From: a virus | Reading direction: 5' to 3' (one strand) | IMG/VR virus record: IMGVR_UViG_3300030107_007542 | Coordinates: 129,779-193,778 of that record | DNA length: 64,000 nt | Shown: positions 1 through 64,000 of the stretch, piece after piece | How the letters are laid out: every line of letters begins with the position of its first letter | How positions within the stretch are numbered: position 1 is the stretch's first letter | The notes under the pieces: generated by a model | Databases searched by the model: none | Told to the model about the DNA's origin: nothing | The model's input: only the letters and a program-made list of their open reading frames with translations | Made by a program: the position numbers and the translations under genes

Positions 1-1121
1 TATTCACGGCCTAGTCGGCCGAGTTCATCACGCTCTTCTTGGGACTTCAAAAACATTTCCTTCATAGCGCCCACTACATCTGCTTCTGACAGCCGATCTT
101 CATAAATATATGGTACGGTTTGCGAACCAATCACCGCCTTAGATGTTGGCTCGATACCTATCCCGAAGGTGGTAGTGCCATCTGTAATCTGATCCTGCAT
201 TCCTCCTGTGAGGTTTACAATGATGGGCGTCTCGCATGCTAAAGATTCCAGTGTCGCGAGGCCGAAACCCTCCGCGTCAGAAATATTAATGGTGCAGTCG
301 ACCGCGTTGTATAGTAACGCTAGATTTGCAGCATCCATCTTTTCTCGGGAAAACAATACTTCGCCGTTTTTCAGCCCAAGCTCCGCGATGATGGCTTCCA
401 GGTCTTGACCATTGGGGTCTTTAGGTTCCGTATGCATGATAAGGACCGCCTTGTCATGACCCACTTCGTCCAAGAATTTCTTAAACCAGAAGATCAAGGT
501 TCCCGACTGTTTACGGCGAGCGTTGCGGTTGTTCCAGAAAAAATAAAACTTATCAGGATCGAAGCGACCCTTCGTAAAATCATTGAGAAGTGGTGAATCT
601 ACCTTCTTAAAAATATCCATATCTACTGCATGAGGAAGATAGGTAGAATCGACATCCGGGGCAACATTCTGAACTATGTCGTATGTAAGCTTAGAGATGC
701 ACGCGATGTGATCATTAGAATCATAATATGGCTTATTGAAATGCGGATAAGGGTAGTTGTCCCACACATGATAATAAACCATAGGGACCTGGGCACGGAT
801 TTCATTCTCGATACCCCACAACCATTCATAAAAGCGTGGATCGGTCATAAACCAGAGGATATCGGGCTTTTGCTGGCCAATCATAGCACGGACTTGGTCA
901 GGATTGCCATATCCATCAACCGGCCAAATAATCCAGTCTTCATCCCACTTCTCTGTCTTTTGTGGGTTATGGTCTGGATGAGAGATTGCACCCCCAAACG
1001 ACACAAACTGGTACTTTCCTGTTTTAAGCATGCCTTCAATCATATACTTAGTTTGAGTGCCTACCCCCGAAGGCGAAAGAGGATGGTCACTGATCGTAAA
1101 GATCTTAATTTTATCTGACAT
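1..1121 (-). CDS. GT-B glycosyltransferase (family 4-like), 3' end outside the window
   Basis: Manual translation, not in the ORF track: MSDKIKIFTISDHPLSPSGVGTQ...SDAEGFGLATLESLACETPII, containing the E-x7-E motif; the frame stays open to position 1. Confidence 0.85.
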   Translation of the reverse strand, partial: MSDKIKIFTISDHPLSPSGVGTQTKYMIEGMLKTGKYQFVSFGGAISHPDHNPQKTEKWDEDWIIWPVDGYGNPDQVRAMIGQQKPDILWFMTDPRFYEWLWGIENEIRAQVPMVYYHVWDNYPYPHFNKPYYDSNDHIACISKLTYDIVQNVAPDVDSTYLPHAVDMDIFKKVDSPLLNDFTKGRFDPDKFYFFWNNRNARRKQSGTLIFWFKKFLDEVGHDKAVLIMHTEPKDPNGQDLEAIIAELGLKNGEVLFSREKMDAANLALLYNAVDCTINISDAEGFGLATLESLACETPIIVNLTGGMQDQITDGTTTFGIGIEPTSKAVIGSQTVPYIYEDRLSEADVVGAMKEMFLKSQEERDELGRLGRE

Positions 1122-1130
1122 ATGGATTCC

Positions 1131-1910
1131 TTATTTACAATGTTCGGTTTTGTAAAGTTTGCAACGATACGGTTTTTCACACGACAGCCGATTTTTAATC
1201 GAGAATCGTTTAGAAATATTATAAATTGCTTGGTATAGAAGTTTAAGAGCGTTCTCAGTTTTTTTCTCACCGCTCGTTACTTTAAATAGCTCCACGCGGT
1301 TTTTAGATGCCGTTCTTTTTAAGAGAGCAAAATGCGTTTCAACTTTTTGAGGGTCGATTTTGTGCTTTAAACAAAAGAAATGTTTATACAAAGTGAGTTG
1401 ATATGTAACTATTTTTTGACTCTTGCGTCGTGAGTCCCACCCCCATGAACATGTCTTCCAATCAAACAGATGGTACGTGTCTCCTACTTTGACAACAGCA
1501 TCAACAAAGCCCTTGAAGTGAATGTTAAAATTTTCAATAGGTACATAAAGCTTTTCCTCCGAGGAAAAAACTTCATAATCTCCAAAATAATCTTCCAAAG
1601 CACCATCGATTTCAGATAAGATTGCCGGTGCACAAGATTTCATCTGTTCTACATTCTTGGGGTTGACTTCGATGTTTTTTTCCATTAACTCTTGGAGTTG
1701 CTTGTCGAAGCCTATCTGGAACATCTCCTTCTCGTTGATATTCTCTTTTAAAAGTTTTTTCTCACAAACTTCATGCATAGCAGTACCGAAGGCGGTATGC
1801 TCATTCCCCTCAAACGGTGAAATTCTCTCGATCCAGGCTTTCTTATGATAATGGGGGCATGTGGCCCAGTCTTTTAGTTCGGAATAGGATATATGTTCAC
1901 GCGTCGTCAT
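1131..1910 (-). CDS. PD-(D/E)XK exonuclease (RecB/Cas4-like superfamily)
   Basis: ISYSEL...CP, AFGTAMHE, FKGFVD...DWKT, QLTLY and C-terminal Cys motifs. Confidence 0.85.
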   Translation of the reverse strand: MTTREHISYSELKDWATCPHYHKKAWIERISPFEGNEHTAFGTAMHEVCEKKLLKENINEKEMFQIGFDKQLQELMEKNIEVNPKNVEQMKSCAPAILSEIDGALEDYFGDYEVFSSEEKLYVPIENFNIHFKGFVDAVVKVGDTYHLFDWKTCSWGWDSRRKSQKIVTYQLTLYKHFFCLKHKIDPQKVETHFALLKRTASKNRVELFKVTSGEKKTENALKLLYQAIYNISKRFSIKNRLSCEKPYRCKLYKTEHCK

Positions 1911-2514
1911 TAAGTATATTATCAATCTTTTGGTAGAGTACGGGGCTTATCGCTTTTACAAGACCAGGGCCGTCGAGGAAAAACTTTTCAAATCCATTAG
2001 CAAAGTACTCCTGAATAGAAGTAGCCCCATATGGAGATGCAAAAAGCCCCATGGTCAAATTAAGCAACATAGGATATCCTACCACATCTGACAGGAATTC
2101 GTCAAACTTTTTATTATATTCAGTAAAATCATAGAGAAGAGGATTTATCGTAAACCCTTCTGCTTCTAAGATATCTTTTAGTCGACGGCGCTTTCCTAAG
2201 AATTCTTGTAGGAGTCTATCATCATAGATCTCCCACGCGCGATCGACCTCTAAGGAGTGAGCCACCTCATGTATAAAGTTCTCCAAGATATCAAAATTAG
2301 TGGGTTCGGACCCTGTAATATAGATGGCGCCGTTAGTAAAGGCCGCATTGCGCCCCGAGAGTTCAGCAAACGCGCCAATATAGACAACCTCGACATTTCG
2401 CAGTAGCCCGGGCGCTAAGACCCCTTCTACCTCCCGACAAAAGACAGGTATATCCACTGAAGGCAACGTTTCCGATAGTACAAAAACCGGAATATTATAA
2501 ATGTAATATTCCAT
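1897..2514 (-). CDS. Putative zincin metallopeptidase-like protein
   Basis: HEVAH (HExxH) plus a downstream QEYFANGFE. Confidence 0.55.
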   Translation of the reverse strand: MEYYIYNIPVFVLSETLPSVDIPVFCREVEGVLAPGLLRNVEVVYIGAFAELSGRNAAFTNGAIYITGSEPTNFDILENFIHEVAHSLEVDRAWEIYDDRLLQEFLGKRRRLKDILEAEGFTINPLLYDFTEYNKKFDEFLSDVVGYPMLLNLTMGLFASPYGATSIQEYFANGFEKFFLDGPGLVKAISPVLYQKIDNILNDDA

Positions 2515-2762
2515 TATTCGTCTGTATTAAATTCTTCTACATCATCTAATGCTTGTGTATATCCCCGAAGGTAATTTTCCTCAGCTACTGGCAGAAGGAA
2601 TTCTGGAAAATCCGTGCTAAACACATCTACTACCATTTCCACAGTCACCTCATCATTCTCGGGCTGCAGCTTAGTTCCTACGTATTCGACAATCAATTCT
2701 TTGAGCGGATTGTTTTTTGAAACGGGGATTATCAGATTGGGGTTTTTATCTACTTTTTTCAT
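2514..2762 (-). CDS. Hypothetical protein
   Basis: ORF track, in-operon spacing; start moved to MKKVDK. Confidence 0.6.
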   Translation of the reverse strand: MKKVDKNPNLIIPVSKNNPLKELIVEYVGTKLQPENDEVTVEMVVDVFSTDFPEFLLPVAEENYLRGYTQALDDVEEFNTDE

Positions 2763-2769
2763 TTTTCTC

Positions 2770-4086
2770 TCACAAATTACTAGCGGCAAAGGTCGCGACC
2801 TTCGAGCGTTCGCCCTTATGAAGAGTCACATGTGCAGCAAGTTCAAAATCCTTAAATTTTTCTACTGCATGAGTTAAGCCGTTCGAAGTAGCATCAATAT
2901 ACACATTATCAATCTGCTCTACGTCTCCGGTTAACACAATCTTGGTACCTTCACCTACTCTAGTTATTATAGTCTTTAGTTCGTGGGTTGTCAAGTTTTG
3001 TGCTTCATCAATAATGATAAAAGCATTCGAAATTGATCGACCACGAATGTAAGTCAATGCTTCTATCTCTATTGTACCCTTTTGCATATAAATGTCAAGA
3101 GTTACTTTATCATTTCCCATTAAAAACTGTAGATTATCCTGAATTGGCATCAACCAGGGTGACATTTTCTCTTCCATGGTCCCGGGAAGAAAACCAATAT
3201 CCTTTCCAAGCGGCTGTACGGGCCGTGAAACGATTACGCGTGAATATATTTGGTTGCGCTCGTCTATCGTCTGTTCAAGCCCTGCAGCGATGGCACAGAT
3301 CGTCTTACCGCTACCTGCCTTGCCGATTGCACTTACTACTTCTATAGAAGGATCCATAAGAGCGTCGAGGAGGAATTGCTGTTCTTTGTTTCGAGGAGTA
3401 ATTCCCCATATTTTAGATTTACCCGGGAGAAGCTGTTTAAGAGGAGTGGCCTTGTTCGTGAATCGACCTAAAGCCGTTTTCTTTTCATTAGCATTAGAAA
3501 CCATCATGACGTATTGATTGGGACAAAGAGGGTGCTCATCTATATAAACATTTTTCTTCTCATAAAATTGGTCAATCTTCTGGTCATCGACCAACACTGA
3601 AGTATATCCTTCAAATATGCTTTCACTGCTATCAACAACCTGATTGTTCTGAAAGTCTTCGGAAGTCACTCCCACCGCGTCAGCAATGACTCGCATATTA
3701 ATGTCACGCGAAACTAAAATTACTTTACGGTTTTCTTGTTTGTGAAATTTTAAGGCCGTGGCAATAATGAGATGATCTGGAACTCGTACGTCCAGATCTG
3801 AGGGGAGGTCTTCGGTTATACCATGAGAACTCACCGACTTTATGATGCCATGGCCTTTTCTTAGCCGCACACCTGTATCGATGGATCCCTTGGAACGAAG
3901 CTCATCCCAAATACGAATGATTTTGCGAGCTTGTGCTCCAACAGCATCTTGGCGTTTTTTGTGTTTATCAATTTCCTCAAATACTTTTAGAGGAACATAG
4001 ATATCATTATTTTTGAAAGCATAGATGCATTCTGCATTTGTCAGGTAGACACTGGTGTCTAACACATAAATTTTTTTTCGACTCAT
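2770..4086 (-). CDS. phoH: PIN-domain PhoH-family ATPase (PhoH2/YlaK-like)
   Basis: N-terminal PIN (VLDTSV, VPDHLII, SRDINMR); Walker A GKAGSGKT; GFLPG, RGRS, IIDEAQN, GDVEQID. Confidence 0.92.
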   Translation of the reverse strand: MSRKKIYVLDTSVYLTNAECIYAFKNNDIYVPLKVFEEIDKHKKRQDAVGAQARKIIRIWDELRSKGSIDTGVRLRKGHGIIKSVSSHGITEDLPSDLDVRVPDHLIIATALKFHKQENRKVILVSRDINMRVIADAVGVTSEDFQNNQVVDSSESIFEGYTSVLVDDQKIDQFYEKKNVYIDEHPLCPNQYVMMVSNANEKKTALGRFTNKATPLKQLLPGKSKIWGITPRNKEQQFLLDALMDPSIEVVSAIGKAGSGKTICAIAAGLEQTIDERNQIYSRVIVSRPVQPLGKDIGFLPGTMEEKMSPWLMPIQDNLQFLMGNDKVTLDIYMQKGTIEIEALTYIRGRSISNAFIIIDEAQNLTTHELKTIITRVGEGTKIVLTGDVEQIDNVYIDATSNGLTHAVEKFKDFELAAHVTLHKGERSKVATFAASNL

Positions 4087-4117
4087 ATGGACCCTATACA
4101 GTAAATAGGGCTTTCTC

Positions 4118-4639
4118 CTAATAGTCCCCCTTCTTAGCCACATCTCCGGCGGCTAAGATCTCTACTCGGGACGGTTTTACTTCGATTCCATCGATTTCCT
4201 CTGGTGTTTTGTTGACCATGCCAGAGTCGTTTACTAAGGTGGAGGAGCTTTGAATTTTGCCTCCTCCAACATTCCACAACATTTCAATCCCTTCTATGTC
4301 ACATACGTTCATTTCTGGGGTGTTATCGGTCTTACGATCGCCACCATTGGCGAAATAGTCTGGCTTAATACGGCGTAGTGCCTCGCAGACGCTATTATCT
4401 GAATCTTCTACATGCGTGGTTTTTGTCACGCAACCAAAGCCTTCAAGAATCTCACAACGCTCCTTAAAAGGCATAAATATATATCCTTTTTTTCTCATGA
4501 GCCACTCATCTGAATTAACGATTACAATAAGATTTCCATGCTTGGCAGCTTCTTCCATCATCCGTAAATGACCAATGTGAACGGGATCGAATCCTCCCGA
4601 GACACAAACTGTAGTATAAGGGGTGCTAGGTGTCGGCAT
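4118..4639 (-). CDS. Cytidylyl/adenylyltransferase family protein (RfaE domain II-like)
   Basis: SGGFDPVHIGH, NSDEWL.RKKG, NGGDR; GGAGG RBS before MPTPST. Confidence 0.85.
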   Translation of the reverse strand: MPTPSTPYTTVCVSGGFDPVHIGHLRMMEEAAKHGNLIVIVNSDEWLMRKKGYIFMPFKERCEILEGFGCVTKTTHVEDSDNSVCEALRRIKPDYFANGGDRKTDNTPEMNVCDIEGIEMLWNVGGGKIQSSSTLVNDSGMVNKTPEEIDGIEVKPSRVEILAAGDVAKKGDY

Positions 4640-4910
4640 TGGAGCCTCCTGGGGCAAATGAAGCGGATTCTTCTTCGGTAGTCAAGAAGTGCCTTTCTAG
4701 AGCAGCCATTGCTTCCTCTGCTTCTGCTAGTTCTTTCGTAGCCGTCACTATCTCGGAAACCAAGTCAGCATGGTCTCCAATAGCTATTGGCTTATGTAAG
4801 TAGATGTCAAGAGTGGCTAAAGCTCTTTGCCTTCGAGAGTCAAATTCTGCAAGCGTGGCTCGAAGGAGCTGGGATGCTATCCGACTTTGGGTATTATGAT
4901 TATTCGACAT
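4626..4910 (-). CDS. Hypothetical helical protein
   Basis: ORF start moved to MSNNHN, downstream of tRNA-Asn. Confidence 0.6.
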   Translation of the reverse strand: MSNNHNTQSRIASQLLRATLAEFDSRRQRALATLDIYLHKPIAIGDHADLVSEIVTATKELAEAEEAMAALERHFLTTEEESASFAPGGSNADT

Positions 4911-4924
4911 GGGGTTCCTTTCTG

Positions 4925-4999
4925 TGGCTGCGGCGGCGGGGCTCGAACCTGCAACCGTTCGGTTAACAGCCGAATGCTCTACCATTGAGCTACACCGCA
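4925..4999 (-). tRNA. trnN: tRNA-Asn(GUU)
   Basis: TGCGGTG/CGCCGCA acceptor stem, TTCGG-CT GTT AA-CCGAA anticodon arm, GGTTCGAG T-loop, encoded CCA. Confidence 0.95.
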
Positions 5000-5263
5000 T
5001 TAATCTTCTCTTTGCAAGTATACTACATTTCCTTCTTGTTTAAAAGCTTTTATTTCATCTACTATATCTTCCATGTCCTCAACTTCCCATGGCATTGGTA
5101 TGAGGCCATGATGCGACATTCCCACTTCAAGATAATTTAAACGCTTCCATATATGTAAGTTAATTTCTTCCTGATTGTTGCGGATTTTTGTAACTCCCCA
5201 TAGAATAGCAAAGTTAAACATAAATCCTAAAGTCGCTATAAAAAAAACAAATTCTACAGTCAT
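5000..5263 (-). CDS. Hypothetical membrane protein
   Basis: Hydrophobic N-terminal helix; lies between the two tRNAs. Confidence 0.6.
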   Translation of the reverse strand: MTVEFVFFIATLGFMFNFAILWGVTKIRNNQEEINLHIWKRLNYLEVGMSHHGLIPMPWEVEDMEDIVDEIKAFKQEGNVVYLQRED

Positions 5264-5270
5264 AATAATT

Positions 5271-5346
5271 TGGTGCCGGCACACGGGTTCGAACCGCGGA
5301 CCTGCTGTTTACAAGACAGCTGCTCTACCAACTGAGCTATGCCGGC
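5271..5346 (-). tRNA. trnT: tRNA-Thr(UGU)
   Basis: GCCGGCA/TGCCGGC acceptor stem, GCTGT-CT TGT AA-ACAGC, GGTTCGAA, encoded CCA. Confidence 0.95.
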
Positions 5347-5549
5347 TGCTTGATCCATACTATACTTAATGGCAAGTAATTCTCTGGAGATGTAATCTTA
5401 ACAGCTCTGTACCCTTCGAATCCAATCCATGGCATTCCTACAACTTCGAGAGCCAGTGTTGTTTCGTATTTATCCTCAAAGTTCGGATAGTAAAAATTAT
5501 AATGGCCCTTTTGTGAGCCATAACAAGTGGTTCCCTTTGGAATTATCAT
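5337..5549 (-). CDS. Hypothetical protein
   Basis: ORF track; its stop codon lies inside the 5' end of tRNA-Thr. Confidence 0.55.
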   Translation of the reverse strand: MIIPKGTTCYGSQKGHYNFYYPNFEDKYETTLALEVVGMPWIGFEGYRAVKITSPENYLPLSIVWIKQPA

Positions 5550-5563
5550 AACATTTTCTTTCT

Positions 5564-5773
5564 TTAGTCGCCTATATCTACACTATAGGAATAGGTTACG
5601 ATTACGTAATAACCCTCAAACGTGCCCGGAGCGATCTTTCGAATTATATGAGCTTTTTCTTTACTGTCTGTGTGTATGTAAAGGGTGGGGCCCAGGGTGC
5701 CATTTCTAAAGTCATAATTCCACTCAGGATCTAACTCTATGGCTGCTTTTAAAATGATCTCATCTTTTAACAA
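5564..5773 (-). CDS. Hypothetical protein
   Basis: ORF track, co-directional packing. Confidence 0.55.
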   Translation of the reverse strand: MLKDEIILKAAIELDPEWNYDFRNGTLGPTLYIHTDSKEKAHIIRKIAPGTFEGYYVIVTYSYSVDIGD

Positions 5774-5776
5774 GTC

Positions 5777-5971
5777 TTACTCTTTTCGTTTGCGACGAAC
5801 TTTCTTGTGCAACTTTTCAAAAAGCAGCTTTTTCCAGAGAGTTCCTTCTATTTCCTCTTTCGGCATGTCAAGCGAATAAAGACCAGCTAGAAGTAGTCTA
5901 ATTTCCCTATTTGACAAATAGATAGTTTTAAGAAAAGCCGGTAGCTTTTTTTCATGGTGATTGTTAGACAT
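5777..5971 (-). CDS. Hypothetical protein
   Basis: ORF track, co-directional packing. Confidence 0.55.
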   Translation of the reverse strand: MSNNHHEKKLPAFLKTIYLSNREIRLLLAGLYSLDMPKEEIEGTLWKKLLFEKLHKKVRRKRKE

Positions 5972-6032
5972 ACAATATTTGGCTCCGTACTAATTAGCCG
6001 GCCTCATGTGTTTCCTCTTTATTCATTTTAAC

Positions 6033-6061
6033 AGTATAAAGGAAAACTTTTCACCTGTCAA
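6033..6061 (-). promoter_or_regulatory. sigma70-type promoter
   Basis: TTGACA-17 nt-TATACT. Confidence 0.7.
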
Positions 6062-6062
6062 T

Positions 6063-6086
6063 AAAAAACCCCCTCCGAAGAGGGGG
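6063..6086 (-). terminator. Intrinsic terminator
   Basis: CCCCCTC-TTCG-GAGGGGG hairpin followed by T6, downstream of the 6113-6619 gene. Confidence 0.85.
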
Positions 6087-6112
6087 CAAAATATAGAATA
6101 TTTTATTTTAAA

Positions 6113-6619
6113 CTAAGCCAGTCGATAGACAACATAAGCCTCTGAGCCAGAAGTTACGTTTGTAAACCGCATGCGGAACAGGCCAGAGCCTGATCCACGA
6201 ATACCAGCGACCAATTGACTGTCAACAACCATAAGACCAACGGCGCTGCCGCCGGTGCCCACTGCGACTGTGATTTTTTCATCAGCTGCACTGGTAGCAT
6301 CATTAATAACCACAAAGTCAATGCAATCGTTCACTGCAACGTTGTTCACTCCAGCAACCGCAAGAGCGGCCGTTGGAAGAGTCCAAGTGGCGTTCCCCTC
6401 AGGATCATCATGAAGAATTCCTGTCACAATCTCAGCAATAGTAATTGTCTGAGCTGAAGCGCCTGGTGTGGCGGGGGCCGGATACTTTACAACCAGCCCT
6501 GGGGCGGTGGTAGCGTTCCCACGGGCAAATATTGTTCCGGATGTGGTAGCCTTACGAACTACCAGATCCATTGCAGGGCCCATCTGCTTTCTTAGTAAAT
6601 TTACTGCTCTTTTACTCAT
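6113..6619 (-). CDS. Putative virion structural protein (Ala/Thr/Gly/Val-rich, beta-rich)
   Basis: Strong RBS (GGAGGG), own terminator, composition and TWTLPTAA / SGSGLFRMRFTNV motifs typical of phage structural proteins; function inferred. Confidence 0.55.
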   Translation of the reverse strand: MSKRAVNLLRKQMGPAMDLVVRKATTSGTIFARGNATTAPGLVVKYPAPATPGASAQTITIAEIVTGILHDDPEGNATWTLPTAALAVAGVNNVAVNDCIDFVVINDATSAADEKITVAVGTGGSAVGLMVVDSQLVAGIRGSGSGLFRMRFTNVTSGSEAYVVYRLA

Positions 6620-6738
6620 TTTATTCCCTCCTATAGGTTTTGTTTTGTAATAATTATTATCTATAAAATCCCCGGAGGTCCGGTTCTTATACGTTATATT
6701 TAGTGAGGGAAGCTGTCTTTAGACTAAATTTTATCTTC

Positions 6739-6999
6739 CTAATGAATAAGCCTTGCGATGACCAAATAATGAGGCCCTCGCTTAACAACTTTGGTTTCCA
6801 TTAAAACGTTACATACGGTGTCTGTGCATTGTTCTCTGTGATCCAACCATTGCTTAAGATATTCGGTAGCTGGTTTCTTTGTTTTAAAGACAAAAGGCGC
6901 CATCCAATCCCAACCAGGAACTGTCTTTTGAATTTTCTCCATCTCCTCCAAGTCCTCAATAACTGTGGATAGGCGAGGATTTTCCGTAATATTAAACAT
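6739..6999 (-). CDS. Hypothetical protein
   Basis: ORF track. Confidence 0.55.
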   Translation of the reverse strand: MFNITENPRLSTVIEDLEEMEKIQKTVPGWDWMAPFVFKTKKPATEYLKQWLDHREQCTDTVCNVLMETKVVKRGPHYLVIARLIH

Positions 7000-7241
7000 T
7001 ACCTCTTTTTCCTTTTGTTTTTCTTAGGAGACTCTGGTGATGTTTTAGCCGGATCCAGGCGAGTTTTGACAGCAAAAAACTGGCTATTGCGAGGGCCCAT
7101 TACATGTACCTTAACTTGCATTGTATCAGTTTCAGTCAATAATCCATTTCGGTGAAGATCAGCCTCCGCATACGTCTTGCAACGACGTACGATTTTCCAA
7201 CGAGGACCTTCAGTGTGTTTCGTTTCTTCTGTTTGAGTCAT
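6999..7241 (-). CDS. Hypothetical basic protein
   Basis: Start moved to MTQTEE; GGAG RBS. Confidence 0.55.
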   Translation of the reverse strand: MTQTEETKHTEGPRWKIVRRCKTYAEADLHRNGLLTETDTMQVKVHVMGPRNSQFFAVKTRLDPAKTSPESPKKNKRKKR

Positions 7242-7468
7242 GCTGACTCCTTCCATAGTATAGTGGCGTCTTCTGGCCAATAAATTTGTTCACCAGTGCC
7301 TACTACCAATATTTTATATACTGTAATTGATTTGTCAAGAACTAATCCAATAAATCTTTTGGGCTTATGAGCTATGTGATCAAAACGCCGAGCTTCATCG
7401 ACACATATCACTAGATCTCCTACCGTCGCTGCCTTAGACCTTCCGTATCCCAACCGCCCATCATCCAC
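7238..7468 (-). CDS. SH3/KOW-like 'VGDLV' microprotein (start uncertain)
   Basis: VGDLVICV...IGLVLD...IYW. Confidence 0.5.
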   Translation of the reverse strand: MDDGRLGYGRSKAATVGDLVICVDEARRFDHIAHKPKRFIGLVLDKSITVYKILVVGTGEQIYWPEDATILWKESA

Positions 7469-8001
7469 TTTTCATTCATGAGGTGATTAATTTTATTATA
7501 ATGAAGAAACCCTAAAGCATGCCCTAACTCGTGCTCCAAAACAGTTTCTCTTACGTCGGGCCTTAAATAGATGACTGCGTATTCCACCTGATTTGTCGCG
7601 TTATCAATAAAGAAATGTGTCTGTGCTAAGGCTGTTTCTTCCATTTTTATGCCCAAGGTTACCATGTGAATTATAATATAACCTTTGGGGTTCTCGCTTA
7701 AGCATTTATTCATTGGATCGTGCTTATACTGAGTATTGTAGAAACGATAACCTAGGTCTTTCCAGAATCTTACGGCCTTATCTACTTCGGTCTTTTTTAC
7801 TGGTGCATGTTCACAAACAATCACTGTAGGGGTCAGTCCCCAGCGCGCGGCCTGCGGTGGCTTATCATTAACAAGAGGTATTCTGTCGTAGTTGCTAATG
7901 TAAGGTCCTGCGGTAACTGGCTTCGATGATAAAACAACAATCAAACTGAAGCAAACAACATAGATTAAGGCTGCGCAGCCTATCCGTATAGTATCACTCA
8001 T
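7420..8001 (-). CDS. Matrixin/M10-like metalloprotease with signal or anchor
   Basis: HELGHALGFLH (HExxHxxGxxH) followed by a Met-turn (HLMN); hydrophobic N-terminus. Confidence 0.85.
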   Translation of the reverse strand: MSDTIRIGCAALIYVVCFSLIVVLSSKPVTAGPYISNYDRIPLVNDKPPQAARWGLTPTVIVCEHAPVKKTEVDKAVRFWKDLGYRFYNTQYKHDPMNKCLSENPKGYIIIHMVTLGIKMEETALAQTHFFIDNATNQVEYAVIYLRPDVRETVLEHELGHALGFLHYNKINHLMNEKWMMGGWDTEGLRQRR

Positions 8002-8008
8002 ATAATAT

Positions 8009-8527
8009 TTAGTTGAAAAAACCAGTTTTGTAATAAATGGTGCCCAAAACTCGCACAGATTCTCCTTCTGGGGGTGGTAAATAAAGAGTTAGTGCTTTAT
8101 GTACCTCGTCTGGCGGGCGCCAAATTATTTGAAGGACCGATGCGGCGGAATTCCAGTTTGTATCAAACTCATTACCCAGTTGGTTTTCATAGTGCTCATG
8201 ACAAGCATATTTATTATTGGTGAGAATAGCGATGAGATTATCGTGAAGATCATAACCTGAATTAAGAACGATATCTCTTCCGCAAATTGTAAAATAATTC
8301 TCCTCATCGTCATCGCGAAGCATCGCAAAGGCTACTTGTCCTGAAATAAGATCAGTCTCTAGATTATCTGCGCAGTTAAAAATAAAGGTGTCGGGCCCGG
8401 TATTGCGACTCCACCAACAATCCATCGATGTGTAATAATCACCATATTCCTCGACTCTTAAGTCTTCTTCGATCAAGTTAGCACATGAAGACAAGAACAA
8501 AAATAGTAGAAATATTAGTTTATACAC
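8009..8527 (-). CDS. Putative lipoprotein
   Basis: Lipobox-like FLSSC after a hydrophobic stretch. Confidence 0.6.
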   Translation of the reverse strand: MYKLIFLLFLFLSSCANLIEEDLRVEEYGDYYTSMDCWWSRNTGPDTFIFNCADNLETDLISGQVAFAMLRDDDEENYFTICGRDIVLNSGYDLHDNLIAILTNNKYACHEHYENQLGNEFDTNWNSAASVLQIIWRPPDEVHKALTLYLPPPEGESVRVLGTIYYKTGFFN

Positions 8528-8586
8528 CTTATATTAATTATATTATAATAATATTAATTGTAGTATACAAGCAAAAAGTATATTTT

Positions 8587-8898
8587 TCATTCGCAACAGT
8601 TTATATCGTCATGAGTGTCAGGTTTGTTGGTCACCTTAAGCCACAAGCCCCACAGAATCGGAATCGCTAGCCAATGAAAACATAGAACTAAAGATGCTGG
8701 AATTCCAGCGAAAAACGCTGGATGTACATAGTTGCCTAAGATCCCAAATATAATTGGGAAAACAACATCCTCAACAATCTCCCACCCAACAAAGATGATG
8801 ACAAATGCTAGTCCATTTTTCTTAAGAAAGGCCTTCAGCTTTTCAATAGAAAAGTTGCTTAGTTTATGAGAGATTCTGGATTTTAGCCAACTAATCAT
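8587..8898 (-). CDS. Hypothetical membrane protein
   Basis: Two to three hydrophobic segments. Confidence 0.6.
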   Translation of the reverse strand: MISWLKSRISHKLSNFSIEKLKAFLKKNGLAFVIIFVGWEIVEDVVFPIIFGILGNYVHPAFFAGIPASLVLCFHWLAIPILWGLWLKVTNKPDTHDDINCCE

Positions 8899-8906
8899 AA
8901 GTTTTT

Positions 8907-8988
8907 TGGTGGAGGTGCGCGGAATCGAACCGCGGTCCTGAGACTACCATTGCAGGTTTTAATCCCAGTCGAAACCAGAGCCACCCCC
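8907..8988 (-). ncRNA. Miniature tmRNA-like RNA (tRNA-like domain only, no tag ORF)
   Basis: GGGGGTG GCTCTGGTTTCGA CTGGGAT TAAAACCTGCAATGGTA GTCTCAG GAC CGCGG TTCGATT CCGCG CACCTCC A CCA; G3:U70, no D-stem, tmRNA 5' and 3' consensus. Confidence 0.85.
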
Positions 8989-9022
8989 TCATGTTTTTTC
9001 TTGACATTCATGTTTATATAAG

Positions 9023-9385
9023 TTATTCTAAATCATTCTTATAGGAGTTCTTAATGTCATATTTACGTTTCAAAGCTTTAAAGGTCTGCTCACTAATTCC
9101 TAAGATTCTAGTAGCCCCCTTATTGGTATCAGTTATACTAATCACTGCATTATATAGCGCTTCCTTCGTAATATCAACCACATTCGACCAAAGATTAAAT
9201 CCATATAGTTTCCCCCCAGTTAGTCGACTGGAGCATTCTAATTTAAGGCCTATTAGTTCTTCCAAGGTTAATGTGGAGAGCATGATTTCAAATGCCTCGT
9301 TAGATTTGTTTTCGTCTCTCAACTTTTTAGAGAGAGAAAGATCTTTACAAAAACCCTGCGAACTTCGTCGCGGAGGTTTGTTCAT
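9023..9385 (-). CDS. Hypothetical protein with a C-terminal Fis-like HTH
   Basis: EALYNAV...NKGATRILGISEQTF resembles a Fis-type HTH. Confidence 0.5.
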   Translation of the reverse strand: MNKPPRRSSQGFCKDLSLSKKLRDENKSNEAFEIMLSTLTLEELIGLKLECSSRLTGGKLYGFNLWSNVVDITKEALYNAVISITDTNKGATRILGISEQTFKALKRKYDIKNSYKNDLE

Positions 9386-10213
9386 TTATAATAAATTTTT
9401 AATAATGTCGTCTACATCAAGGTGCTTAAGCAGCTCTTGCAGTTCTAATCCAACTTCTTCTTCCGCCGCAGCCGGCTCATCAATTGCGTCTTCCTCGGCA
9501 TCCACAGCCTCTTCAGGCTCGGGAACATCAGCTGGTAATTCGGACTCATACTTATCGAAATATAAGGCCAGATTTTTAATAAGATATTCTTCGAACATCT
9601 TAAGATCCTCAGGATCGTCGAGATCATCGTACGCCCGGAGGATTACTTTCGAGATAGTTTGGAAGTCAGTATACGCCTTATTTCGGCCGGTTTTGTCTTC
9701 CCCGGAGATTGCAAATTCTTCCTTTTCAACTTCTCCATCAGATTTTACAACTTCTTTTTCTTCCACATCAATAAAGTCTGGATCATCTTCTGGATTATCA
9801 ACACTGATATTGATATCCTCATCTAGAGGACCACCTTCTACACTGGCAGAGGCCTCAATGGTGTCATCGGCTTCTTTTCGGGACTCTTCAGGTGCAAGTG
9901 ATTTTTCAACTGCAACTAGAACATGGTTTCTGTAAGACATCCTCTGTTCTTTGGCAGTCGTGAGGGATTTATACCCCTTTTCCAAAACGGAGAGAATGTT
10001 AGAATTCTTAAGAAGATCTTCTAATACGTTAATACCAGTGTTGGCGTGCTTGGCAGTTGTGGTAACAGCGGTTTGACCTTCGCGAATCAAGTCACGAACG
10101 AGTTCTCGCAATTGACGCTCGTCGCTTGTATGTCGCGACTGGACCACTCGGATCGCTCGTCGCACGGTTTCGCGCAATTTCAATTCTTCTGCAAATTCTT
10201 CTCTGTTTATCAT
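9386..10213 (-). CDS. Acidic hypothetical protein (possible prohead/core protein)
   Basis: Very D/E-rich; L/I-x-E motifs. Confidence 0.55.
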   Translation of the reverse strand: MINREEFAEELKLRETVRRAIRVVQSRHTSDERQLRELVRDLIREGQTAVTTTAKHANTGINVLEDLLKNSNILSVLEKGYKSLTTAKEQRMSYRNHVLVAVEKSLAPEESRKEADDTIEASASVEGGPLDEDINISVDNPEDDPDFIDVEEKEVVKSDGEVEKEEFAISGEDKTGRNKAYTDFQTISKVILRAYDDLDDPEDLKMFEEYLIKNLALYFDKYESELPADVPEPEEAVDAEEDAIDEPAAAEEEVGLELQELLKHLDVDDIIKNLL

Positions 10214-10215
10214 AG

Positions 10216-12072
10216 TTAGCCCACCGATATACCTAATAAATAGTCCATTACTTCGTTAACCAACCCTTCATCTGTCTTCTTGCGCTTTTGTTTGCGTTGT
10301 GGTCGACGCCGCAAAGGTTTTCCTAGGCCTCCGACCCCAATGGCCGCAGATCCGGCGCCCATAGCGGAAACTTCATCGAGTTCCTCTAGAGGCTCTTCTC
10401 CCAGTAAGGTTAAGATATCATGAATTTCTTGCTGATTTAAGGAGCCAGGCAACCCGGCGACAAAATCATCTGTGTCGTCACTCCACAGCGCTTGTCGCAT
10501 CTGAGTTGCTGAGATCCCTCCGGCCTGCGGTGGAACAGGAATTTGATTAACCCCAATTCCTCGGGCAGACCCGCGCTGGTCGGCTGCAGCATAGCGGCCG
10601 TCAGCAAGATCTTTTTCACCCAGGATTAAGTTAAGAATATCGCCTTCTTGGGCTTCATTATCCAGATAGTCATAAACAGAACGAACTGGGGAAATATCAC
10701 CAATTCGAATTTCAACATCTCCGGGCAAATAAGGCTTATATATTTCCCATATGGCCTTCGCTTGATCAGGACCTATTCCCTCATGAGGTCTGGGTGAAAT
10801 ATAAATGATAAGCTTGTTAACATTCGGCTTATTTAAGATTTCTTTAGCTACATCAAAGTGGCCACCATGAGGAGGCTTAAACTTTCCGGGGTACAGAGCT
10901 ATGCTGTGCCCCTTCTGTTCACTTAAAGATTGCTTGGAACGATCGCCGTGGGTAGAAGCAAGTCCTTGAACAATAAAATCACCAGTTAACTTAACTAAGA
11001 AATCTTCCATTCCTCTTAGGACCACACCCTCGTGGCTTCCTACGCTTCCAGCTTGACTTGTAAGAGCACGTTTCACCGCCTGACCCAAAAGGCGCGTTCC
11101 ATGATACAGGATCGCTCCATTTATTGCGTCTTTTACATCTTCTTGTGAGTCTAAATACTGACTCAGGGGCTGTCCCCCTTCTGTTGCGCTATTTAAAACA
11201 GCCATATAAACATCTTTGCTAAGCGCTCCGACGCTTTTTCCGTCGGCTCTTGTGACTTTGCGTTCTTGTGGATGTTCCACCATGCCGAGCCACTCCCGCA
11301 GTGTATTAGTAGCAATACCTCCAGGAGTAATCTGTACAGAAATGGGTGTTTCGAGTACAGCGTCCAAATCTAAATTGACCTCAGGGTCAAACTCGACAGG
11401 AACATCTCCGAAAACTTCAAAGCCGTACTTTGCCGCAAGTGGACGCACTTTTTCAATAAGACTCAATAAGGCATCCTTATCATAAGGTACTTCGATTCCA
11501 CCTGCTTTCGTGGGTTTGTCCGTATTGGGATCAATAGGCCTTTCAAGGCCCGGGCGATCCATAGATGTGCCTTTGCGAATAGCATGAGGTTGAGCTTTTT
11601 TAGCGTAAAATTGGTTAATTCCGTGAATAGCCAAAATGTTCTGATCATACTCTTGAACATTGGACTTTCCTTCAATATACTCAGTATTGAAATACTTGGT
11701 AGGATTATCCCACATTCCTAATTTTTTAAGATCTGGTTCAATTTCTGGGATTGTGGCATTAAAGATTTTTAGAAGCTTGGCAACTGCGCCAGCCATTCCA
11801 TGTTCGGGCCCCCACTTCTCTAGAGCCGCTTCGGCATCGAGGCCTATAACTGAATCGATGTGGTTGGTTCCCCGATCCATGCGAAACTCTTTTTCACCAT
11901 CGTCATTTGTGATGAGTTTAAAACTGGTATTAATACCGTCCCATTTAACGCTGCCATCAATCTCTTGATTTTGAAGACGCAATACAGCATCATTGATATA
12001 ATCAATTAAATCCTGCCCGGTTTTAACCCTCTCTACATCAAAAGGGTGCGCCATATGGCCTGGGGTACCCAT
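10216..12072 (-). CDS. Two-domain protein: ligase-like nucleotidyltransferase (DUF6267-like) plus HxxH cytidylyltransferase-like domain
   Basis: GHMAHPFD, SVKWDG (KxDG), HEGVVLR, VKLTG; then LYPGKFKPPHGGHF and ISATQMR. Confidence 0.65.
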   Translation of the reverse strand: MGTPGHMAHPFDVERVKTGQDLIDYINDAVLRLQNQEIDGSVKWDGINTSFKLITNDDGEKEFRMDRGTNHIDSVIGLDAEAALEKWGPEHGMAGAVAKLLKIFNATIPEIEPDLKKLGMWDNPTKYFNTEYIEGKSNVQEYDQNILAIHGINQFYAKKAQPHAIRKGTSMDRPGLERPIDPNTDKPTKAGGIEVPYDKDALLSLIEKVRPLAAKYGFEVFGDVPVEFDPEVNLDLDAVLETPISVQITPGGIATNTLREWLGMVEHPQERKVTRADGKSVGALSKDVYMAVLNSATEGGQPLSQYLDSQEDVKDAINGAILYHGTRLLGQAVKRALTSQAGSVGSHEGVVLRGMEDFLVKLTGDFIVQGLASTHGDRSKQSLSEQKGHSIALYPGKFKPPHGGHFDVAKEILNKPNVNKLIIYISPRPHEGIGPDQAKAIWEIYKPYLPGDVEIRIGDISPVRSVYDYLDNEAQEGDILNLILGEKDLADGRYAAADQRGSARGIGVNQIPVPPQAGGISATQMRQALWSDDTDDFVAGLPGSLNQQEIHDILTLLGEEPLEELDEVSAMGAGSAAIGVGGLGKPLRRRPQRKQKRKKTDEGLVNEVMDYLLGISVG

Positions 12073-12075
12073 TAG

Positions 12076-12324
12076 TTACTCCTTGCTTTCTTCTAGAACC
12101 TTCACTTGCTCTTCTAGAACATTAACTCGCTCTTGCAGTCTGCGAGAGTGTCGACGCACTTCCTTAAGGTTAGCTTTAGCTACTTCGATTCGTCGTTCAT
12201 CTGTGCGCGTACGAGGAGAAATTGAGTTAAGAACTTCAGAAACAGACTGAATATAGCTAGCCAAACTGGGGGCTTTGCCCTCGCCCATCAAGAACTCGCG
12301 AGTCATGCGTCGTAAGTCGGTCAT
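12076..12324 (-). CDS. Hypothetical coiled-coil protein
   Basis: ORF track; heptad-rich C-terminus. Confidence 0.6.
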   Translation of the reverse strand: MTDLRRMTREFLMGEGKAPSLASYIQSVSEVLNSISPRTRTDERRIEVAKANLKEVRRHSRRLQERVNVLEEQVKVLEESKE

Positions 12325-12469
12325 TACTTTTCACTAGATTTGGTAGTAGTACTCGAAGACTTCTTACGTGGTTTCTTGGGAGCGGCTACTTTCGGTTTTG
12401 AAACCTCAGGCTCTTCTACCTTTTCAACCGCCGGCTTAGGCGGGGTGATAATCCATGGAGCAGCCATTT

Positions 12470-12766
12470 TTACTTCTCCTCTTTCTTGGTTCTGGAACCC
12501 CTTCGGGTTCTCTTCGGTGTGGACTCAGCCACGGGTTCGGCTTTTTTGGCTTTAGCTTTTTCCTCAGCCTTAGCAGCTTCAGCAGCAACCCGCGCTTCTT
12601 CTTTCGCTCTTGCCTCAGCTTTAACCTTTTCTGCTTCGGCTCGTGCTTTTTGAGCAACGTCAGCCTGTCGAACCGTCTCTTCAGCTTGGGCCCTGAGAGC
12701 TTCGGCGGCTTCTTCTGCCGCGGCAAGGGCTGCCAGCCTCCTTCGTTTAACGTTTGGTGCTACCAT
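12470..12766 (-). CDS. Ala/Lys/Glu-rich low-complexity protein
   Basis: AEAAKAEEKAKAKKAE repeats. Confidence 0.55.
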   Translation of the reverse strand: MVAPNVKRRRLAALAAAEEAAEALRAQAEETVRQADVAQKARAEAEKVKAEARAKEEARVAAEAAKAEEKAKAKKAEPVAESTPKRTRRGSRTKKEEK

Positions 12767-12767
12767 C

Positions 12768-13757
12768 TTATTTGCCTTCCTTTCTGATACGCTCGATAAT
12801 GCGTCGAGTGATCTCTTTGGCTTCCTTTACGGAGATTTTACCTGAGGTGTTCTCGCTCATTTTCTTGGCCATACCATATTGATTACCACGCATATCACTG
12901 CTTTCGGGATTCACCTTATCCAGGCAAGTCTTGGTTTCTTCATCCCAATCAACACAGTCATCGTCGCGATACATCATTTCAGAAACGGGGTGATCCTCAC
13001 CCGGATGTGCTTCGTCGCAACTTTGTCCAGGATGTCCAGCGCCTTCGTCCATGTGGTCATCTTCACGATGCTGATCAACACCCATATCATGTCGCAGGGC
13101 GTCCAGATGATGCTCGATGCTGTCGAGATGATGCTCTAGGCGATCTTCTTCGCGCTTGTCGGCACTCTCATCTTCTCCATAGTGCTCGCTTTCTTCTTCT
13201 TTGGAGTCTTCCTGAAGTTGGTCTTTAGACTCCTTAAGAAGTCCCCACTTCTTCATCAAGAGCGTGTTAAGCTCGTTATCTTTCCATTCTTTAAGTGACA
13301 TCTGTGGTTCTCCTGAATCTTTAAAATTGATATCTATGGTAATCTTACCTCTCTTAATTAGGTCCTCAAAGTCCCTAAAGATCAAATTACCTTTGGTATA
13401 CGCTTCGCGCTCCATTTTTCGTAAGTGTGGATCACGCTGTGCGTATCCGGGGCTTGTGTCATCCGAGCCATCAAAATCTCCGCGGCAATTCTGGGCGTGA
13501 TGTACTAACTCATGAGAGAGTGACCTCATAATATCTTTAGGATGACGTTTATCCGTGAAGAGATAAACTTCAAAAGTCTCAGGGTTATAATGAGCAGTTT
13601 TTCCCAAAAGTACATCAGCATTGCTAGGATCAGATTGAAATACAATTTTCACTGGCTGGTCAAATCCAAGCTGTTGTTGGGAATATGGAAGAAAGCCCTT
13701 CACCATCTGTTCTAAATGGGAAATATTGCCTCCGGTATTGTTCTGACAACTGTGCAT
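12768..13757 (-). CDS. HExxH metallopeptidase-like domain fused to an acidic C-terminal region
   Basis: SLSHELVHHAQ; the C-terminal half is D/E/H-rich with a possible internal start at 13301. Confidence 0.6.
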   Translation of the reverse strand: MHSCQNNTGGNISHLEQMVKGFLPYSQQQLGFDQPVKIVFQSDPSNADVLLGKTAHYNPETFEVYLFTDKRHPKDIMRSLSHELVHHAQNCRGDFDGSDDTSPGYAQRDPHLRKMEREAYTKGNLIFRDFEDLIKRGKITIDINFKDSGEPQMSLKEWKDNELNTLLMKKWGLLKESKDQLQEDSKEEESEHYGEDESADKREEDRLEHHLDSIEHHLDALRHDMGVDQHREDDHMDEGAGHPGQSCDEAHPGEDHPVSEMMYRDDDCVDWDEETKTCLDKVNPESSDMRGNQYGMAKKMSENTSGKISVKEAKEITRRIIERIRKEGK

Positions 13758-13771
13758 ACGTAATAAATAGT

Positions 13772-14086
13772 TTAAAATACTAGAAATAGCACTCCTGTTA
13801 TGTGCCAGCTAAAAACTCCCACATATACAAGATTAAGGCCAAAAAGAGTATAGAATATAAATTTCTTAAAGCGTCGCTTGAACTTTAACAGTATTGAAAG
13901 GCTTGCAAAACTAATGAATAGCTTAACAAATGCAAAAAGTGCGATAGAGTGCTTAAGGTAGTAGTTCATGATCGGATTAGCCTCGGTGGCTAGTCCGCTA
14001 GAAATCCAGTAGACTGTAGCTAGAAGATCAGATAATATAAGAAAGATGAGTAAATAAGAAAGAATATGGATCTTCCTTATTGTCAC
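13772..14086 (-). CDS. Membrane protein, DUF5658-like
   Basis: D..AT.Y...G.A.EANPIM motif; several hydrophobic helices. Confidence 0.6.
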   Translation of the reverse strand: MTIRKIHILSYLLIFLILSDLLATVYWISSGLATEANPIMNYYLKHSIALFAFVKLFISFASLSILLKFKRRFKKFIFYTLFGLNLVYVGVFSWHITGVLFLVF

Positions 14087-14089
14087 ATT

Positions 14090-14404
14090 TTATTCCTTGA
14101 CGTGTCCAGGATGCTTTTTGTACATCATATGATCGAAAATAGAACTCATCATCGCAGAGGCCTTTGTAATTTTAGCTTGTACCCATGGCTCTAAGTTTTC
14201 GTCCTCCATTATAATATCATGGAGTTGTTGTGCCTTCTGGCCCATGTGAAAAAGTTCCCGCTTTGCCATATTACCTTCATAACCATCGGGGTCCTTCTCA
14301 TAAGGTCGATCCTCGGGGTTCTGTGGGGATTCGAGTAATACGGAGTGTTGCTCGCTGACAGCCTCTTGAATTAAACGTTGAAGTTCGTTTCGTGTGATTT
14401 TCAT
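14090..14404 (-). CDS. Conserved large-phage hypothetical protein
   Basis: MKITRNELQRLIQE leader; YEGNMAK...LEPWVQAKIT motif. Confidence 0.6.
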   Translation of the reverse strand: MKITRNELQRLIQEAVSEQHSVLLESPQNPEDRPYEKDPDGYEGNMAKRELFHMGQKAQQLHDIIMEDENLEPWVQAKITKASAMMSSIFDHMMYKKHPGHVKE

Positions 14405-14439
14405 TTTTTACCTTCCTCCGGAGGGTCTTCGTGATCTGG

Positions 14440-14874
14440 TCATTTCCCGCCCTCTTCAAGTTCACCACCAGGCGAAAAAGTCATGGGCATATGACCTCCA
14501 GCACCAAAATACTTTTGTCGATCGGGAGGCGGCGCGACCACGCGCTGATCGGGCATCGGATAAGCTCCCTCGCCCTCCAGGGTGTTAAGTACCCTACGAA
14601 GCGACGCAGAGGCCTTAAAGGCGTGTTCGTAAGCGTCATCATAGACAGGGTCATCAAGAGCTTCTATAAGCTCCTCAGTGGCCTCTCTGGCCTTAAGGGC
14701 GATCTCATACATCTTGTTGGACTTTTTATCGCCCATGTCTTGCATACTAACATCATTATCCGCCGCCGGTTCCCTATGGGGGACGCCCTTCGGCGCCGAA
14801 GGAGTATTAATGCCCCCTCCGGTGAACATTGCCTCTCTGACGAAGGCTTTAAGTTGATCGAAATCAATACTCAT
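14440..14874 (-). CDS. Hypothetical protein
   Basis: ORF track; LKAFVRE leader. Confidence 0.55.
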   Translation of the reverse strand: MSIDFDQLKAFVREAMFTGGGINTPSAPKGVPHREPAADNDVSMQDMGDKKSNKMYEIALKAREATEELIEALDDPVYDDAYEHAFKASASLRRVLNTLEGEGAYPMPDQRVVAPPPDRQKYFGAGGHMPMTFSPGGELEEGGK

Positions 14875-14876
14875 GA

Positions 14877-15560
14877 TTAGTCTTTTCCTTGCTCGATATC
14901 AGGATACTTCCTCTTCACTGCAGCGCGAACCTTAGCTTTTTCCTCTGAAGTGCCATGCTGTGCTACCAAGCTCAGAGCTGATCTTGCCCTGTTCTCAGTA
15001 TCAATGGGATAAGAGCCGGCCTGCTTGCCCTTTGGGCCCTCTCCCTTTCCTGGAAGTGCAAAATCACTATCGGGAAGCGCCCTTCTTTCCGCAGCGGAAA
15101 GGTCTTTTTCATTTAAGCGCTCTTCCCAAACGGAGCTTCGTTTCGGCGCCGCATCTTTTCGGCTAGCTTGGCGCAACTTAGCTGTGAGGGCGCTAATTTC
15201 GGCAGGGTCCGTTGGGAGTCCTAATGCTGGAAATATGACCTTTAAGATCATTTCGCTCTTCATAGCAGGGGTCGTTGCTTTAGCAAGTTCTCGACGAATT
15301 AATTTTAATGGTTGCATCATTCCGCTTTTGTCGAACTGCTTCTGTGCGCGCTTCTCTCGACCTCGAAGGTCAGGCTTACCCGCCTGCGCTTGCTCCTCGG
15401 GGGAAATGGCAGGCATCGACATCTCCTCTCGGGATCCCTCTTTCATCATCTCATCTAGAAGTTTTGAGGGGTCTAAGTCAAAGAATTCGATGGCCTCATT
15501 ATTCGTTAAAATAACTTCAACCTCTTCTTTAATAATTTTCAAAAGTTGTGTTTTTGTCAT
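14877..15560 (-). CDS. Protein with a C-terminal DUF6582-like domain
   Basis: LSAAERRALPDSDFALP...YPIDTENRARSAL motif. Confidence 0.6.
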   Translation of the reverse strand: MTKTQLLKIIKEEVEVILTNNEAIEFFDLDPSKLLDEMMKEGSREEMSMPAISPEEQAQAGKPDLRGREKRAQKQFDKSGMMQPLKLIRRELAKATTPAMKSEMILKVIFPALGLPTDPAEISALTAKLRQASRKDAAPKRSSVWEERLNEKDLSAAERRALPDSDFALPGKGEGPKGKQAGSYPIDTENRARSALSLVAQHGTSEEKAKVRAAVKRKYPDIEQGKD

Positions 15561-15591
15561 GCTAGCAATCTCCGGCGTACTATTAATTAGT

Positions 15592-16089
15592 TTAGTCTTC
15601 GCTCTTTGCCATATGATCTAACCATTTATCTCGTAAACGATTCGTAATTCCATCTTCGGTGGGGACTAGCTCTGCCTCAATTCCCGCTCGCTCAGCAGCT
15701 GTGACTTCATCTTCGTCATCATCCCAATGCTTAACAACTCCTAGTTCTGTGAGTTTGTCTGCTTTGAGATCTCCAAATGTATAGTAGACTTCTTCGACTG
15801 GCAAATTAAACATTTCAATTGCCTCCTCGGGCGTCGGAGCTAGGTCCCACACATGCTTAGGACGACTTAGTTTAGATCGGGAAGTGACAATTATAACTTT
15901 ATGTCCTTCTGCTGCCAAATCTTTAAGGAGCTGAATGTTCTCATCATGAGGACCAAGATATTCGACGTCTCCATCTTCGAGAGTTTCATATCGAATTAGT
16001 GTGTTATCAAAGTCAAATGAGTAAATGTTTTGTTCTAAGTTATCTTCTTCGGCGATAAACTTCCGCCATTCTTTTAATATCTGTTTCAT
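15592..16089 (-). CDS. HAD-superfamily phosphatase
   Basis: SFDFDNTL (DxDxT), VTSR, K, WDDD. Confidence 0.8.
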   Translation of the reverse strand: MKQILKEWRKFIAEEDNLEQNIYSFDFDNTLIRYETLEDGDVEYLGPHDENIQLLKDLAAEGHKVIIVTSRSKLSRPKHVWDLAPTPEEAIEMFNLPVEEVYYTFGDLKADKLTELGVVKHWDDDEDEVTAAERAGIEAELVPTEDGITNRLRDKWLDHMAKSED

Positions 16090-16143
16090 TGTTATAAATA
16101 TACCTTTTCATTCATTTATAGTATATCAAATATAAAAAGGGTG

Positions 16144-16350
16144 TCAAGAATTAATTTTATTACGTTGTGTTAAGCGCTGGAGACACTCTATCTTGCTTGA
16201 GACCGCGGTCGTAAACAGAAATGGTAGAAAAGAGTGTACAAGGCACTTAAAGCTTAATACTTTTAACATCCAAACAATCTTCCAAGCTCCTATCATGTGC
16301 TGGAAGTACGTCTCATTTTGAGCATCTAGGTGTTCTAGTAGATTTTTCAC
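16144..16350 (-). CDS. DUF6356-like small protein
   Basis: HL...ETYFQHM..A...LVHSFLPFLF. Confidence 0.55.
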   Translation of the reverse strand: MKNLLEHLDAQNETYFQHMIGAWKIVWMLKVLSFKCLVHSFLPFLFTTAVSSKIECLQRLTQRNKINS

Positions 16351-17075
16351 CAGCTATCCTCCTCAGGATCAGAACTAAATACGGAAGAATCAATAATCTT
16401 GAAGTTATTCTCACTATCGGCGCCAACATTGCCTCTTCCAATCTCATATTTATCAATCTCAAACTCGTGCATTGCCTTACTTAATTCTTGGTAGGCAGGA
16501 CCAGCTACACGGGACAGGAGGACTCCGAGTTCTTGAGCAATCTCGGCACTTTTAGACTCGTCATCAGCCGGATCTTCGGTTCGATCATACCGGAAGGATC
16601 CCAGAATCGTCTTCAAGATATGAAAAGGGTCGGCAGGATTGATATCTGCCTCACGACGCCATTGCAATATGGCTTCTTTCTCTGCGGGGAAAGACTTATC
16701 AAGGGCTTTGTCCATATCCTCCATATAGTAGATCTGGGGGATATTCTCCATCACAACCCACGAGAAATCATCAGCATGCGCGTACGCACGGGGGAAGATA
16801 AGAGGATAGCGCTTGGCGGTGTTGAAATCGTCTTCGTTCATCTGCATTTTGTAATCATCGGGTTCATGGATCATTTTAATAACGTGGTCCGGATCTCCAA
16901 CAGGCTGGTATACAGTGCGGAACATGCCTCTACCAAGTTTCTTGAACCGATCGGACTCTAGAATCTCGTGAATCTCATCGAAGTCGTCGGTGGCTTGGAT
17001 TTCTTTGAGCCAAGGGAAATATTCGGCCTCGCCTTCTGCAAGGTACTTCCGCCAGTTTTCAAGCAGGAGCTTCAT
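16347..17075 (-). CDS. Kinase-like fold protein
   Basis: LGRGMFRTVY Gly-loop, VIKM, WVVMENI, EIGRGNVG, KIIDS. Confidence 0.65.
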   Translation of the reverse strand: MKLLLENWRKYLAEGEAEYFPWLKEIQATDDFDEIHEILESDRFKKLGRGMFRTVYQPVGDPDHVIKMIHEPDDYKMQMNEDDFNTAKRYPLIFPRAYAHADDFSWVVMENIPQIYYMEDMDKALDKSFPAEKEAILQWRREADINPADPFHILKTILGSFRYDRTEDPADDESKSAEIAQELGVLLSRVAGPAYQELSKAMHEFEIDKYEIGRGNVGADSENNFKIIDSSVFSSDPEEDSW

Positions 17076-17160
17076 TCTTCGGAATTCCAGCAACCACAAT
17101 TAGAGCAGCACCGCCCGATTGTAAGGTCTGCAAGCTTTCTAAGATATTTGATTATAAGAT

Positions 17161-17445
17161 TCATTCTTTACCCTTTCCTTGCATCCTAAGTAGTCGATCT
17201 TCGGCATATTTGGCCCTCATATCGCCCAAACCACGGTCAATCTTCTCTAGCGCTTGCGCCAGCATCTTTTCCTGATTGGCTAATTTAGAAACAATCATTT
17301 CTTGATGATATTGGCGCGCCTCCTTAGCGGCCGCCTCCTCTTCTTTTTTATCCTTACGTTGCTGCCAGTTCATAAACAACAAAGAAGCAGTCCACAATCC
17401 TAGGACGCCATACTGCGCTAAACCTTTTATTATTTCGAGTTCCAC
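17161..17445 (-). CDS. Small membrane/coiled-coil protein (possible holin-type)
   Basis: One N-terminal TM plus a coiled coil; close to the endolysin; function inferred. Confidence 0.4.
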   Translation of the reverse strand: MELEIIKGLAQYGVLGLWTASLLFMNWQQRKDKKEEEAAAKEARQYHQEMIVSKLANQEKMLAQALEKIDRGLGDMRAKYAEDRLLRMQGKGKE

Positions 17446-17461
17446 TCAATAAGTAGTGATA

Positions 17462-18121
17462 CTATAGCGTCAATAGCCACTCAATTGAATGGATAACTTC
17501 TTCTGCGTTATAACCGCGGTCTATATCTCTCAATACCATCTCTCGGTCGATGTAATAAAAAGTTGGCCACCCTGTAAGGGGCCATGGCCCGCCCGAGCTT
17601 TCTAGAATTGCTCGACTTGCACCGATTACCAAGGAATCGCTAAGACCATACTCCGCTCCCCATGCTGCTACATCAGCTTGGGTAGGAATATCTCCGTTTG
17701 CCGTCTCAATGAGAACTGTTATATATAGGAGGCCCGTGTCGGCATATAGATCCTGGACCTCTTCGGCATGCGCGGCTGCCAGTCTACAGGGTCCACACCA
17801 TCCAGTGGAGAAATCCAGGACAATCGGGCGCCCAAATTGAGCATACAATCCGAAGTTGTCTCCATTTTGGTCGGGCCCTGTGAGGTTGCAGGGGTGATCA
17901 CCCTCTACTCCAGAACAAGTGCTCCAAGTTATTGGACTTGGGGGCAGTAAGTCAAGTGGGTTGGTATCATGAATTGCTTCAAGAGTGGATAAAAAGACAT
18001 CATTTTCCACATTTGTCGGCGAAATATCCTTTTGTGGATCGATGGTTTTAAAATTATTGGCTTCTGGTGGCGTACAAGCGCTCGCGAGCAAACAAAATGC
18101 TGCTAAAAGTGTTCGTAACAT
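17462..18121 (-). CDS. TlpA/redoxin-family lipoprotein
   Basis: Lipobox LASAC; DFSTGWCGPC; WPTFYYID. Confidence 0.85.
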   Translation of the reverse strand: MLRTLLAAFCLLASACTPPEANNFKTIDPQKDISPTNVENDVFLSTLEAIHDTNPLDLLPPSPITWSTCSGVEGDHPCNLTGPDQNGDNFGLYAQFGRPIVLDFSTGWCGPCRLAAAHAEEVQDLYADTGLLYITVLIETANGDIPTQADVAAWGAEYGLSDSLVIGASRAILESSGGPWPLTGWPTFYYIDREMVLRDIDRGYNAEEVIHSIEWLLTL

Positions 18122-18170
18122 TATGAAATACCTCCTCTATTTAACTAGGGCGGTCAGTGAAGGGAACACT

Positions 18171-18338
18171 TTATCTTTTCGATTCTTTCTTTTTTATTGC
18201 TGGTTTAGCCTCAAAACAGCCGGTTGTTTCACACAATTTTTCCACTTTTTCTTTAATTGTATCAATTTTAGCCGTTAAGTCAGCCAACAAAGACGCTACA
18301 GACTCTGTATTCCTTTCTTTTTCCAATTTAGGGTCCAT
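18171..18338 (-). CDS. Hypothetical coiled-coil protein
   Basis: Start moved to MDPKLE. Confidence 0.45.
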   Translation of the reverse strand: MDPKLEKERNTESVASLLADLTAKIDTIKEKVEKLCETTGCFEAKPAIKKKESKR

Positions 18339-18339
18339 T

Positions 18340-19284
18340 TTATAGGTGCTCCAATGAGTTTTTAGTTTCTTCAAGTAAATTAGGCAAATCAAGACCAGCG
18401 CAATCTATTTTACTTTTAATAAAATTATAATGATTGCAAAATCCATGAAATTTACCATGCTGACATTCCTTGTTGACACTTGTATCAACAAATCCCTCGG
18501 TATTCTTAGGATATTCTAAGGGTATGCCGATTCCTAGGTGAACTGCCTCCCATAAAGCCTTCAGTGCTTGAATTTGAACGGGATAAAAGTCCAAAAACGG
18601 TTTTAAGGTTTGGCCGTGAACATATCCATGTTCTTGTAGAGGTCTTTCACCGAATCCTTGTTGTACATACCAGGATTGATACTTAGGATAATAGGCATTA
18701 CTAATTTCAACACCGATTCCTTTGGTATTTCCTCCTTCATATCGGGGAATCCCCGCATGCCACGCTTTATGTTGTGTATCCAAAGTTTGAAAGATTGTAC
18801 CATCGTTGTCGATGAGAAAATGAACAGAGATCCCCCTCTTGTTGAGAACACGAGAACATGACTCGGAAGACAAGCAAACATCCCAATGGTTAACAAACAT
18901 AGTCGGATTTCGATCAGTCTTGCCCGAATAATTCGTATAAGTACCGGGATTAGCCTTTAGACCCCCCTCTTCGTCCCAAAGTCGCACTTGCTTCCACTTA
19001 ATGGGGATAAAATTGCCATTATGAACAATATATTTGTCATCAGCCTTAAAAGGGCATCTTTTTGTCGGTATTTTATCCAACCAGTCGGAAATTTGAGATT
19101 CTCGTTCCGTCCAGACACGTCGATATGTCATAGGACCCACTAAGCCGTCAGCAGTAAGGTGATGTTGGCGTTGCCATTTCTTGACGGCATTTACCAAGTC
19201 ATTATCAAACTCTATGCATCCAAACCACGTAGGATCCCAGCCTAGGCTGTCAGCAGAGCTTTTATTATAAAAGTGTTTGTCCAT
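18340..19284 (-). CDS. Endolysin: peptidoglycan-binding domain plus amidase-2 (N-acetylmuramoyl-L-alanine amidase)
   Basis: AVKKWQ...LTADGLVGPMT; FVNHWD, SVHFLIDNDGTIFQ, AWHAG, GVEI, H...K.DCAG. Confidence 0.88.
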   Translation of the reverse strand: MDKHFYNKSSADSLGWDPTWFGCIEFDNDLVNAVKKWQRQHHLTADGLVGPMTYRRVWTERESQISDWLDKIPTKRCPFKADDKYIVHNGNFIPIKWKQVRLWDEEGGLKANPGTYTNYSGKTDRNPTMFVNHWDVCLSSESCSRVLNKRGISVHFLIDNDGTIFQTLDTQHKAWHAGIPRYEGGNTKGIGVEISNAYYPKYQSWYVQQGFGERPLQEHGYVHGQTLKPFLDFYPVQIQALKALWEAVHLGIGIPLEYPKNTEGFVDTSVNKECQHGKFHGFCNHYNFIKSKIDCAGLDLPNLLEETKNSLEHL

Positions 19285-19319
19285 GGGGTCCCTCTTCTAC
19301 AATAAATAGAACTAGGGGG

Positions 19320-19820
19320 TTATAAGTACTCTTTCCATTTGAGATTCACCTCACCTATGCGTTTTTTAATAATAGAACGATAGGTAGGTTTTTTTGGACG
19401 CTGAATTAGGGAAACTGGAGCATTTTCAACAAGATAATCACGTTTTTTCTGGTTGCAGGGCTTGCATGCGGCTACTAGATTGTTCCATTGTGATATACCG
19501 CCTTTAGATTTAGGAATGACATGATCAAGGGTTAGATCTGCTTCACGAAAGTACTTGGCGCAATATTGGCATCGATTTTCGTCTCTGGCGAGAATATTTT
19601 TTCGTGTACAAGGTAAAGTAAAGAATTTTTCATCAATAAAGCGCTTTAAAACAATAACAGAAGGGATTTGGAATGCTCTTGTGGCAGAATGAACCCATTT
19701 ATCGGTATATTCGACAGCCCAGGCCTTTTTAAGCCATGTTAGGACAACTGCTTCCTCCCAGCTAATGACTTCGATGGGTTTGAACGACGAATCGAGTTTT
19801 AGGACTGTGATGTTGTCCAT
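19320..19820 (-). CDS. HNH endonuclease (McrA-like)
   Basis: RKNILARD..RCQYC, LTLDHVIPKSKGG, WNNLVAACKPCN. Confidence 0.92.
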   Translation of the reverse strand: MDNITVLKLDSSFKPIEVISWEEAVVLTWLKKAWAVEYTDKWVHSATRAFQIPSVIVLKRFIDEKFFTLPCTRKNILARDENRCQYCAKYFREADLTLDHVIPKSKGGISQWNNLVAACKPCNQKKRDYLVENAPVSLIQRPKKPTYRSIIKKRIGEVNLKWKEYL

Positions 19821-19931
19821 TTTACTCCTAAAAATTATTAACGAGGGGTGCTCTCTTTATAAATAGAGGATATTTTGTCGATAAACATGAATAGATGTCG
19901 CCCCGCGCACGGAAAATATTAAGAAAAGGGC

Positions 19932-19960
19932 TTGCAATCTTGCCATAAGTCGATTATAAT
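19932..19960 (+). promoter_or_regulatory. sigma70-type promoter of the yeaH-spoVR-prkA operon
   Basis: TTGCAA-17 nt-TATAAT, 52 nt upstream of the ATG at 20013. Confidence 0.7.
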
Positions 19961-20012
19961 ATGAAAGAGATTAAAACTAAACAGTTTTGTCGGGTATCAA
20001 GGTAATTAGTGT

Positions 20013-21257
20013 ATGAGCGTCTTCCGTAAACACAAATCCATCGTCGATCGCGCCGCATCCGATCGGACGCGTCACAAAAAAAAGATTGACAAGGCAATTA
20101 AAGAGTCAATTAAAGATGTGGTGGCCGAAGAATCCATTATTGGACAAAATGGCAAGAAAAAGATCCGTATTCCGGTAAAAGGGATCAAAGAATATCGTTT
20201 TATCTACGGAAATAACGAAAAAAACCAGTCTGTTGGCTCTGGAGGGGATCATACTCTTAAAAGAGGTCAGAAAATCGGTGGCAAACGCGCCAAGAAGGGC
20301 CAAGGCCAAGGCCAAGGGAAAGCTAGCAATGAGCGCGGCGAGGAGTACTACGACGTAGAGATTACCCTAGAGGAATTAGCTGAATACCTCTTCAATGACC
20401 TTAATTTGCCCGATTTGGAGAAAAAACAGTTCCGTTTCATCACACAAGAGTCTATAAAGCGCAAAGGATACCGCTTTCAGGGCATTCGGCCGCGGCTCTC
20501 TAAAAAAGAGACCATTAAAAGGAAGATTCGACGTCGAAAACGCGCTGAAAAGGCCGGTACCTATGATCCAGAGGGTGACGAGCGCTTTCCTTTTCACAAA
20601 GATGACCTGAAATATCACCATATTAAGCCCAAATCGAAAGAAAACAGTGCAGCAGTCATCTTTTTTCTCATGGACGTGTCGGGATCTATGTCTCAGGACC
20701 GAAAATTCCTTGCAAGGAGCTTCTTTTTCCTCTTATATCAGTTTCTAAACCATAAATACGAGAAATTAGATGTTGTTTTCATCTCTCACAGTACATATGC
20801 AGAGCGTGTTAACGAAAATGACTTCTTTCGGGTGGCCTCAAACGGCGGAACTCTGATTTCAAGCGCTTTGGACAAAGAATTAGAAATAATTGACAAAGAA
20901 TATCACCCAAATGCCTGGAATATTTATACTTTTTACTGTGGCGATGGTGAAAATTGGGCATCTGACAACGAAAAAGCTGTTGATGACTTTAAAAAGATTA
21001 AAGAGGTTAACCAATTGGTAGGATATTGTGAAATTAATGAAAATTATTCGGGACTTGCGGACACAGATGACAATCCCTCCACCTGGACGGGGCTCCCATG
21101 GGGTACTTTTTCGGCATGGAAAAACGAAGAGCCCGATAATCTATGGTCCAATTTAAATCCTATATGTGACAGCTCATTCAAACGAATTATGATTGGAAGC
21201 ACGGACCATATATGGCAAGCCTTTACATATCTATTTGGAGGAGGCTCTAATGAGTAA
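20013..21257 (+). CDS. yeaH: YeaH/YhbH (DUF444) VWA-like protein
   Basis: DRTRHKKKI...EESII...IRIPVKGIKEYRF; MIDAS-like MDVSGSM; GGTLISSA; GDGEN. Confidence 0.92.
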   Translation: MSVFRKHKSIVDRAASDRTRHKKKIDKAIKESIKDVVAEESIIGQNGKKKIRIPVKGIKEYRFIYGNNEKNQSVGSGGDHTLKRGQKIGGKRAKKGQGQGQGKASNERGEEYYDVEITLEELAEYLFNDLNLPDLEKKQFRFITQESIKRKGYRFQGIRPRLSKKETIKRKIRRRKRAEKAGTYDPEGDERFPFHKDDLKYHHIKPKSKENSAAVIFFLMDVSGSMSQDRKFLARSFFFLLYQFLNHKYEKLDVVFISHSTYAERVNENDFFRVASNGGTLISSALDKELEIIDKEYHPNAWNIYTFYCGDGENWASDNEKAVDDFKKIKEVNQLVGYCEINENYSGLADTDDNPSTWTGLPWGTFSAWKNEEPDNLWSNLNPICDSSFKRIMIGSTDHIWQAFTYLFGGGSNE

Positions 21258-22557
21258 TTGGACAGTTGGCGACCTGGAGATGTGGGACAACAAAATATGC
21301 AAGGTTGCTACAGATTTTGATCTAGATTGGTTCCCCATCGACTATGAAATCATAGATTATCAAGAAATGCTGGGAGCTATGGCTTATACTGGTATTCCGA
21401 CCCACTACCGCCACTGGTCCTATGGAAAAGAATACGAGCGCACACATACTCTTTATAACATGGGGCAGACTGGTCTTCCCTATGAGATGATCATCAATTC
21501 TAACCCGAGTATTGCATACCTGATGCGTGAAAATCCTTTGTACATTCACGTACTGACGATGGCACACTGTGTGGGACATAGTGACTTTTTTAAACAAAAT
21601 CGCATGTTTGCCCACACCAATCCCGACAACGTCATGAGTACTTTTAAGGCAGCTGCAAAGTATGTTAGGCAGCTTATTGAGGATCCTTCAATTGGAATTG
21701 AAAAGGTTGAGCGCATTCTGGATGCTGCACATGCCATTAAATACCAGGTCCCGCGCTATCCTGGGATCACTTATAAAACAAGAGAAGAGTGGGTGGCGAT
21801 CGAGCGTAAAAAACAACAGAAAGATCCCACCTATCAAGTAGATCTAAAAAAATACCCTCATGAGCCAGAGTATAACCTACTGCTTTTTATAGCCAACAAT
21901 AGTCGAAACCTTGAAGACTGGGAACGAAACTTATTGATGATCGTAGAAGAAAACTCACAGTATTTCATTCCTCAGGCACTTACGAAGATAATGAATGAGG
22001 GGTGGGCTTGCACTATTCATCAAAAGATTATCAATGAATTGAATCTTCCGGACAAGCTATATTTACCCTTTATTAAATTACACAACCAAGTGGTACGCCC
22101 CCACTTGGGTACTGTCAATCCTTACCATTTAGGGTTTGAATTATTCAAGAAGATTATCGAAGAGCACGGTTTTGAAGAAGCGATGCTAATTCGCGAAACA
22201 CATAATGATATTACCTTTTTGAGAACCTATTTAGATCAAGAGTTTCTTATGGATCAAAATCTTTTTAGTTATTCATTTAAATCGGCTTACAAATCAAGTA
22301 CAATTGATGATATATCAGATGAAGGTGGCTGGGAGCGCATCAGGGATGCTCTTATCTCTAACGTAGGGTTGAACCGCGTACCTGTTGTGTTTGTAATGGA
22401 AATGAATAAGGATCACAAATTAACCTTAGTTCATGAACATGATGGTAGAGATCTAGATGTGCCTTATGCACAAAAAGTTTTTGATTACATAAAAGACCTT
22501 TGGGGAGATGAGATAGTACTTCTCTCTCAGATAGAGGGCGAAACATGGGAGTTTTAG
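21250..22557 (+). CDS. spoVR: SpoVR family protein
   Basis: YTGIPTHYRHWSYGK, PYEMIINSNP, AHCVGHSDFF, KIMNEGWA, NPYHLG; start moved to MSNWTV. Confidence 0.93.
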   Translation: MSNWTVGDLEMWDNKICKVATDFDLDWFPIDYEIIDYQEMLGAMAYTGIPTHYRHWSYGKEYERTHTLYNMGQTGLPYEMIINSNPSIAYLMRENPLYIHVLTMAHCVGHSDFFKQNRMFAHTNPDNVMSTFKAAAKYVRQLIEDPSIGIEKVERILDAAHAIKYQVPRYPGITYKTREEWVAIERKKQQKDPTYQVDLKKYPHEPEYNLLLFIANNSRNLEDWERNLLMIVEENSQYFIPQALTKIMNEGWACTIHQKIINELNLPDKLYLPFIKLHNQVVRPHLGTVNPYHLGFELFKKIIEEHGFEEAMLIRETHNDITFLRTYLDQEFLMDQNLFSYSFKSAYKSSTIDDISDEGGWERIRDALISNVGLNRVPVVFVMEMNKDHKLTLVHEHDGRDLDVPYAQKVFDYIKDLWGDEIVLLSQIEGETWEF

Positions 22558-22558
22558 C

Positions 22559-24493
22559 ATGGGAGTAACAAACAAGTTTCTGGAAACGATCCAGGCACAC
22601 AAGGAGGGCGCCAAAAAAGAAAAGTTTGATGGCCTTCTCCAAGATTACTTAGAACTTATTGAAAACGGCGACGTCAAGCCGGTATTGGCTCACAAGCGCC
22701 TGTACGATGGCATCCTCTCGTATGGCATGGAGACGCTAGACGAGTCTGACAGTCGATGCAATAAGATCTTCGACGGCGAGCCAGTGCGTATTTATGATTA
22801 TTTTGCATCTCAATTCTTTGGCATGGAGCGCTCTTTAGAGAAAGTAATGCGATTCCTCCATTCTGCTGCCATGAAGGGAGAGGAAAGTCGACAGGTCTTG
22901 CTACTTCTGGGCCCTGTAGGCGCCGGAAAGTCAGCTCTCGTAGAACACATCAAGAGCGCCCTGGAGAAGCTTGACCCGGTTTATACTCTCAAGGGTTGTC
23001 CAATTCAAGAAGAGCCGCTCCACTTGATCCCTCGCTCTCTAAGAGCAGAGTTTGAGGAGTTGTACAACGTCAAGATTGAAGGAGACCTTTGCCCGGTCTG
23101 TCGACACCGACTTTTAAAAGAATACGAGGGGGACTACACACGATTTCCCATTACTGAGGTCTCATTCTCAATTCGCGGCCGTAAGGGTGTCGGCGTCGTG
23201 CCTCCCATGGATCCGAACACTCAAGACACAAGCCTCCTCATTGGCTCCGAAGATATTTCAAAACTAGATCTCTATCCGGAGGACGACCCCCGCGTACTTA
23301 GCCTTAATGGTGCTTTTAATGTAGGTAATCGAGGTATCGTCGAGTTTGTCGAGGTCTTTAAAAACGAAATTGAATTCCTTCATACCATGATCACAGCCAC
23401 GCAGGAAAAGAGTGTTCCATCGCCAGGCAAACAGGCTATGATTTATTTTGATGGCGTCATTCTAGCTCACTGTAATGAAGCAGAGTGGAACAAGTTTAAA
23501 TCTGAACATACCAACGAAGCTATCCTGGATCGAATTGTGAGGGTGAATGTTCCTTACTGTTTAGAGTACGAGCAGGAAGTAAAGATTTATGAAAAGCTCC
23601 TTGGCCGCTCAGATTATCGGTGTCATATCGCGCCGCACACACTAGAGGTAGCCGCAATGTTCGCTGTTCTGTCGCGACTACACTCCTCCAATAAAGCTGA
23701 CCCCTTGACCAAGATGAAAATCTACAACGGTGAGGAAATCATTGAAAAGGGTCTCATTCGTAAAATTGATATTAAAGATCTTCGTGAAGAAGTAGAAGAC
23801 GAAGGAATGACAGGAATCTCTACTCGCTTTATCATGAAAGCCATTGATGCCGCACTAGCCGACTCCACTAAAGATATGATCACTCCCATATCGATTCGGG
23901 ATGCTCTGATTAAACAGGTAAAAGAACAGATTACCAATTCGGACGCCAAGAAGACATATCTCTCATATCTTCAGAAAACACTTCATGAGGAATATCTAAC
24001 AATCCTTGAGAAGGAAATTACCAAGGCATTTGTTACAGCTTATGAAGAGCAAGCTGAGTCCCTCTTTAACAACTACCTTGATCACGCCGAGGCCTATGTT
24101 AATAACACCAAGGTAAAGGATAAAGTTACCAGCGAAGACATGGAACCCGATGAGAAGTTCCTCCAATCAATTGAGGAGCAGATCGGCATTAAGGGTTCTG
24201 CCAAGAACAACTTCCGAGCTGACATTACCTCCTACATGTTTTCAAAGTTGCGGCGAGGAGAAGCAATTGACTGGCGTTCTTATGGTCCTCTAAGGGAGGC
24301 GATTGAAACAAAGCTTGTTGCATCGGTGCGAGACATTTCTCGAATTATCACAAAGTCTAAGTCGCGCGATACCAAGCAGCAACGTAAGTTCAGCTCAATG
24401 GTTCAGACCTTAATTGACAATTATGGTTATAATGAAGATTCAGCCGAAGAAGTGATAAAGTTTGCTAGCAACAATCTTTGGAGAGACTCTTAA
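22559..24493 (+). CDS. prkA: PrkA/YeaG AAA+ serine protein kinase family
   Basis: LLLLGPVGAGKS, CPIQEEPL, NRGIVEFVEVFK, EAILDRI, EGMTGISTRF. Confidence 0.95.
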   Translation: MGVTNKFLETIQAHKEGAKKEKFDGLLQDYLELIENGDVKPVLAHKRLYDGILSYGMETLDESDSRCNKIFDGEPVRIYDYFASQFFGMERSLEKVMRFLHSAAMKGEESRQVLLLLGPVGAGKSALVEHIKSALEKLDPVYTLKGCPIQEEPLHLIPRSLRAEFEELYNVKIEGDLCPVCRHRLLKEYEGDYTRFPITEVSFSIRGRKGVGVVPPMDPNTQDTSLLIGSEDISKLDLYPEDDPRVLSLNGAFNVGNRGIVEFVEVFKNEIEFLHTMITATQEKSVPSPGKQAMIYFDGVILAHCNEAEWNKFKSEHTNEAILDRIVRVNVPYCLEYEQEVKIYEKLLGRSDYRCHIAPHTLEVAAMFAVLSRLHSSNKADPLTKMKIYNGEEIIEKGLIRKIDIKDLREEVEDEGMTGISTRFIMKAIDAALADSTKDMITPISIRDALIKQVKEQITNSDAKKTYLSYLQKTLHEEYLTILEKEITKAFVTAYEEQAESLFNNYLDHAEAYVNNTKVKDKVTSEDMEPDEKFLQSIEEQIGIKGSAKNNFRADITSYMFSKLRRGEAIDWRSYGPLREAIETKLVASVRDISRIITKSKSRDTKQQRKFSSMVQTLIDNYGYNEDSAEEVIKFASNNLWRDS

Positions 24494-24894
24494 GAGAAAT
24501 CGGCGGTTTGTTTGCGATACTTCTGTCGCACCTTTTGCGAAATGGGAATAGCTTCCCCGTCACCATCAATTCGTACAAAGGTCATTTGCGTACTAACCAC
24601 AGAGCGTTGTGTACCATTATACACCGAATGCCTTCTGGCTTCCATGTTTAATGTAAGAGAAGTTTTCCCCACCTTAGCAACCTCTCCGTAGATTTTAATA
24701 ATCTGTCCTGGTCGACATGGCTTTTCAAAGGTAAGACTACCAATGTGCTTAGTAACCATTCTAGGGGTATCGGCCGCCTGAGCTGCAAAAGCCGCGGCAG
24801 CCTCATCAAGCCACGCAAGCATTACTCCGCCAAAAAGGTTTCCATGGTACCCTACGTCTTGAGTCTTAACAAAGTGTGTTGAAATTAGTTCCAT
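24490..24894 (-). CDS. Acyl-CoA thioesterase (hotdog fold)
   Basis: D.GYHGNLFGG.MLAWLDEAA, FVRID..G. Confidence 0.88.
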   Translation of the reverse strand: MELISTHFVKTQDVGYHGNLFGGVMLAWLDEAAAAFAAQAADTPRMVTKHIGSLTFEKPCRPGQIIKIYGEVAKVGKTSLTLNMEARRHSVYNGTQRSVVSTQMTFVRIDGDGEAIPISQKVRQKYRKQTADFS

Positions 24895-25086
24895 TTAGCT
24901 AGTCGTTTCTGGATTCTTGCCTAATACAATAAGGCCTGAGCGCTTACTCCACTCATATGAATGGTGAGGCGCGGTCCAACGAACCCGAATCCATGGGTCC
25001 TTCGGATCGAGATCGCCGAAAATATCGACAACAAATCCTATCCTTTTTTCAAATCGTGTTGATTGCACAAGGTCGCCTATCTGCAT
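24895..25086 (-). CDS. SH3/KOW-like 'IGDLV' microprotein
   Basis: MQIGDLVQ...IGFVVD...VRW. Confidence 0.6.
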   Translation of the reverse strand: MQIGDLVQSTRFEKRIGFVVDIFGDLDPKDPWIRVRWTAPHHSYEWSKRSGLIVLGKNPETTS

Positions 25087-25110
25087 ACACTAAATAGCTA
25101 CATCGAGTCG

Positions 25111-25545
25111 TTAATGGAAAGTATTATCATCAGAGTCCGTATTAAAAAGATCTGTCATGAGAGAGGCTGAGGGATCCGACGAAGGAACATCAGAATCGTT
25201 TAGCGCCAAGACAAGATCTTGAGTATTGACATCGACGTAAACCGCCACATAAGATGCTTTATCGAGCGTTTCGAAATCGTGAGAAGTAAGACGAACGGCC
25301 CCCATCTTTTTAATAAGGACAGTTACAATGGTAGCCAACAGGGCCGGCTCAGCCAGTAGATCCGAAACATCCGGACTCGGTAATTTTTTTGCGGTAGTTT
25401 TTTTGAGAGTAGCTAAGCTTTTGTCTAATTCTTCTCCCACTTCCACCAAAAGGGCCCGTTGACGATTGAATTGTATCGCTCGGACGCAGAAGAAAAGAAT
25501 TGATAGGACTAAGAAAACAAGAAGTCCGACATTGATGGCAGTCAC
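25111..25545 (-). CDS. Hypothetical membrane-anchored protein
   Basis: GTG start, N-terminal TM. Confidence 0.55.
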   Translation of the reverse strand: MTAINVGLLVFLVLSILFFCVRAIQFNRQRALLVEVGEELDKSLATLKKTTAKKLPSPDVSDLLAEPALLATIVTVLIKKMGAVRLTSHDFETLDKASYVAVYVDVNTQDLVLALNDSDVPSSDPSASLMTDLFNTDSDDNTFH

Positions 25546-26000
25546 AGTGGTGCTCCTAAAGGTACATAGTCAAAAATCCGCGATTTTTTTATCGCAAAAT
25601 TTTTCCCCACCCGCATTCACAGTATACCGGATTAATACCGGTGATTAAAGTGAATACCAGCACATATCTCCCAGAATAAGATATAAACCGACACAGTGTA
25701 GATGGTTGTCCCAAACATGTTTTGACCGCCAAGACTAAAAAGAATACCTAAGTTCACTTGGGCGCCCTTAGAGACAGACAGGAAAGGGCGTATCATCGTC
25801 TAAAAAAGCACAGTAAGTATGCGCGCCCCAGATCCAACAATAATGGCACAGCAGAGCCAGAACACAACGTAAGTAACATCTTCATGTGATTTCAAGAATG
25901 CGCGCATAACAGACATAAGTAGGCGTTATTATAACATATCACCCAATTAATGTGTTGTGGAGATATGCACGAGTTGTGCCAAAATCACGAAAAGGCGAAA

Positions 26001-26294
26001 TTAGTCCCCAGAATCCTTACGCCGGCGAGTTCTGAATCGGTCTAGGCGCGTTCTCCTGCTTTGCGCGCGGAGGGATTGCTTAGGATACATGCTGAAGAAT
26101 GCTTCCCGGGCCTCGTCGACAGTTGGTAGCTCAGCTGGAAACTCCCCTAATTGATCAGAATCGTCGTTTTGATTAGGGTTCGCCTTAGGGGAGGTAACCT
26201 TCCTAGCCGCTCTCCACGCAAAGTAGACCAGTAGGCCTCCCGGTATCAGTACCGCGGCGATAAACGCTAGTGTGTGGACGACCGGATTCGTCAT
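26001..26294 (-). CDS. Hypothetical membrane protein
   Basis: N-terminal TM, basic C-terminus. Confidence 0.55.
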   Translation of the reverse strand: MTNPVVHTLAFIAAVLIPGGLLVYFAWRAARKVTSPKANPNQNDDSDQLGEFPAELPTVDEAREAFFSMYPKQSLRAQSRRTRLDRFRTRRRKDSGD

Positions 26295-26305
26295 TGCGTC
26301 TCATT

Positions 26306-26452
26306 CTACCCCCGCTTCTTCACCTGCTCGACTAGTGGCTCTATGACTGTGGTCCATCCCACTTGCATCATGCCTGCTATAGCGAAGATCCATAGGATGC
26401 TTAAGCCCGTCATACCGGCCACGATCAGTACTTCCTGTAATATGTCTGTCAT
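26306..26452 (-). CDS. Small hydrophobic peptide (48 aa)
   Basis: Manual translation MTDILQEVLIVAGMTGLSILWIFAIAGMMQVGW... Confidence 0.45.
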   Translation of the reverse strand: MTDILQEVLIVAGMTGLSILWIFAIAGMMQVGWTTVIEPLVEQVKKRG

Positions 26453-26579
26453 ATCCTAATTATGGCGCTATCAAGCTTAATTTTGCTTATTTTCGAAAAA
26501 GTCTCAAAAAATGGGCCGCGTATCATGAACGTACTTAGGGCATTACTTACGACCCGGTTAGTTGCATGGCACATACATT

Positions 26580-26610
26580 GGGGGCACCAGGGGGGAGGGG
26601 GGGTCCCCCC
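26580..26610. other. G5-CACCA-G6-A-G7-T-C6 homopolymer tract in an intergenic gap
   Basis: Read directly from the sequence. Confidence 0.8.
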
Positions 26611-26701
26611 TATATGTCAAGAAGTTGTCATGTGATTATTTATATCTTTTGACACTCACACTGTGAGTTGTTTGTGTGTGCGTAGTAACTCACGCGAATA
26701 C

Positions 26702-26727
26702 AAAAAAGCCCCGGACAATGCCGGGGC
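26702..26727 (-). terminator. Intrinsic terminator
   Basis: GCCCCGG-CATTGT-CCGGGGC followed by T6 on the minus strand. Confidence 0.8.
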
Positions 26728-26749
26728 AATCTTGCGCGTGACTCACGGG

Positions 26750-27163
26750 CTACTTGTTGTAGCCTCGCTTGTGCAGGACCATAGCGCGGATGTTAAGCTC
26801 GACAGACGCGACCTCATCAGCCGCGAGAAGCTGGGCATTCTCCACGCACTGGCGAAGCTCCTGGACCTTAGCGACGTTCGACGGGTCAACGCCAACGAGC
26901 GCACAAGCCGCGATTGCACCGTCCAGCTTAGACTGAGCAGCCGCAACCTGCGAAGCTGCATCAGCACCGGACGCGGTGAAGTCCAGGTCACGGCGCACGG
27001 AAGCCTTGACGGCTTTGACGGTCGCGGGCTTGCCGTTAAGCATGAGCGCGGAACCCTCGGGGTTCAAGTCGGCGTGGGAGTCTTGAATAAAAGTGAACGC
27101 CGTTCCGATGTTGGAGAATGCGAGGGTCATGTCGGCGGCGGTTGCAAGAAAAATCGTGGTCAT
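26750..27163 (-). CDS. Hypothetical Ala-rich protein, probably highly expressed
   Basis: AAAGGA RBS before MTTIFL; own promoter and terminator. Confidence 0.65.
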   Translation of the reverse strand: MTTIFLATAADMTLAFSNIGTAFTFIQDSHADLNPEGSALMLNGKPATVKAVKASVRRDLDFTASGADAASQVAAAQSKLDGAIAACALVGVDPSNVAKVQELRQCVENAQLLAADEVASVELNIRAMVLHKRGYNK

Positions 27164-27217
27164 TTTATTGTGTCCTTTCAAGACAGTTGGAGCATTCAGC
27201 GCCCCTTCATTGTTTAT

Positions 27218-27246
27218 ATAATACCTGACAGAGCCGGGAAAGTCAA
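27218..27246 (-). promoter_or_regulatory. sigma70-type promoter
   Basis: TTGACT-17-TATTAT. Confidence 0.65.
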
Positions 27247-27454
27247 CACTTTTCTTGTCAAGAGTTTGCAAACTGTTTGTCAGCCCCTTGCGCGTGTTGT
27301 TGTTGTGTCGTTCCCTCATCGTCATACAAGTATTGTACCCGAAAAAATCCCTTTTGTATCGGGCATTATTGTGCCCGGTTGATTGGGGTCGCGGATACTT
27401 GTGGGATGCAAGCACCGTGAGCTTTTGATTAGTTGTATGTTGCAACCGTAACAA

Positions 27455-27511
27455 TTGCATGGCGCAAGCAACTCACAAACAGTTGATTGCATGCCGCATA
27501 TAACTCACAAA
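27455..27511. repeat. Two 25-bp direct repeats with a 32-bp period
   Basis: TTGCATG(G/C)CGCA-N3-AACTCACAAA at 27455 and 27487. Confidence 0.7.
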
Positions 27512-27520
27512 ACTCACGGG

Positions 27521-27549
27521 TTGACATCCGAGGATTGCGCCTGTACTAT
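27521..27549 (+). promoter_or_regulatory. Plus-strand sigma70-type promoter with no long ORF downstream
   Basis: TTGACA-17-TACTAT. Confidence 0.5.
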
Positions 27550-27637
27550 ATCATGACATTCGCATACCCACCATTTCCCACATTGATAGCACCACGATAG
27601 CAGCGTAAGGTACTAAATACAATTCCATCATATCCCC

Positions 27638-28441
27638 CTAAGCCGCTTCTGCCCATTCAACACTACGGGACAATACCTTGATTCGCAGTACATGCCGACT
27701 CACTGTACTATAGTGATTGGTAAAGGGCAAGTCGTAGGATTCCAGGTTGCTTGTGTTAGCAGTCCAGTTTACATTTACTCTACCGTCTCCCGTTACACTC
27801 ATCACAATACCCAGGACCTTTCCTGTGTAATCTTCCTTAAACTGATCCAGCTCAATCCTCTCTATTGACACGAGATCTCCTGGCAAGATTTCTGCAACGA
27901 TTTTCTGTGCCTTTTTCTGTGACTTTTTTCCTACCCTTTTATTGAGCGGATAAGTTCTATGGTTTTTTGGTGTAACCTTCTGAGGATTTTTCTGTTGTGC
28001 TGTCGGAGACTTTTTCTGAGTGGTTTTCTTTGTTGTGTTCTGCGACTTTTTCTTGCCGCCCCATGTTGTCCAACACGCATTGGCGCAAACGACGTTGCCG
28101 CTCTTTGCTGTAAACTTCTTCGCCTTGCAATGCTTGCATGTCTTTACAAACTTTTCGGCGGCTTCCTGTGCTTTGATTGTCTTGACAAGGCCGGTGTTGG
28201 TTGTGAAGATTTGTGTTGTTATCTCGCGCCATGACTTCTGACGATTTACGAAGCAGAGCTTTATCCCAACCTTTCCGACAACTTTTCCTGTCTTGCTGTC
28301 AATGCCGGAATCCACAACCACGCGCACAAACTTTGCTGTTGGGTGCTTGCGGCTATAAATGATGGTTGTGCCTTTGGCGTTCTTCTTGTGTGGAAAGAAG
28401 CCTTCGGCCTTCAACATTGCTTTTCTTTGTACAACTGACAT
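27638..28441 (-). CDS. Basic hypothetical protein with a Cys motif and a C-terminal SH3-like domain
   Basis: CKHC...CANAC; ILPGDLV...VLGIVM...VNW. Confidence 0.6.
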   Translation of the reverse strand: MSVVQRKAMLKAEGFFPHKKNAKGTTIIYSRKHPTAKFVRVVVDSGIDSKTGKVVGKVGIKLCFVNRQKSWREITTQIFTTNTGLVKTIKAQEAAEKFVKTCKHCKAKKFTAKSGNVVCANACWTTWGGKKKSQNTTKKTTQKKSPTAQQKNPQKVTPKNHRTYPLNKRVGKKSQKKAQKIVAEILPGDLVSIERIELDQFKEDYTGKVLGIVMSVTGDGRVNVNWTANTSNLESYDLPFTNHYSTVSRHVLRIKVLSRSVEWAEAA

Positions 28442-28442
28442 T

Positions 28443-28694
28443 TTATACCTCGCTCATAAGTTCAAGTTCGCTGACGTATTCTTCTGTTGTTCGCTGGCCG
28501 TCTCTTGTTTGCCATGTGAACCATTGGACTGCAACTACATGCGCGCCATTTGCGTTTACCTGAAGAATCTTTACTACTGTTCCGGGATCATTGTCTTGAT
28601 GGATAACGTGGGTTCTGACCACATCGCCAACCTTCAAAATGGGCTGTCCCCATGCGTCTTTTTTTCTCATCCTATGCTTCCCTTGTCTTTCCAA
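28443..28694 (-). CDS. SH3/KOW-like microprotein
   Basis: LKVGDVVRT...GTVVK...VQW. Confidence 0.6.
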   Translation of the reverse strand: MERQGKHRMRKKDAWGQPILKVGDVVRTHVIHQDNDPGTVVKILQVNANGAHVVAVQWFTWQTRDGQRTTEEYVSELELMSEV

Positions 28695-28936
28695 ATCTCT
28701 TCCGCGAATCGCTTGGCGAAACGGAGACTGAAGCCGGTTCCGTCAACTTCCTCTTCCTTTCGGGCGGCATGCGCGAAGTTGCGGAGGTGCTTGATGAACT
28801 CAATTTTGCCAAAAGCTCGCTTGTTGGCTCGATGGAGGTTTTGACCCATGTATTGGGCGGAAAGGTGTTCTACTATTTTGATGGTGTTTTCCATTCCCTC
28901 CCGGTCTTCGGTATCAAAGACGATAACCATCTTCAC
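28667..28936 (-). CDS. Hypothetical protein
   Basis: ORF track. Confidence 0.55.
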   Translation of the reverse strand: MKMVIVFDTEDREGMENTIKIVEHLSAQYMGQNLHRANKRAFGKIEFIKHLRNFAHAARKEEEVDGTGFSLRFAKRFAEEIWKDKGSIG

Positions 28937-28937
28937 T

Positions 28938-29402
28938 TTAGTTGTCTCCGAAAGCGGTGATGAGGTCTGCCTCGGTCATCCCGAGTTCGGCTAAGGCGGC
29001 TTCCCGTCGAAGCTGCTTCTGAGACTTCGCCTGGACCTTCGGGGTCGGCTTTGCCTTCTTTGGCTTCGGCTTCGGAGCGGGCTTGTCGAGGAAAGAGGGA
29101 ATGTGGCCGGTGAACGTGCTGGCTTTTCTCTGCTTTGCACGAACACGAGCAAAGCGCATGCGGCGCTCTGCGCCTGGAATGCCATTCGCGAACTCCTGGT
29201 CGCGAGCGTTTGCGCGGGAGTGGTTATTTGCTCCCCCGTGATGCTCGCACAACCAGTAGTTTTCGTGCTTCTTGCTAATGTTCGCATCGAACACACGGCA
29301 GCCACCTGCATGAGTGCAAGTGACCCCGTGTGTCGAATCGGCGGCTAGTCGATTTCCGTGTGCGAGGGCGAAAGCATTGTTACCTTTGGGAGTTCGTGCC
29401 AT
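28938..29402 (-). CDS. Basic hypothetical protein with a Cys/His motif
   Basis: CTHAGGC...LCEHH; K/P-rich tail; downstream of a promoter. Confidence 0.55.
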   Translation of the reverse strand: MARTPKGNNAFALAHGNRLAADSTHGVTCTHAGGCRVFDANISKKHENYWLCEHHGGANNHSRANARDQEFANGIPGAERRMRFARVRAKQRKASTFTGHIPSFLDKPAPKPKPKKAKPTPKVQAKSQKQLRREAALAELGMTEADLITAFGDN

Positions 29403-29452
29403 TCTGTGGCTCCTGGCTTTGTGTGGGCTTCATCGCCCCCCACTGTCTTTAT

Positions 29453-29481
29453 ATAATAGCACGCCCTGATGCGCCTGTCAA
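29453..29481 (-). promoter_or_regulatory. sigma70-type promoter
   Basis: TTGACA-17-TATTAT. Confidence 0.7.
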
Positions 29482-29489
29482 GCAAAAAA

Positions 29490-30110
29490 TTACCGCGAAT
29501 CGGCGCTTTCGCGCTTTGTGATCTCCGCGACCTTCAACATTGCCTGCTGGCGGAGGGTCTCAAAATCATCCGTATAGTATCGGCGTGAACTTTCCGGCGT
29601 CTTGATGGTGCCAAGTCTGAGAGCAAGGTCAAGCGTGCAATTCGGATGATCCACGAATCGGCGCAAAGTATAAGTCCGCGTTGCTTCCTCTTCGGGCAAA
29701 TCGGCGTAGATTTCCTCAAGCAGTGCGCCTGGGGTCTTGCTGGGTCCATTGTTCGACGCCCAATAAGGTCGAGCGAGGAATGCTTGCTGCATTCGCCAGA
29801 TGGAACGATGATTGTTCTTGAAATACTTTCGATAAGTATCAAAGTATTCCTGTTCGGTCAACTCGATGTTTCCACTCGCCAGCATCGTTGCCTTCAAGAC
29901 GTAACCTCGATGAGCCCACAATTCGCGGGCTGCCTCCTGGGTTAGATTACTGTTTCCGGCCAAATACTCCTTTCCCAGTCTGTACCAATGCTTTGCAATC
30001 GCCATCTGGGTTTCAGCATCAGTAAATCGGTTCTTTGCGAGTCCGACAACTTCGCTGTTGTGCATCTTGCTAATGTTGTTCGCATAAGGCGAGCCATAAA
30101 CTTGTGTCAT
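29490..30110 (-). CDS. Hypothetical helical-repeat-like protein
   Basis: ORF track; start moved to MTQVYG. Confidence 0.6.
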   Translation of the reverse strand: MTQVYGSPYANNISKMHNSEVVGLAKNRFTDAETQMAIAKHWYRLGKEYLAGNSNLTQEAARELWAHRGYVLKATMLASGNIELTEQEYFDTYRKYFKNNHRSIWRMQQAFLARPYWASNNGPSKTPGALLEEIYADLPEEEATRTYTLRRFVDHPNCTLDLALRLGTIKTPESSRRYYTDDFETLRQQAMLKVAEITKRESADSR

Positions 30111-30111
30111 T

Positions 30112-30384
30112 TTAGTATTCCAATCCCTTGAAGTCAAAAGGGTCTACGTCCGTAGAATTACGGGGGTTTTCGGGTTCGCCTTCGCCCACTGCGTCGGCAA
30201 CTGAGTTTCGGAACTGTTCCTGTGCGTAAAACAACTTCTGCCAGCACCATTCTGCTGAACCTGCTTCCTGCTGGGATTCCACGTTTGTTGGGTGCTCCAT
30301 AAAATCCCTTTCCTGTTGCTCTCGATAGTTGTCTAGAGCAATCAGGATGGTGGTCGCTTCGTCGTCTGTTAGTTCAATCTTCAT
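30112..30384 (-). CDS. Hypothetical protein
   Basis: ORF track. Confidence 0.55.
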   Translation of the reverse strand: MKIELTDDEATTILIALDNYREQQERDFMEHPTNVESQQEAGSAEWCWQKLFYAQEQFRNSVADAVGEGEPENPRNSTDVDPFDFKGLEY

Positions 30385-30662
30385 TCTGGGAACTCCGAAT
30401 TCTCGAAAACTGCCGGGTGCATAACGTGACAGGCAATCCCTCGCGCCTCCCCAACATGGGTGGAAGTCGTCATCGACCGAAAGCCGCCACCGGGTGAAGT
30501 GTAATCTCCCACAATGGTCGCACCTGTCTTAGCACGATAACCAATCCTGAGATTGTACGAATACAGGTTCACTCCGTCTGTGCGAAGTGCTCCGTTGTGG
30601 GAACTGGCGGCAACGCCGCGCGTCCAACTGTTAATAACAAGTTCGTTTTTCATTCTACTCAT
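30381..30662 (-). CDS. Hypothetical phage protein
   Basis: ORF track; LYSYNLRIG motif. Confidence 0.55.
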   Translation of the reverse strand: MSRMKNELVINSWTRGVAASSHNGALRTDGVNLYSYNLRIGYRAKTGATIVGDYTSPGGGFRSMTTSTHVGEARGIACHVMHPAVFENSEFPE

Positions 30663-30832
30663 TGTTTTAGTCTCCTATCGCGGCGACCATCGCCAGGGTG
30701 GCGCACACAAATGCAAAAGCAATCATTGATTCGTTTCCTCTTCTTCTGAAGTGTCTTCGTCATCGAAGACGGGTGAATCGTAGTTCTCATCGAATCCATA
30801 TCGAAGAGAGTGACAAATGTTCCATGGATCCA

Positions 30833-30976
30833 TTACCAGTTCTTTCTATTCTTGTGTTTTGGCTTGCGGGAGCGTCCCTTTGAAACGTCCCGATTGCGAT
30901 TGTGATGCTTGCCTGCACCGCCTCTTTGAAAGGCGGCGACTGCAATCCAGTTTCGAGTTTTGTTCTTGTTTGACAC
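30833..30976 (-). CDS. Small highly basic peptide (47 aa)
   Basis: GTG start after promoter and GAAGGGG RBS: MSNKNKTRNWIAVAAFQRGGAGKH...SRKPKHKNRKNW. Confidence 0.6.
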   Translation of the reverse strand: MSNKNKTRNWIAVAAFQRGGAGKHHNRNRDVSKGRSRKPKHKNRKNW

Positions 30977-31002
30977 TCTGGGCACCCCTTCCAACTGTCT
31001 AT

Positions 31003-31031
31003 ATAATAGCAGAAGGGGCACCCATTGTCAA
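31003..31031 (-). promoter_or_regulatory. sigma70-type promoter
   Basis: TTGACA-17-TATTAT. Confidence 0.7.
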
Positions 31032-31043
31032 GAGAAATAATCC

Positions 31044-32336
31044 TTACTTTTCTTGTGGAACGACAACCATTCGTTCCGGCTTTGGGTTAAAGTAAGGTCG
31101 GTTGCCGTGGTACTCATCAGTGATCCACATCCTCTGGACACTGCATCGAACCGGCTTCGGTGCTTCCATGTCGGTGCAGATGATAAGACCATCGAACCCT
31201 CCGGTTTCATTGACAAACTTCGTCGGAGCGTCGAAGCAAGTTCCACCGTACATGGTCCGCTCTCGCTTGCGCGTCTGCCCCTTCTTCCAAATCCAGTTCT
31301 TCTCGGGGTCCACGCGAGTGTCGAATGGAATCACCGTGAACTCGGCCAGCTTTGCCAGGGAGTTCAACTCCGCGAAGAAGGCAGCAAGCATCTGGTCCGA
31401 AACGGAACCCGACTGGTCGATTGCAATCGCAATCTTTGCTTGTCGAGTTGCCTTCTTGCCAGGGTGCATGTAAGGATAACGCTTATTGATCTTGCGAACG
31501 GTCGAACGCTTGTTAGCCTTCTGACTCTGCTTCACAAAGTAGCGAAGCACCTTGCGCCAATCAACCTTTGTTGAGATAGAGGCAATGATTTCCTTGCGAT
31601 AGTCGGCGGGAACACTTCCCCATCCTCGGCTGGAAGAGTTTGCCTCTTCAACAGCGTCCTTGATGAACTCCTTGACTCGCTCCTCAGCAATCTGCTTTGT
31701 CTGCTCGTCCATTTCGTCCCAGCCGGAGTGGTCATCGAAAGAGTCCATTCCGTCCAGGGGGTTTCCGTTGCCCTGACCTTCGCCGGGAGTTCCACCTTCG
31801 CCGGGACATTGGCCTTGTCCATTGCCTTCCCCCTCGGGCGGGTCCTTCTGCATCTTGCGAAGTTCTCGGAGATAGTGCTCGGCGCTCTTGTGTGGTTCCA
31901 GATGCTCAAATGGTCCCCTTCCAGGCATGCATGCCATTTCGGGAAGGTTCGGCAGGTTGCCGTTGATTGCGAGGTCCATCGCAATGTTGTGAATCTTCCG
32001 TTCATTTGGAGCCATGTCTCGGAAGGACAGAAAGCGCCCGCCAGTAACGTGCTGAAACACGATATGATAGAACTCATGCTTTAGAATGTCCTTGCGCGTC
32101 TCATCACTCATGTTGGCGAAGAACTTTGGATTGTAGAGCATCTGCAACTTGCCCTCTTCGGTCACGGTCACACCGGCAGTCGGAATCGCGTTGCTTGCAC
32201 GCTTATCCATCCGGCGCGAAAGCGCAGCGAAGAAGGGTTCGTCCATGAGCAGACGGTGAACGTGAATGTTCAGGTCGAAAGCGGACACATCCACTTCCTC
32301 GGTTTCAGGTGTCTCGGCTTTGGCTGGCTCAGTCAT
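31044..32336 (-). CDS. Metallopeptidase-like (DUF2201-type) plus VWA domain protein
   Basis: AIPTAGV, LKHEFYH, NIAMDLAIN; IAIDQSGSV, FDT.V, GGTCFD. Confidence 0.88.
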   Translation of the reverse strand: MTEPAKAETPETEEVDVSAFDLNIHVHRLLMDEPFFAALSRRMDKRASNAIPTAGVTVTEEGKLQMLYNPKFFANMSDETRKDILKHEFYHIVFQHVTGGRFLSFRDMAPNERKIHNIAMDLAINGNLPNLPEMACMPGRGPFEHLEPHKSAEHYLRELRKMQKDPPEGEGNGQGQCPGEGGTPGEGQGNGNPLDGMDSFDDHSGWDEMDEQTKQIAEERVKEFIKDAVEEANSSSRGWGSVPADYRKEIIASISTKVDWRKVLRYFVKQSQKANKRSTVRKINKRYPYMHPGKKATRQAKIAIAIDQSGSVSDQMLAAFFAELNSLAKLAEFTVIPFDTRVDPEKNWIWKKGQTRKRERTMYGGTCFDAPTKFVNETGGFDGLIICTDMEAPKPVRCSVQRMWITDEYHGNRPYFNPKPERMVVVPQEK

Positions 32337-32360
32337 TGAGTGTTCCTCCATTGTCTTTAT

Positions 32361-32389
32361 AGTATAGCAGAAAAGTGGTGGCCTGTCAA
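32361..32389 (-). promoter_or_regulatory. sigma70-type promoter inside an 11-bp inverted repeat
   Basis: TTGACA-17-TATACT; GGCCTGTCAAG (32380-32390) / CTTGACAGGCC (32410-32420). Confidence 0.7.
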
Positions 32390-32430
32390 GCTATGAAAGG
32401 ATAAGTTCACTTGACAGGCCCCCCACAATC

Positions 32431-33492
32431 CTACACCTTGTCGCCAGTCAGAATTTCGACAAGGTAGTTGCCGACCTTGCGACCGTCAGCCGCCGAAGTC
32501 GAGTGGAAGGAAATGGCGTTGTCCTGATTCGCCTGACCAATGACAGTCCAGAGCTTCATTGCAGGCTCGGACGGAAGCGACATGAAGTACGCTGCCAGAT
32601 TCGTCAGTTCACCCTCGTTCAGAGGGTTGGCGAATCGGTCACTGGCACCCATCTTGTCAATGAGAGCACAGTGCGCGTTCAGGTCAATGTCTGGGGTCAT
32701 TCCCTTATCGAGAATGTCCGAAATGGTAACAACCTTGCTGTAGTTCGCAACGAAGTCGTTGAAAGCAACCGCAGCCTCAAAACCAAGGTAAGCGGAAGCC
32801 AGAGCAAACACAGCCGGGTTTGACTGTCCAGATTCCAGAATCCCCGCACTGGAAACAGTGTCAGAGAATCGGGACCACGAACGGCGCGAAGGATAAACCT
32901 TGTTCGGCTCGGGGTCGTCGTTGTGCTCAAGATGCTCGGTGTTGTTCCGAATAAAGTCGGTCACGAGAGCATCGCAGTTCGTTGCAGCCCATGCAACCCA
33001 GTCATCAATGGAGGGCTCAACATCGAACACAGTGTAGCGGTCGAGTTCAGCCGGGTCCATTTCACCGACCTGATAGGAAGCCGCTCCCGCATGTGTTCCA
33101 CCATTCACCGCTGCGAAAATGAGAGTGTCAGGGTGAAGTGCATGACCTGCCAGCTTGCGCGAGTCGCACAACTCAAAGATGCCCTGTCGGACTTCCAGGG
33201 TTGCACGGTCAACCTCATCGAGGAAGAGGACCACGCCATTATCGCAGGCAGTCGCAAACCAGTCTGGAGGACAAAAGGCAGTCACGCCTTCGTCTACAGT
33301 CGGCAGACCCAAAAGGTCGCCTTCCGTCATCTGGCTTGCGCGGCGTTCGACCACCGGCATGCCGAGAGTTTCGGCGTACTGGTAAACAACACTGGACTTG
33401 CCAATGCCATGCCGACCGCGCAGCAGGACAGGGTGATTCGCACTTGTAACGTGCGGGAGGACGAGGAGAAGATTCTTGAAGTCAATTGCCAT
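32431..33492 (-). CDS. MoxR-like AAA+ ATPase
   Basis: GRHGIGKS, GDLLGLP, LFLDEVDRA, MDPAELDR, PSRRSW. Confidence 0.9.
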   Translation of the reverse strand: MAIDFKNLLLVLPHVTSANHPVLLRGRHGIGKSSVVYQYAETLGMPVVERRASQMTEGDLLGLPTVDEGVTAFCPPDWFATACDNGVVLFLDEVDRATLEVRQGIFELCDSRKLAGHALHPDTLIFAAVNGGTHAGAASYQVGEMDPAELDRYTVFDVEPSIDDWVAWAATNCDALVTDFIRNNTEHLEHNDDPEPNKVYPSRRSWSRFSDTVSSAGILESGQSNPAVFALASAYLGFEAAVAFNDFVANYSKVVTISDILDKGMTPDIDLNAHCALIDKMGASDRFANPLNEGELTNLAAYFMSLPSEPAMKLWTVIGQANQDNAISFHSTSAADGRKVGNYLVEILTGDKV

Positions 33493-33537
33493 GTTTTTTC
33501 CTAGTTGTGGGGCTTACTCGCCCCGTCCATTATCTAT

Positions 33538-33566
33538 ATAGTACCACAGGGAGACGCTGCTGTCAA
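33538..33566 (-). promoter_or_regulatory. sigma70-type promoter
   Basis: TTGACA-17-TACTAT. Confidence 0.7.
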
Positions 33567-33590
33567 CCCTAAAATTGTTCACTTTCTATA

Positions 33591-34448
33591 CTAACTATCA
33601 TCCTGCGGAACTTCGGGATCTTTCATTTGAGAAAGTTCAATCTCACCATTTACATATTGCTGAAGCTGCCTCCTTTGGAAGTCATCGAACGTCTTGAAAG
33701 CGCGCTCAGTTTGTTCCTGCTGGGCAGCGAAATGTCGCTTCGTGGCCCTCTTCAGGTCCTTGGGGGAAAGGAAACTATCATTAGCAAAGTCAGTCTGTCC
33801 CGCAGAAACCACTTCCCAGTCCATATTCTGGTTTCGGTCATCGCGATCAGTATTCTCGCTCCCATAATATCCTTTTCCGTAGCGCGGCACGATGCCGGGA
33901 ATGCTCGGAAGTGCACAACCAATGGTCCTGCGGTATGCCATTTCGCCGTCCGGTGCCCCAATGTACTCAAAGGAAATGAGAGTCGGAGCAGAGCGCCAAT
34001 CACCACTATTCATAATCCCATTGTAGTGGGTCAAGTCCTGGTTGGGATGACACATTACCATTCCCACGGGAGGAACGTAACCCTCTTCCTGGGGATACAT
34101 GTAATCGCCGCCCCGATAATAGGAGGCGCTATTATTTCGCACCAATGCGCCAATACCGAGTCCAGTGTCATTCGTCCACTTCACCAGCGCCTTGCGCCAG
34201 AGATTCAGGTCCATCTGGAATTGTGCCTTGTGCTTCTTGGCAACATCACAACCAGCGCGGGTGTGTCCCGTTGTGTCGCAATAACTGCAAATCTTTGGCT
34301 TTGCCTTGCGGTCAAGGATTCTCTGCCATTGGCGACCCTGGTAACTTGTGGGGTCTTGCTCCCACGCTTTCCTCAGTGTGGGGCAACTCGTTTTGTTGTG
34401 CCCGCTTTCGTAGCAAATACTACATCGGACTGTTCCGCTCCAACTCAT
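33591..34448 (-). CDS. Protein with two CCHC zinc knuckles
   Basis: CSICYESGHNKTSC and CSYCDTTGHTRAGC. Confidence 0.75.
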   Translation of the reverse strand: MSWSGTVRCSICYESGHNKTSCPTLRKAWEQDPTSYQGRQWQRILDRKAKPKICSYCDTTGHTRAGCDVAKKHKAQFQMDLNLWRKALVKWTNDTGLGIGALVRNNSASYYRGGDYMYPQEEGYVPPVGMVMCHPNQDLTHYNGIMNSGDWRSAPTLISFEYIGAPDGEMAYRRTIGCALPSIPGIVPRYGKGYYGSENTDRDDRNQNMDWEVVSAGQTDFANDSFLSPKDLKRATKRHFAAQQEQTERAFKTFDDFQRRQLQQYVNGEIELSQMKDPEVPQDDS

Positions 34449-34492
34449 TTTTTCTGTCTTTCAGTTGGGGTTATTCTCTAGCTTCTGATTAT

Positions 34493-34521
34493 ATCATAGC
34501 ATCTTTTGGGTCTGCTGTCAA
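34493..34521 (-). promoter_or_regulatory. sigma70-type promoter
   Basis: TTGACA-17-TATGAT. Confidence 0.65.
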
Positions 34522-34711
34522 CCACTATCTATCATTTAATAAAAGGGGGGCAACCGCTTTTCAGGTGTTGCTACCTAGACAACTTTCAACTACTTTACAC
34601 TCTTGCCAAATTAATCGTTGGCCTCGGTGCTGGTATTCACGATTGTCATTGAATACCCACATTTAGTTTATTCACCCCTTATATCGTCTGGCTCTATAAT
34701 AAAGCCAGACT

Positions 34712-35320
34712 TTACTTTCTCTTCTTGGCCTTCTTCAGCCATCGTTCTTCCGTCCAAATCGGAGCGGCTGCCCCAATGGGCAATACCTGAATTGGCTTTG
34801 CCCCTTTCGCATGGGAAGTCACATGCTCGCAGTTGCCGTGCTTTAGAATCACACAGGTTTGCCCGTGATAAGCCCGCGCGGCGCTCCGAAATACAGCAGT
34901 GCCTCCCACCGGAAACTTGCTCTCTGCTTGAACGTTCCGAATCACACCAGCCGCATACTTGTTAAGTACGAGCTTGTTATATTCCTTCTCCGAAGGACTC
35001 CCCGCGCAGCGATCCCCGGCAGTTGTGAGATACTTGTAAACAATGTTACCGTAGTATCCGGTCTTTTGGTAATACCGCAGAGCAATCATAAACGTCGCTT
35101 CTTTGTCTTCGTCCCAATCATCTGCCCAGGTTGCGCGGGACTTCAGAGCCTCATCAGACCAGCGTCCTTCAACCTGTTGCAAGACCTCTTCTTGCCGAGG
35201 CGACAACTTGCCACGCTTCGTCAACTGTTCTTCAAGAGATTCCATGAACCCAAAATCCCAGGAACTTTCGTCCCCAGCAATCAGGATTCGACCCTTAACA
35301 TTATTGATTCGTTCTAGCAT
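34712..35320 (-). CDS. Hypothetical protein with an SH3-like C-terminus
   Basis: GGAGG RBS before MLERINN; WDFGFMESL...LSPRQ. Confidence 0.6.
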   Translation of the reverse strand: MLERINNVKGRILIAGDESSWDFGFMESLEEQLTKRGKLSPRQEEVLQQVEGRWSDEALKSRATWADDWDEDKEATFMIALRYYQKTGYYGNIVYKYLTTAGDRCAGSPSEKEYNKLVLNKYAAGVIRNVQAESKFPVGGTAVFRSAARAYHGQTCVILKHGNCEHVTSHAKGAKPIQVLPIGAAAPIWTEERWLKKAKKRK

Positions 35321-35347
35321 CGTGGTGCCTTCCTCCATCGTCTGTAT

Positions 35348-35376
35348 ATAATAGCAGACCGGAGCGGGTTTGTCAA
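35348..35376 (-). promoter_or_regulatory. sigma70-type promoter
   Basis: TTGACA-17-TATTAT. Confidence 0.7.
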
Positions 35377-35711
35377 CCCTCAAGTAGGATTTTGAGGTTT
35401 TGGATGTGCTTGCAATCCTGTCGAAACTGGAAGCCTCGACATTCACATTTCCAACTGCGGCCAGTCTTGGTTACAGTATACTTCTGTCCCTTTGAACCCT
35501 TGACCTCAATCTTCTTAACATCTTCCGAGACAGCAGGCTTCCCAAAGTTACGAGCCTCTGTCCCCCAACAAAACAAACCCTGAGCATCTGCCAGGGTAGT
35601 GTCATCGGGAACCTCAATCCAAACGCCAGCAGACACAGCATAAAACTTATCTCCCTGTCCCTTGAAAACTGTTGGAGGCCACGGAACGATGTATCGTCCA
35701 TCAGGCGTCAT
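35373..35711 (-). CDS. SWIM zinc-finger protein
   Basis: VKGSKGQKYTV...WKCECRGFQFRQDCKHI. Confidence 0.8.
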   Translation of the reverse strand: MTPDGRYIVPWPPTVFKGQGDKFYAVSAGVWIEVPDDTTLADAQGLFCWGTEARNFGKPAVSEDVKKIEVKGSKGQKYTVTKTGRSWKCECRGFQFRQDCKHIQNLKILLEG

Positions 35712-35949
35712 TTTGTGAGGCATACTCTTCGGCCAATCGCTCAAAGGTTTCACGCTGGAAAGCGTCGATGCTGAAGTACTCCTGATTGAGAGTATCCCAG
35801 TAAACACCGGCTTCAAAAAGCATTTCCTCAACTTCTGGTCCGAGACTGCCCGAGGCTAATCTGTCTTCTGTAAGCCGCTCCAAGGCGGCCTTTTCCAAAC
35901 TTAGGATTTCAGGGATCATTTCGTCTTCCTCCGGGGGTTGCTCATTCAT
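35701..35949 (-). CDS. Acidic hypothetical protein
   Basis: ORF track. Confidence 0.5.
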   Translation of the reverse strand: MNEQPPEEDEMIPEILSLEKAALERLTEDRLASGSLGPEVEEMLFEAGVYWDTLNQEYFSIDAFQRETFERLAEEYASQNDA

Positions 35950-36245
35950 TCTACGTCTACTATAGCACCAATGACCTGAGTTGTCAAGTCTTTTTCCTCA
36001 TTCCAGCCATCGAGTTCCTCAAAGTAATCGTCAATGGCATCATGGACATAAACGCGGTTTTTCGGTCCCCTAATGGTGATAGGGATTACCTGGCGAGTCA
36101 TGGTGGAGTCTCGTAAATCATACACTTCGATGGCCCAGCCTCCATCCCAAACACAGAGATAACGATCCCTTTCAATACTAACTAGCTCTGCACCCTCAAC
36201 AACGTTCAAAACATCGAGCGCATTCCATGTAACATGTTCAAGCAT
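35946..36245 (-). CDS. Hypothetical protein
   Basis: Start moved to MLEHVT. Confidence 0.5.
   Translation of the reverse strand: MLEHVTWNALDVLNVVEGAELVSIERDRYLCVWDGGWAIEVYDLRDSTMTRQVIPITIRGPKNRVYVHDAIDDYFEELDGWNEEKDLTTQVIGAIVDVE
35959..35987 (-). promoter_or_regulatory. sigma70-type promoter inside a CDS 3' end
   Basis: TTGACA-17-TATAGT. Confidence 0.55.
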
Positions 36246-36441
36246 TAGAATTCTCCTTCTTCGCGGGCACAAAATGCCCCTTCTCTGTAAATATGTATCT
36301 CTCAGGGTTATTTCCCCCGAGCATCTTTACTACACAATGTCTTTCAAAAACATCACGCACCTCAAAGCAGTATTCCCGATAGTATGGCAACCAGTCTTCT
36401 GGTGCACTGGGTGAAATCCTAACAATATCACCCGACTTCAT
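36238..36441 (-). CDS. SH3/KOW-like array microprotein
   Basis: MKSGDIVRI; 14-nt overlap with the upstream gene. Confidence 0.7.
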   Translation of the reverse strand: MKSGDIVRISPSAPEDWLPYYREYCFEVRDVFERHCVVKMLGGNNPERYIFTEKGHFVPAKKENSNA

Positions 36442-36622
36442 CGGCAATTTCCAAATTGGCTTTACCGATAATCCACACCCACTCGGGACGCGAACCAACC
36501 ATCATTAATTCGACAGCCGTTTCCGTAGGAAAATCAAGGACTTGAAAGGTCTTGTCCCTGTAGTCTTCCATCCAATCCAGGGCTGGTTTTTCAATCAACT
36601 TTACAACATCACCGATCTTCAT
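36428..36622 (-). CDS. SH3/KOW-like array microprotein
   Basis: MKIGDVVKL. Confidence 0.7.
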   Translation of the reverse strand: MKIGDVVKLIEKPALDWMEDYRDKTFQVLDFPTETAVELMMVGSRPEWVWIIGKANLEIADEVG

Positions 36623-36803
36623 TTACTAACTCCAAATCTCTCGCCCTGTACGAGCCACGATCTCTACCTTTATTTTGGTGGACCCATTCTATAACTTTGA
36701 TTTCATCCGTGCCGGGGATTTCCCGCACGATTATTCCCAGCCAGCCGCCCCAGTCATCGTGATGGGTGGAAGTCCGATACCTTACCAAGTCACCGACCTT
36801 CAC
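36609..36803 (-). CDS. SH3/KOW-like array microprotein
   Basis: MKVGDLVRY...LGIIV...IEW. Confidence 0.75.
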   Translation of the reverse strand: MKVGDLVRYRTSTHHDDWGGWLGIIVREIPGTDEIKVIEWVHQNKGRDRGSYRARDLELVNEDR

Positions 36804-36990
36804 TTATCACCTCCAGTAAGTCTATCTTGCTCGGCATCACGCTCTCGATACCACTCCACTTCACTAGGGCGGTTGGGACAACTCGATAATGAATCCCCAC
36901 CACGATACCCACGCGCTTACTCTCATTGAGCCACGCGGTTCCCTTCGGATACATCTTTTCGCCATACTTTACCAAGTCACCGACTTTCAT
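36790..36990 (-). CDS. SH3/KOW-like array microprotein
   Basis: MKVGDLVKY...VGIVV...VKW. Confidence 0.75.
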   Translation of the reverse strand: MKVGDLVKYGEKMYPKGTAWLNESKRVGIVVGIHYRVVPTALVKWSGIESVMPSKIDLLEVISEGR

Positions 36991-37072
36991 TTTTCATCCT
37001 TCGGTGGAGCACCTAAAAACCAAACCAAACCATAAAATACAACTGTGACGGCCCAACTTATTAAGTTGTGCT

Positions 37073-37291
37073 TCATCGTATAATCTCTATCTGTCGTTGA
37101 TACAAAGATTCCTCAATCATTTCAGGGCTGTGATGAGTTACAGTGTTGGTGATGCTCCACGCAATATAGTAGTAAGCACTAGCTTCATGGATCTGAACAA
37201 CAATTCCTAGTTCGTCAATGTCGGCACCCTCGGTATCATCCCCGTTCCACCGGACCAATGTTCCAATTCTAAAATCAGCGTGAGTTTGCAC
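37073..37291 (-). CDS. SH3/KOW-like array microprotein
   Basis: Likely GTG start; FRIGTLVRW...LGIVV...IAW. Confidence 0.6.
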   Translation of the reverse strand: MQTHADFRIGTLVRWNGDDTEGADIDELGIVVQIHEASAYYYIAWSITNTVTHHSPEMIEESLYQRQIEIIR

Positions 37292-37475
37292 GGGACAGAA
37301 TCTCCAAAGTATCGCGCCGGGTGTAAACATCCCAACGGTCGCCATCTTCCAGTTTGCTATCATCAAAAAAGCGCACCCAAACGTGGATGCCTTCTTTGCC
37401 TACAATATATCCCGCTGCGCCCTCGGACACTCGGGACTTTACAACGTCTCCAATTTGTGGTGATTTCCTAGCCAC
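37275..37475 (-). CDS. SH3/KOW-like array microprotein
   Basis: QIGDVVKS...GYIV...VRF. Confidence 0.7.
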   Translation of the reverse strand: MARKSPQIGDVVKSRVSEGAAGYIVGKEGIHVWVRFFDDSKLEDGDRWDVYTRRDTLEILSRANSR

Positions 37476-37698
37476 GTTTCACCTCGATGGTTCCTGCTTT
37501 TTCCCACTCTTGTAACTCTAGGTCGAAGTAATGATACTCATTGGTGCTGTAAGGGAATCCCACGAGCACAGCCGGGTTCATCATGTCGTCGCAGTCACGA
37601 CGAACAATCCAGCCGAACTCTCTCGGCGTCTCGGCCCATTTTTCGTGACCGTGCAAAAACACAATAAGATCGCCGGGTTTGTAGTCGTCTTGATTCAC
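37468..37698 (-). CDS. SH3/KOW-like array microprotein
   Basis: YKPGDLIVF...FGWIV. Confidence 0.65.
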   Translation of the reverse strand: MNQDDYKPGDLIVFLHGHEKWAETPREFGWIVRRDCDDMMNPAVLVGFPYSTNEYHYFDLELQEWEKAGTIEVKRG

Positions 37699-37722
37699 AG
37701 TCCGTACCTCCATCGTGCTTAC

Positions 37723-37750
37723 AGTATAGCACACAGGGCGCAAAAGTCAA
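37723..37750 (-). promoter_or_regulatory. sigma70-type promoter
   Basis: TTGACT-16-TATACT. Confidence 0.55.
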
Positions 37751-37753
37751 TAG

Positions 37754-37960
37754 CTAATCAGGAATCCGCAGATCGTTTACATGTTCCCAACTGTGTTTGT
37801 TGTCCGTAGTATAAACTCTCACCTCCAGGGTGCCATCAACAAAGCCTCGGGTGTCTGTGATAACACCCAGGCAATCAGTAAAAACCCATTTGGGCTTACC
37901 TGTTTGCGGGGCAAAGTTGTACCTTCCTTTTCTCACTATCACTACATCACCGAGCTTCAC
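37754..37960 (-). CDS. SH3/KOW-like array microprotein
   Basis: MKLGDVVIV...LGVIT. Confidence 0.7.
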   Translation of the reverse strand: MKLGDVVIVRKGRYNFAPQTGKPKWVFTDCLGVITDTRGFVDGTLEVRVYTTDNKHSWEHVNDLRIPD

Positions 37961-38147
37961 TTATCACCTCGAAATACCTTTTGGGAACCCACAGGTTCTC
38001 TTTATTACAAACTTTAATAGTTCCGCTAGGCGCCGGATTGCCGGCATCCAGCACCAAGAGAGGACTAAGAGTTCTAGCCCACTCGCGGGTTGGCTCATAC
38101 TTCCAGGCAAAGCCGCGCTTTACTCTCACCAAATCACCGACCTTCAC
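37947..38147 (-). CDS. SH3/KOW-like array microprotein
   Basis: MKVGDLVRV. Confidence 0.7.
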   Translation of the reverse strand: MKVGDLVRVKRGFAWKYEPTREWARTLSPLLVLDAGNPAPSGTIKVCNKENLWVPKRYFEVISEAR

Positions 38148-38346
38148 TTACAACCTCCCACCATGCTCTCGGCAACGTAAAGGGGCAGCGGTCAGCGTAA
38201 TATGCAATATCGTCACGGGCTCCATCAATCAACCATTCTACAACGATTGCCCACGCATCTGCCTGCACCACCATTGCAAGGTCCCCCCGAATGCCTGGAA
38301 AGTCTCCCGTAACATCCTTGAACTTCACTAGGTCACCGACCTTCAC
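38134..38346 (-). CDS. SH3/KOW-like array microprotein
   Basis: MKVGDLVKF...AMVV...VEW. Confidence 0.75.
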   Translation of the reverse strand: MKVGDLVKFKDVTGDFPGIRGDLAMVVQADAWAIVVEWLIDGARDDIAYYADRCPFTLPRAWWEVVSEGR

Positions 38347-38536
38347 TTACAGCCTCCAAGTCTTTCCGCCTTACCCAGCTAACATCCTTGCCGCCATCAT
38401 CGAACCACCGAACACGCACTTCGCTATATGGTTGTGCCACAGCGACAGAGTTCAGGTGAAATTCCTCTATGATCATTCCCACCCCACCCGGAAGCGATGC
38501 TCCGAAGCGCAGTTTTACCAAGTCACCGATTTTCAC
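38333..38536 (-). CDS. SH3/KOW-like array microprotein
   Basis: MKIGDLVKL...VGMII...VRW. Confidence 0.75.
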   Translation of the reverse strand: MKIGDLVKLRFGASLPGGVGMIIEEFHLNSVAVAQPYSEVRVRWFDDGGKDVSWVRRKDLEAVSEGR

Positions 38537-38708
38537 TTACAATGTCCAAAAACTCTGCGAGTTCGCAGGAGAATTCGCGGCCCACCGTGTGGGAGTCGAA
38601 CCACTGAACACTTACCGCCTTCTCCCCGTTGAAGCCAATAACCACCCCCAGGCAATTTCCCAAACCACTCAGCTCTATATTATACTTTACTAAATCACCG
38701 ATTTTCAT
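38523..38708 (-). CDS. SH3/KOW-like array microprotein
   Basis: MKIGDLVKY...LGVVI...VQW. Confidence 0.75.
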   Translation of the reverse strand: MKIGDLVKYNIELSGLGNCLGVVIGFNGEKAVSVQWFDSHTVGREFSCELAEFLDIVSENR

Positions 38709-38902
38709 TGTGCAGGCTCCAAGTCTTTCTTTGACCACCATACTTTATTACCGCTCCCATACCAATAAACTTCGCAGCCATAGTCATCAGGGTTTTTCCA
38801 GGCTGTCTCCATGTCAACAATGATACCGAGACGACCCCAGGGACACGGAAACTCTTGCAAGTCTTCGCGCTGCTTATAAGTTACCAAGTCACCAATTTTC
38901 AC
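38705..38902 (-). CDS. SH3/KOW-like array microprotein
   Basis: MKIGDLVTY...LGIIV...VYW. Confidence 0.75.
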   Translation of the reverse strand: MKIGDLVTYKQREDLQEFPCPWGRLGIIVDMETAWKNPDDYGCEVYWYGSGNKVWWSKKDLEPAQ

Positions 38903-39125
38903 TGATCAATCTCATTTCGTCTACATAACACCAGTTGGACTCATCCAACTCCGGCCAATGAACCCACACAATTCCACCCGCTTCGTACTCTTCCCGTACA
39001 TACGGGGCACTTTCAAGAAAACTGCGAGGAAAGGGAACTACAATTCCCAGAGCAAACTTCCCGTTGACCGGAGCACAACAGTCAATCTCCGCAACCAAGT
39101 CACCGATTTTCAGGTCGATTTTCAT
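38889..39125 (-). CDS. SH3/KOW-like array microprotein
   Basis: LKIGDLVAE...LGIVV...VHW. Confidence 0.75.
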   Translation of the reverse strand: MKIDLKIGDLVAEIDCCAPVNGKFALGIVVPFPRSFLESAPYVREEYEAGGIVWVHWPELDESNWCYVDEMRLISENW

Positions 39126-39303
39126 TTCTGCTTACCACCTTCCAGTTCTTAGGACTAACCATTTCGGGGCGGTCAGACTTCACAAACTGAATCTGCATCC
39201 GGTTGAACATTGATATACACTCAGTGCTTATCACAATAGCAAGTGGAGCACCGGGGTGGCAGTATTGAACCAAATCGCCAGCTTGAAAGCCGTGGTGTTG
39301 CAT
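39100..39303 (-). CDS. SH3/KOW-like array microprotein
   Basis: FQAGDLVQY...AIVI. Confidence 0.7.
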   Translation of the reverse strand: MQHHGFQAGDLVQYCHPGAPLAIVISTECISMFNRMQIQFVKSDRPEMVSPKNWKVVSRNENRPENR

Positions 39304-39479
39304 CAGTCTTCCGTTGAAAGGATTTCAAAACTGTCCAAAGGATACCACGCGGATTCATGATCTCCTGCGAACTGGATATACTCCCCTCGATTGCTACACT
39401 TGTATCCTGTAACAATCTTCATAATCATTGAGCAGTCGCGAACCAACGCGCCGATCATTGTCATTCCACGAAGTTTCAT
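39303..39479 (-). CDS. SH3/KOW-like array microprotein (58 aa, below the ORF-track cutoff)
   Basis: Manual translation MKLRGMTMIGALVRD...FEILSTED. Confidence 0.5.
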   Translation of the reverse strand: MKLRGMTMIGALVRDCSMIMKIVTGYKCSNRGEYIQFAGDHESAWYPLDSFEILSTED

Positions 39480-39531
39480 TTACTTAGTGCCTTCCAAATA
39501 TAGATTATGCAGGCAGTTCCAATTAAAATCT

Positions 39532-39696
39532 CTAACATTCTATTACTTTCAAAAAGTGGGGGCTTTCCCAGCAGGACTTCGTGGGCCACTTGACCCAGAA
39601 ATGATTAGTTGTCTTGTCGTATTTTATCACGAGCCCAATCTTAGGAAGGGTAGTGGGTCCGACTTTGATTTGGACCAGATCGCCTTTGTTCGGCAT
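39532..39696 (-). CDS. SH3/KOW-like array microprotein (54 aa, below the ORF-track cutoff)
   Basis: AGGAG RBS; MPNKGDLVQI...IGLVI...VKW. Confidence 0.65.
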   Translation of the reverse strand: MPNKGDLVQIKVGPTTLPKIGLVIKYDKTTNHFWVKWPTKSCWESPHFLKVIEC

Positions 39697-39705
39697 CTTG
39701 TACTC

Positions 39706-40086
39706 CTAGTAGCAAATGTTAGTGGTAGGGTAAATATCCCAGAAGCCGCAACCGCGACTTTCAATGTCGGTGTCTTCCTCGCCAACTCTCACAAACTTGA
39801 TGTGTTCACTGGAGCTTTGTATTACCCCATCAACCTCAAACTGATATTCATCGGACTCCGCCTCCACAATGAACCTCTCAAGTGTTTGGATACACTCGTA
39901 GGAGTCGTACCACTTGACACCATCCCAGCGAATAAGCCAGGATTTCTCGTTTTCGTAGTTGCGCTCAAAGTAATCGGCATCCTTGAATACCAAGGCTTGC
40001 GCTGCGGCATTTTGCGAACACGCGAGCGTCAAAAAGGGTGTTAGATGTTTACTGATTGCTAGAACAACTTGAGAGCGATAGCCCAT
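39706..40086 (-). CDS. Conserved phage hypothetical protein
   Basis: MGYRSQV...WDGVKWY...FVRVGEE..D. Confidence 0.65.
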   Translation of the reverse strand: MGYRSQVVLAISKHLTPFLTLACSQNAAAQALVFKDADYFERNYENEKSWLIRWDGVKWYDSYECIQTLERFIVEAESDEYQFEVDGVIQSSSEHIKFVRVGEEDTDIESRGCGFWDIYPTTNICY

Positions 40087-40108
40087 TACATACCTCCATT
40101 GTGACTAC

Positions 40109-40137
40109 AGTATACCACCGAATGCGGCTCTTGTCAA
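40109..40137 (-). promoter_or_regulatory. sigma70-type promoter
   Basis: TTGACA-17-TATACT. Confidence 0.75.
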
Positions 40138-40140
40138 CAG

Positions 40141-40344
40141 TTATTCTGCAATCTGAAAGTCGTAGGGCTCGTGCGGAATGATGGAGAGGGCTTCGCGCCT
40201 TTCCCATGAATCCCGGTGCGGGGCCAAGTCATCTTCCCACTGCACACACAACTGCTGAAATGGTGTCTCCACCTCATAGCTGCTATCAATTACGGTTCCA
40301 ACCGAACCTGTCCCAAAGTGTTGTACTTTATCGCCAATATCCAT
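40141..40344 (-). CDS. SH3/KOW-like array microprotein
   Basis: MDIGDKVQH...VGTVI...VQW. Confidence 0.75.
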   Translation of the reverse strand: MDIGDKVQHFGTGSVGTVIDSSYEVETPFQQLCVQWEDDLAPHRDSWERREALSIIPHEPYDFQIAE

Positions 40345-40346
40345 TT

Positions 40347-40538
40347 CTAGTTTCCTTTCTTTACTAGATGTAGTTCTTCTTCATAAGCCCAATAAGGCTC
40401 TGTGTTATCCATGAACAACACCCACCACGCGGGGTCGCCGTCCCAGTTTTCTTTACAATCGTCGTCATTATAATATTGTAGTTTACGAAGCGTAAGCCCT
40501 GTTGAGCCTCCGTACCGTACCAAATCACCGGTTTTCAT
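40347..40538 (-). CDS. SH3/KOW-like array microprotein
   Basis: MKTGDLVRY. Confidence 0.7.
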   Translation of the reverse strand: MKTGDLVRYGGSTGLTLRKLQYYNDDDCKENWDGDPAWWVLFMDNTEPYWAYEEELHLVKKGN

Positions 40539-40731
40539 TTGCTACCTCCACATACTCTTCGCCTACAATGAAGTTTTCCCCATCACCGTGGAGTTCTATA
40601 CGGTTGGCTTTGTGCGAGTGTCGCCGCGGCTGGATAATGCGAACAACCACACCAGCCAAAGAGCCAGCTTCAGGTCCTCTGCTCCACTCTGAAGCGTACT
40701 TTGTCCAAACTGCCAAATCACCAGTTTTCAT
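40525..40731 (-). CDS. SH3/KOW-like array microprotein
   Basis: MKTGDLAVW...GVVV. Confidence 0.7.
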   Translation of the reverse strand: MKTGDLAVWTKYASEWSRGPEAGSLAGVVVRIIQPRRHSHKANRIELHGDGENFIVGEEYVEVANENR

Positions 40732-40912
40732 TTACAACCTCAAGGTCTGTCGAGCGAGTTGAATAGGGAATCTCGTCGCGGGCGAATTGCACCGTGACGA
40801 GGTGGTACGTCTCGCAGAGAAGCTCCACATTCATAACAACCCCAAGAGGACGATCCTCCAAAGGAGTTCCCCACGCTTCGGGGGAGAATGTTACTAGGTC
40901 ACCGATTTTCAT
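40718..40912 (-). CDS. SH3/KOW-like array microprotein
   Basis: MKIGDLVTF...LGVVM...VQF. Confidence 0.75.
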   Translation of the reverse strand: MKIGDLVTFSPEAWGTPLEDRPLGVVMNVELLCETYHLVTVQFARDEIPYSTRSTDLEVVNENW

Positions 40913-41094
40913 ATTTTACTTACCACCCTCAAACAACGCTTGCTCCACCAACCTTCATTACCAGCAGTGTGCCAGACAACATAATAATGGTCCTCGGACT
41001 CCGCGTGGTCGGCCCTTGTAATTGTTCCCAGTTCGTTGGGGTCGAGCTTATTGCCGCACGAGTCTACATATTCTACCAAATCACCGACGTTCAT
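40909..41094 (-). CDS. SH3/KOW-like array microprotein
   Basis: MNVGDLVEY...LGTIT...VVW. Confidence 0.75.
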   Translation of the reverse strand: MNVGDLVEYVDSCGNKLDPNELGTITRADHAESEDHYYVVWHTAGNEGWWSKRCLRVVSKI

Positions 41095-41180
41095 TTCTTT
41101 TCCTGATTATAGATTCATATTCTAGAAGAGCCAGAGCAAAAATGGCGACACCAAGCATCACCCCTTCTTCTGCCCATTGC

Positions 41181-41384
41181 TTAAACCGGGATGTAATATT
41201 CATTTTCAAGCTTCTCCAGCTCAAAAGACAGGGCTATGATAGTGTGCCCCGTAAAGGTTTGTACTTCATAATGAAAGCCTTGTCTGTAAGTGTTGCCTTC
41301 GACATACCGGACAATTATGCCCTTATGCCCGTGGAACGTATCGTCGGTTGCTCTGAACCGTACTAGATCTCCTACCTTCATCAT
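41181..41384 (-). CDS. SH3/KOW-like array microprotein
   Basis: MKVGDLVRF...KGIIV. Confidence 0.75.
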   Translation of the reverse strand: MMKVGDLVRFRATDDTFHGHKGIIVRYVEGNTYRQGFHYEVQTFTGHTIIALSFELEKLENEYYIPV

Positions 41385-41390
41385 ACTTAC

Positions 41391-41419
41391 AGCATAGCAC
41401 GGCTAGGGGGCGCTGTCAA
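41391..41419 (-). promoter_or_regulatory. sigma70-type promoter
   Basis: TTGACA-17-TATGCT. Confidence 0.65.
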
Positions 41420-41577
41420 GAGGCAATCTCGTATGTTCACTTAGTCAGTGACGGTACCAACCACAGTAGAAACCAGTGTCTCAATCTTCATGATGAGTTT
41501 GCCAGCCGTATGAGGATTTTTGGTCGCCCACCATACTGACAAAACTACAATCAAAAGTATTACTAATAAATCTCTCA

Positions 41578-41763
41578 TTACAAACTATCTTTCTTATCCC
41601 ACTTATAGAGCCAAGCATCTTCACACTTTCCTCTGTGGCCCAATCGTTCGATACAATCTGTATTATGGCGGCTGATGTTCCTACAGCGTCTCAGTTCCCC
41701 ACCCGGAAGGCGGGTCAGGATCTTCGTTATGAGATTGTTCAGTTTTTTCTTCACATCTTTCAT
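41578..41763 (-). CDS. Hypothetical protein with a Cys/His motif
   Basis: C...C.ERLGHRGKC. Confidence 0.45.
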   Translation of the reverse strand: MKDVKKKLNNLITKILTRLPGGELRRCRNISRHNTDCIERLGHRGKCEDAWLYKWDKKDSL

Positions 41764-41926
41764 AATGTTTGGCCTCGACGAGAATCCGACGGTTGGCTCC
41801 CATCGGCTCTATTTCTATATAGCCGTCAAGCTGCAAAGCCGTAACTTTACTTATTCCCACGGGCACACCCATTTCTCTAGCGAGAATGGGGGTGATCATA
41901 TCGCCCAACTTAAACTTGAAACTCAT
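41681..41926 (-). CDS. SH3/KOW-like array microprotein
   Basis: FKLGDMIT. Confidence 0.55.
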   Translation of the reverse strand: MSFKFKLGDMITPILAREMGVPVGISKVTALQLDGYIEIEPMGANRRILVEAKHYERCEEKTEQSHNEDPDPPSGWGTETL

Positions 41927-42213
41927 ACCGGCTCCACATGTCGCCACGCATCCGGCCACATCCAACACACTGTTCCCTCAATAGAGACTTCCCGTACATT
42001 GAAGAAGCCTCCGTAGTAACTGGGGTCTGCCATTTTTTTCTGCCCTAAATAAATCATTAGAGGTTGCCCAAGTTGGACCCACTTTAGGGTCTGGTTTTTA
42101 TGGGGGGTGCTGGTGTCGAGCCAGCACTCATCCCCGCTGTCGCGTAAATACTTATAAATTCGTGGCTCCTTGAATCTCAGGAGCATTCCTGGTTTTAGTT
42201 CGCTTACTTTCAT
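41923..42213 (-). CDS. SH3-like protein
   Basis: LKPGMLLRF. Confidence 0.55.
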   Translation of the reverse strand: MKVSELKPGMLLRFKEPRIYKYLRDSGDECWLDTSTPHKNQTLKWVQLGQPLMIYLGQKKMADPSYYGGFFNVREVSIEGTVCWMWPDAWRHVEPV

Positions 42214-42532
42214 TTTCGAAACATTTCTCCGCATATGCAGTGTCGTAGAGCTTTGTCACCTTCTGTCTTAGCTCACTCTCTGTAGTATGCCATACGGCGA
42301 GGGTGCTGTCAAGACTTTTTTTGTCCAGTTCACCGCGCTCGTATCTTTCTATCATTTGATCAGCGCCAAAGCGGAGGATTTCCCGAAGCTTCTGAGTCTC
42401 CATTATCTCGGCGAAATACTGGAGGCATGTCTCTTCGTTTCTTTCCTGGGCTAGCGGCAAGGATGTATAAACACATAAGACACCAACCAAGCATAGCAAG
42501 AACAAACACCATTCCTTTCTAATTAGTTTCAT
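42152..42532 (-). CDS. Hypothetical membrane-anchored protein
   Basis: N-terminal hydrophobic segment. Confidence 0.5.
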   Translation of the reverse strand: MKLIRKEWCLFLLCLVGVLCVYTSLPLAQERNEETCLQYFAEIMETQKLREILRFGADQMIERYERGELDKKSLDSTLAVWHTTESELRQKVTKLYDTAYAEKCFENESKRTKTRNAPEIQGATNL

Positions 42533-42756
42533 GATTCCCCGTATTCATCAAGAGATCGCAAGGGTGTTTCCACTTTGTCCCAATAGTCCTGATTGGTGTA
42601 TCGCGTTTCACCCACGGTTTCTGGGTAGGAAGAATCAAGAACAATGACCACTTCGCACACTTCAGCCCCGCTATTAGTAGTGTGTGTCATGACTACAATA
42701 CCAAATCTACACGGATCTTGCTGGTATTGAACCAGATCGCCAACTTGAAGTTCCAC
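42529..42756 (-). CDS. SH3/KOW-like array microprotein
   Basis: LQVGDLVQY...FGIVV. Confidence 0.75.
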   Translation of the reverse strand: MELQVGDLVQYQQDPCRFGIVVMTHTTNSGAEVCEVVIVLDSSYPETVGETRYTNQDYWDKVETPLRSLDEYGES

Positions 42757-42782
42757 GTACTAACTAGTAGAGGACTCCCCAC

Positions 42783-43214
42783 TTACCACCAAACTGTAAC
42801 GCTGTGGCTGTCACCATAATCTGTGGTCACCACCAAGTCAAACGTGTAGGATGAATAGCAATGATAGTAGCCGCTCTCAAACATACGATACCACTCTCCG
42901 TAGTACCCTTGATTAGTCCAAAACCAATCCCATGTGTCGATATAAAATCCTACCTCTAATTCATCTGGATAATAAAAATACGAGGAGCCCGTGTATATCT
43001 CTATATACCATCTAGACTCATTTGAATAAGAGTCGTATTCACATTCAATGTAATAATCATCTATCCAAACATCACTGCTCCCATGATGGTGGCCTCCTTG
43101 AGACTCGTGGTAGTAGCCCGAATCACCGTGTGAATGGTTCCTGGGGGTTGGTTCCACCACATAAATACACCCTGTCAGGCTAAACAACAGAAGAAGAAAG
43201 AGATTTTTATTCAT
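42783..43214 (-). CDS. Putative lipoprotein (His/Tyr/Trp-rich)
   Basis: Lipobox LTGC. Confidence 0.6.
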   Translation of the reverse strand: MNKNLFLLLLFSLTGCIYVVEPTPRNHSHGDSGYYHESQGGHHHGSSDVWIDDYYIECEYDSYSNESRWYIEIYTGSSYFYYPDELEVGFYIDTWDWFWTNQGYYGEWYRMFESGYYHCYSSYTFDLVVTTDYGDSHSVTVWW

Positions 43215-43509
43215 GCGGAGGTACCGCGATCACCCCAGGGGGCACTTCGCCCTCGACCATTCCGCCGTGCTTTACGATAACATTCGTAACAACATCGACA
43301 GGAACAAAGCCGTAGACGGTGCCGGTGGGGTCGTCTTGGTCTTCGGCCCAGGGCAAAATCAACGCTTCCGTCTGAGACGGAAAGCCAACTTCTACCAAAC
43401 TATATTTCTGTGCCGCGTCTTTGCGCGGGTCGCAATAGGCTCCATCGTGAGCCTGGACAGACATATTAAATCCATCGGCGCAAACAACCATCTTATTTCT
43501 TTTGAACAT
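43207..43509 (-). CDS. Conserved phage hypothetical protein
   Basis: CADGFNMSVQA...YCDPR...VEVGFPS...TVYGFVP...KHGG. Confidence 0.7.
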   Translation of the reverse strand: MFKRNKMVVCADGFNMSVQAHDGAYCDPRKDAAQKYSLVEVGFPSQTEALILPWAEDQDDPTGTVYGFVPVDVVTNVIVKHGGMVEGEVPPGVIAVPPHE

Positions 43510-43600
43510 TTTCTCTCCTTAAAATTGGTAGTGGGCAGCGGTGCCAGGGGGATCCCCCCACAACATGCTCCAATTGTTCCTCGGTCAATTGGCCCGAAAT

Positions 43601-43677
43601 TGGTAGGGCAGGCGGGACTTGAACCCGCGACCGGCGCTTTATAAGAACGCTACTCTGACCTCCTGAGTTACTGCCCC
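43601..43677 (-). tRNA. trnI: tRNA-Ile(UAU)
   Basis: GGGGCAG/CTGCCCT acceptor stem, GCGTT-CT TAT AA-AGCGC, GGTTCAAG, encoded CCA. Confidence 0.9.
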
Positions 43678-43732
43678 GCACTATGCGGTAGTAGGTCATT
43701 GTGAGTATCCTCCTAAGTTCGTGAAGCACCGT

Positions 43733-43954
43733 CTAACTCTTGTTCTTTTTACCCCGATAAGTGCGCTGTGGCGGGGGCCAACAAATCTTTAGTTCGATCA
43801 GCTCGGTAGCGGTTTGCTGGAACCAGTCATCCATGTGTCTGATGTGGTGCCTGTCAATCAAAAACTGCCACGCTGCTTGGATGATCCGATGATCATCGTA
43901 TTCTATGATTCCTTCCGCGATATCGCGGGCTTCTCTAAAGGTCATGCCTTTCAT
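43733..43954 (-). CDS. Hypothetical protein
   Basis: ORF track; AWQFLID...W.....ATELIE. Confidence 0.55.
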   Translation of the reverse strand: MKGMTFREARDIAEGIIEYDDHRIIQAAWQFLIDRHHIRHMDDWFQQTATELIELKICWPPPQRTYRGKKNKS

Positions 43955-43963
43955 TATTCTATT

Positions 43964-44125
43964 CTACATCCTTGTGCGCACTTCGTCAAGTGCTTTTTTA
44001 AAAATTAAACGTATAAATTTCTCCGAGGCTTTCAAATCTCGAATTCCTTCAACTTCCTGTAACATCTCAAGTACCACTTCAATGCTGTTTTCTTCCAAAT
44101 TTACATAAGTGCGTCTGGGTAGCAT
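43964..44125 (-). CDS. Hypothetical protein (53 aa)
   Basis: GGAGGAG RBS; manual translation MLPRRTYVNLEE... Confidence 0.5.
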   Translation of the reverse strand: MLPRRTYVNLEENSIEVVLEMLQEVEGIRDLKASEKFIRLIFKKALDEVRTRM

Positions 44126-44140
44126 GTTCTCCTCCTAGTT

Positions 44141-44226
44141 TGGTAGCGCGAGCGGGACTCGAACCCGCAAGGTCTAAGACCGGCAGATTTTAAGTCTGCT
44201 GTGTATACCGATTCCACCACCGCGCC
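44141..44226 (-). tRNA. trnL: tRNA-Leu(UAA)
   Basis: GCAGA-CT TAA AA-TCTGC, long variable arm, GGTTCGAG, encoded CCA. Confidence 0.95.
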
Positions 44227-44234
44227 GCTTGTTC

Positions 44235-44423
44235 TCATTTATTTCTGGGGTCTTTGCCTAATTGAATCTGATAAAATGCGTAGGCCGAAACACCAGCCGC
44301 GCACAACATTAGTCCAACAATTTCAATAAAATCTATCATCGTCTCTTCTTCATAGGCCGACACGATAGCCAAAAGGCCAATCCTATCGAGCCCACAATGC
44401 TCACAAAATATACTAAGTTCCAA
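44235..44423 (-). CDS. Hypothetical membrane protein (start uncertain)
   Basis: ORF track; hydrophobic C-terminal half. Confidence 0.4.
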   Translation of the reverse strand: MELSIFCEHCGLDRIGLLAIVSAYEEETMIDFIEIVGLMLCAAGVSAYAFYQIQLGKDPRNK

Positions 44424-44437
44424 ATCATAATTAAAGG

Positions 44438-44513
44438 TGGTGAGCCGTCAGGGACTCGAACCCTGAACCTAAAGATTAAAAGTCTTTTGCTCTGCCTGTT
44501 GAGCTAACGGCCC
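44438..44513 (-). tRNA. trnK: tRNA-Lys(UUU)
   Basis: GGGCCGT/ACGGCTC acceptor stem, AAAGA-CT TTT AA-TCTTT, encoded CCA. Confidence 0.95.
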
Positions 44514-44536
44514 TCTGAAACCTCCATCGTGCTTAT

Positions 44537-44565
44537 AGCATAGCACAGAAGTGGGGTGCTGTCAA
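44537..44565 (-). promoter_or_regulatory. sigma70-type promoter for the tRNA cluster
   Basis: TTGACA-17-TATGCT. Confidence 0.7.
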
Positions 44566-44801
44566 CGCCTTCCTTTCAAACCGCGAGTCAGCCACACAGG
44601 CCCCCACCCCAATAGCAGGATGAGCATAACAATACCAAAGCCCGTCTCGTATGTAACATACGCATCGAGCCGCAAGTCATTTACGACTTGGGTCATTACG
44701 ACACTATTGATAATCACATAAGCACCCATTGCGGCTAGTAAAACTAGGCACATAAATACGTCAATACAACGCATTAAAAATCTCTTCATTCGTTCATACA
44801 T
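44562..44801 (-). CDS. Hypothetical membrane protein
   Basis: Two hydrophobic helices. Confidence 0.55.
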   Translation of the reverse strand: MYERMKRFLMRCIDVFMCLVLLAAMGAYVIINSVVMTQVVNDLRLDAYVTYETGFGIVMLILLLGWGPVWLTRGLKGRR

Positions 44802-44818
44802 AATTTATTCCTTTTGCT

Positions 44819-45181
44819 CTACTGAGCATAATGTGTTTTAAGCCAGCGATTGATCATCCCCACCACATGATCGTAGCGAGGGTCATCGCCGGGGTCGTCT
44901 AACAAAAGCTCCCGCGCTTCTTCAATCACATGAATCTGCGGTAGGGGGATTGCCATGTCGAGCCTAAGTGCATCATTATGCACCGCAAAGTGCATAAAGG
45001 TTTCGCCGCGGCGACGTACATAACGATCAGAATTCTGCCACTCCCACTTATAGCCTAGATGCCAGAGAGTGTTCCAAATCTCTTCCCACTCTTCAATGGC
45101 CGCGGGACTCCAACTAAAATTTCGAAGCCCGGTTCGGTTCGGGTAAGGGTCCGCTACCATTTCTTCCAAAGTTGCTATCAC
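44819..45181 (-). CDS. Hypothetical protein
   Basis: ORF track. Confidence 0.55.
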   Translation of the reverse strand: MIATLEEMVADPYPNRTGLRNFSWSPAAIEEWEEIWNTLWHLGYKWEWQNSDRYVRRRGETFMHFAVHNDALRLDMAIPLPQIHVIEEARELLLDDPGDDPRYDHVVGMINRWLKTHYAQ

Positions 45182-45438
45182 TTTTTCCTCACAAGTTTAA
45201 TCTGGTTCTTTGTCATCTCGACCTGCCCATTTCCACGGCGGAAATAGTACGAATCCACACTTCCTGGCTTTTCAAACCAGTGAACCGTGAACCATGGTTG
45301 GGGATCCTCAAGATCACGGTATCGTCCGTACGCTTTTGTATCCATTGTGGGGCCTCTGACAATCATGCCAAAGCCCTTTCCATATTTGCTGCTCCGCGCC
45401 TCTACTAGAGCGCCCGGAATGTATCTAGCTCTTGCCAC
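45178..45438 (-). CDS. SH3-like protein
   Basis: YIPGALVEA...FGMIV...VHW. Confidence 0.65.
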   Translation of the reverse strand: MARARYIPGALVEARSSKYGKGFGMIVRGPTMDTKAYGRYRDLEDPQPWFTVHWFEKPGSVDSYYFRRGNGQVEMTKNQIKLVRKK

Positions 45439-45658
45439 TTATTGCCTCCATTGTAGCTACAGTATACCCTCCGAGTAGGACATTGTCAAGGTCTATTTCT
45501 CTTTCTTCTAATTCGCGCTCCAGGCGTAACTCTCGAAGGCGTTTCTTAGTATATTCCTCCACAAAGGGATCCAGAGTCTCCTTTTCAGGTTCTTCCCCGC
45601 GCAACTGTCGCATGCGCCGGCGTGTATATCTTTCTACATCTTTATCTAACTTTTTCAA
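45425..45658 (-). CDS. Hypothetical charged protein with an internal duplication
   Basis: VERYTRRRMRQL / VEEYTKKRLREL. Confidence 0.5.
   Translation of the reverse strand: MKKLDKDVERYTRRRMRQLRGEEPEKETLDPFVEEYTKKRLRELRLERELEEREIDLDNVLLGGYTVATMEAISGKS
45461..45489 (-). promoter_or_regulatory. sigma70-type promoter
   Basis: TTGACA-17-TATACT. Confidence 0.75.
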
Positions 45659-45863
45659 GGTAATCTCCGTGAAATTCTATGGTTCTTCCGAACCGGGTAA
45701 AATAAACATTATATCTATTGCCCGCAATCTTATCATCAGCATAGGTAGGATAATCCTCTTCCGGAATATGCTTCCCCACACCTGTTACAACCCCCAAACC
45801 GTAGGTGTACTCTCCATTGTTTAATTTGTCGCGGACTAAGTCTCCAACTTTTAAATCTTTCAT
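45642..45863 (-). CDS. SH3/KOW-like microprotein
   Basis: LKVGDLVRD...LGVVT...VYF. Confidence 0.7.
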   Translation of the reverse strand: MKDLKVGDLVRDKLNNGEYTYGLGVVTGVGKHIPEEDYPTYADDKIAGNRYNVYFTRFGRTIEFHGDYLEKVR

Positions 45864-46333
45864 TATCTTTTTACTACCATCACATCAGGCGCTCTACGAG
45901 GCCTCTTACCACGTTTAGTGGTCTTCTGCTTCTTACTCCCTTCTGCCCGACGCAAACAGCGCCCACAGGCAATGTGGCCCTTGGTAGGGCCTTTTCCTTG
46001 TCTAAGGAATGCTGGCGTGTACGCACAGTATTCACAGGTCAGCCTTGACTGTTCGGTCGCAGCCGTAACGATATCAGCGATGGGCGGTGTAATATTGCGG
46101 ACCTCAACATGTAGCGTGCCGTCTTCGTGTCGCGAAACCAGCGAAATTGCTGGGGCGTGTTCCCCGTTGGCCGAGATCTTAGCAATCTTTTTAGACATTT
46201 CATAAATTATCTTATACCATCCATCCTCACACTGAAATCCCCACGGCATATGTGAACTCTCCAGCGGTGCTGTTCGTTCGCGATATAGGTGAGGAAACTT
46301 TTCATAAAGTTCATTCGTTTTATGACTATCCAT
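45863..46333 (-). CDS. Conserved phage protein with a Cys ribbon
   Basis: GFQCEDGW..II; CEYC...CGRC. Confidence 0.6.
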   Translation of the reverse strand: MDSHKTNELYEKFPHLYRERTAPLESSHMPWGFQCEDGWYKIIYEMSKKIAKISANGEHAPAISLVSRHEDGTLHVEVRNITPPIADIVTAATEQSRLTCEYCAYTPAFLRQGKGPTKGHIACGRCLRRAEGSKKQKTTKRGKRPRRAPDVMVVKR

Positions 46334-46354
46334 AACATAGCCTCCTACTCTCTT

Positions 46355-46383
46355 AGTGTAACAGAGTGTCAAGGCTGTGTCAA
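46355..46383 (-). promoter_or_regulatory. sigma70-type promoter
   Basis: TTGACA-17-TACACT. Confidence 0.5.
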
Positions 46384-46387
46384 GGAT

Positions 46388-46621
46388 TTATCGTGCTCTG
46401 CTGGAAAAATAACCGTGCTTGATGGCCGCTTCCTCAGTGGCAAAGCAAGACTCGGCTTTGGTGCGATGATAATAGGGCGTGCCCGGAAGGTGATAACGAT
46501 AGGAGTCAGCATTCCCTTTAATGGGAAACTCCTCTGGGCACTCGCCATTGTTGTAGGCGAAGCGCATGTGGACGCAGCCGCTCACCATGAGCGCCGCGAT
46601 TACTAAAATAATATTTCTCAA
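46388..46621 (-). CDS. Lipoprotein with an Ada metal-binding/'sunset'-like domain
   Basis: Lipobox VSGC; IKGN...YHLPG..YY..TKAESCFATEE. Confidence 0.7.
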   Translation of the reverse strand: MRNIILVIAALMVSGCVHMRFAYNNGECPEEFPIKGNADSYRYHLPGTPYYHRTKAESCFATEEAAIKHGYFSSRAR

Positions 46622-46827
46622 TTCTTTCTACTTTCTACGGAATTTACAAGTTCAAAAGCCTCGTCAGGAAAAGTAAAAGCCTTACCTTCAACAACCGCCG
46701 ACACAGCAGTATACTTTACTCCTGACTGATCATGGGTGAGGGATTTTATCTCGGTCACTATGCCAAGAGGCTTTCCCAGCCAATCGTTTCCTTTAATTCT
46801 TACTAGATCTCCGACTTTTATTTCCAT
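46618..46827 (-). CDS. SH3/KOW-like microprotein
   Basis: IKVGDLVRI...LGIVT. Confidence 0.7.
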   Translation of the reverse strand: MEIKVGDLVRIKGNDWLGKPLGIVTEIKSLTHDQSGVKYTAVSAVVEGKAFTFPDEAFELVNSVESRKN

Positions 46828-47015
46828 TCTGCAAGTGTGGGGACCGCATGGATCCGGTGAATTCTGTCGTCTGAGATTTCGTGTGCTTCCATCCAGCGAG
46901 TCTTGGCATCTTCGGAATCAATACCCGTCATATAACCAAGAAGCTGGGAACGCCAATCGTCTTCTCTTTTTTCGTATATTTCAAAATCTACTTCGTAATC
47001 GCCATGAAAAACCAT
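46818..47015 (-). CDS. Hypothetical protein
   Basis: ORF track. Confidence 0.5.
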   Translation of the reverse strand: MVFHGDYEVDFEIYEKREDDWRSQLLGYMTGIDSEDAKTRWMEAHEISDDRIHRIHAVPTLAEWK

Positions 47016-47038
47016 GCTGATCTCCCTACTATCCTCCT

Positions 47039-47067
47039 ACTATAACACGACACCCGAGCAGTGTCAA
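47039..47067 (-). promoter_or_regulatory. sigma70-type promoter with extended -10
   Basis: TTGACA-17-(TG.)TATAGT. Confidence 0.7.
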
Positions 47068-47075
47068 GAGTTTTT

Positions 47076-48779
47076 TTATATCAAGCCCGCTAGGCGCCTG
47101 AACCTTTCGGCGAGGGAGCCAGCGTAGCCTCGGGACCCTTGAGGGCCGAACATGAAGAGGCCCACATCAGCCACCACTAAGTCGCCATTATCGCGCATCA
47201 TCACGTTGTTAGCATGCACATCGCCGTACTGTGCGTCCCACTTCTCTAGTTTTTTCAACCGATTATAAAAATTCTTTCCTACTCTCGTTTGAAGCTCGCT
47301 GGGGGGGATGATCGCAGAGCGTAGGCCGGGCGACTTGGCAATCGCTTCCGGATCATATTGAGGCAATCGCGCATTGGCTGCCATTTTGGCCGGAAGCGCC
47401 CAGCCCGCAGAGGACTCCAGTTGTCCCACCAAATTTTCATCCTCAATATACTTCGCGAAAATCCGAGAGATTTGAGTAGCTAAAATCTGGTGAATATCTT
47501 TCAGTGCAAAGAAGTGGTTTTCGGCTGGGGCATCAAGATAGGCCTTACGCAACTTAGGTAGAACCTTGTCGATCTCGCGAAAAGGAGGAAATGCTCGCTC
47601 GTCCTTAAGAGGGAGAGATCCTCGACTTTGAGCCTCATCAAGCGGCTCGACGGCTGTCGAGGGAAGATCCTCAGGAAGTCCTTCGGGTTCGATAGCCGCA
47701 AGCACCTTTTCCCAACGCATCTCCCCCATTAGGCTTTCTAAAGAAGAATAAATATTTTCAATGGTAAGATACTCATCTACAAATCTCTTGCGTACTTCAG
47801 GGGGATACTCGTCCATGGGTGCGGGCCCAAAAATATCCGAACGGATATTGGGATCGAGCTTCTCCAGGCGCTCCATCTGTATTACAAATACTTTATAGAC
47901 CTGACCGGATTCCTTCTCGATGAACCGGCCCGGACGGATTTCTCCTTCGGGGCCGATAGGTGGAGAGCGCAAGGTGCGTACATCCAAAATAGTGGGAAGA
48001 ACATTCCCCGCAGCCGGGTCGCGTGACTCTAAGCCATCTTTAAGTCTCTTAATATTGCGGTAAGCATTGACTTCTTGTCCAGAGAGCGTAAGTTTTACGG
48101 CGACCGGACCATATTCAGGGTTCTCCCCAGGATAAACTATTCCAAATTCTCCTGAGCCTAATGGAGTATCGTCAATGGAAATATCACTTTGTTCAGCGTA
48201 GTCCTGTAGAAGCTTATCGCGAACATCGGTATCAAAATCCACTATCGAAATACGCTTAGGATCTCCGAGTTGACGATGGGTTGCCTGTTTAGGGATCATG
48301 GCATCTTCGGCGCCTCGGGCGGCTAGCTGTTCCGGTGAGCGGGCGATGGTTTTATCAGGATCAACATCGGCCGCGGCAGTTTTAGTAACCATTTCATCAT
48401 CGCCAAAAAACTTTTCTACGGCACCTCGGTCTCGGTCGCGTTTCTGTTTACGCTCCCATTCCCCTGGCTTCATGGCAACCGTGCCCCCTCGGGCTGCATC
48501 TGCAGCTGCCAGATTCTTCTGATAGCGCTTCCACTGAGCATCGGGGTCGCGTACGTTCTTCGCTCTCTTACGGGGGCGCGGTGGCTGCTGTGGCTCGGCG
48601 GTTTTGGTGTCTGGTTCCGTCAGGCCAGCGTCTGTCCCAAAAAAATCTTTCTCTAACTCTCGCGATCGGGCGCGCTTCTTGCGCCGCCGCTGCTGATACA
48701 TGTCGATAGTGTCGGCTTCCCGAATTTGTTTCAGTTCTTCCCTAAGAATCTGTCGAAGTTTCGCTCTGCGTATTTTCAT
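47076..48779 (-). CDS. Protein-kinase-like fold protein with a large insertion
   Basis: LGSGEFGIVY, VAVKL, QEVNAY, IQMERL, YGDVHANNVM, VVADVG; GAGGAG RBS before MKIRRAK. Confidence 0.8.
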   Translation of the reverse strand: MKIRRAKLRQILREELKQIREADTIDMYQQRRRKKRARSRELEKDFFGTDAGLTEPDTKTAEPQQPPRPRKRAKNVRDPDAQWKRYQKNLAAADAARGGTVAMKPGEWERKQKRDRDRGAVEKFFGDDEMVTKTAAADVDPDKTIARSPEQLAARGAEDAMIPKQATHRQLGDPKRISIVDFDTDVRDKLLQDYAEQSDISIDDTPLGSGEFGIVYPGENPEYGPVAVKLTLSGQEVNAYRNIKRLKDGLESRDPAAGNVLPTILDVRTLRSPPIGPEGEIRPGRFIEKESGQVYKVFVIQMERLEKLDPNIRSDIFGPAPMDEYPPEVRKRFVDEYLTIENIYSSLESLMGEMRWEKVLAAIEPEGLPEDLPSTAVEPLDEAQSRGSLPLKDERAFPPFREIDKVLPKLRKAYLDAPAENHFFALKDIHQILATQISRIFAKYIEDENLVGQLESSAGWALPAKMAANARLPQYDPEAIAKSPGLRSAIIPPSELQTRVGKNFYNRLKKLEKWDAQYGDVHANNVMMRDNGDLVVADVGLFMFGPQGSRGYAGSLAERFRRLAGLI

Positions 48780-49125
48780 CGTCGCGGTTCTCCTCCTCTG
48801 TAAATAGTCCAAATAACTCTTGTTCTCCGTCGTCATAGGTAATGATGGTACGATTAGACGGGTGAGGTTTGATGTGGACTTTGATGAAATCATTCATGGA
48901 ATCAAAGATAGCTATGCCGCCGCGAGGTGGGGGGTATAACCAGTGAACGACACACTGCCCCGTAGCCAGAGTTACTCCTTCGATAACAACTCCCTCGCCC
49001 GACACACCCGTTTCGTCATACTGCCGTGCAACCGTAAAGGTACGAATTCCCTCCGGAGCAAGGCGCGGGGGCTTCTTTGGTTTCAGTTCTTGTACAGGCT
49101 CTTCTTTTGGTTCTTCGTTATCCAT
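48742..49125 (-). CDS. Conserved phage hypothetical protein
   Basis: R..DETGVSGEGVVIEGV motif. Confidence 0.6.
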   Translation of the reverse strand: MDNEEPKEEPVQELKPKKPPRLAPEGIRTFTVARQYDETGVSGEGVVIEGVTLATGQCVVHWLYPPPRGGIAIFDSMNDFIKVHIKPHPSNRTIITYDDGEQELFGLFTEEENRDDENTQSETSTDS

Positions 49126-49528
49126 GCTTAGATGCTCCCCGACAAATCTCTACGACATTGGGTGCCAGATCATATTGGGATAGGTCTGCGTCTGGAACCC
49201 AGGCCCACTCACTATGCTCATGATCAATGTCAACCTCCCCCTCATAAGCTCCGGCTAAAAATGCTTGCACCAAATCAAATCTGCCTAGGTCTTTAATATC
49301 TAGCACATCCAAGCTTGTCTCTTCCTTCGTCTCGCGAACTGCTGCTTGCAAAGGCGTTTCTCCTTCTTCTATCTTCCCTCCGGGGAAGCCCCATTTTTCC
49401 GGGGCAAACCGGGACTCCGGTGCCCTCTTAAGCAAAAGAATGCTTCCGTCGTCGTTGCGTACGACTACCACTGCTCCTCGTAACATAGTACCTCTCTTAA
49501 TCTTTATCTTTATCATCGGAGGATTCAT
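49118..49528 (-). CDS. Nudix hydrolase
   Basis: GGKIEEGETPLQAAVRETKEETSL Nudix box. Confidence 0.92.
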   Translation of the reverse strand: MNPPMIKIKIKRGTMLRGAVVVVRNDDGSILLLKRAPESRFAPEKWGFPGGKIEEGETPLQAAVRETKEETSLDVLDIKDLGRFDLVQAFLAGAYEGEVDIDHEHSEWAWVPDADLSQYDLAPNVVEICRGASKHG

Positions 49529-50834
49529 CCAAGCTCAACACCGCATCGTAGGCCCCCGTGAAAGCTGTGAAAAGCTTTTCTATGTGGCCGGAGCGGCGTA
49601 GCATTTTAAAGGCGAGATTCTCAGGAGCAAAAAGACCTGTCCGTGCAAGTCCTGCACGACGCATCTTCTTTATCTTATCCTTGAGAATTTGGGCTCGGTT
49701 CAATACCTCCTCATACATACTATTATTATACAAAGAGGAGATTTTGTCAATCTCTCTTTCTAATTCTCTTGCTTTTTTTCGAGCAGTACCCTTATCTATA
49801 CGAGGCTCTACGCGCTTGGGCTTAACGATCCACTCATCTTTTAATATAGAGTAAACCCCGGTGGAGATATGAGGTTCCCCCTCAGCTTGCACATAGATCT
49901 CTACCTCATGATTCTTTACTTTGATATCGTGTAGCTTATTCCAATTCGACTTAACAGCATCAAAAAACTTACGCACCAGCGATGTGTTGTCACTAATATC
50001 AGCGAAATCTACAATAAGGTGCATGTCGATATCGGAAAACTTTGACCAATTATAGTTCGCCAAAGAACCAGTAAAGGTGATGTCCTTAACATCTTCTTCC
50101 AGCTCTGTCTCGTCAATAAACTGTTGAGCAATGTCCAATAAAGCCTCGCGCACATCGGGGTGAAGTTTGGTATCCCCTTCCCAGATCTGTTGATTTAGCT
50201 CGTCCTGAATATCAAAGGCCAGCATCCTATCAAGGTGGGGCTTGAGACGAATTGTAATCTCTTCTTCGAGGCCGCCGACTGCGCCCGGTGGGGCGCTCTC
50301 CCAATCGGGGTCATCGTTATTAGACTGATTGAAGGGGGCACCTCCTTTCCCTTTCTTCTTCCCTGACTTGGTGGTGAGTGCGGCGGTGTCAGACTTTAAC
50401 TCTTTCTTGTGTGCGTCAGATTGATAATAATCGCCCTCAGTAATACTCAGAGTACCATGGAAGGGCGTACGCCGGGGCTTTGGTTTGCGCTCCTGGTAGC
50501 GAAGTACACTCACACCTTTAAGCCCATCTATTTGGTTGACGAGGGCCTTCATCATGATTTTTTTATTAACATTCTTGGGAAGCCGTACGTGTAGTTTCAA
50601 AGAAGTAAGGTACTTGGTACCAATGTCTCTCTGTATACCACCCTTCTCCGGCTCGATCAACGTAACCGTCAAGACTTCGGGAAATGCACGGATGTCGTTT
50701 TTGGTTTCGTCGCGAGAACCGCCCTTATCCTTAAGCATGGAAATAAGAACAGTAAAGTAAAAGGTCTCCTGATAATAGGCAGGATCAGCCGCCTCTTGCA
50801 AGAAAGCGTCGAAGGAGTGTAAATAGTTCTTCAT
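49497..50834 (-). CDS. Pol-beta-superfamily nucleotidyltransferase with an extra N-terminal domain
   Basis: TGSLANYNWSKFSDIDMH (GS...DxD), EVEIYVQ, ENLAFKMLRR. Confidence 0.75.
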   Translation of the reverse strand: MKNYLHSFDAFLQEAADPAYYQETFYFTVLISMLKDKGGSRDETKNDIRAFPEVLTVTLIEPEKGGIQRDIGTKYLTSLKLHVRLPKNVNKKIMMKALVNQIDGLKGVSVLRYQERKPKPRRTPFHGTLSITEGDYYQSDAHKKELKSDTAALTTKSGKKKGKGGAPFNQSNNDDPDWESAPPGAVGGLEEEITIRLKPHLDRMLAFDIQDELNQQIWEGDTKLHPDVREALLDIAQQFIDETELEEDVKDITFTGSLANYNWSKFSDIDMHLIVDFADISDNTSLVRKFFDAVKSNWNKLHDIKVKNHEVEIYVQAEGEPHISTGVYSILKDEWIVKPKRVEPRIDKGTARKKARELEREIDKISSLYNNSMYEEVLNRAQILKDKIKKMRRAGLARTGLFAPENLAFKMLRRSGHIEKLFTAFTGAYDAVLSLDESSDDKDKD

Positions 50835-51575
50835 CTAAGTAAATAGTTCGCTATGCTCAATAAGGGCGCGTGTTTCCTCATAACTATGAACCTGGTACCA
50901 CTCACTTCCCTCAATGGGGTCCAGGCGCTGGGCGAGAGGCCAATCATTTCCGCCCGGAACATTACGGTCCCCCACAAAAATCATCTCCACATCATCTCCA
51001 TGCATCTCTTGAATTTTTTCTACAACTTGCGCCTTATTTTTGCCAACAGGATAAATGTCAACTGAGATTTGCCCTCCTATCGAGACTTCAAATTCTGGAT
51101 ACAGGTTTGTTATATACTCCACAATATCTTCTCTTTCGAGCGCATCCCTATCCCACCTATAATAAGCCTCGCGGAGATTAGGCGAAGCCTCACGGCCGAC
51201 AGTACTAAAATTAACCATGCCGGGGCGGATCTCAATGTGCGTGCCTGTCTTGCGGCGCCAGGTGGTGCCCTCCTGTAAGTAAAGGTTTAGGTCCTCAATA
51301 AATCCCTCGGGTAACTCCAGCTTGTTTTCATATATCTTGCGCCCTTTACTAAAGAATTGGTTTCCCGAGCAGGTAAAGATACCCTCACACTGATCAATGA
51401 AAGCCTTGAATACTTGCTTTGTTGTTTTCTCAATATTGGATCCCGTCACAAGATATACTTTTTTCTTCTTTTCGTGAATCCACGTCAAGAACACATCAGC
51501 AAACTCCTCATCGATTTCAGCTAAGGGATGGGTGAGGGTTCCGTCAACATCAAAAAGATAAACTCGGTCAGGCAT
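50835..51575 (-). CDS. Phosphomannomutase, eukaryotic-type HAD
   Basis: LFDVDGTLT, VTGS, EIRPGMVNFS..GR, GGQISVD, GDR...GGND. Confidence 0.88.
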   Translation of the reverse strand: MPDRVYLFDVDGTLTHPLAEIDEEFADVFLTWIHEKKKKVYLVTGSNIEKTTKQVFKAFIDQCEGIFTCSGNQFFSKGRKIYENKLELPEGFIEDLNLYLQEGTTWRRKTGTHIEIRPGMVNFSTVGREASPNLREAYYRWDRDALEREDIVEYITNLYPEFEVSIGGQISVDIYPVGKNKAQVVEKIQEMHGDDVEMIFVGDRNVPGGNDWPLAQRLDPIEGSEWYQVHSYEETRALIEHSELFT

Positions 51576-51834
51576 CGCCTTGAGTTTTCATCCGGCGAAG
51601 CATCATGTCTGAAATCTCCGTCTGGAATTCCTCTGCTGAACCGACGAACACTTCGTCCATTTCTTTTTGTTCATCTAGGAACTGCCACAACGACTCATTC
51701 TCGTCTGCTAGCTTTTCGAATCTTTCTAGTTTTTTATCGATTTCAGCCAATCTGGCTTCAATATCGAGCACTCGCTTACATACGGTTTCGAATAATCGTG
51801 CCGCGTGGAGTGCCTTCTGGATTAAAGAGAACAT
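51568..51834 (-). CDS. Hypothetical coiled-coil protein
   Basis: ORF track. Confidence 0.55.
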   Translation of the reverse strand: MFSLIQKALHAARLFETVCKRVLDIEARLAEIDKKLERFEKLADENESLWQFLDEQKEMDEVFVGSAEEFQTEISDMMLRRMKTQGDA

Positions 51835-52045
51835 TTATCAACTCCTGTCTAGTAATTATACCTGACTTCCGGTTGTAGATTAATTCTAATAATCTTTTTT
51901 GTGCATCTAATGTAAGCGGGAAGGGTGAATCCATGTAAATATCGGGCGACACCTCCGTCATCTCAATTGCGCGGGCCTCCGGAACGTCCGTCGCATTTGT
52001 ATTCCATTTATCTTTCAAAACAATTACCTCTTTTTTCGTACTCAT
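51776..52045 (-). CDS. Hypothetical protein
   Basis: ORF track; overlaps the next gene by about 60 nt. Confidence 0.4.
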   Translation of the reverse strand: MSTKKEVIVLKDKWNTNATDVPEARAIEMTEVSPDIYMDSPFPLTLDAQKRLLELIYNRKSGIITRQELINVLFNPEGTPRGTIIRNRM

Positions 52046-52051
52046 AAATAG

Positions 52052-53107
52052 TTAGCTCCCTGCTGAATCGTCATCGTCTCCAGCACTGTCGTCGTCATCA
52101 CCCTCAGGGTGATCTATCACATAGCCGATCTCTACAAGTGATCCCTCAGGGGGAATAGTAGTGAATTCTACACTATTGGTGACAGGGTTGTAAGTCCAAT
52201 CATGAAACTCCACAAAATCTACAAAAACAATCAACGTGTCCACAAGAGGTGCGTAGGTTAGCGGCCACTCTGTGTGGGGTTGAGCTTGAGCAGTTGCGGC
52301 TTGAACTCCGGGGGCCCAGTCTTCGGAGCAGATATCTACCACCACGCCTCCAAAAGCATTTGTGGCATCCCTATAACGATCTCCCACATACAAGGCCGGA
52401 ACACCCCAGCTGCAGTCGTTCTGCGTTTCATGAATGTTGATAATGCTCGCCAAGAAAACCGAATTCCGCTGGTTACCGTACCAGTTGATGAAATCTTGGA
52501 GGCCGCTGGGGGTAGAAGTAAAATCTCGGCTGCTTTGCTCGTCTTCGTCGCTCACGAAAACAACTAGCAGGCCAGCGTCTTGTCGAAGCCACGATTGATT
52601 ATAAGTATTCTCGACAAGGTAGGCGTAAAGCGCATCGAAGCCGGCCTCTAGACCATTGTTCCCTATATTATTATAAGCATCCCAGGCATCCTGGACACCA
52701 TCCCCAGGAACAAGGGGAAATTCTTGCGTTGCGGCTGCATCTGACCACGCGGTGGTCGTGATTCCCAAGCGCCAGCCAGCAGGGGGAAGGGCCAACATCA
52801 TTTGCTCAATCCCTGCTATGACGGCAGGATCGTGCTGCCACATCGAACCCGAGCGATCAATAAGCCACACAATATCAATGCCGTCCATCGTGAAGGGCTG
52901 CTCGAACGAATCAATCCAAACGTCACCTCCGTCGCCAGGGACCTCGACGGGAACTTCTACCGGGACCTCAACTGGGACCTCAACAATAACTTCAGTGGGA
53001 ACTTCTACATAAACAACTTCAGGAGGATGCATATCATAAATCGTATAATCACCCTCGCATCCTACCATCACTCCAAATAATAAAAGAAAGGCTAAGTAAC
53101 GTTTCAT
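52052..53107 (-). CDS. VWA-domain lipoprotein
   Basis: Lipobox MVGC; VEVP repeats; IDRSGSM; VFVSDEDEQS; DICSEDW; DDDDSAG x2 tail. Confidence 0.85.
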   Translation of the reverse strand: MKRYLAFLLLFGVMVGCEGDYTIYDMHPPEVVYVEVPTEVIVEVPVEVPVEVPVEVPGDGGDVWIDSFEQPFTMDGIDIVWLIDRSGSMWQHDPAVIAGIEQMMLALPPAGWRLGITTTAWSDAAATQEFPLVPGDGVQDAWDAYNNIGNNGLEAGFDALYAYLVENTYNQSWLRQDAGLLVVFVSDEDEQSSRDFTSTPSGLQDFINWYGNQRNSVFLASIINIHETQNDCSWGVPALYVGDRYRDATNAFGGVVVDICSEDWAPGVQAATAQAQPHTEWPLTYAPLVDTLIVFVDFVEFHDWTYNPVTNSVEFTTIPPEGSLVEIGYVIDHPEGDDDDSAGDDDDSAGS

Positions 53108-53111
53108 GACT

Positions 53112-53957
53112 TCAGTCCCTCAATCCCCCCCTTCTCGGTGCGGCTGCTCCGGGGAAGGCTTTAATGGTTGCCGGGGGCAATGGCACCTCAGCGGTTATGA
53201 TCCTACTTTTTAAAACTTCATGGTCAATCTGACTAACGGGTGCAATCCAAACAATCTCTTCCAGGGGTACCCGCAACCCAAACCCAAAGCGGCCCACATC
53301 AATACCCGACACACAACCGACGTAGCGACCATGCTGGTCGAACACTCCAGAGCCGGATGATCCAAACCAGGCAAACATGTTACTAACAACCATGTTGTGC
53401 TTTAGAGACGCGATGTATCCTCGAATAGTAAGGAGGTCGTGGTGTGAAGGAAACCCTGTGTAGGTAAGATCCGTCCCGATCAAGCGCTCATCATAGCGGC
53501 CCTGTGGACGGTAGCGAATAGCCGTGCGAGTTTCCATCTCAGGCACGACTAGAAATGCGAGATCTACATCCTGGTCTACAAAAATAACCTTGCCTATGAC
53601 CGTCTCGCCGTCTCGACCATCGATAGCCATCGTGCTCTCGCTCCGGACAACGTGAGCAGCCGTGGCGACAACGCGACGGCCATAGGCGACCATGTAGGTT
53701 CCCGAACCGTGACCGCCTTCCAAAAGTGAGCGCACTTTTACGGCAGCCTTACGGGCTCGCTGTTCTGATAATGTAAGATTGGGTACGTCGAATACTTCAA
53801 AAACTTCCCCAAGAACGCTCTTGACTTCGACGGTTTGTTGTGTGTGAATGATGTCCAGGTCAACTTCGCTGGACGATGATGCAGGCAATACAGGGCTATT
53901 ACAACTTACTAAAAGTAAAGAAGCCAGTACTATAAAGTTTTTACTCCACCTTGGCAC
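53112..53957 (-). CDS. Trypsin-like serine protease lipoprotein
   Basis: Lipobox LVSC; GSG, TAAHVV, DLAFL, GSSGSG. Confidence 0.88.
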   Translation of the reverse strand: MPRWSKNFIVLASLLLVSCNSPVLPASSSSEVDLDIIHTQQTVEVKSVLGEVFEVFDVPNLTLSEQRARKAAVKVRSLLEGGHGSGTYMVAYGRRVVATAAHVVRSESTMAIDGRDGETVIGKVIFVDQDVDLAFLVVPEMETRTAIRYRPQGRYDERLIGTDLTYTGFPSHHDLLTIRGYIASLKHNMVVSNMFAWFGSSGSGVFDQHGRYVGCVSGIDVGRFGFGLRVPLEEIVWIAPVSQIDHEVLKSRIITAEVPLPPATIKAFPGAAAPRRGGLRD

Positions 53958-54131
53958 GAATTCTCCTCCGTGTTAGGCTATTTCATCACTATCTCAACGT
54001 ATATTTACCTGCAAACTCCTTATGGGACGCAAAATTTAGCATACTACCTGAGTCCTTTCTAACCCATTAATCTATAAGTAACTAGAAGGCCAAAGAGCTT
54101 TGACGGGTAGAGGGATGATTTTATTCTGTTT

Positions 54132-55778
54132 TTATTGAATTATTTTGGACCAGCGCTGTATAATGCGCTGCTCTTGGAGGGGGAGATCCATCTGTCCTGA
54201 GCGGTCTCGCTCTTCCTCTGCGTCGATCTCTCCCGCCAGGTCACGGTAAACGCCGTACTCCTCTAGTCTCTTCTGGACTCTCTCGTGGAACCCGTTATAA
54301 TCGAACTCTTGCTCTGGGGACGCGGCGGTGGTACTTACCAGCAATGCCGAGACATCCTGCATCTCGTCCAAGAACACGGTGAGGCGCCCTAGTTCAGCCT
54401 TCACCTCTTCTGCGTCCTCGGTGTCGGTGGGTTCAAAGTTGTCTTCCCAAACCATCTCGACGCGGATCATCGCTGCTTGTGAATCCTGCACGCCCTTTGC
54501 AAATACATCGACGGTGGTAATGCGAGGGTTAGGATAGAGAGTGTCGTCGGCAATGCTCTGTGCATCCTGCCGGATCTCCCAGCGCAAGCGGTTGGTGTCT
54601 TCGTCTACAATGATATCCTTGACCGGCCAGAAGGCTTGGTGGAGCACTTTAAAGTTCACGGATTCATCCCCTAGCGAGGGCCAATCAACTTCCTGAGATG
54701 TTTGACTGTCCGACTCCATCGTGGGGGCGAACTGCTCCAGTAACTCGGTGGCTTCATCAACCCATGAGTCCTCGAACTTAACATCTGGATGCTTCTCTTT
54801 GAGATATTCACGCATCTCAAAGAAGCCTACACCGTCGGAACTATGCATTCCTGTTTCCAGGATTCTCTTTACATCTGCATTCTCAATGAACCAATCAATA
54901 TAGGTCCAGAGGTCTTTCTTTGGTGCCTCGTTAGCTTTCCCTTTGATCTGATAGACGTTGCGATCTTCGTCCATCTCTAGGGTGACCATCGGTTTGATCT
55001 CGCGACGCTTCTCTCCGCTGCGAAGGGAATAGAGTTGCCCTCGATCGCCTCGACCACAGTGTCCCATCTTCTTTCCTTCAAAGTCGCATGCGTGGCTCTG
55101 GATGTCGTACCAGAAGTATCCGTTATCAAAGGTGTGGAGCACTTGGTCTTCTGCTTTCGCGGGGTTGGCCAAAGTATCTTTGGCTATTTGGCTAGCAATA
55201 CGGAGTGCTCGATCTGGCTCTTGGCGGGCTGCGACAATCTCTTCGCGGAGTTCATCGTAGAAGGCAGGATCTTCAGCCAGCAGCTGCATAATGGGAACAA
55301 AGTATCCCTTCAGTGCTCGAACCCCCTGGACTGTTCTGTATTCTAAATACGAATCTAATTGTTTAATCATGGCGTCGGGGGCGCGGCGCTTTGTCAGCAT
55401 CTTCCGGGCGCTCTTCCTCAGAGCTTTGAGGTCCCCAAGACTGGGGAGCCCTCGATGGCCCGTGTGATCGATATACCACTCATTGAAGAAGCCAACGGCA
55501 TTAGCCCAATCTTCCTCTGCTTCGGGAGTGGCTGGCCAGTTGCCGCGGCCGATGATATCTTCAATGATCGTCTTGTGCACGCCGGGGTCATAGAGGTTTC
55601 GACTCTTCATCGCTTTGATAAGAGTACCAATCCAAGTCAGTTGCTTGTTGGTGACGGGTCCGTAGTGTTCGTTAGTTCCGCGCAGATACTTTGCAACTTC
55701 AGGAGGAAGACCGATATCCTCGATCCCCTCCTGAAGCACATAGTCTTTCCATTTATTTGATTGACGCAGATACATCAA
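54132..55778 (-). CDS. Large protein with a PcfJ-like domain
   Basis: EGKKMGHCG...LYSLR...PMVTLE...YQIKGKANEAP. Confidence 0.6.
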   Translation of the reverse strand: MMYLRQSNKWKDYVLQEGIEDIGLPPEVAKYLRGTNEHYGPVTNKQLTWIGTLIKAMKSRNLYDPGVHKTIIEDIIGRGNWPATPEAEEDWANAVGFFNEWYIDHTGHRGLPSLGDLKALRKSARKMLTKRRAPDAMIKQLDSYLEYRTVQGVRALKGYFVPIMQLLAEDPAFYDELREEIVAARQEPDRALRIASQIAKDTLANPAKAEDQVLHTFDNGYFWYDIQSHACDFEGKKMGHCGRGDRGQLYSLRSGEKRREIKPMVTLEMDEDRNVYQIKGKANEAPKKDLWTYIDWFIENADVKRILETGMHSSDGVGFFEMREYLKEKHPDVKFEDSWVDEATELLEQFAPTMESDSQTSQEVDWPSLGDESVNFKVLHQAFWPVKDIIVDEDTNRLRWEIRQDAQSIADDTLYPNPRITTVDVFAKGVQDSQAAMIRVEMVWEDNFEPTDTEDAEEVKAELGRLTVFLDEMQDVSALLVSTTAASPEQEFDYNGFHERVQKRLEEYGVYRDLAGEIDAEEERDRSGQMDLPLQEQRIIQRWSKIIQ

Positions 55779-55797
55779 CTATAAATAGTTGTGTAAT

Positions 55798-56208
55798 TTA
55801 CTTAATGTCAATTTCAATGGAGTTGGACACAGGGGCTTCGCGGGGAACGAAGAGGGAAAGAATGCCCTGCTTGTAGTCGGCGCGGATGGAGGTCGGGTCC
55901 ACATCAGACGGGAGCTTCCAAAACCGGGTGAACGAACGATAATAAACTCGCTCGGTCTTATCAGTATTCTCGTTATCATAAGAAACATGAAGCTGGTTGT
56001 TTTCAACCTTCACACTCATGTCGCTCTTGTCGAGACCCGGAGCAACGATATCAATACGATACTCCTCATCAGTGGTGGACACGTTAGTGCGCACCGAATA
56101 ATCATCAATCACAGCCGAGGTGGGTGTGCTGAAAAAGTCCTCACCGAACAGGGTGTCGATCAGGTTGCGCTGGTTTCGCAGCAGGTTGTTACTAAGAACG
56201 GGGTACAT
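55798..56208 (-). CDS. Small heat-shock protein (Hsp20/alpha-crystallin)
   Basis: APGLDK.D..VKVENNQL, RSFTR.WKLP.DVD, A.YKQGIL. Confidence 0.92.
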   Translation of the reverse strand: MYPVLSNNLLRNQRNLIDTLFGEDFFSTPTSAVIDDYSVRTNVSTTDEEYRIDIVAPGLDKSDMSVKVENNQLHVSYDNENTDKTERVYYRSFTRFWKLPSDVDPTSIRADYKQGILSLFVPREAPVSNSIEIDIK

Positions 56209-56250
56209 ATTTTTCTCCTTAAATGGTAAGCTGTACCGCTTACAATGTGT

Positions 56251-56278
56251 ATTATAACACCGGAGATTTACTTGTCAA
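56251..56278 (-). promoter_or_regulatory. Promoter of hsp20
   Basis: TTGACA-16-(TGT)TATAAT, extended -10. Confidence 0.6.
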
Positions 56279-56282
56279 GTAA

Positions 56283-56684
56283 TTATTTTTCGCTTTGTGG
56301 CCAGCTAGAAGGAAGTTGGGTGATGCGACGATAGTCATCTTCTAGGCGAACCGAATCTTGAGGGCCAGCGTCCGACAACTCAAGCAACACAACAGGGCCT
56401 TCGTCAGCACAAAAACGATGAATGGTATTACAATCCAAAAAATAAGCCTCGGGGGCCTGGAGTTGTACTACCTCTACCTCTCCTCCATGAGTATGAGGTC
56501 CAACCTCTAGAGTGAGTGCGCCTTCCAAAATACGAATACGATGGCGTTTTACTTTATGATACTTCCGGGAAAGACGATGCCCTCCCTTAATGGTGAGAAT
56601 CTTGCCGACGCTATGGTGGTTCTCAGCCCACACCTCCTCCGTGCCCCATGGCTTTATCCTAACGCGTGTTGATTTTTGTCCCAT
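56283..56684 (-). CDS. Cupin (mannose-6-phosphate isomerase type II C-terminal-like)
   Basis: KPWG.EE, LSRKYH, IHRF, ELS...D.VRLED. Confidence 0.7.
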   Translation of the reverse strand: MGQKSTRVRIKPWGTEEVWAENHHSVGKILTIKGGHRLSRKYHKVKRHRIRILEGALTLEVGPHTHGGEVEVVQLQAPEAYFLDCNTIHRFCADEGPVVLLELSDAGPQDSVRLEDDYRRITQLPSSWPQSEK

Positions 56685-56690
56685 TCTCTT

Positions 56691-56999
56691 CTAACCTTTC
56701 AATAGGGTTCCTTTTTCATGACTCAGTTTTTTGGCCACTGTGTTCAAATCTCCCACCACCACATATACTTCCTGTACGCCGCCGGTAAGCGTTGTAACAG
56801 CTGTGAACTCATGTTGCTCATTTAATTGTGAAGGGAGTTGACCTTCGCTGAGGAGACGATCATAACCCGTTGCCCGCCTCAGATTAACAACATGTGTTTC
56901 ATTAATCCACAACTCCTCTAGTGTAAAGCGCGGGGAAGCGGTGCGTTCGTGACGATAATTAAATTCTGTACCATTTACTACTTCTATAAGTCTTACCAT
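56691..56999 (-). CDS. Hypothetical protein
   Basis: ORF track. Confidence 0.55.
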   Translation of the reverse strand: MVRLIEVVNGTEFNYRHERTASPRFTLEELWINETHVVNLRRATGYDRLLSEGQLPSQLNEQHEFTAVTTLTGGVQEVYVVVGDLNTVAKKLSHEKGTLLKG

Positions 57000-57008
57000 G
57001 ATATATCC

Positions 57009-57251
57009 TTACTGTTCGATGGGATAGAGGTGATCATTGCGTACGGCCCAAAAGGCGCCGTCGCACAGCACGCGAGTATAAGAACCCGCAGACGAAACCT
57101 CAGTAATAACCCCCACCTTGGGGCCCTGAGTTACCTCAACCCGCAGAGGGATAGTGAGCTGAGGATCATCTGTGATGGCTTGATCACAATCTATAAGTTC
57201 AACTGCTTGTGGAATGTGGACCAAGTCGCCCACCTGACAACGAGATGTCAT
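57009..57251 (-). CDS. SH3/KOW-like microprotein
   Basis: QVGDLVHI...VGVIT. Confidence 0.6.
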   Translation of the reverse strand: MTSRCQVGDLVHIPQAVELIDCDQAITDDPQLTIPLRVEVTQGPKVGVITEVSSAGSYTRVLCDGAFWAVRNDHLYPIEQ

Positions 57252-57550
57252 TCTTCGGGGCTCTCTGCTGCGGCTTCTTCAACCTCAGCACTGGCTGCAT
57301 ACCCCTCAAGCCAGCGAGTCATTTCGTGAAGGCGCACGTCCACCTTAAGGAGTGCGCGCCGAAACTTGGCGATCTTATCCAGAAGTGCCGCGGTATCAAC
57401 CTCGTCGTCCTCTGTGTTCTCTAGGTCTCGTTGGATGGCTTGAAATAAGTCTACCATCACCTGCAAATCCGGGCCGCGGTGGCCAAGGAGCTTAGAAAGC
57501 TCCGGATGAAAATCTTCCTCGTCAATTGTGAATGTTAACGAAACTGTCAT
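57248..57550 (-). CDS. Hypothetical protein
   Basis: ORF track. Confidence 0.55.
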   Translation of the reverse strand: MTVSLTFTIDEEDFHPELSKLLGHRGPDLQVMVDLFQAIQRDLENTEDDEVDTAALLDKIAKFRRALLKVDVRLHEMTRWLEGYAASAEVEEAAAESPEE

Positions 57551-57568
57551 TTTACTCTTCCTTTTCTA

Positions 57569-57862
57569 CTAAAATAGGGACGCCCACACCGTTTGAACCA
57601 ATAGACCAAGAGTGGATACGACGACGACCCACAAAACTTTAGTGTTGGTATCTTTCCACCTCTCGACTGCTTGTAAACGATTATCTAACTCCCTCAATCG
57701 AGCATACAAGCCCTGATCAGGATTGTATACTGCTTCTTTAATTTTTGCAATGTTCTCGGCTAACTCTTCCTGCTTGTCTAAGATTATCTGCATTTTAGCA
57801 GATATCTCAGCCATCATTAAAGCTAATTTCCCTTCTTCGTCCATGGGGGCGCCCTCCGACAT
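57569..57862 (-). CDS. Coiled-coil protein with a C-terminal TM helix
   Basis: Heptads, then VLWVVVVSTLGLLV. Confidence 0.55.
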   Translation of the reverse strand: MSEGAPMDEEGKLALMMAEISAKMQIILDKQEELAENIAKIKEAVYNPDQGLYARLRELDNRLQAVERWKDTNTKVLWVVVVSTLGLLVQTVWASLF

Positions 57863-57874
57863 TTCTAAATAGCC

Positions 57875-59446
57875 TTAAATTTCTATAATTGCATGTGAAG
57901 TGGTAATTAAAGTGCCCGCCGCTGATGCAGCATTTTGGAGAGCAGTCCTCGTTACCTTCAAAGGATCAATGATTCCAGCTTCATACATATCTACCATGCA
58001 AAAGTCTCGAAAATTGTGGCCGCAATTTTCTTCGGCGTTTCGGATTTGAGACTCAATAAGATCTGGGGACAGGCCACAGTTCGTCGCCATCTGTCGCAGG
58101 GGCGCAGCAGAAGCTGCCTGCACAATATCCACCCCATACTGCTGATCCTCATTCTCCACCGTCACATTAAGACTTTCACTAGCTCGGAGTAGGGCGACAC
58201 CTCCGCCTGGAAGGGTACCCTCCTGTTGTGCCGACCGGACGGCTTCCAAAGCATCTTCAATGCGGTGCTTCTTTTCAATCATTTCCACATCCGTTGCGGC
58301 GCCGACGTTAATGACTGCAACACCAGCGGCCAACTTGGTAATCCGCTCTTGAATCTTGTCGCAATCATGAAGCTCTTCTGTGTTCTTTAGTTCTACCTTT
58401 AATAGTTCAATGCGACGATCGATTTCCTCCGCATCCCCCTTGCCGCCGATGACGGTTGTGTTAAACTTGGTAATGTCAATGGACCGGCACTGACCAAAGT
58501 GCTGCAACTTAACATCGCGCAATCGAATCGTAGAGTCACTTGAAATAAACTCTGCCCCTGTCGACAAAGCCAAGTCGGCAAGCATCTGCTTACGTCGTTC
58601 TCCATAGAAAGGAGCCTTGACGGCTGCGATCTTCATAGAGCCGCGCACGGTGTTCATGATAAGAGCAGCGAGAGCTTGACCCTCGATCTCTTCGGCTACA
58701 ATCACGAGCGGTCGTGCGTCTCTGGCAACCAGTTCTAGGGCCGGGAGAATCTGTTCAACACTGTCGATCTTTTGGTCTGTAATTAGAAGCAACGGGGCGT
58801 CATAGTGACAGGCTGCCCTCCGCTCATCAGTTACAAATGCGTTGGCTGCATAGCCAGCCTCTAAACGAAACCCCTCAATCACATCGAGGCTTGTATCTAC
58901 TACTTTAGATTCCTCAATTGTGATGGCGCCGTCTTTGCCAGCTTTATCAACAGCTGTTGCCACCAGCTTACCTATTGTAGCATCGTTGTTCGCTGAAATG
59001 GTGGCGATATTTTCAACATCATCAAGAGTCTCCACATGAGAGGCCATGTCCTTAAGATTATTAACAATTTCCTCCACAGCTAAATCAATGCCGCGCTTGA
59101 TTTCAACAGGCGAAGCACCAGCGGTGATGTACCGTTGGGACTGAACGATGATTTCGCGCGCCAAAACGGTAGCCGTGGTGGTGCCATCGCCGGCCATACT
59201 ATTGGTCTGAGCAGTCGCCTGCTTCAGAATCTGTGCGGCGGCGTTTTCAAATTCATCGTCTACATGAACGAATTCACTAACCGTTACACCATCCTTGGTA
59301 ATGATAGGGTCTTTGCCCTTCTGATGGAGAATAACATTTCGCCCCTTGGGGCCTAGGGTGGCTGCTACATTGTCAGCTAGAATGTTTACTCCGCGTAATA
59401 CTTTTGCATTTAATTCAGTACGAGACTCAAATTTACACTTGGGCAC
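57875..59446 (-). CDS. groEL: Chaperonin GroEL (phage-type, no GGM tail)
   Basis: TLGPKGRNV, ITKDGVTV, AGDGTTTAT, ERITKLAAGVAV, RIEDAL.A, GGGVAL, IIDPLKV. Confidence 0.97.
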   Translation of the reverse strand: MPKCKFESRTELNAKVLRGVNILADNVAATLGPKGRNVILHQKGKDPIITKDGVTVSEFVHVDDEFENAAAQILKQATAQTNSMAGDGTTTATVLAREIIVQSQRYITAGASPVEIKRGIDLAVEEIVNNLKDMASHVETLDDVENIATISANNDATIGKLVATAVDKAGKDGAITIEESKVVDTSLDVIEGFRLEAGYAANAFVTDERRAACHYDAPLLLITDQKIDSVEQILPALELVARDARPLVIVAEEIEGQALAALIMNTVRGSMKIAAVKAPFYGERRKQMLADLALSTGAEFISSDSTIRLRDVKLQHFGQCRSIDITKFNTTVIGGKGDAEEIDRRIELLKVELKNTEELHDCDKIQERITKLAAGVAVINVGAATDVEMIEKKHRIEDALEAVRSAQQEGTLPGGGVALLRASESLNVTVENEDQQYGVDIVQAASAAPLRQMATNCGLSPDLIESQIRNAEENCGHNFRDFCMVDMYEAGIIDPLKVTRTALQNAASAAGTLITTSHAIIEI

Positions 59447-59472
59447 ACGTCACCTCTCTTTCAGTTATGTTT

Positions 59473-59500
59473 ATTATAACACACAAGTTTGAAATGTCAA
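59473..59500 (-). promoter_or_regulatory. Promoter of groEL
   Basis: TTGACA-16-(TGT)TATAAT, extended -10. Confidence 0.6.
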
Positions 59501-59509
59501 ACTATTTTA

Positions 59510-61114
59510 TTATTCTTCGTGGATACGATGCCGCGGAGTCAGACGGATAGGTTCTTCACCACTGTAGGTGTCCTGATCGAAGGAATCAATAGTTCCGTCA
59601 TCATCAGAGTCCCTCAGGGAAGGTCCGATGCGAGCGTCAACAACTGTCTTAAGAGTTTCTGCATTCTCTATAGCATCCTTCCCGGCTGCGGATCGTTGCT
59701 TAACATCATTTTCTTTACACTCTTCTGAGGTGCCGCCGGGGTCGCCGCAATCAATTAAGAAAAACTTAGCTACATTCCCTACCAACGCACTTAAGGCATT
59801 AAACATCGCAGTTAAGTCGCCGCCAATTTGCTCGGCAGCTTTTTGAAATGCCCTCGTCATGAGCTTAGGCTCGATGCTGATCGTTCCCAGGTCCTCTGCC
59901 GTCTTTGCAATCGCTTCGTAAGATGCGCTGATTTCAAACTGCTTATTTTTGACATACCCTACTGCGCCTTTTGGCGCAAACTCCGGCTGCTGGCTGGACT
60001 TGCCTTGCGCCATCTTCCAGAACTCCTTCATCGTACCGTTCTGCAAAGCCTCTTGCCACAGGCTATACCAAGCAGCATAAGTGTCAGGGTCGCCCCAAAG
60101 ATGTTCCGCATTCGCTGACAACTGAGCCCCCGGTCCTGCTGCAGCTGGAGCGTAAACTGCCTTCTGTACGACGACCTGCACCACGTCGCCGGCTGGGAGG
60201 CGGCCGCGAAGGGGATTACCCTCGGCGTCTAGGATTTGAGAAACCTTGGAGCCCGCAATGTATTCGCGCTGGGCCCACTCTTCCGTCTTCCGTAGGGCGT
60301 TTTTGAGCTTCCCCACTGCTATGTCTTGCGGCAATTCGTACGGCCACACATCCTCTTCGAATTCTTTAATTCGCTTGGGGTGTCCAATATACTCGAAAAA
60401 CGTTTCCTCTGAAATTGGGAACTGCATAAACTTCATCTCGGTTTTCACCTTCTCGTCGCCAAGCTTGCGAATCACCACATAAATCATAGATTGTCCAGGG
60501 TTCTTCGCGAAATGATCAACAAGATCGGTAAAGCTTCCGCCTACCTGGCCGTCCTCGCGCAAAATCTTCAGACTAACCCGCTGTGTCTCGCGGCCCGGGA
60601 TTTGGTCTAGCTTTACATCGGCAATATCCCCTTCCTCCGTGTGCACCTGGACAGATCTGCCTCCGAACATCGCCGCAAGGAACGGCTCCCACAAGAAACC
60701 GGCAACCGAAGCATTAAATTCTCTAAGCATGTATGAAAAAGTCTGGAGGAACATCGCGTACGATAAAGCCTCAGCAACAGTTCCCGAGCCAGCCGCGGAG
60801 TCAGGATCTTTAATCCATGTTTCAAGAAGCTTAATCTTGTCTCCTAAACTAGCGCCGCTGCCACCAATCTTAGACATCCATAGCTCGAAGATCTCGCGGT
60901 CGCGGCTTTCTTCATCAGCCGTGTACTGTCCCACGCTTTGCTCGGCAGGAACCAGAATAGGAAAGCGGAGTACCCTTTCTTCACGCTCCTTTGAAGGCGC
61001 TGGGCCGCGGGGGTTCTTCTCGCCCTCCAGTAAAAACTGCAGCACTTCATTTATTAGCCTACTGTTCTTGTCTTCTTTCTTGTAGAAGTTCTCTACCAAT
61101 GTATCAAGATTCAT
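59510..61114 (-). CDS. Large hypothetical protein with a possible PD-(D/E)XK-like core
   Basis: GFLWEPFLA...DIADV...VSLK. Confidence 0.5.
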   Translation of the reverse strand: MNLDTLVENFYKKEDKNSRLINEVLQFLLEGEKNPRGPAPSKEREERVLRFPILVPAEQSVGQYTADEESRDREIFELWMSKIGGSGASLGDKIKLLETWIKDPDSAAGSGTVAEALSYAMFLQTFSYMLREFNASVAGFLWEPFLAAMFGGRSVQVHTEEGDIADVKLDQIPGRETQRVSLKILREDGQVGGSFTDLVDHFAKNPGQSMIYVVIRKLGDEKVKTEMKFMQFPISEETFFEYIGHPKRIKEFEEDVWPYELPQDIAVGKLKNALRKTEEWAQREYIAGSKVSQILDAEGNPLRGRLPAGDVVQVVVQKAVYAPAAAGPGAQLSANAEHLWGDPDTYAAWYSLWQEALQNGTMKEFWKMAQGKSSQQPEFAPKGAVGYVKNKQFEISASYEAIAKTAEDLGTISIEPKLMTRAFQKAAEQIGGDLTAMFNALSALVGNVAKFFLIDCGDPGGTSEECKENDVKQRSAAGKDAIENAETLKTVVDARIGPSLRDSDDDGTIDSFDQDTYSGEEPIRLTPRHRIHEE

Positions 61115-61141
61115 GGGGTATCCTCGTAAAACTATTACTAA

Positions 61142-61756
61142 TTAGATGATTTCGTCAACAAAACCCATTTCTAATGCTTCCTCAGCAGAGAAATATTCAT
61201 CTGTGTTTTTAGAAAAGATATTGTAAATCTCTCCCACGGTCAGATTGGAGTTGTCGGCGAGCGCCTGTATCATCATCTCTTCGACTTGGGCGGCTTCTTT
61301 ATAAACTGTTTTTAAATTAGGGACGGGGCCCTGCTCGGCTGCAGAGCAGTGGTGAATCATGAGCCGGGTGTTTTTAGAAATGTATCTCTTACCAGGTGTG
61401 CCGGCAGAAAGCAAGACAACAGCGGCGGAAGACACTTTCCCAAAACCATAGGTGCGGATGTCTCGATTCTTTTTAACTATCCGCATCAAGTCATACACCG
61501 CGAACATGTCTCCGACGGATCCTCCGTTGGAAGAAATAAAGAACTCAATGTCATCATCATCTTCAAACTCCTCGGGATCAACATTAAGGATCCTACTATG
61601 GTTGGCTGTAATAAGGGCAAGAGATAACTCTTGCAACGCTCCTTCGTTTACGTCGCCACAGAGGCCCAACAGCGATGGGACTTCTTCGCCATCATATAGT
61701 GTCGAGCCCTCTTCCAATTCCTCCTCGTACTCCATCTCTTCATCTTCTTCACTCAT
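61142..61756 (-). CDS. clpP: ClpP-family protease subunit
   Basis: ISSNGGSV, GKVSSAA (Ser), LMIHH (His), DEYFSAEEALEMGFVDEI (Asp). Confidence 0.9.
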   Translation of the reverse strand: MSEEDEEMEYEEELEEGSTLYDGEEVPSLLGLCGDVNEGALQELSLALITANHSRILNVDPEEFEDDDDIEFFISSNGGSVGDMFAVYDLMRIVKKNRDIRTYGFGKVSSAAVVLLSAGTPGKRYISKNTRLMIHHCSAAEQGPVPNLKTVYKEAAQVEEMMIQALADNSNLTVGEIYNIFSKNTDEYFSAEEALEMGFVDEII

Positions 61757-62153
61757 TGTTGCCTCGTCTTTCTTGATCTAAAAATTTCATGGCACCCTTC
61801 CAATCATCAAAGGGCATCATGCTCCGGAAGTGCGGAGGAGCTTTACTCACTGTAGCTAGTATAACTGAGTCTTTCCAGTTTGTCAAGTTCTCCTCCCATA
61901 CTTCTTGGAAGTCTGCGATTTGTTTGTCCGTAAAGTCTGCCTCATGCATGGCCTTCACCTTCAAGGTATTTAAGAATTCTACATTCTCTAGAATGGTCAA
62001 ACACATCCATAGCAAATGGGCGATGACCTGTCGAAGGAGGCGCCACATGTGGATAATTTCAAAGAGGCGCCCCAGATAATAGGCGGCAAAGACACCACAA
62101 CTGAAACCAAGAACAACAAATATCATAAGTTCCTGTGTTGTTAGTTCAAGCAT
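61749..62153 (-). CDS. Hypothetical membrane-anchored protein
   Basis: N-terminal TM. Confidence 0.55.
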   Translation of the reverse strand: MLELTTQELMIFVVLGFSCGVFAAYYLGRLFEIIHMWRLLRQVIAHLLWMCLTILENVEFLNTLKVKAMHEADFTDKQIADFQEVWEENLTNWKDSVILATVSKAPPHFRSMMPFDDWKGAMKFLDQERRGNNE

Positions 62154-62163
62154 ACAAGCTCCA

Positions 62164-62194
62164 AATAGAAAAGGCCGTGATCTCTCACAGCCTT
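62164..62194 (-). terminator. Intrinsic terminator
   Basis: AAGGCTGTGA-GAGA-TCACGGCCTT followed by a T-rich tail. Confidence 0.7.
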
Positions 62195-62223
62195 ATTCTA
62201 TCAAATTAGAAATTCCTTGTCAA
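62195..62223 (-). promoter_or_regulatory. sigma70-type promoter
   Basis: TTGACA-17-TAGAAT. Confidence 0.6.
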
Positions 62224-63000
62224 CTACTTTTTCAGTGCGCTCTTAAGAATTCGTGCGGCGACGCGCTTGGTGATCTGCTCCACAAGGTCGTCGGTGGCAT
62301 CCGTGGACTCGTTCTTCTTCTTGCGGGCGTCAGCGCGAGCAACCTTGCGGCGACCCTTCTCTGACATATCCTTGTCGGCTTCCTTGCCGTCTTCCATGCC
62401 AAGGCTCTCGTCCTCTTCGGCGTCGGAGCCCTTTGTAACAGCCTCTTCGAGTTCGACTTCTTCCTCAGCATCCATTGCGACCTCTTCATCTTCGGGTCCC
62501 ATTTCAACTTCGGCATCCATCTCTACTTCTTCGTCGCCCATGTCGTCGGAGTCAATCTCAACCTCATCACCAATGGCATCTTCAAGGGCGCTCTCCAGAG
62601 CGGCCAGGAAGTCATCAACAGAGACCATGCGACCTTCGCCACCTTCGGGCTCCATCTCGGCATCAATCTCTTCTTCATCAGCGACGGCCTCTTCGTCACC
62701 TTCAAGGCTATCGTCACCCAAATCATGTGCGATATCGCCTTCCAGTTCGGCGGGGTCTTCTTCCTCAAACAAAGCGCCGCTGGCCGCTTCGCCCTGACCA
62801 CGGCCGTGGCCGGGATTTGCCGTACCATCCTTGGGTCCCAGAGCACCGGTGCGGCCGGTGCGAAGCTCGTCCAGCTCCTCGGTGTCCGCGGTGGTCTCGG
62901 TGAGCCCATCTACAAAACCCTGCGTGAGGGGAGTGAGCTTTGCCAGCTTCATAAACTGTCGAACTTGCGCTTCATTCAGAAGGTTCTTCTTGCTTGACAT
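62224..63000 (-). CDS. Very acidic protein (possible prohead core/scaffold)
   Basis: D/E-rich with LNE/LDE/LEE motifs; GGAG RBS; own terminator. Confidence 0.55.
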   Translation of the reverse strand: MSSKKNLLNEAQVRQFMKLAKLTPLTQGFVDGLTETTADTEELDELRTGRTGALGPKDGTANPGHGRGQGEAASGALFEEEDPAELEGDIAHDLGDDSLEGDEEAVADEEEIDAEMEPEGGEGRMVSVDDFLAALESALEDAIGDEVEIDSDDMGDEEVEMDAEVEMGPEDEEVAMDAEEEVELEEAVTKGSDAEEDESLGMEDGKEADKDMSEKGRRKVARADARKKKNESTDATDDLVEQITKRVAARILKSALKK

Positions 63001-63038
63001 AATTGGTTTCTCCTACAACATATTGCAATATGCTACTC

Positions 63039-63281
63039 TTAAATAGTATTTTCTTTCACTAATGTCTTTTTTAATTTTACTAGAGTTGCGTCTAGAATTT
63101 GTTTGGCCCGGACAGTACTTATGTGATGTCGCTTTCCAATTTCTTCAAGTGTCATAGGGCCGTGTTTTTCTAAAGCGACCAACGTACAATTCAAGTCTTC
63201 TTCGTACTCGATAAATAGTCGACACTTCTCATTTTGGCACTCGACTCGGGCGATATAGCATTCTGCTGCACATTTTTTCAT
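63039..63281 (-). CDS. Small Cys-rich protein with a sigma70 region 4-like HTH
   Basis: C...C...C...C; MTLEEIGKRHHISTVRAKQI. Confidence 0.65.
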   Translation of the reverse strand: MKKCAAECYIARVECQNEKCRLFIEYEEDLNCTLVALEKHGPMTLEEIGKRHHISTVRAKQILDATLVKLKKTLVKENTI

Positions 63282-63610
63282 AGCTCTGGTAAATCCTCTT
63301 CTAGTATATCAAATATATATTCCACATCTGATGGAGTTAGGGCGAGGTCTTCGAGGAGTTTCTCTCCCTGTTTCCGAAGTCTCGCGGACTTGGCCACTTT
63401 GGCCTTTGCCTGTACTTGTTTGTTAACTTTATAATCATCTAAGAAATTCATGAACAGCCCATCCTGCTCCAGATACGACTCCACACATACCCGAAAGAAC
63501 TCACTCTGAGTTTTAATCTGATCGTAGTATAACCTGATTTTGAGGTTCTCGTGGAGCTTGGCATCCAACGAGAACGACAGCACAGAGTGTCCTTCGGGAA
63601 GCTTCTTCAT
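63278..63610 (-). CDS. Hypothetical protein
   Basis: ORF track. Confidence 0.55.
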   Translation of the reverse strand: MKKLPEGHSVLSFSLDAKLHENLKIRLYYDQIKTQSEFFRVCVESYLEQDGLFMNFLDDYKVNKQVQAKAKVAKSARLRKQGEKLLEDLALTPSDVEYIFDILEEDLPEL

Positions 63611-64000
63611 CGTAAGATATGGGTTCCGCTTTCTGTCTGTCCGCTGGATGTCTGCTGAATGAATTGGGCTTTAGCCTGCAACTCACTAATAGTCCGCGCT
63701 CCTGAATAAGATAGGCCGCTACGGATACCTCGGTCCAACTGACTTAGCACTTCTCCTACCGGGCCCTTACATGGGACTGTGGTGGCAATACCCTCCAGCG
63801 ACGCAGTTCTTCCACGCCACTCTATCTGGGCATCTTTGCTAGCCATTCCGCGATAGGACTTAAACTTGCCCTCTCGCGTATTGATTACATCGCCAGGAGT
63901 TTCATCAGTACCTGACAGGAGAGAGCCAAGCATAACAAAGTCAGCCCCAGCTGCCAAAGCTTTGACAATATCTCCCGAGTTACGGATTCCCCCGTCAGCA
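63607..64000 (-). CDS. guaB: IMP dehydrogenase/GMP reductase, 5' part outside the window
   Basis: [49 protein letters not shown]. Confidence 0.88.

Follow-up and report, generated by a model that had tools for sequence, protein, structure and literature searches.

A mini-tmRNA without a tag reading frame in a T4-like phage genome, and its relatives in uncultured phages

INTRODUCTION

Nearly all bacteria use trans-translation, a process that is also a drug target. SmpB attaches to tmRNA at the elbow of its tRNA-like domain (TLD), and the G3:U70 pair together with the discriminator A73 forms the identity set for alanyl-tRNA synthetase (AlaRS).

Phages are known to carry tmRNA genes. Full-length or two-piece forms have been reported in the mycobacteriophage Bxz1 group, in Bacillus phage G and in the OM43 phage Melnitz (PMC4131195, PMC9004378). 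A shorter form was listed by Hudson, Lau and Williams in 2014 as 'Mycobacterium phage DS6A (TLD only)' (PMC4131195). Its entry in the tmRNA Website is tmID 11587, and both PMC4131195 and PMC11915505, the latter being the tmRNA database paper of 2025, cite Mao et al. 2009 for it. These two papers report inhibition of E. coli tmRNA for the DS6A RNA and for a TLD-only molecule similar to it; according to PMC4131195, the similar molecule inhibits strongly, perhaps through titration of SmpB, and inhibition did not need alanine charging. The TLD-only phage tmRNA is hence an already published type with DS6A as its sole published example, and we found no paper addressing their prevalence among phages.

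tmRNAs without a coding sequence (CDS) are also found in jakobid and oomycete mitochondria and, as forms of about 65 bp, in Mallomonadaceae plastids (PMC11915505). A truncated tmRNA has been crystallized with SmpB and EF-Tu in the A site of a stalled ribosome (as cited in a passage of PMC8363625), indicating that the TLD alone can enter that site.

Here we describe a phage RNA gene of this kind. The window analyzed, 64,000 nucleotides long, is the final 64 kb of a 193,778-bp IMG/VR record with a CheckV completeness of 100% and a G+C content of 46.6%. The original prediction, made from the letters of the window, knew of no description of such an RNA in phages. That impression of novelty does not hold, as the DS6A molecule has been in the literature since 2009 or 2014, to go by the citing passages.

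RESULTS

Identity and fold of the mini-tmRNA

The minus strand at 8907-8988 reads exactly as the original prediction had written it, and the proposal of a complete TLD without an mRNA-like domain was borne out by a search with the Rfam tmRNA model. RF00023 matched the segment from end to end (model positions 1-374) with 72.9 bits, against a gathering score of 47, and an E value of 2e-26, 10 nt standing in for 303 model positions. This match is far beyond chance. It is the sole RF00023 match above cut-off in the whole 193,778-bp genome, and Rfam clan competition assigned the RNA to tmRNA. It was also matched over its full length, with 66.7 bits, by R1, a covariance model of its relatives (see below). 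The gene occupies a 124-nt gap between two open reading frames (ORFs) of the same strand. ARAGORN called five tRNAs in the window, which is also the total for the whole genome, and the mini-tmRNA was not among them. Its features are as follows.

8907-8988, minus strand: mini-tmRNA gene (TLD only, tag-less), 82 nt including an encoded CCA, identified with Rfam RF00023 and covariance model R1
8982-8988, minus strand: 5' strand of the acceptor stem, GGGGGUG, nt 1-7, with the G3 of G3:U70, read directly
8969-8981, minus strand: D-loop analogue GCUCUGGUUUCGA, nt 8-20, no D-stem, aligned to the tmRNA consensus cuGGaUUCGA
8961-8968, minus strand: 5' strand of helix 2a, CUGGGAUU, nt 21-28, pairing with nt 44-51
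8958-8960, minus strand: AAA bulge, nt 29-31, counterpart of the conserved GAa that separates helix 2a from helix 2b in full-length tmRNA
8946-8957, minus strand: helix 2b stub ACC(U)-GCAA-(U)GGU, nt 32-43, capped by a GNRA tetraloop, in place of about 300 nt of pseudoknots and tag ORF
8938-8945, minus strand: 3' strand of helix 2a, AGUCUCAG, nt 44-51, from covariation and fold
8918-8937, minus strand: GAC connector, nt 52-54, and T-arm CGCGG-UUCGAUU-CCGCG, nt 55-71, from the RF00023 alignment
8907-8917, minus strand: 3' strand of the acceptor stem, CACCUCC, nt 72-78, with U70; discriminator A, nt 79; CCA, nt 80-82; read directly
9023-9385, minus strand: upstream gene of 120 aa, syntenic with the mini-tmRNA in its clade, with a possible Fis-type helix-turn-helix at the C terminus
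8587-8898, minus strand: downstream gene of 103 aa, hydrophobic product, starting 9 nt after the CCA

The TLD has all the expected parts: a 7-bp acceptor stem with G3:U70, the discriminator A, GG-UUUCGAC in place of a D-stem, helix 2a, the connector and the T-arm, each of them as predicted. The mRNA-like domain is missing: neither a resume codon nor a tag frame ending in a stop can be accommodated where 303 model positions are reduced to 10 nt, the strands of helix 2a are separated, beyond the bulge, by only 12 nt, and the RF00023 alignment leaves no sequence to form pseudoknots PK1-PK4. In its layout, the RNA is a complete tmRNA TLD lacking the mRNA-like domain, and it is presumably alanylatable. 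A phage-encoded TLD (IMG/VR record, T4-type gp23 capsid gene) within about 65-85 nt, with a short, capped helix 2, no tag frame and the alanine identity set of G3:U70 and A73, is the form known from DS6A.

The single-sequence fold comprised the acceptor stem, an 8-bp helix 2a (C21-U28 with A44-G51), the AAA bulge and a 3-bp hairpin, whose stem A32-C34/G41-U43 encloses UGCAAU, or GCAA closed by U-U. The U35-U40 apposition is U-G in the related contig L117. The fold energy of the RNA taken alone was unremarkable (z -1.8), and the structure is supported instead by covariation across relatives. Two foldings of the 17 inner nt had been proposed, a bulged 3-bp hairpin and a 7-nt loop presenting UGC as an anticodon. 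The first agrees with the fold and with a covarying stem, whereas the second is contradicted by the variable tetraloop of the relatives. The Rfam consensus of full-length tmRNA shows helix 2a, then the conserved GAa bulge, then helix 2b. As the bulge and the covarying 3-bp stem of the family match this order, the 17 inner nt are, on alignment grounds, the tmRNA helix 2a/A-bulge/helix 2b junction, retained with helix 2b capped after three pairs. This identification of the inner hairpin of such RNAs came through the window RNA.

Genome and neighboring genes

The genome carries a T4-type gp23 capsid gene. By capsid protein, the isolates that come closest to it are those of the Immutovirus group of Flavobacterium phages (47% aa identity), Microcystis phage Mel-JY01 (45%) and Rhodothermus phage RM378 (41%), these matches covering 55-59% of the query and none of the 2,536 matching records reaching 80% coverage. 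Because of this partial coverage, the phylum Bacteroidota is only a weak guess for the host. None of the three isolates (for the first group, Flavobacterium phage immuto) carries a mini-tmRNA, so the RNA is dispensable in the wider lineage.

SmpB (PF01668), RtcB and a tyrosine integrase are all absent from the whole 193.8-kb genome. The original prediction had suggested a search of the genome for smpB or for a separate tag-ORF RNA; besides the absence of smpB, Rfam at gathering score found no second tmRNA-family RNA in the window or in the other 130 kb. The proposal that the RNA is one half of a two-piece tmRNA was rejected, since the gene is unpermuted, with its parts in standard order, helix 2 is closed, and no alpha, beta, cyano or other tmRNA match reached the gathering score in the whole genome.

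Neither the 120-aa upstream protein nor the 103-aa downstream protein matched Pfam or PHROG. The upstream protein has counterparts with 60-77% aa identity in contigs L010, L085, L106 and L111, each lying 35-40 nt upstream of the RNA, and its C-terminal segment resembles a Fis-type helix-turn-helix, the nearest named Atlas clusters being HTH_8 (0.84-0.86), which we give as a lead. The downstream protein has an L085 counterpart (85% aa identity). A 618-aa protein (10216-12072, minus strand), encoded two genes upstream of the mini-tmRNA and with a relative in L106, showed weak cytidyltransferase-like PHROG matches at residues 385-553 (E about 3e-6). Elsewhere in the window, a gene at 22559-24493 (plus strand) codes for a full-length PrkA serine protein kinase (AAA_PrkA, 2e-141; PrkA C-terminal domain, 2e-80), a host-like stress kinase that is unusual for a phage; two same-strand ORFs of 414 and 435 aa precede it.

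Conservation in the close clade

A clade-specific motif retrieved the RNA from six other viral contigs (L010, L085, L106, L111, L117 and L253), of which all but L253 came from the first scan and were compared in detail. The same 82-nt form stands in the same place in six independent metagenomic contigs, which rules against an assembly deletion. RNA identity in the clade is 85-98%, compared with mostly 44-50% for the 60 nt upstream and 50-77% for the neighboring proteins. In four of the five contigs compared (L010, L085, L106 and L111), the genes preceding the RNA are again those of the 120-aa and 275-aa proteins, at 54-77% aa identity; L117 has a different neighboring gene in common with the window. 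Compensatory changes were seen within the clade, from G56:C70 to A:U in the T-stem and from U22:A50 to G:C in helix 2a.

Upstream of the RNA, a TGTCAA(S) motif (window 8989-9015, minus strand), about 10-26 nt from the 5' end, is kept in L010, L085, L106, L111 and L117, the spacer outside it being only about 45% identical across the clade. CTAAAT directly precedes the RNA in four relatives. The TGTCAA(S) motif could be a promoter or a processing element; read on the plus strand, it gives TTGACA, a -35 box.

Family-wide survey and covariation

Viral contigs were scanned with a loose motif that fixed only UUCGAC, GGAC and the T-loop and allowed 18-48 nt between them. It occurred at at least 119 loci, and 120 matches were listed. 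The full layout, with a perfect 7-bp acceptor stem at the right distance, was present in 115 of the 120 matches listed, i.e., in at least 115 RNAs. Among the same 120, position 3:70 is G-U in 118 and the discriminator is A in every one; CCA is encoded in only 36. The base after the discriminator is C in at least 90% of the aligned listed sequences despite this scarcity of encoded CCA, and its constancy suggests a constraint on 3' maturation.

The covariance model R1 was built from 20 gap-free sequences, and 99 of the listed matches, 79 of them distinct, were aligned to it. Paired cells made up 96.1% of this alignment; shuffling lowered the share to 66.4%, and sliding the partners to 41-51%. 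The covariation score over the 79 distinct listed sequences was 0.68, compared with 0.14 for shuffled sequences and 0.07-0.09 for slid partners; the alignment is fitted to the model, and a gap-free MAFFT subset shows the same picture. Changes on both sides were found at 15 of the 23 pairs, across all four helices. The check on covariation in homologues that had been suggested at the outset thus gave a strong signal throughout the structure.

The distribution of these changes is uneven. G1:C72, G2:C71, G3:U70 and G7:C66 are invariant among the 79 distinct listed relatives, and acceptor pairs 4-6 covary and vary freely. G1:C72, G2:C71, G3:U70 and A73 lie outside the search pattern, so their constancy was not imposed by the search; likewise outside the pattern, the GG before UUCGAC is invariant or nearly so in the listed matches. 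In the listed matches, seven of the eight helix 2a pairs have changed on both sides across the family, and T-stem pairs 1-3 covary. The bulge is purine-rich, with one column being A in 72 of the 79 distinct listed relatives, and the 3-bp helix 2b stem covaries, with CG/GC swaps in 15 and 28 of the 79 listed sequences. The inner loop of the listed relatives is mostly of 4 nt and variable (CACG 14, GCAA 8, CAUG 7, CUUG 4, GUAA 4, CAAG 3, also GAAA). Alanine identity, in contrast, was never lost among the 79 distinct listed sequences, which bears on the mechanism.

Distribution among phages and cells

The mini-tmRNA type is common, yet unannotated, in uncultured phages. The survey covered 32 other carrier records with a length of 30 kb or more, 14 of which have a completeness of 90% or above. 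In each, a single tmRNA match, of 72-85 nt, exceeds the Rfam cut-off; no full-length tmRNA (Rfam) and no SmpB (PF01668) was found in these 32 records. The expectation that RNA finders would miss the gene was right for ARAGORN, which called none of the 91 distinct minis, and wrong for the Rfam tmRNA model, which finds such RNAs above its gathering score. Routine phage annotation therefore under-reports minis where it relies on ARAGORN. An ordinary tRNA gene lies within 150 nt of eight of the 91.

No protein neighbor is conserved family-wide among the listed loci, and neighbors differ by phage lineage, those of the window RNA being small uncharacterized genes. In a large HK97-type subgroup, the mini-tmRNA is part of the late operon, where it is flanked by the genes for the prohead protease (Peptidase_S78) and the major capsid protein and has the portal gene upstream (L114:538-2448, L112:1035-2297, L036:564-1931 and about 20 related loci among the matches listed).

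BLAST searches of 50,697 isolate phage records with the 1-kb region and three minis gave nothing informative except DS6A. In cellular genomes, occurrences of the same motif were mostly 3' ends of ordinary tmRNAs or chance matches; about five of the 118 matches listed were mini-like, a figure that is indicative and not a rate.

Some single loci deserve mention. Viral contig L056 has two copies about 1.2 kb apart, L056:5-84 and L056:1317-1395, both on the plus strand, scoring 41.5 and 56.3 bits with R1. A 484-kb uncultured phage (LR756508.1, 414804-414915; L261) gave a 112-nt match to the mini-tmRNA model with 42.7 bits, and this variant may be an intermediate with a longer helix 2. Ruegeria phage RpAliso (OR257569.1; L122:2874-2956) has, beside a tRNA array, an unannotated RNA-like stretch that ends in a tmRNA-type T-arm and ACCUCCACCA; it scores only 29.7 bits with R1 and could be the acceptor piece of a two-piece tmRNA in this phage of an alphaproteobacterium. 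In Mycobacterium phage Validus (KF713486.1, 32979-33011; L123), a stretch of 33 nt matches the T-arm and the acceptor 3' end, and a tyrosine integrase gene follows about 90 nt downstream. Such Validus-type mycobacteriophage matches were rejected as mini-tmRNAs, as they resemble an attP core that was copied from the tRNA or tmRNA gene of a host.

DISCUSSION

Judged from its conservation, the mini-tmRNA is a real, functional phage gene. The idea that it is a non-functional remnant, i.e., a deleted ssrA pseudogene, an attP fragment or an assembly deletion, draws on phages that integrate at tRNA or tmRNA genes and carry the 3' end of their target, as in the 33-nt Validus-type match beside a tyrosine integrase, and it is hardly credible here: both halves of the acceptor stem, the 5' one included, are present and covary, the genome has no tyrosine integrase, six independent assemblies have the same 82-nt form, and in the clade the RNA is far better conserved than its flanks. 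The decay or assembly deletion that the original prediction had named as a risk is contradicted by the same observations.

Its role is most likely interference with, or hijack of, host ribosome rescue. On balance, we think it probable that it is a functional tag-less mini-tmRNA, charged by the host AlaRS and competing for host SmpB and EF-Tu. The RNA would be transcribed within a leftward array of small genes and excised like a tRNA, with RNase P acting at the 5' end and the CCA being encoded. The host AlaRS would charge it with alanine by way of G3:U70 and A73. It would then bind host SmpB, the use of which is presumed for a phage that has no SmpB of its own, together with EF-Tu, and would compete with the host tmRNA for SmpB and for stalled ribosomes. 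As the mini-tmRNA has no resume codon or tag frame, degradation tagging and normal trans-translation would be lowered or blocked during infection. A decoy for SmpB and trans-translation was the first role put forward in the original prediction, and it has a published precedent in DS6A and the similar TLD-only molecule, as presented in passages of PMC4131195 and PMC11915505.

A pure SmpB sponge would leave the invariant G3:U70 and A73 unexplained, because the published inhibition did not need charging, in the account given by the relevant passage of PMC4131195. That alanine identity is never lost points rather to a step at AlaRS, EF-Tu or the ribosome. At the ribosome, the RNA could be a dead-end competitor after peptidyl transfer, or it could serve a genuine tag-less rescue.

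The latter is the main rival explanation, which we regard as possible, if rather unlikely. The alanyl-mini-tmRNA, with host SmpB and EF-Tu, would take over the nascent chain at a stalled ribosome and add one or several alanines, and drop-off with Pth or an ArfB-type release would follow, leaving phage proteins unmarked. The minis would then be an alanylation-dependent rescue or Ala-only tailing device of many unrelated phages, freeing ribosomes from the non-stop mRNAs of the infection with products unmarked for proteolysis; we put this forward tentatively. The strict alanine identity among the listed matches speaks for such a role, since sponging does not require it (PMC4131195, in the part concerned), as do the CDS-less tmRNAs of mitochondria and some plastids, which persist alongside SmpB and have a presumed role in dealing with incomplete mRNAs (PMC11915505), and the competence of a TLD with SmpB and EF-Tu for A-site entry (cited in a passage of PMC8363625). 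Host SmpB would be used, as this genome and the 32 carriers encode none. However, no release mechanism is known after transfer to a tmRNA without a stop; nothing in the genome points to a partner release factor, RtcB and SmpB having been searched for and neither found; and the only experiments on such molecules, as described in passages of PMC4131195 and PMC11915505, report inhibition, not rescue.

It is distinctly improbable that the RNA serves as an anti-defense decoy, a tmRNA or tRNA mimic that would occupy or mislead host defense proteins which bind or cleave such RNAs, for instance nucleases acting on the anticodon or acceptor, systems containing SmpB-like domains, or RNase R control. Among the domains of CoCoNuT type IV systems are SmpB-like OB domains, for which tmRNA is the predicted ligand (PMC11090510), fragments of tRNA and tmRNA are used by a phage anti-CRISPR (PMC11662646), and the RNA is patchy over unrelated phages, as counter-defense genes often are. 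Nevertheless, we saw no link to a defense system in the window or the related loci and no family-wide protein neighbor among the listed loci, and the conserved alanine identity would be left unexplained.

Similarly improbable is mRNA punctuation, in which the tRNA-like fold would act mainly as a cut site for RNase P and RNase Z between upstream and downstream messages. The RNA does sit tightly between same-strand genes, with the next ORF 9 nt after the CCA, and the large HK97-type subgroup has it between prohead protease and major capsid genes; yet any tRNA-like fold would suffice for this, and the D-loop analogue, the 2a/A-bulge/2b junction and the invariant G3:U70 and A73 would have no explanation. 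As for a tRNA-Ala mimic whose inner hairpin presents a UGC anticodon and decodes GCA, as the original prediction had suggested, we reject it almost entirely: UGC is exposed only in the window clade, and there only if U35 and U40 are unpaired, it is not conserved among the listed relatives, whose loops are mostly of 4 nt and variable on a 3-bp stem, the segment is helix 2b by alignment, there is no 7-nt anticodon loop, 5-bp anticodon stem or D-arm, ARAGORN makes no tRNA call, and clan competition gives tmRNA.

If competition for the host rescue factors is the role, a natural and widespread 80-nt phage RNA engaging the core factors of trans-translation would offer a compact means of probing or inhibiting the pathway, and would make ribosome rescue a regular battleground of infection.

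Compared with the bacterial one-piece tmRNA (RF00023), the window RNA aligns in the TLD and from helix 2a through the GAa-type bulge into the start of helix 2b, and it has the alanine identity elements. A tetraloop takes the place of about 300 nt: pseudoknots 1-4 and helix 5 are gone, as are the resume codon and the tag frame. Unlike a bacterial tmRNA, it is encoded by a phage without smpB.

Laboratory TLD constructs, reportedly those of Gutmann in 2003 and Bessho in 2007, along with the crystallized truncated tmRNA cited in PMC8363625, were used for structures of SmpB and of SmpB with EF-Tu and the ribosome. They resemble the window RNA in that helix 2 is cut short and capped by a loop, and they bind SmpB and EF-Tu and enter a stalled ribosome's A site. 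Those constructs were engineered, whereas the window RNA is natural, is under purifying selection and retains the A-bulge and the helix 2b stub.

The CDS-less organellar tmRNAs, like the window RNA, have little beyond the TLD, no tag frame, and SmpB encoded elsewhere (PMC11915505). The organellar RNA is the resident rescue RNA of its organelle, whereas the window RNA is an extra one entering a cell that has its own full tmRNA, and competition is therefore to be expected of it. The tmRNAs of the Bxz1 group, phage G and Melnitz are phage-borne and ssrA-derived, as is the window RNA, but they keep a tag frame, in one piece or in two permuted pieces, whereas the window RNA is unpermuted and its genome holds no coding piece.

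The closest match remains the DS6A RNA, which we located at JN698994 28478-28560, unannotated between gp33 and gp34, and which fits R1 over its full length with 58.4 bits. Both RNAs are phage-encoded and about 82 nt long, with G3:U70, A73, a D-loop analogue, helix 2a and a T-arm and without a tag ORF, and both have an A-rich bulge and a 3-bp hairpin with a tetraloop, the DS6A interior reading GAAAA-CCG-CACG-CGG-UA. CCA is encoded in the window RNA and not in the DS6A RNA, which has GGUCGAC and GCAC where the window RNA has UUUCGAC and GGAC. The DS6A phage encodes an RtcB-like ligase; a link between RtcB and the mini-tmRNA was rejected, as RtcB is missing from the genome of the window phage. 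Inhibition of the DS6A type comes from the cited experiments on DS6A or a similar molecule. DS6A is a 60-kb temperate siphovirus of M. tuberculosis, and the window phage is a 194-kb T4-like phage without an integrase and presumably of a different host. The value of the window RNA is thus mainly confirmatory, and it extends the class to a large lytic T4-like phage.
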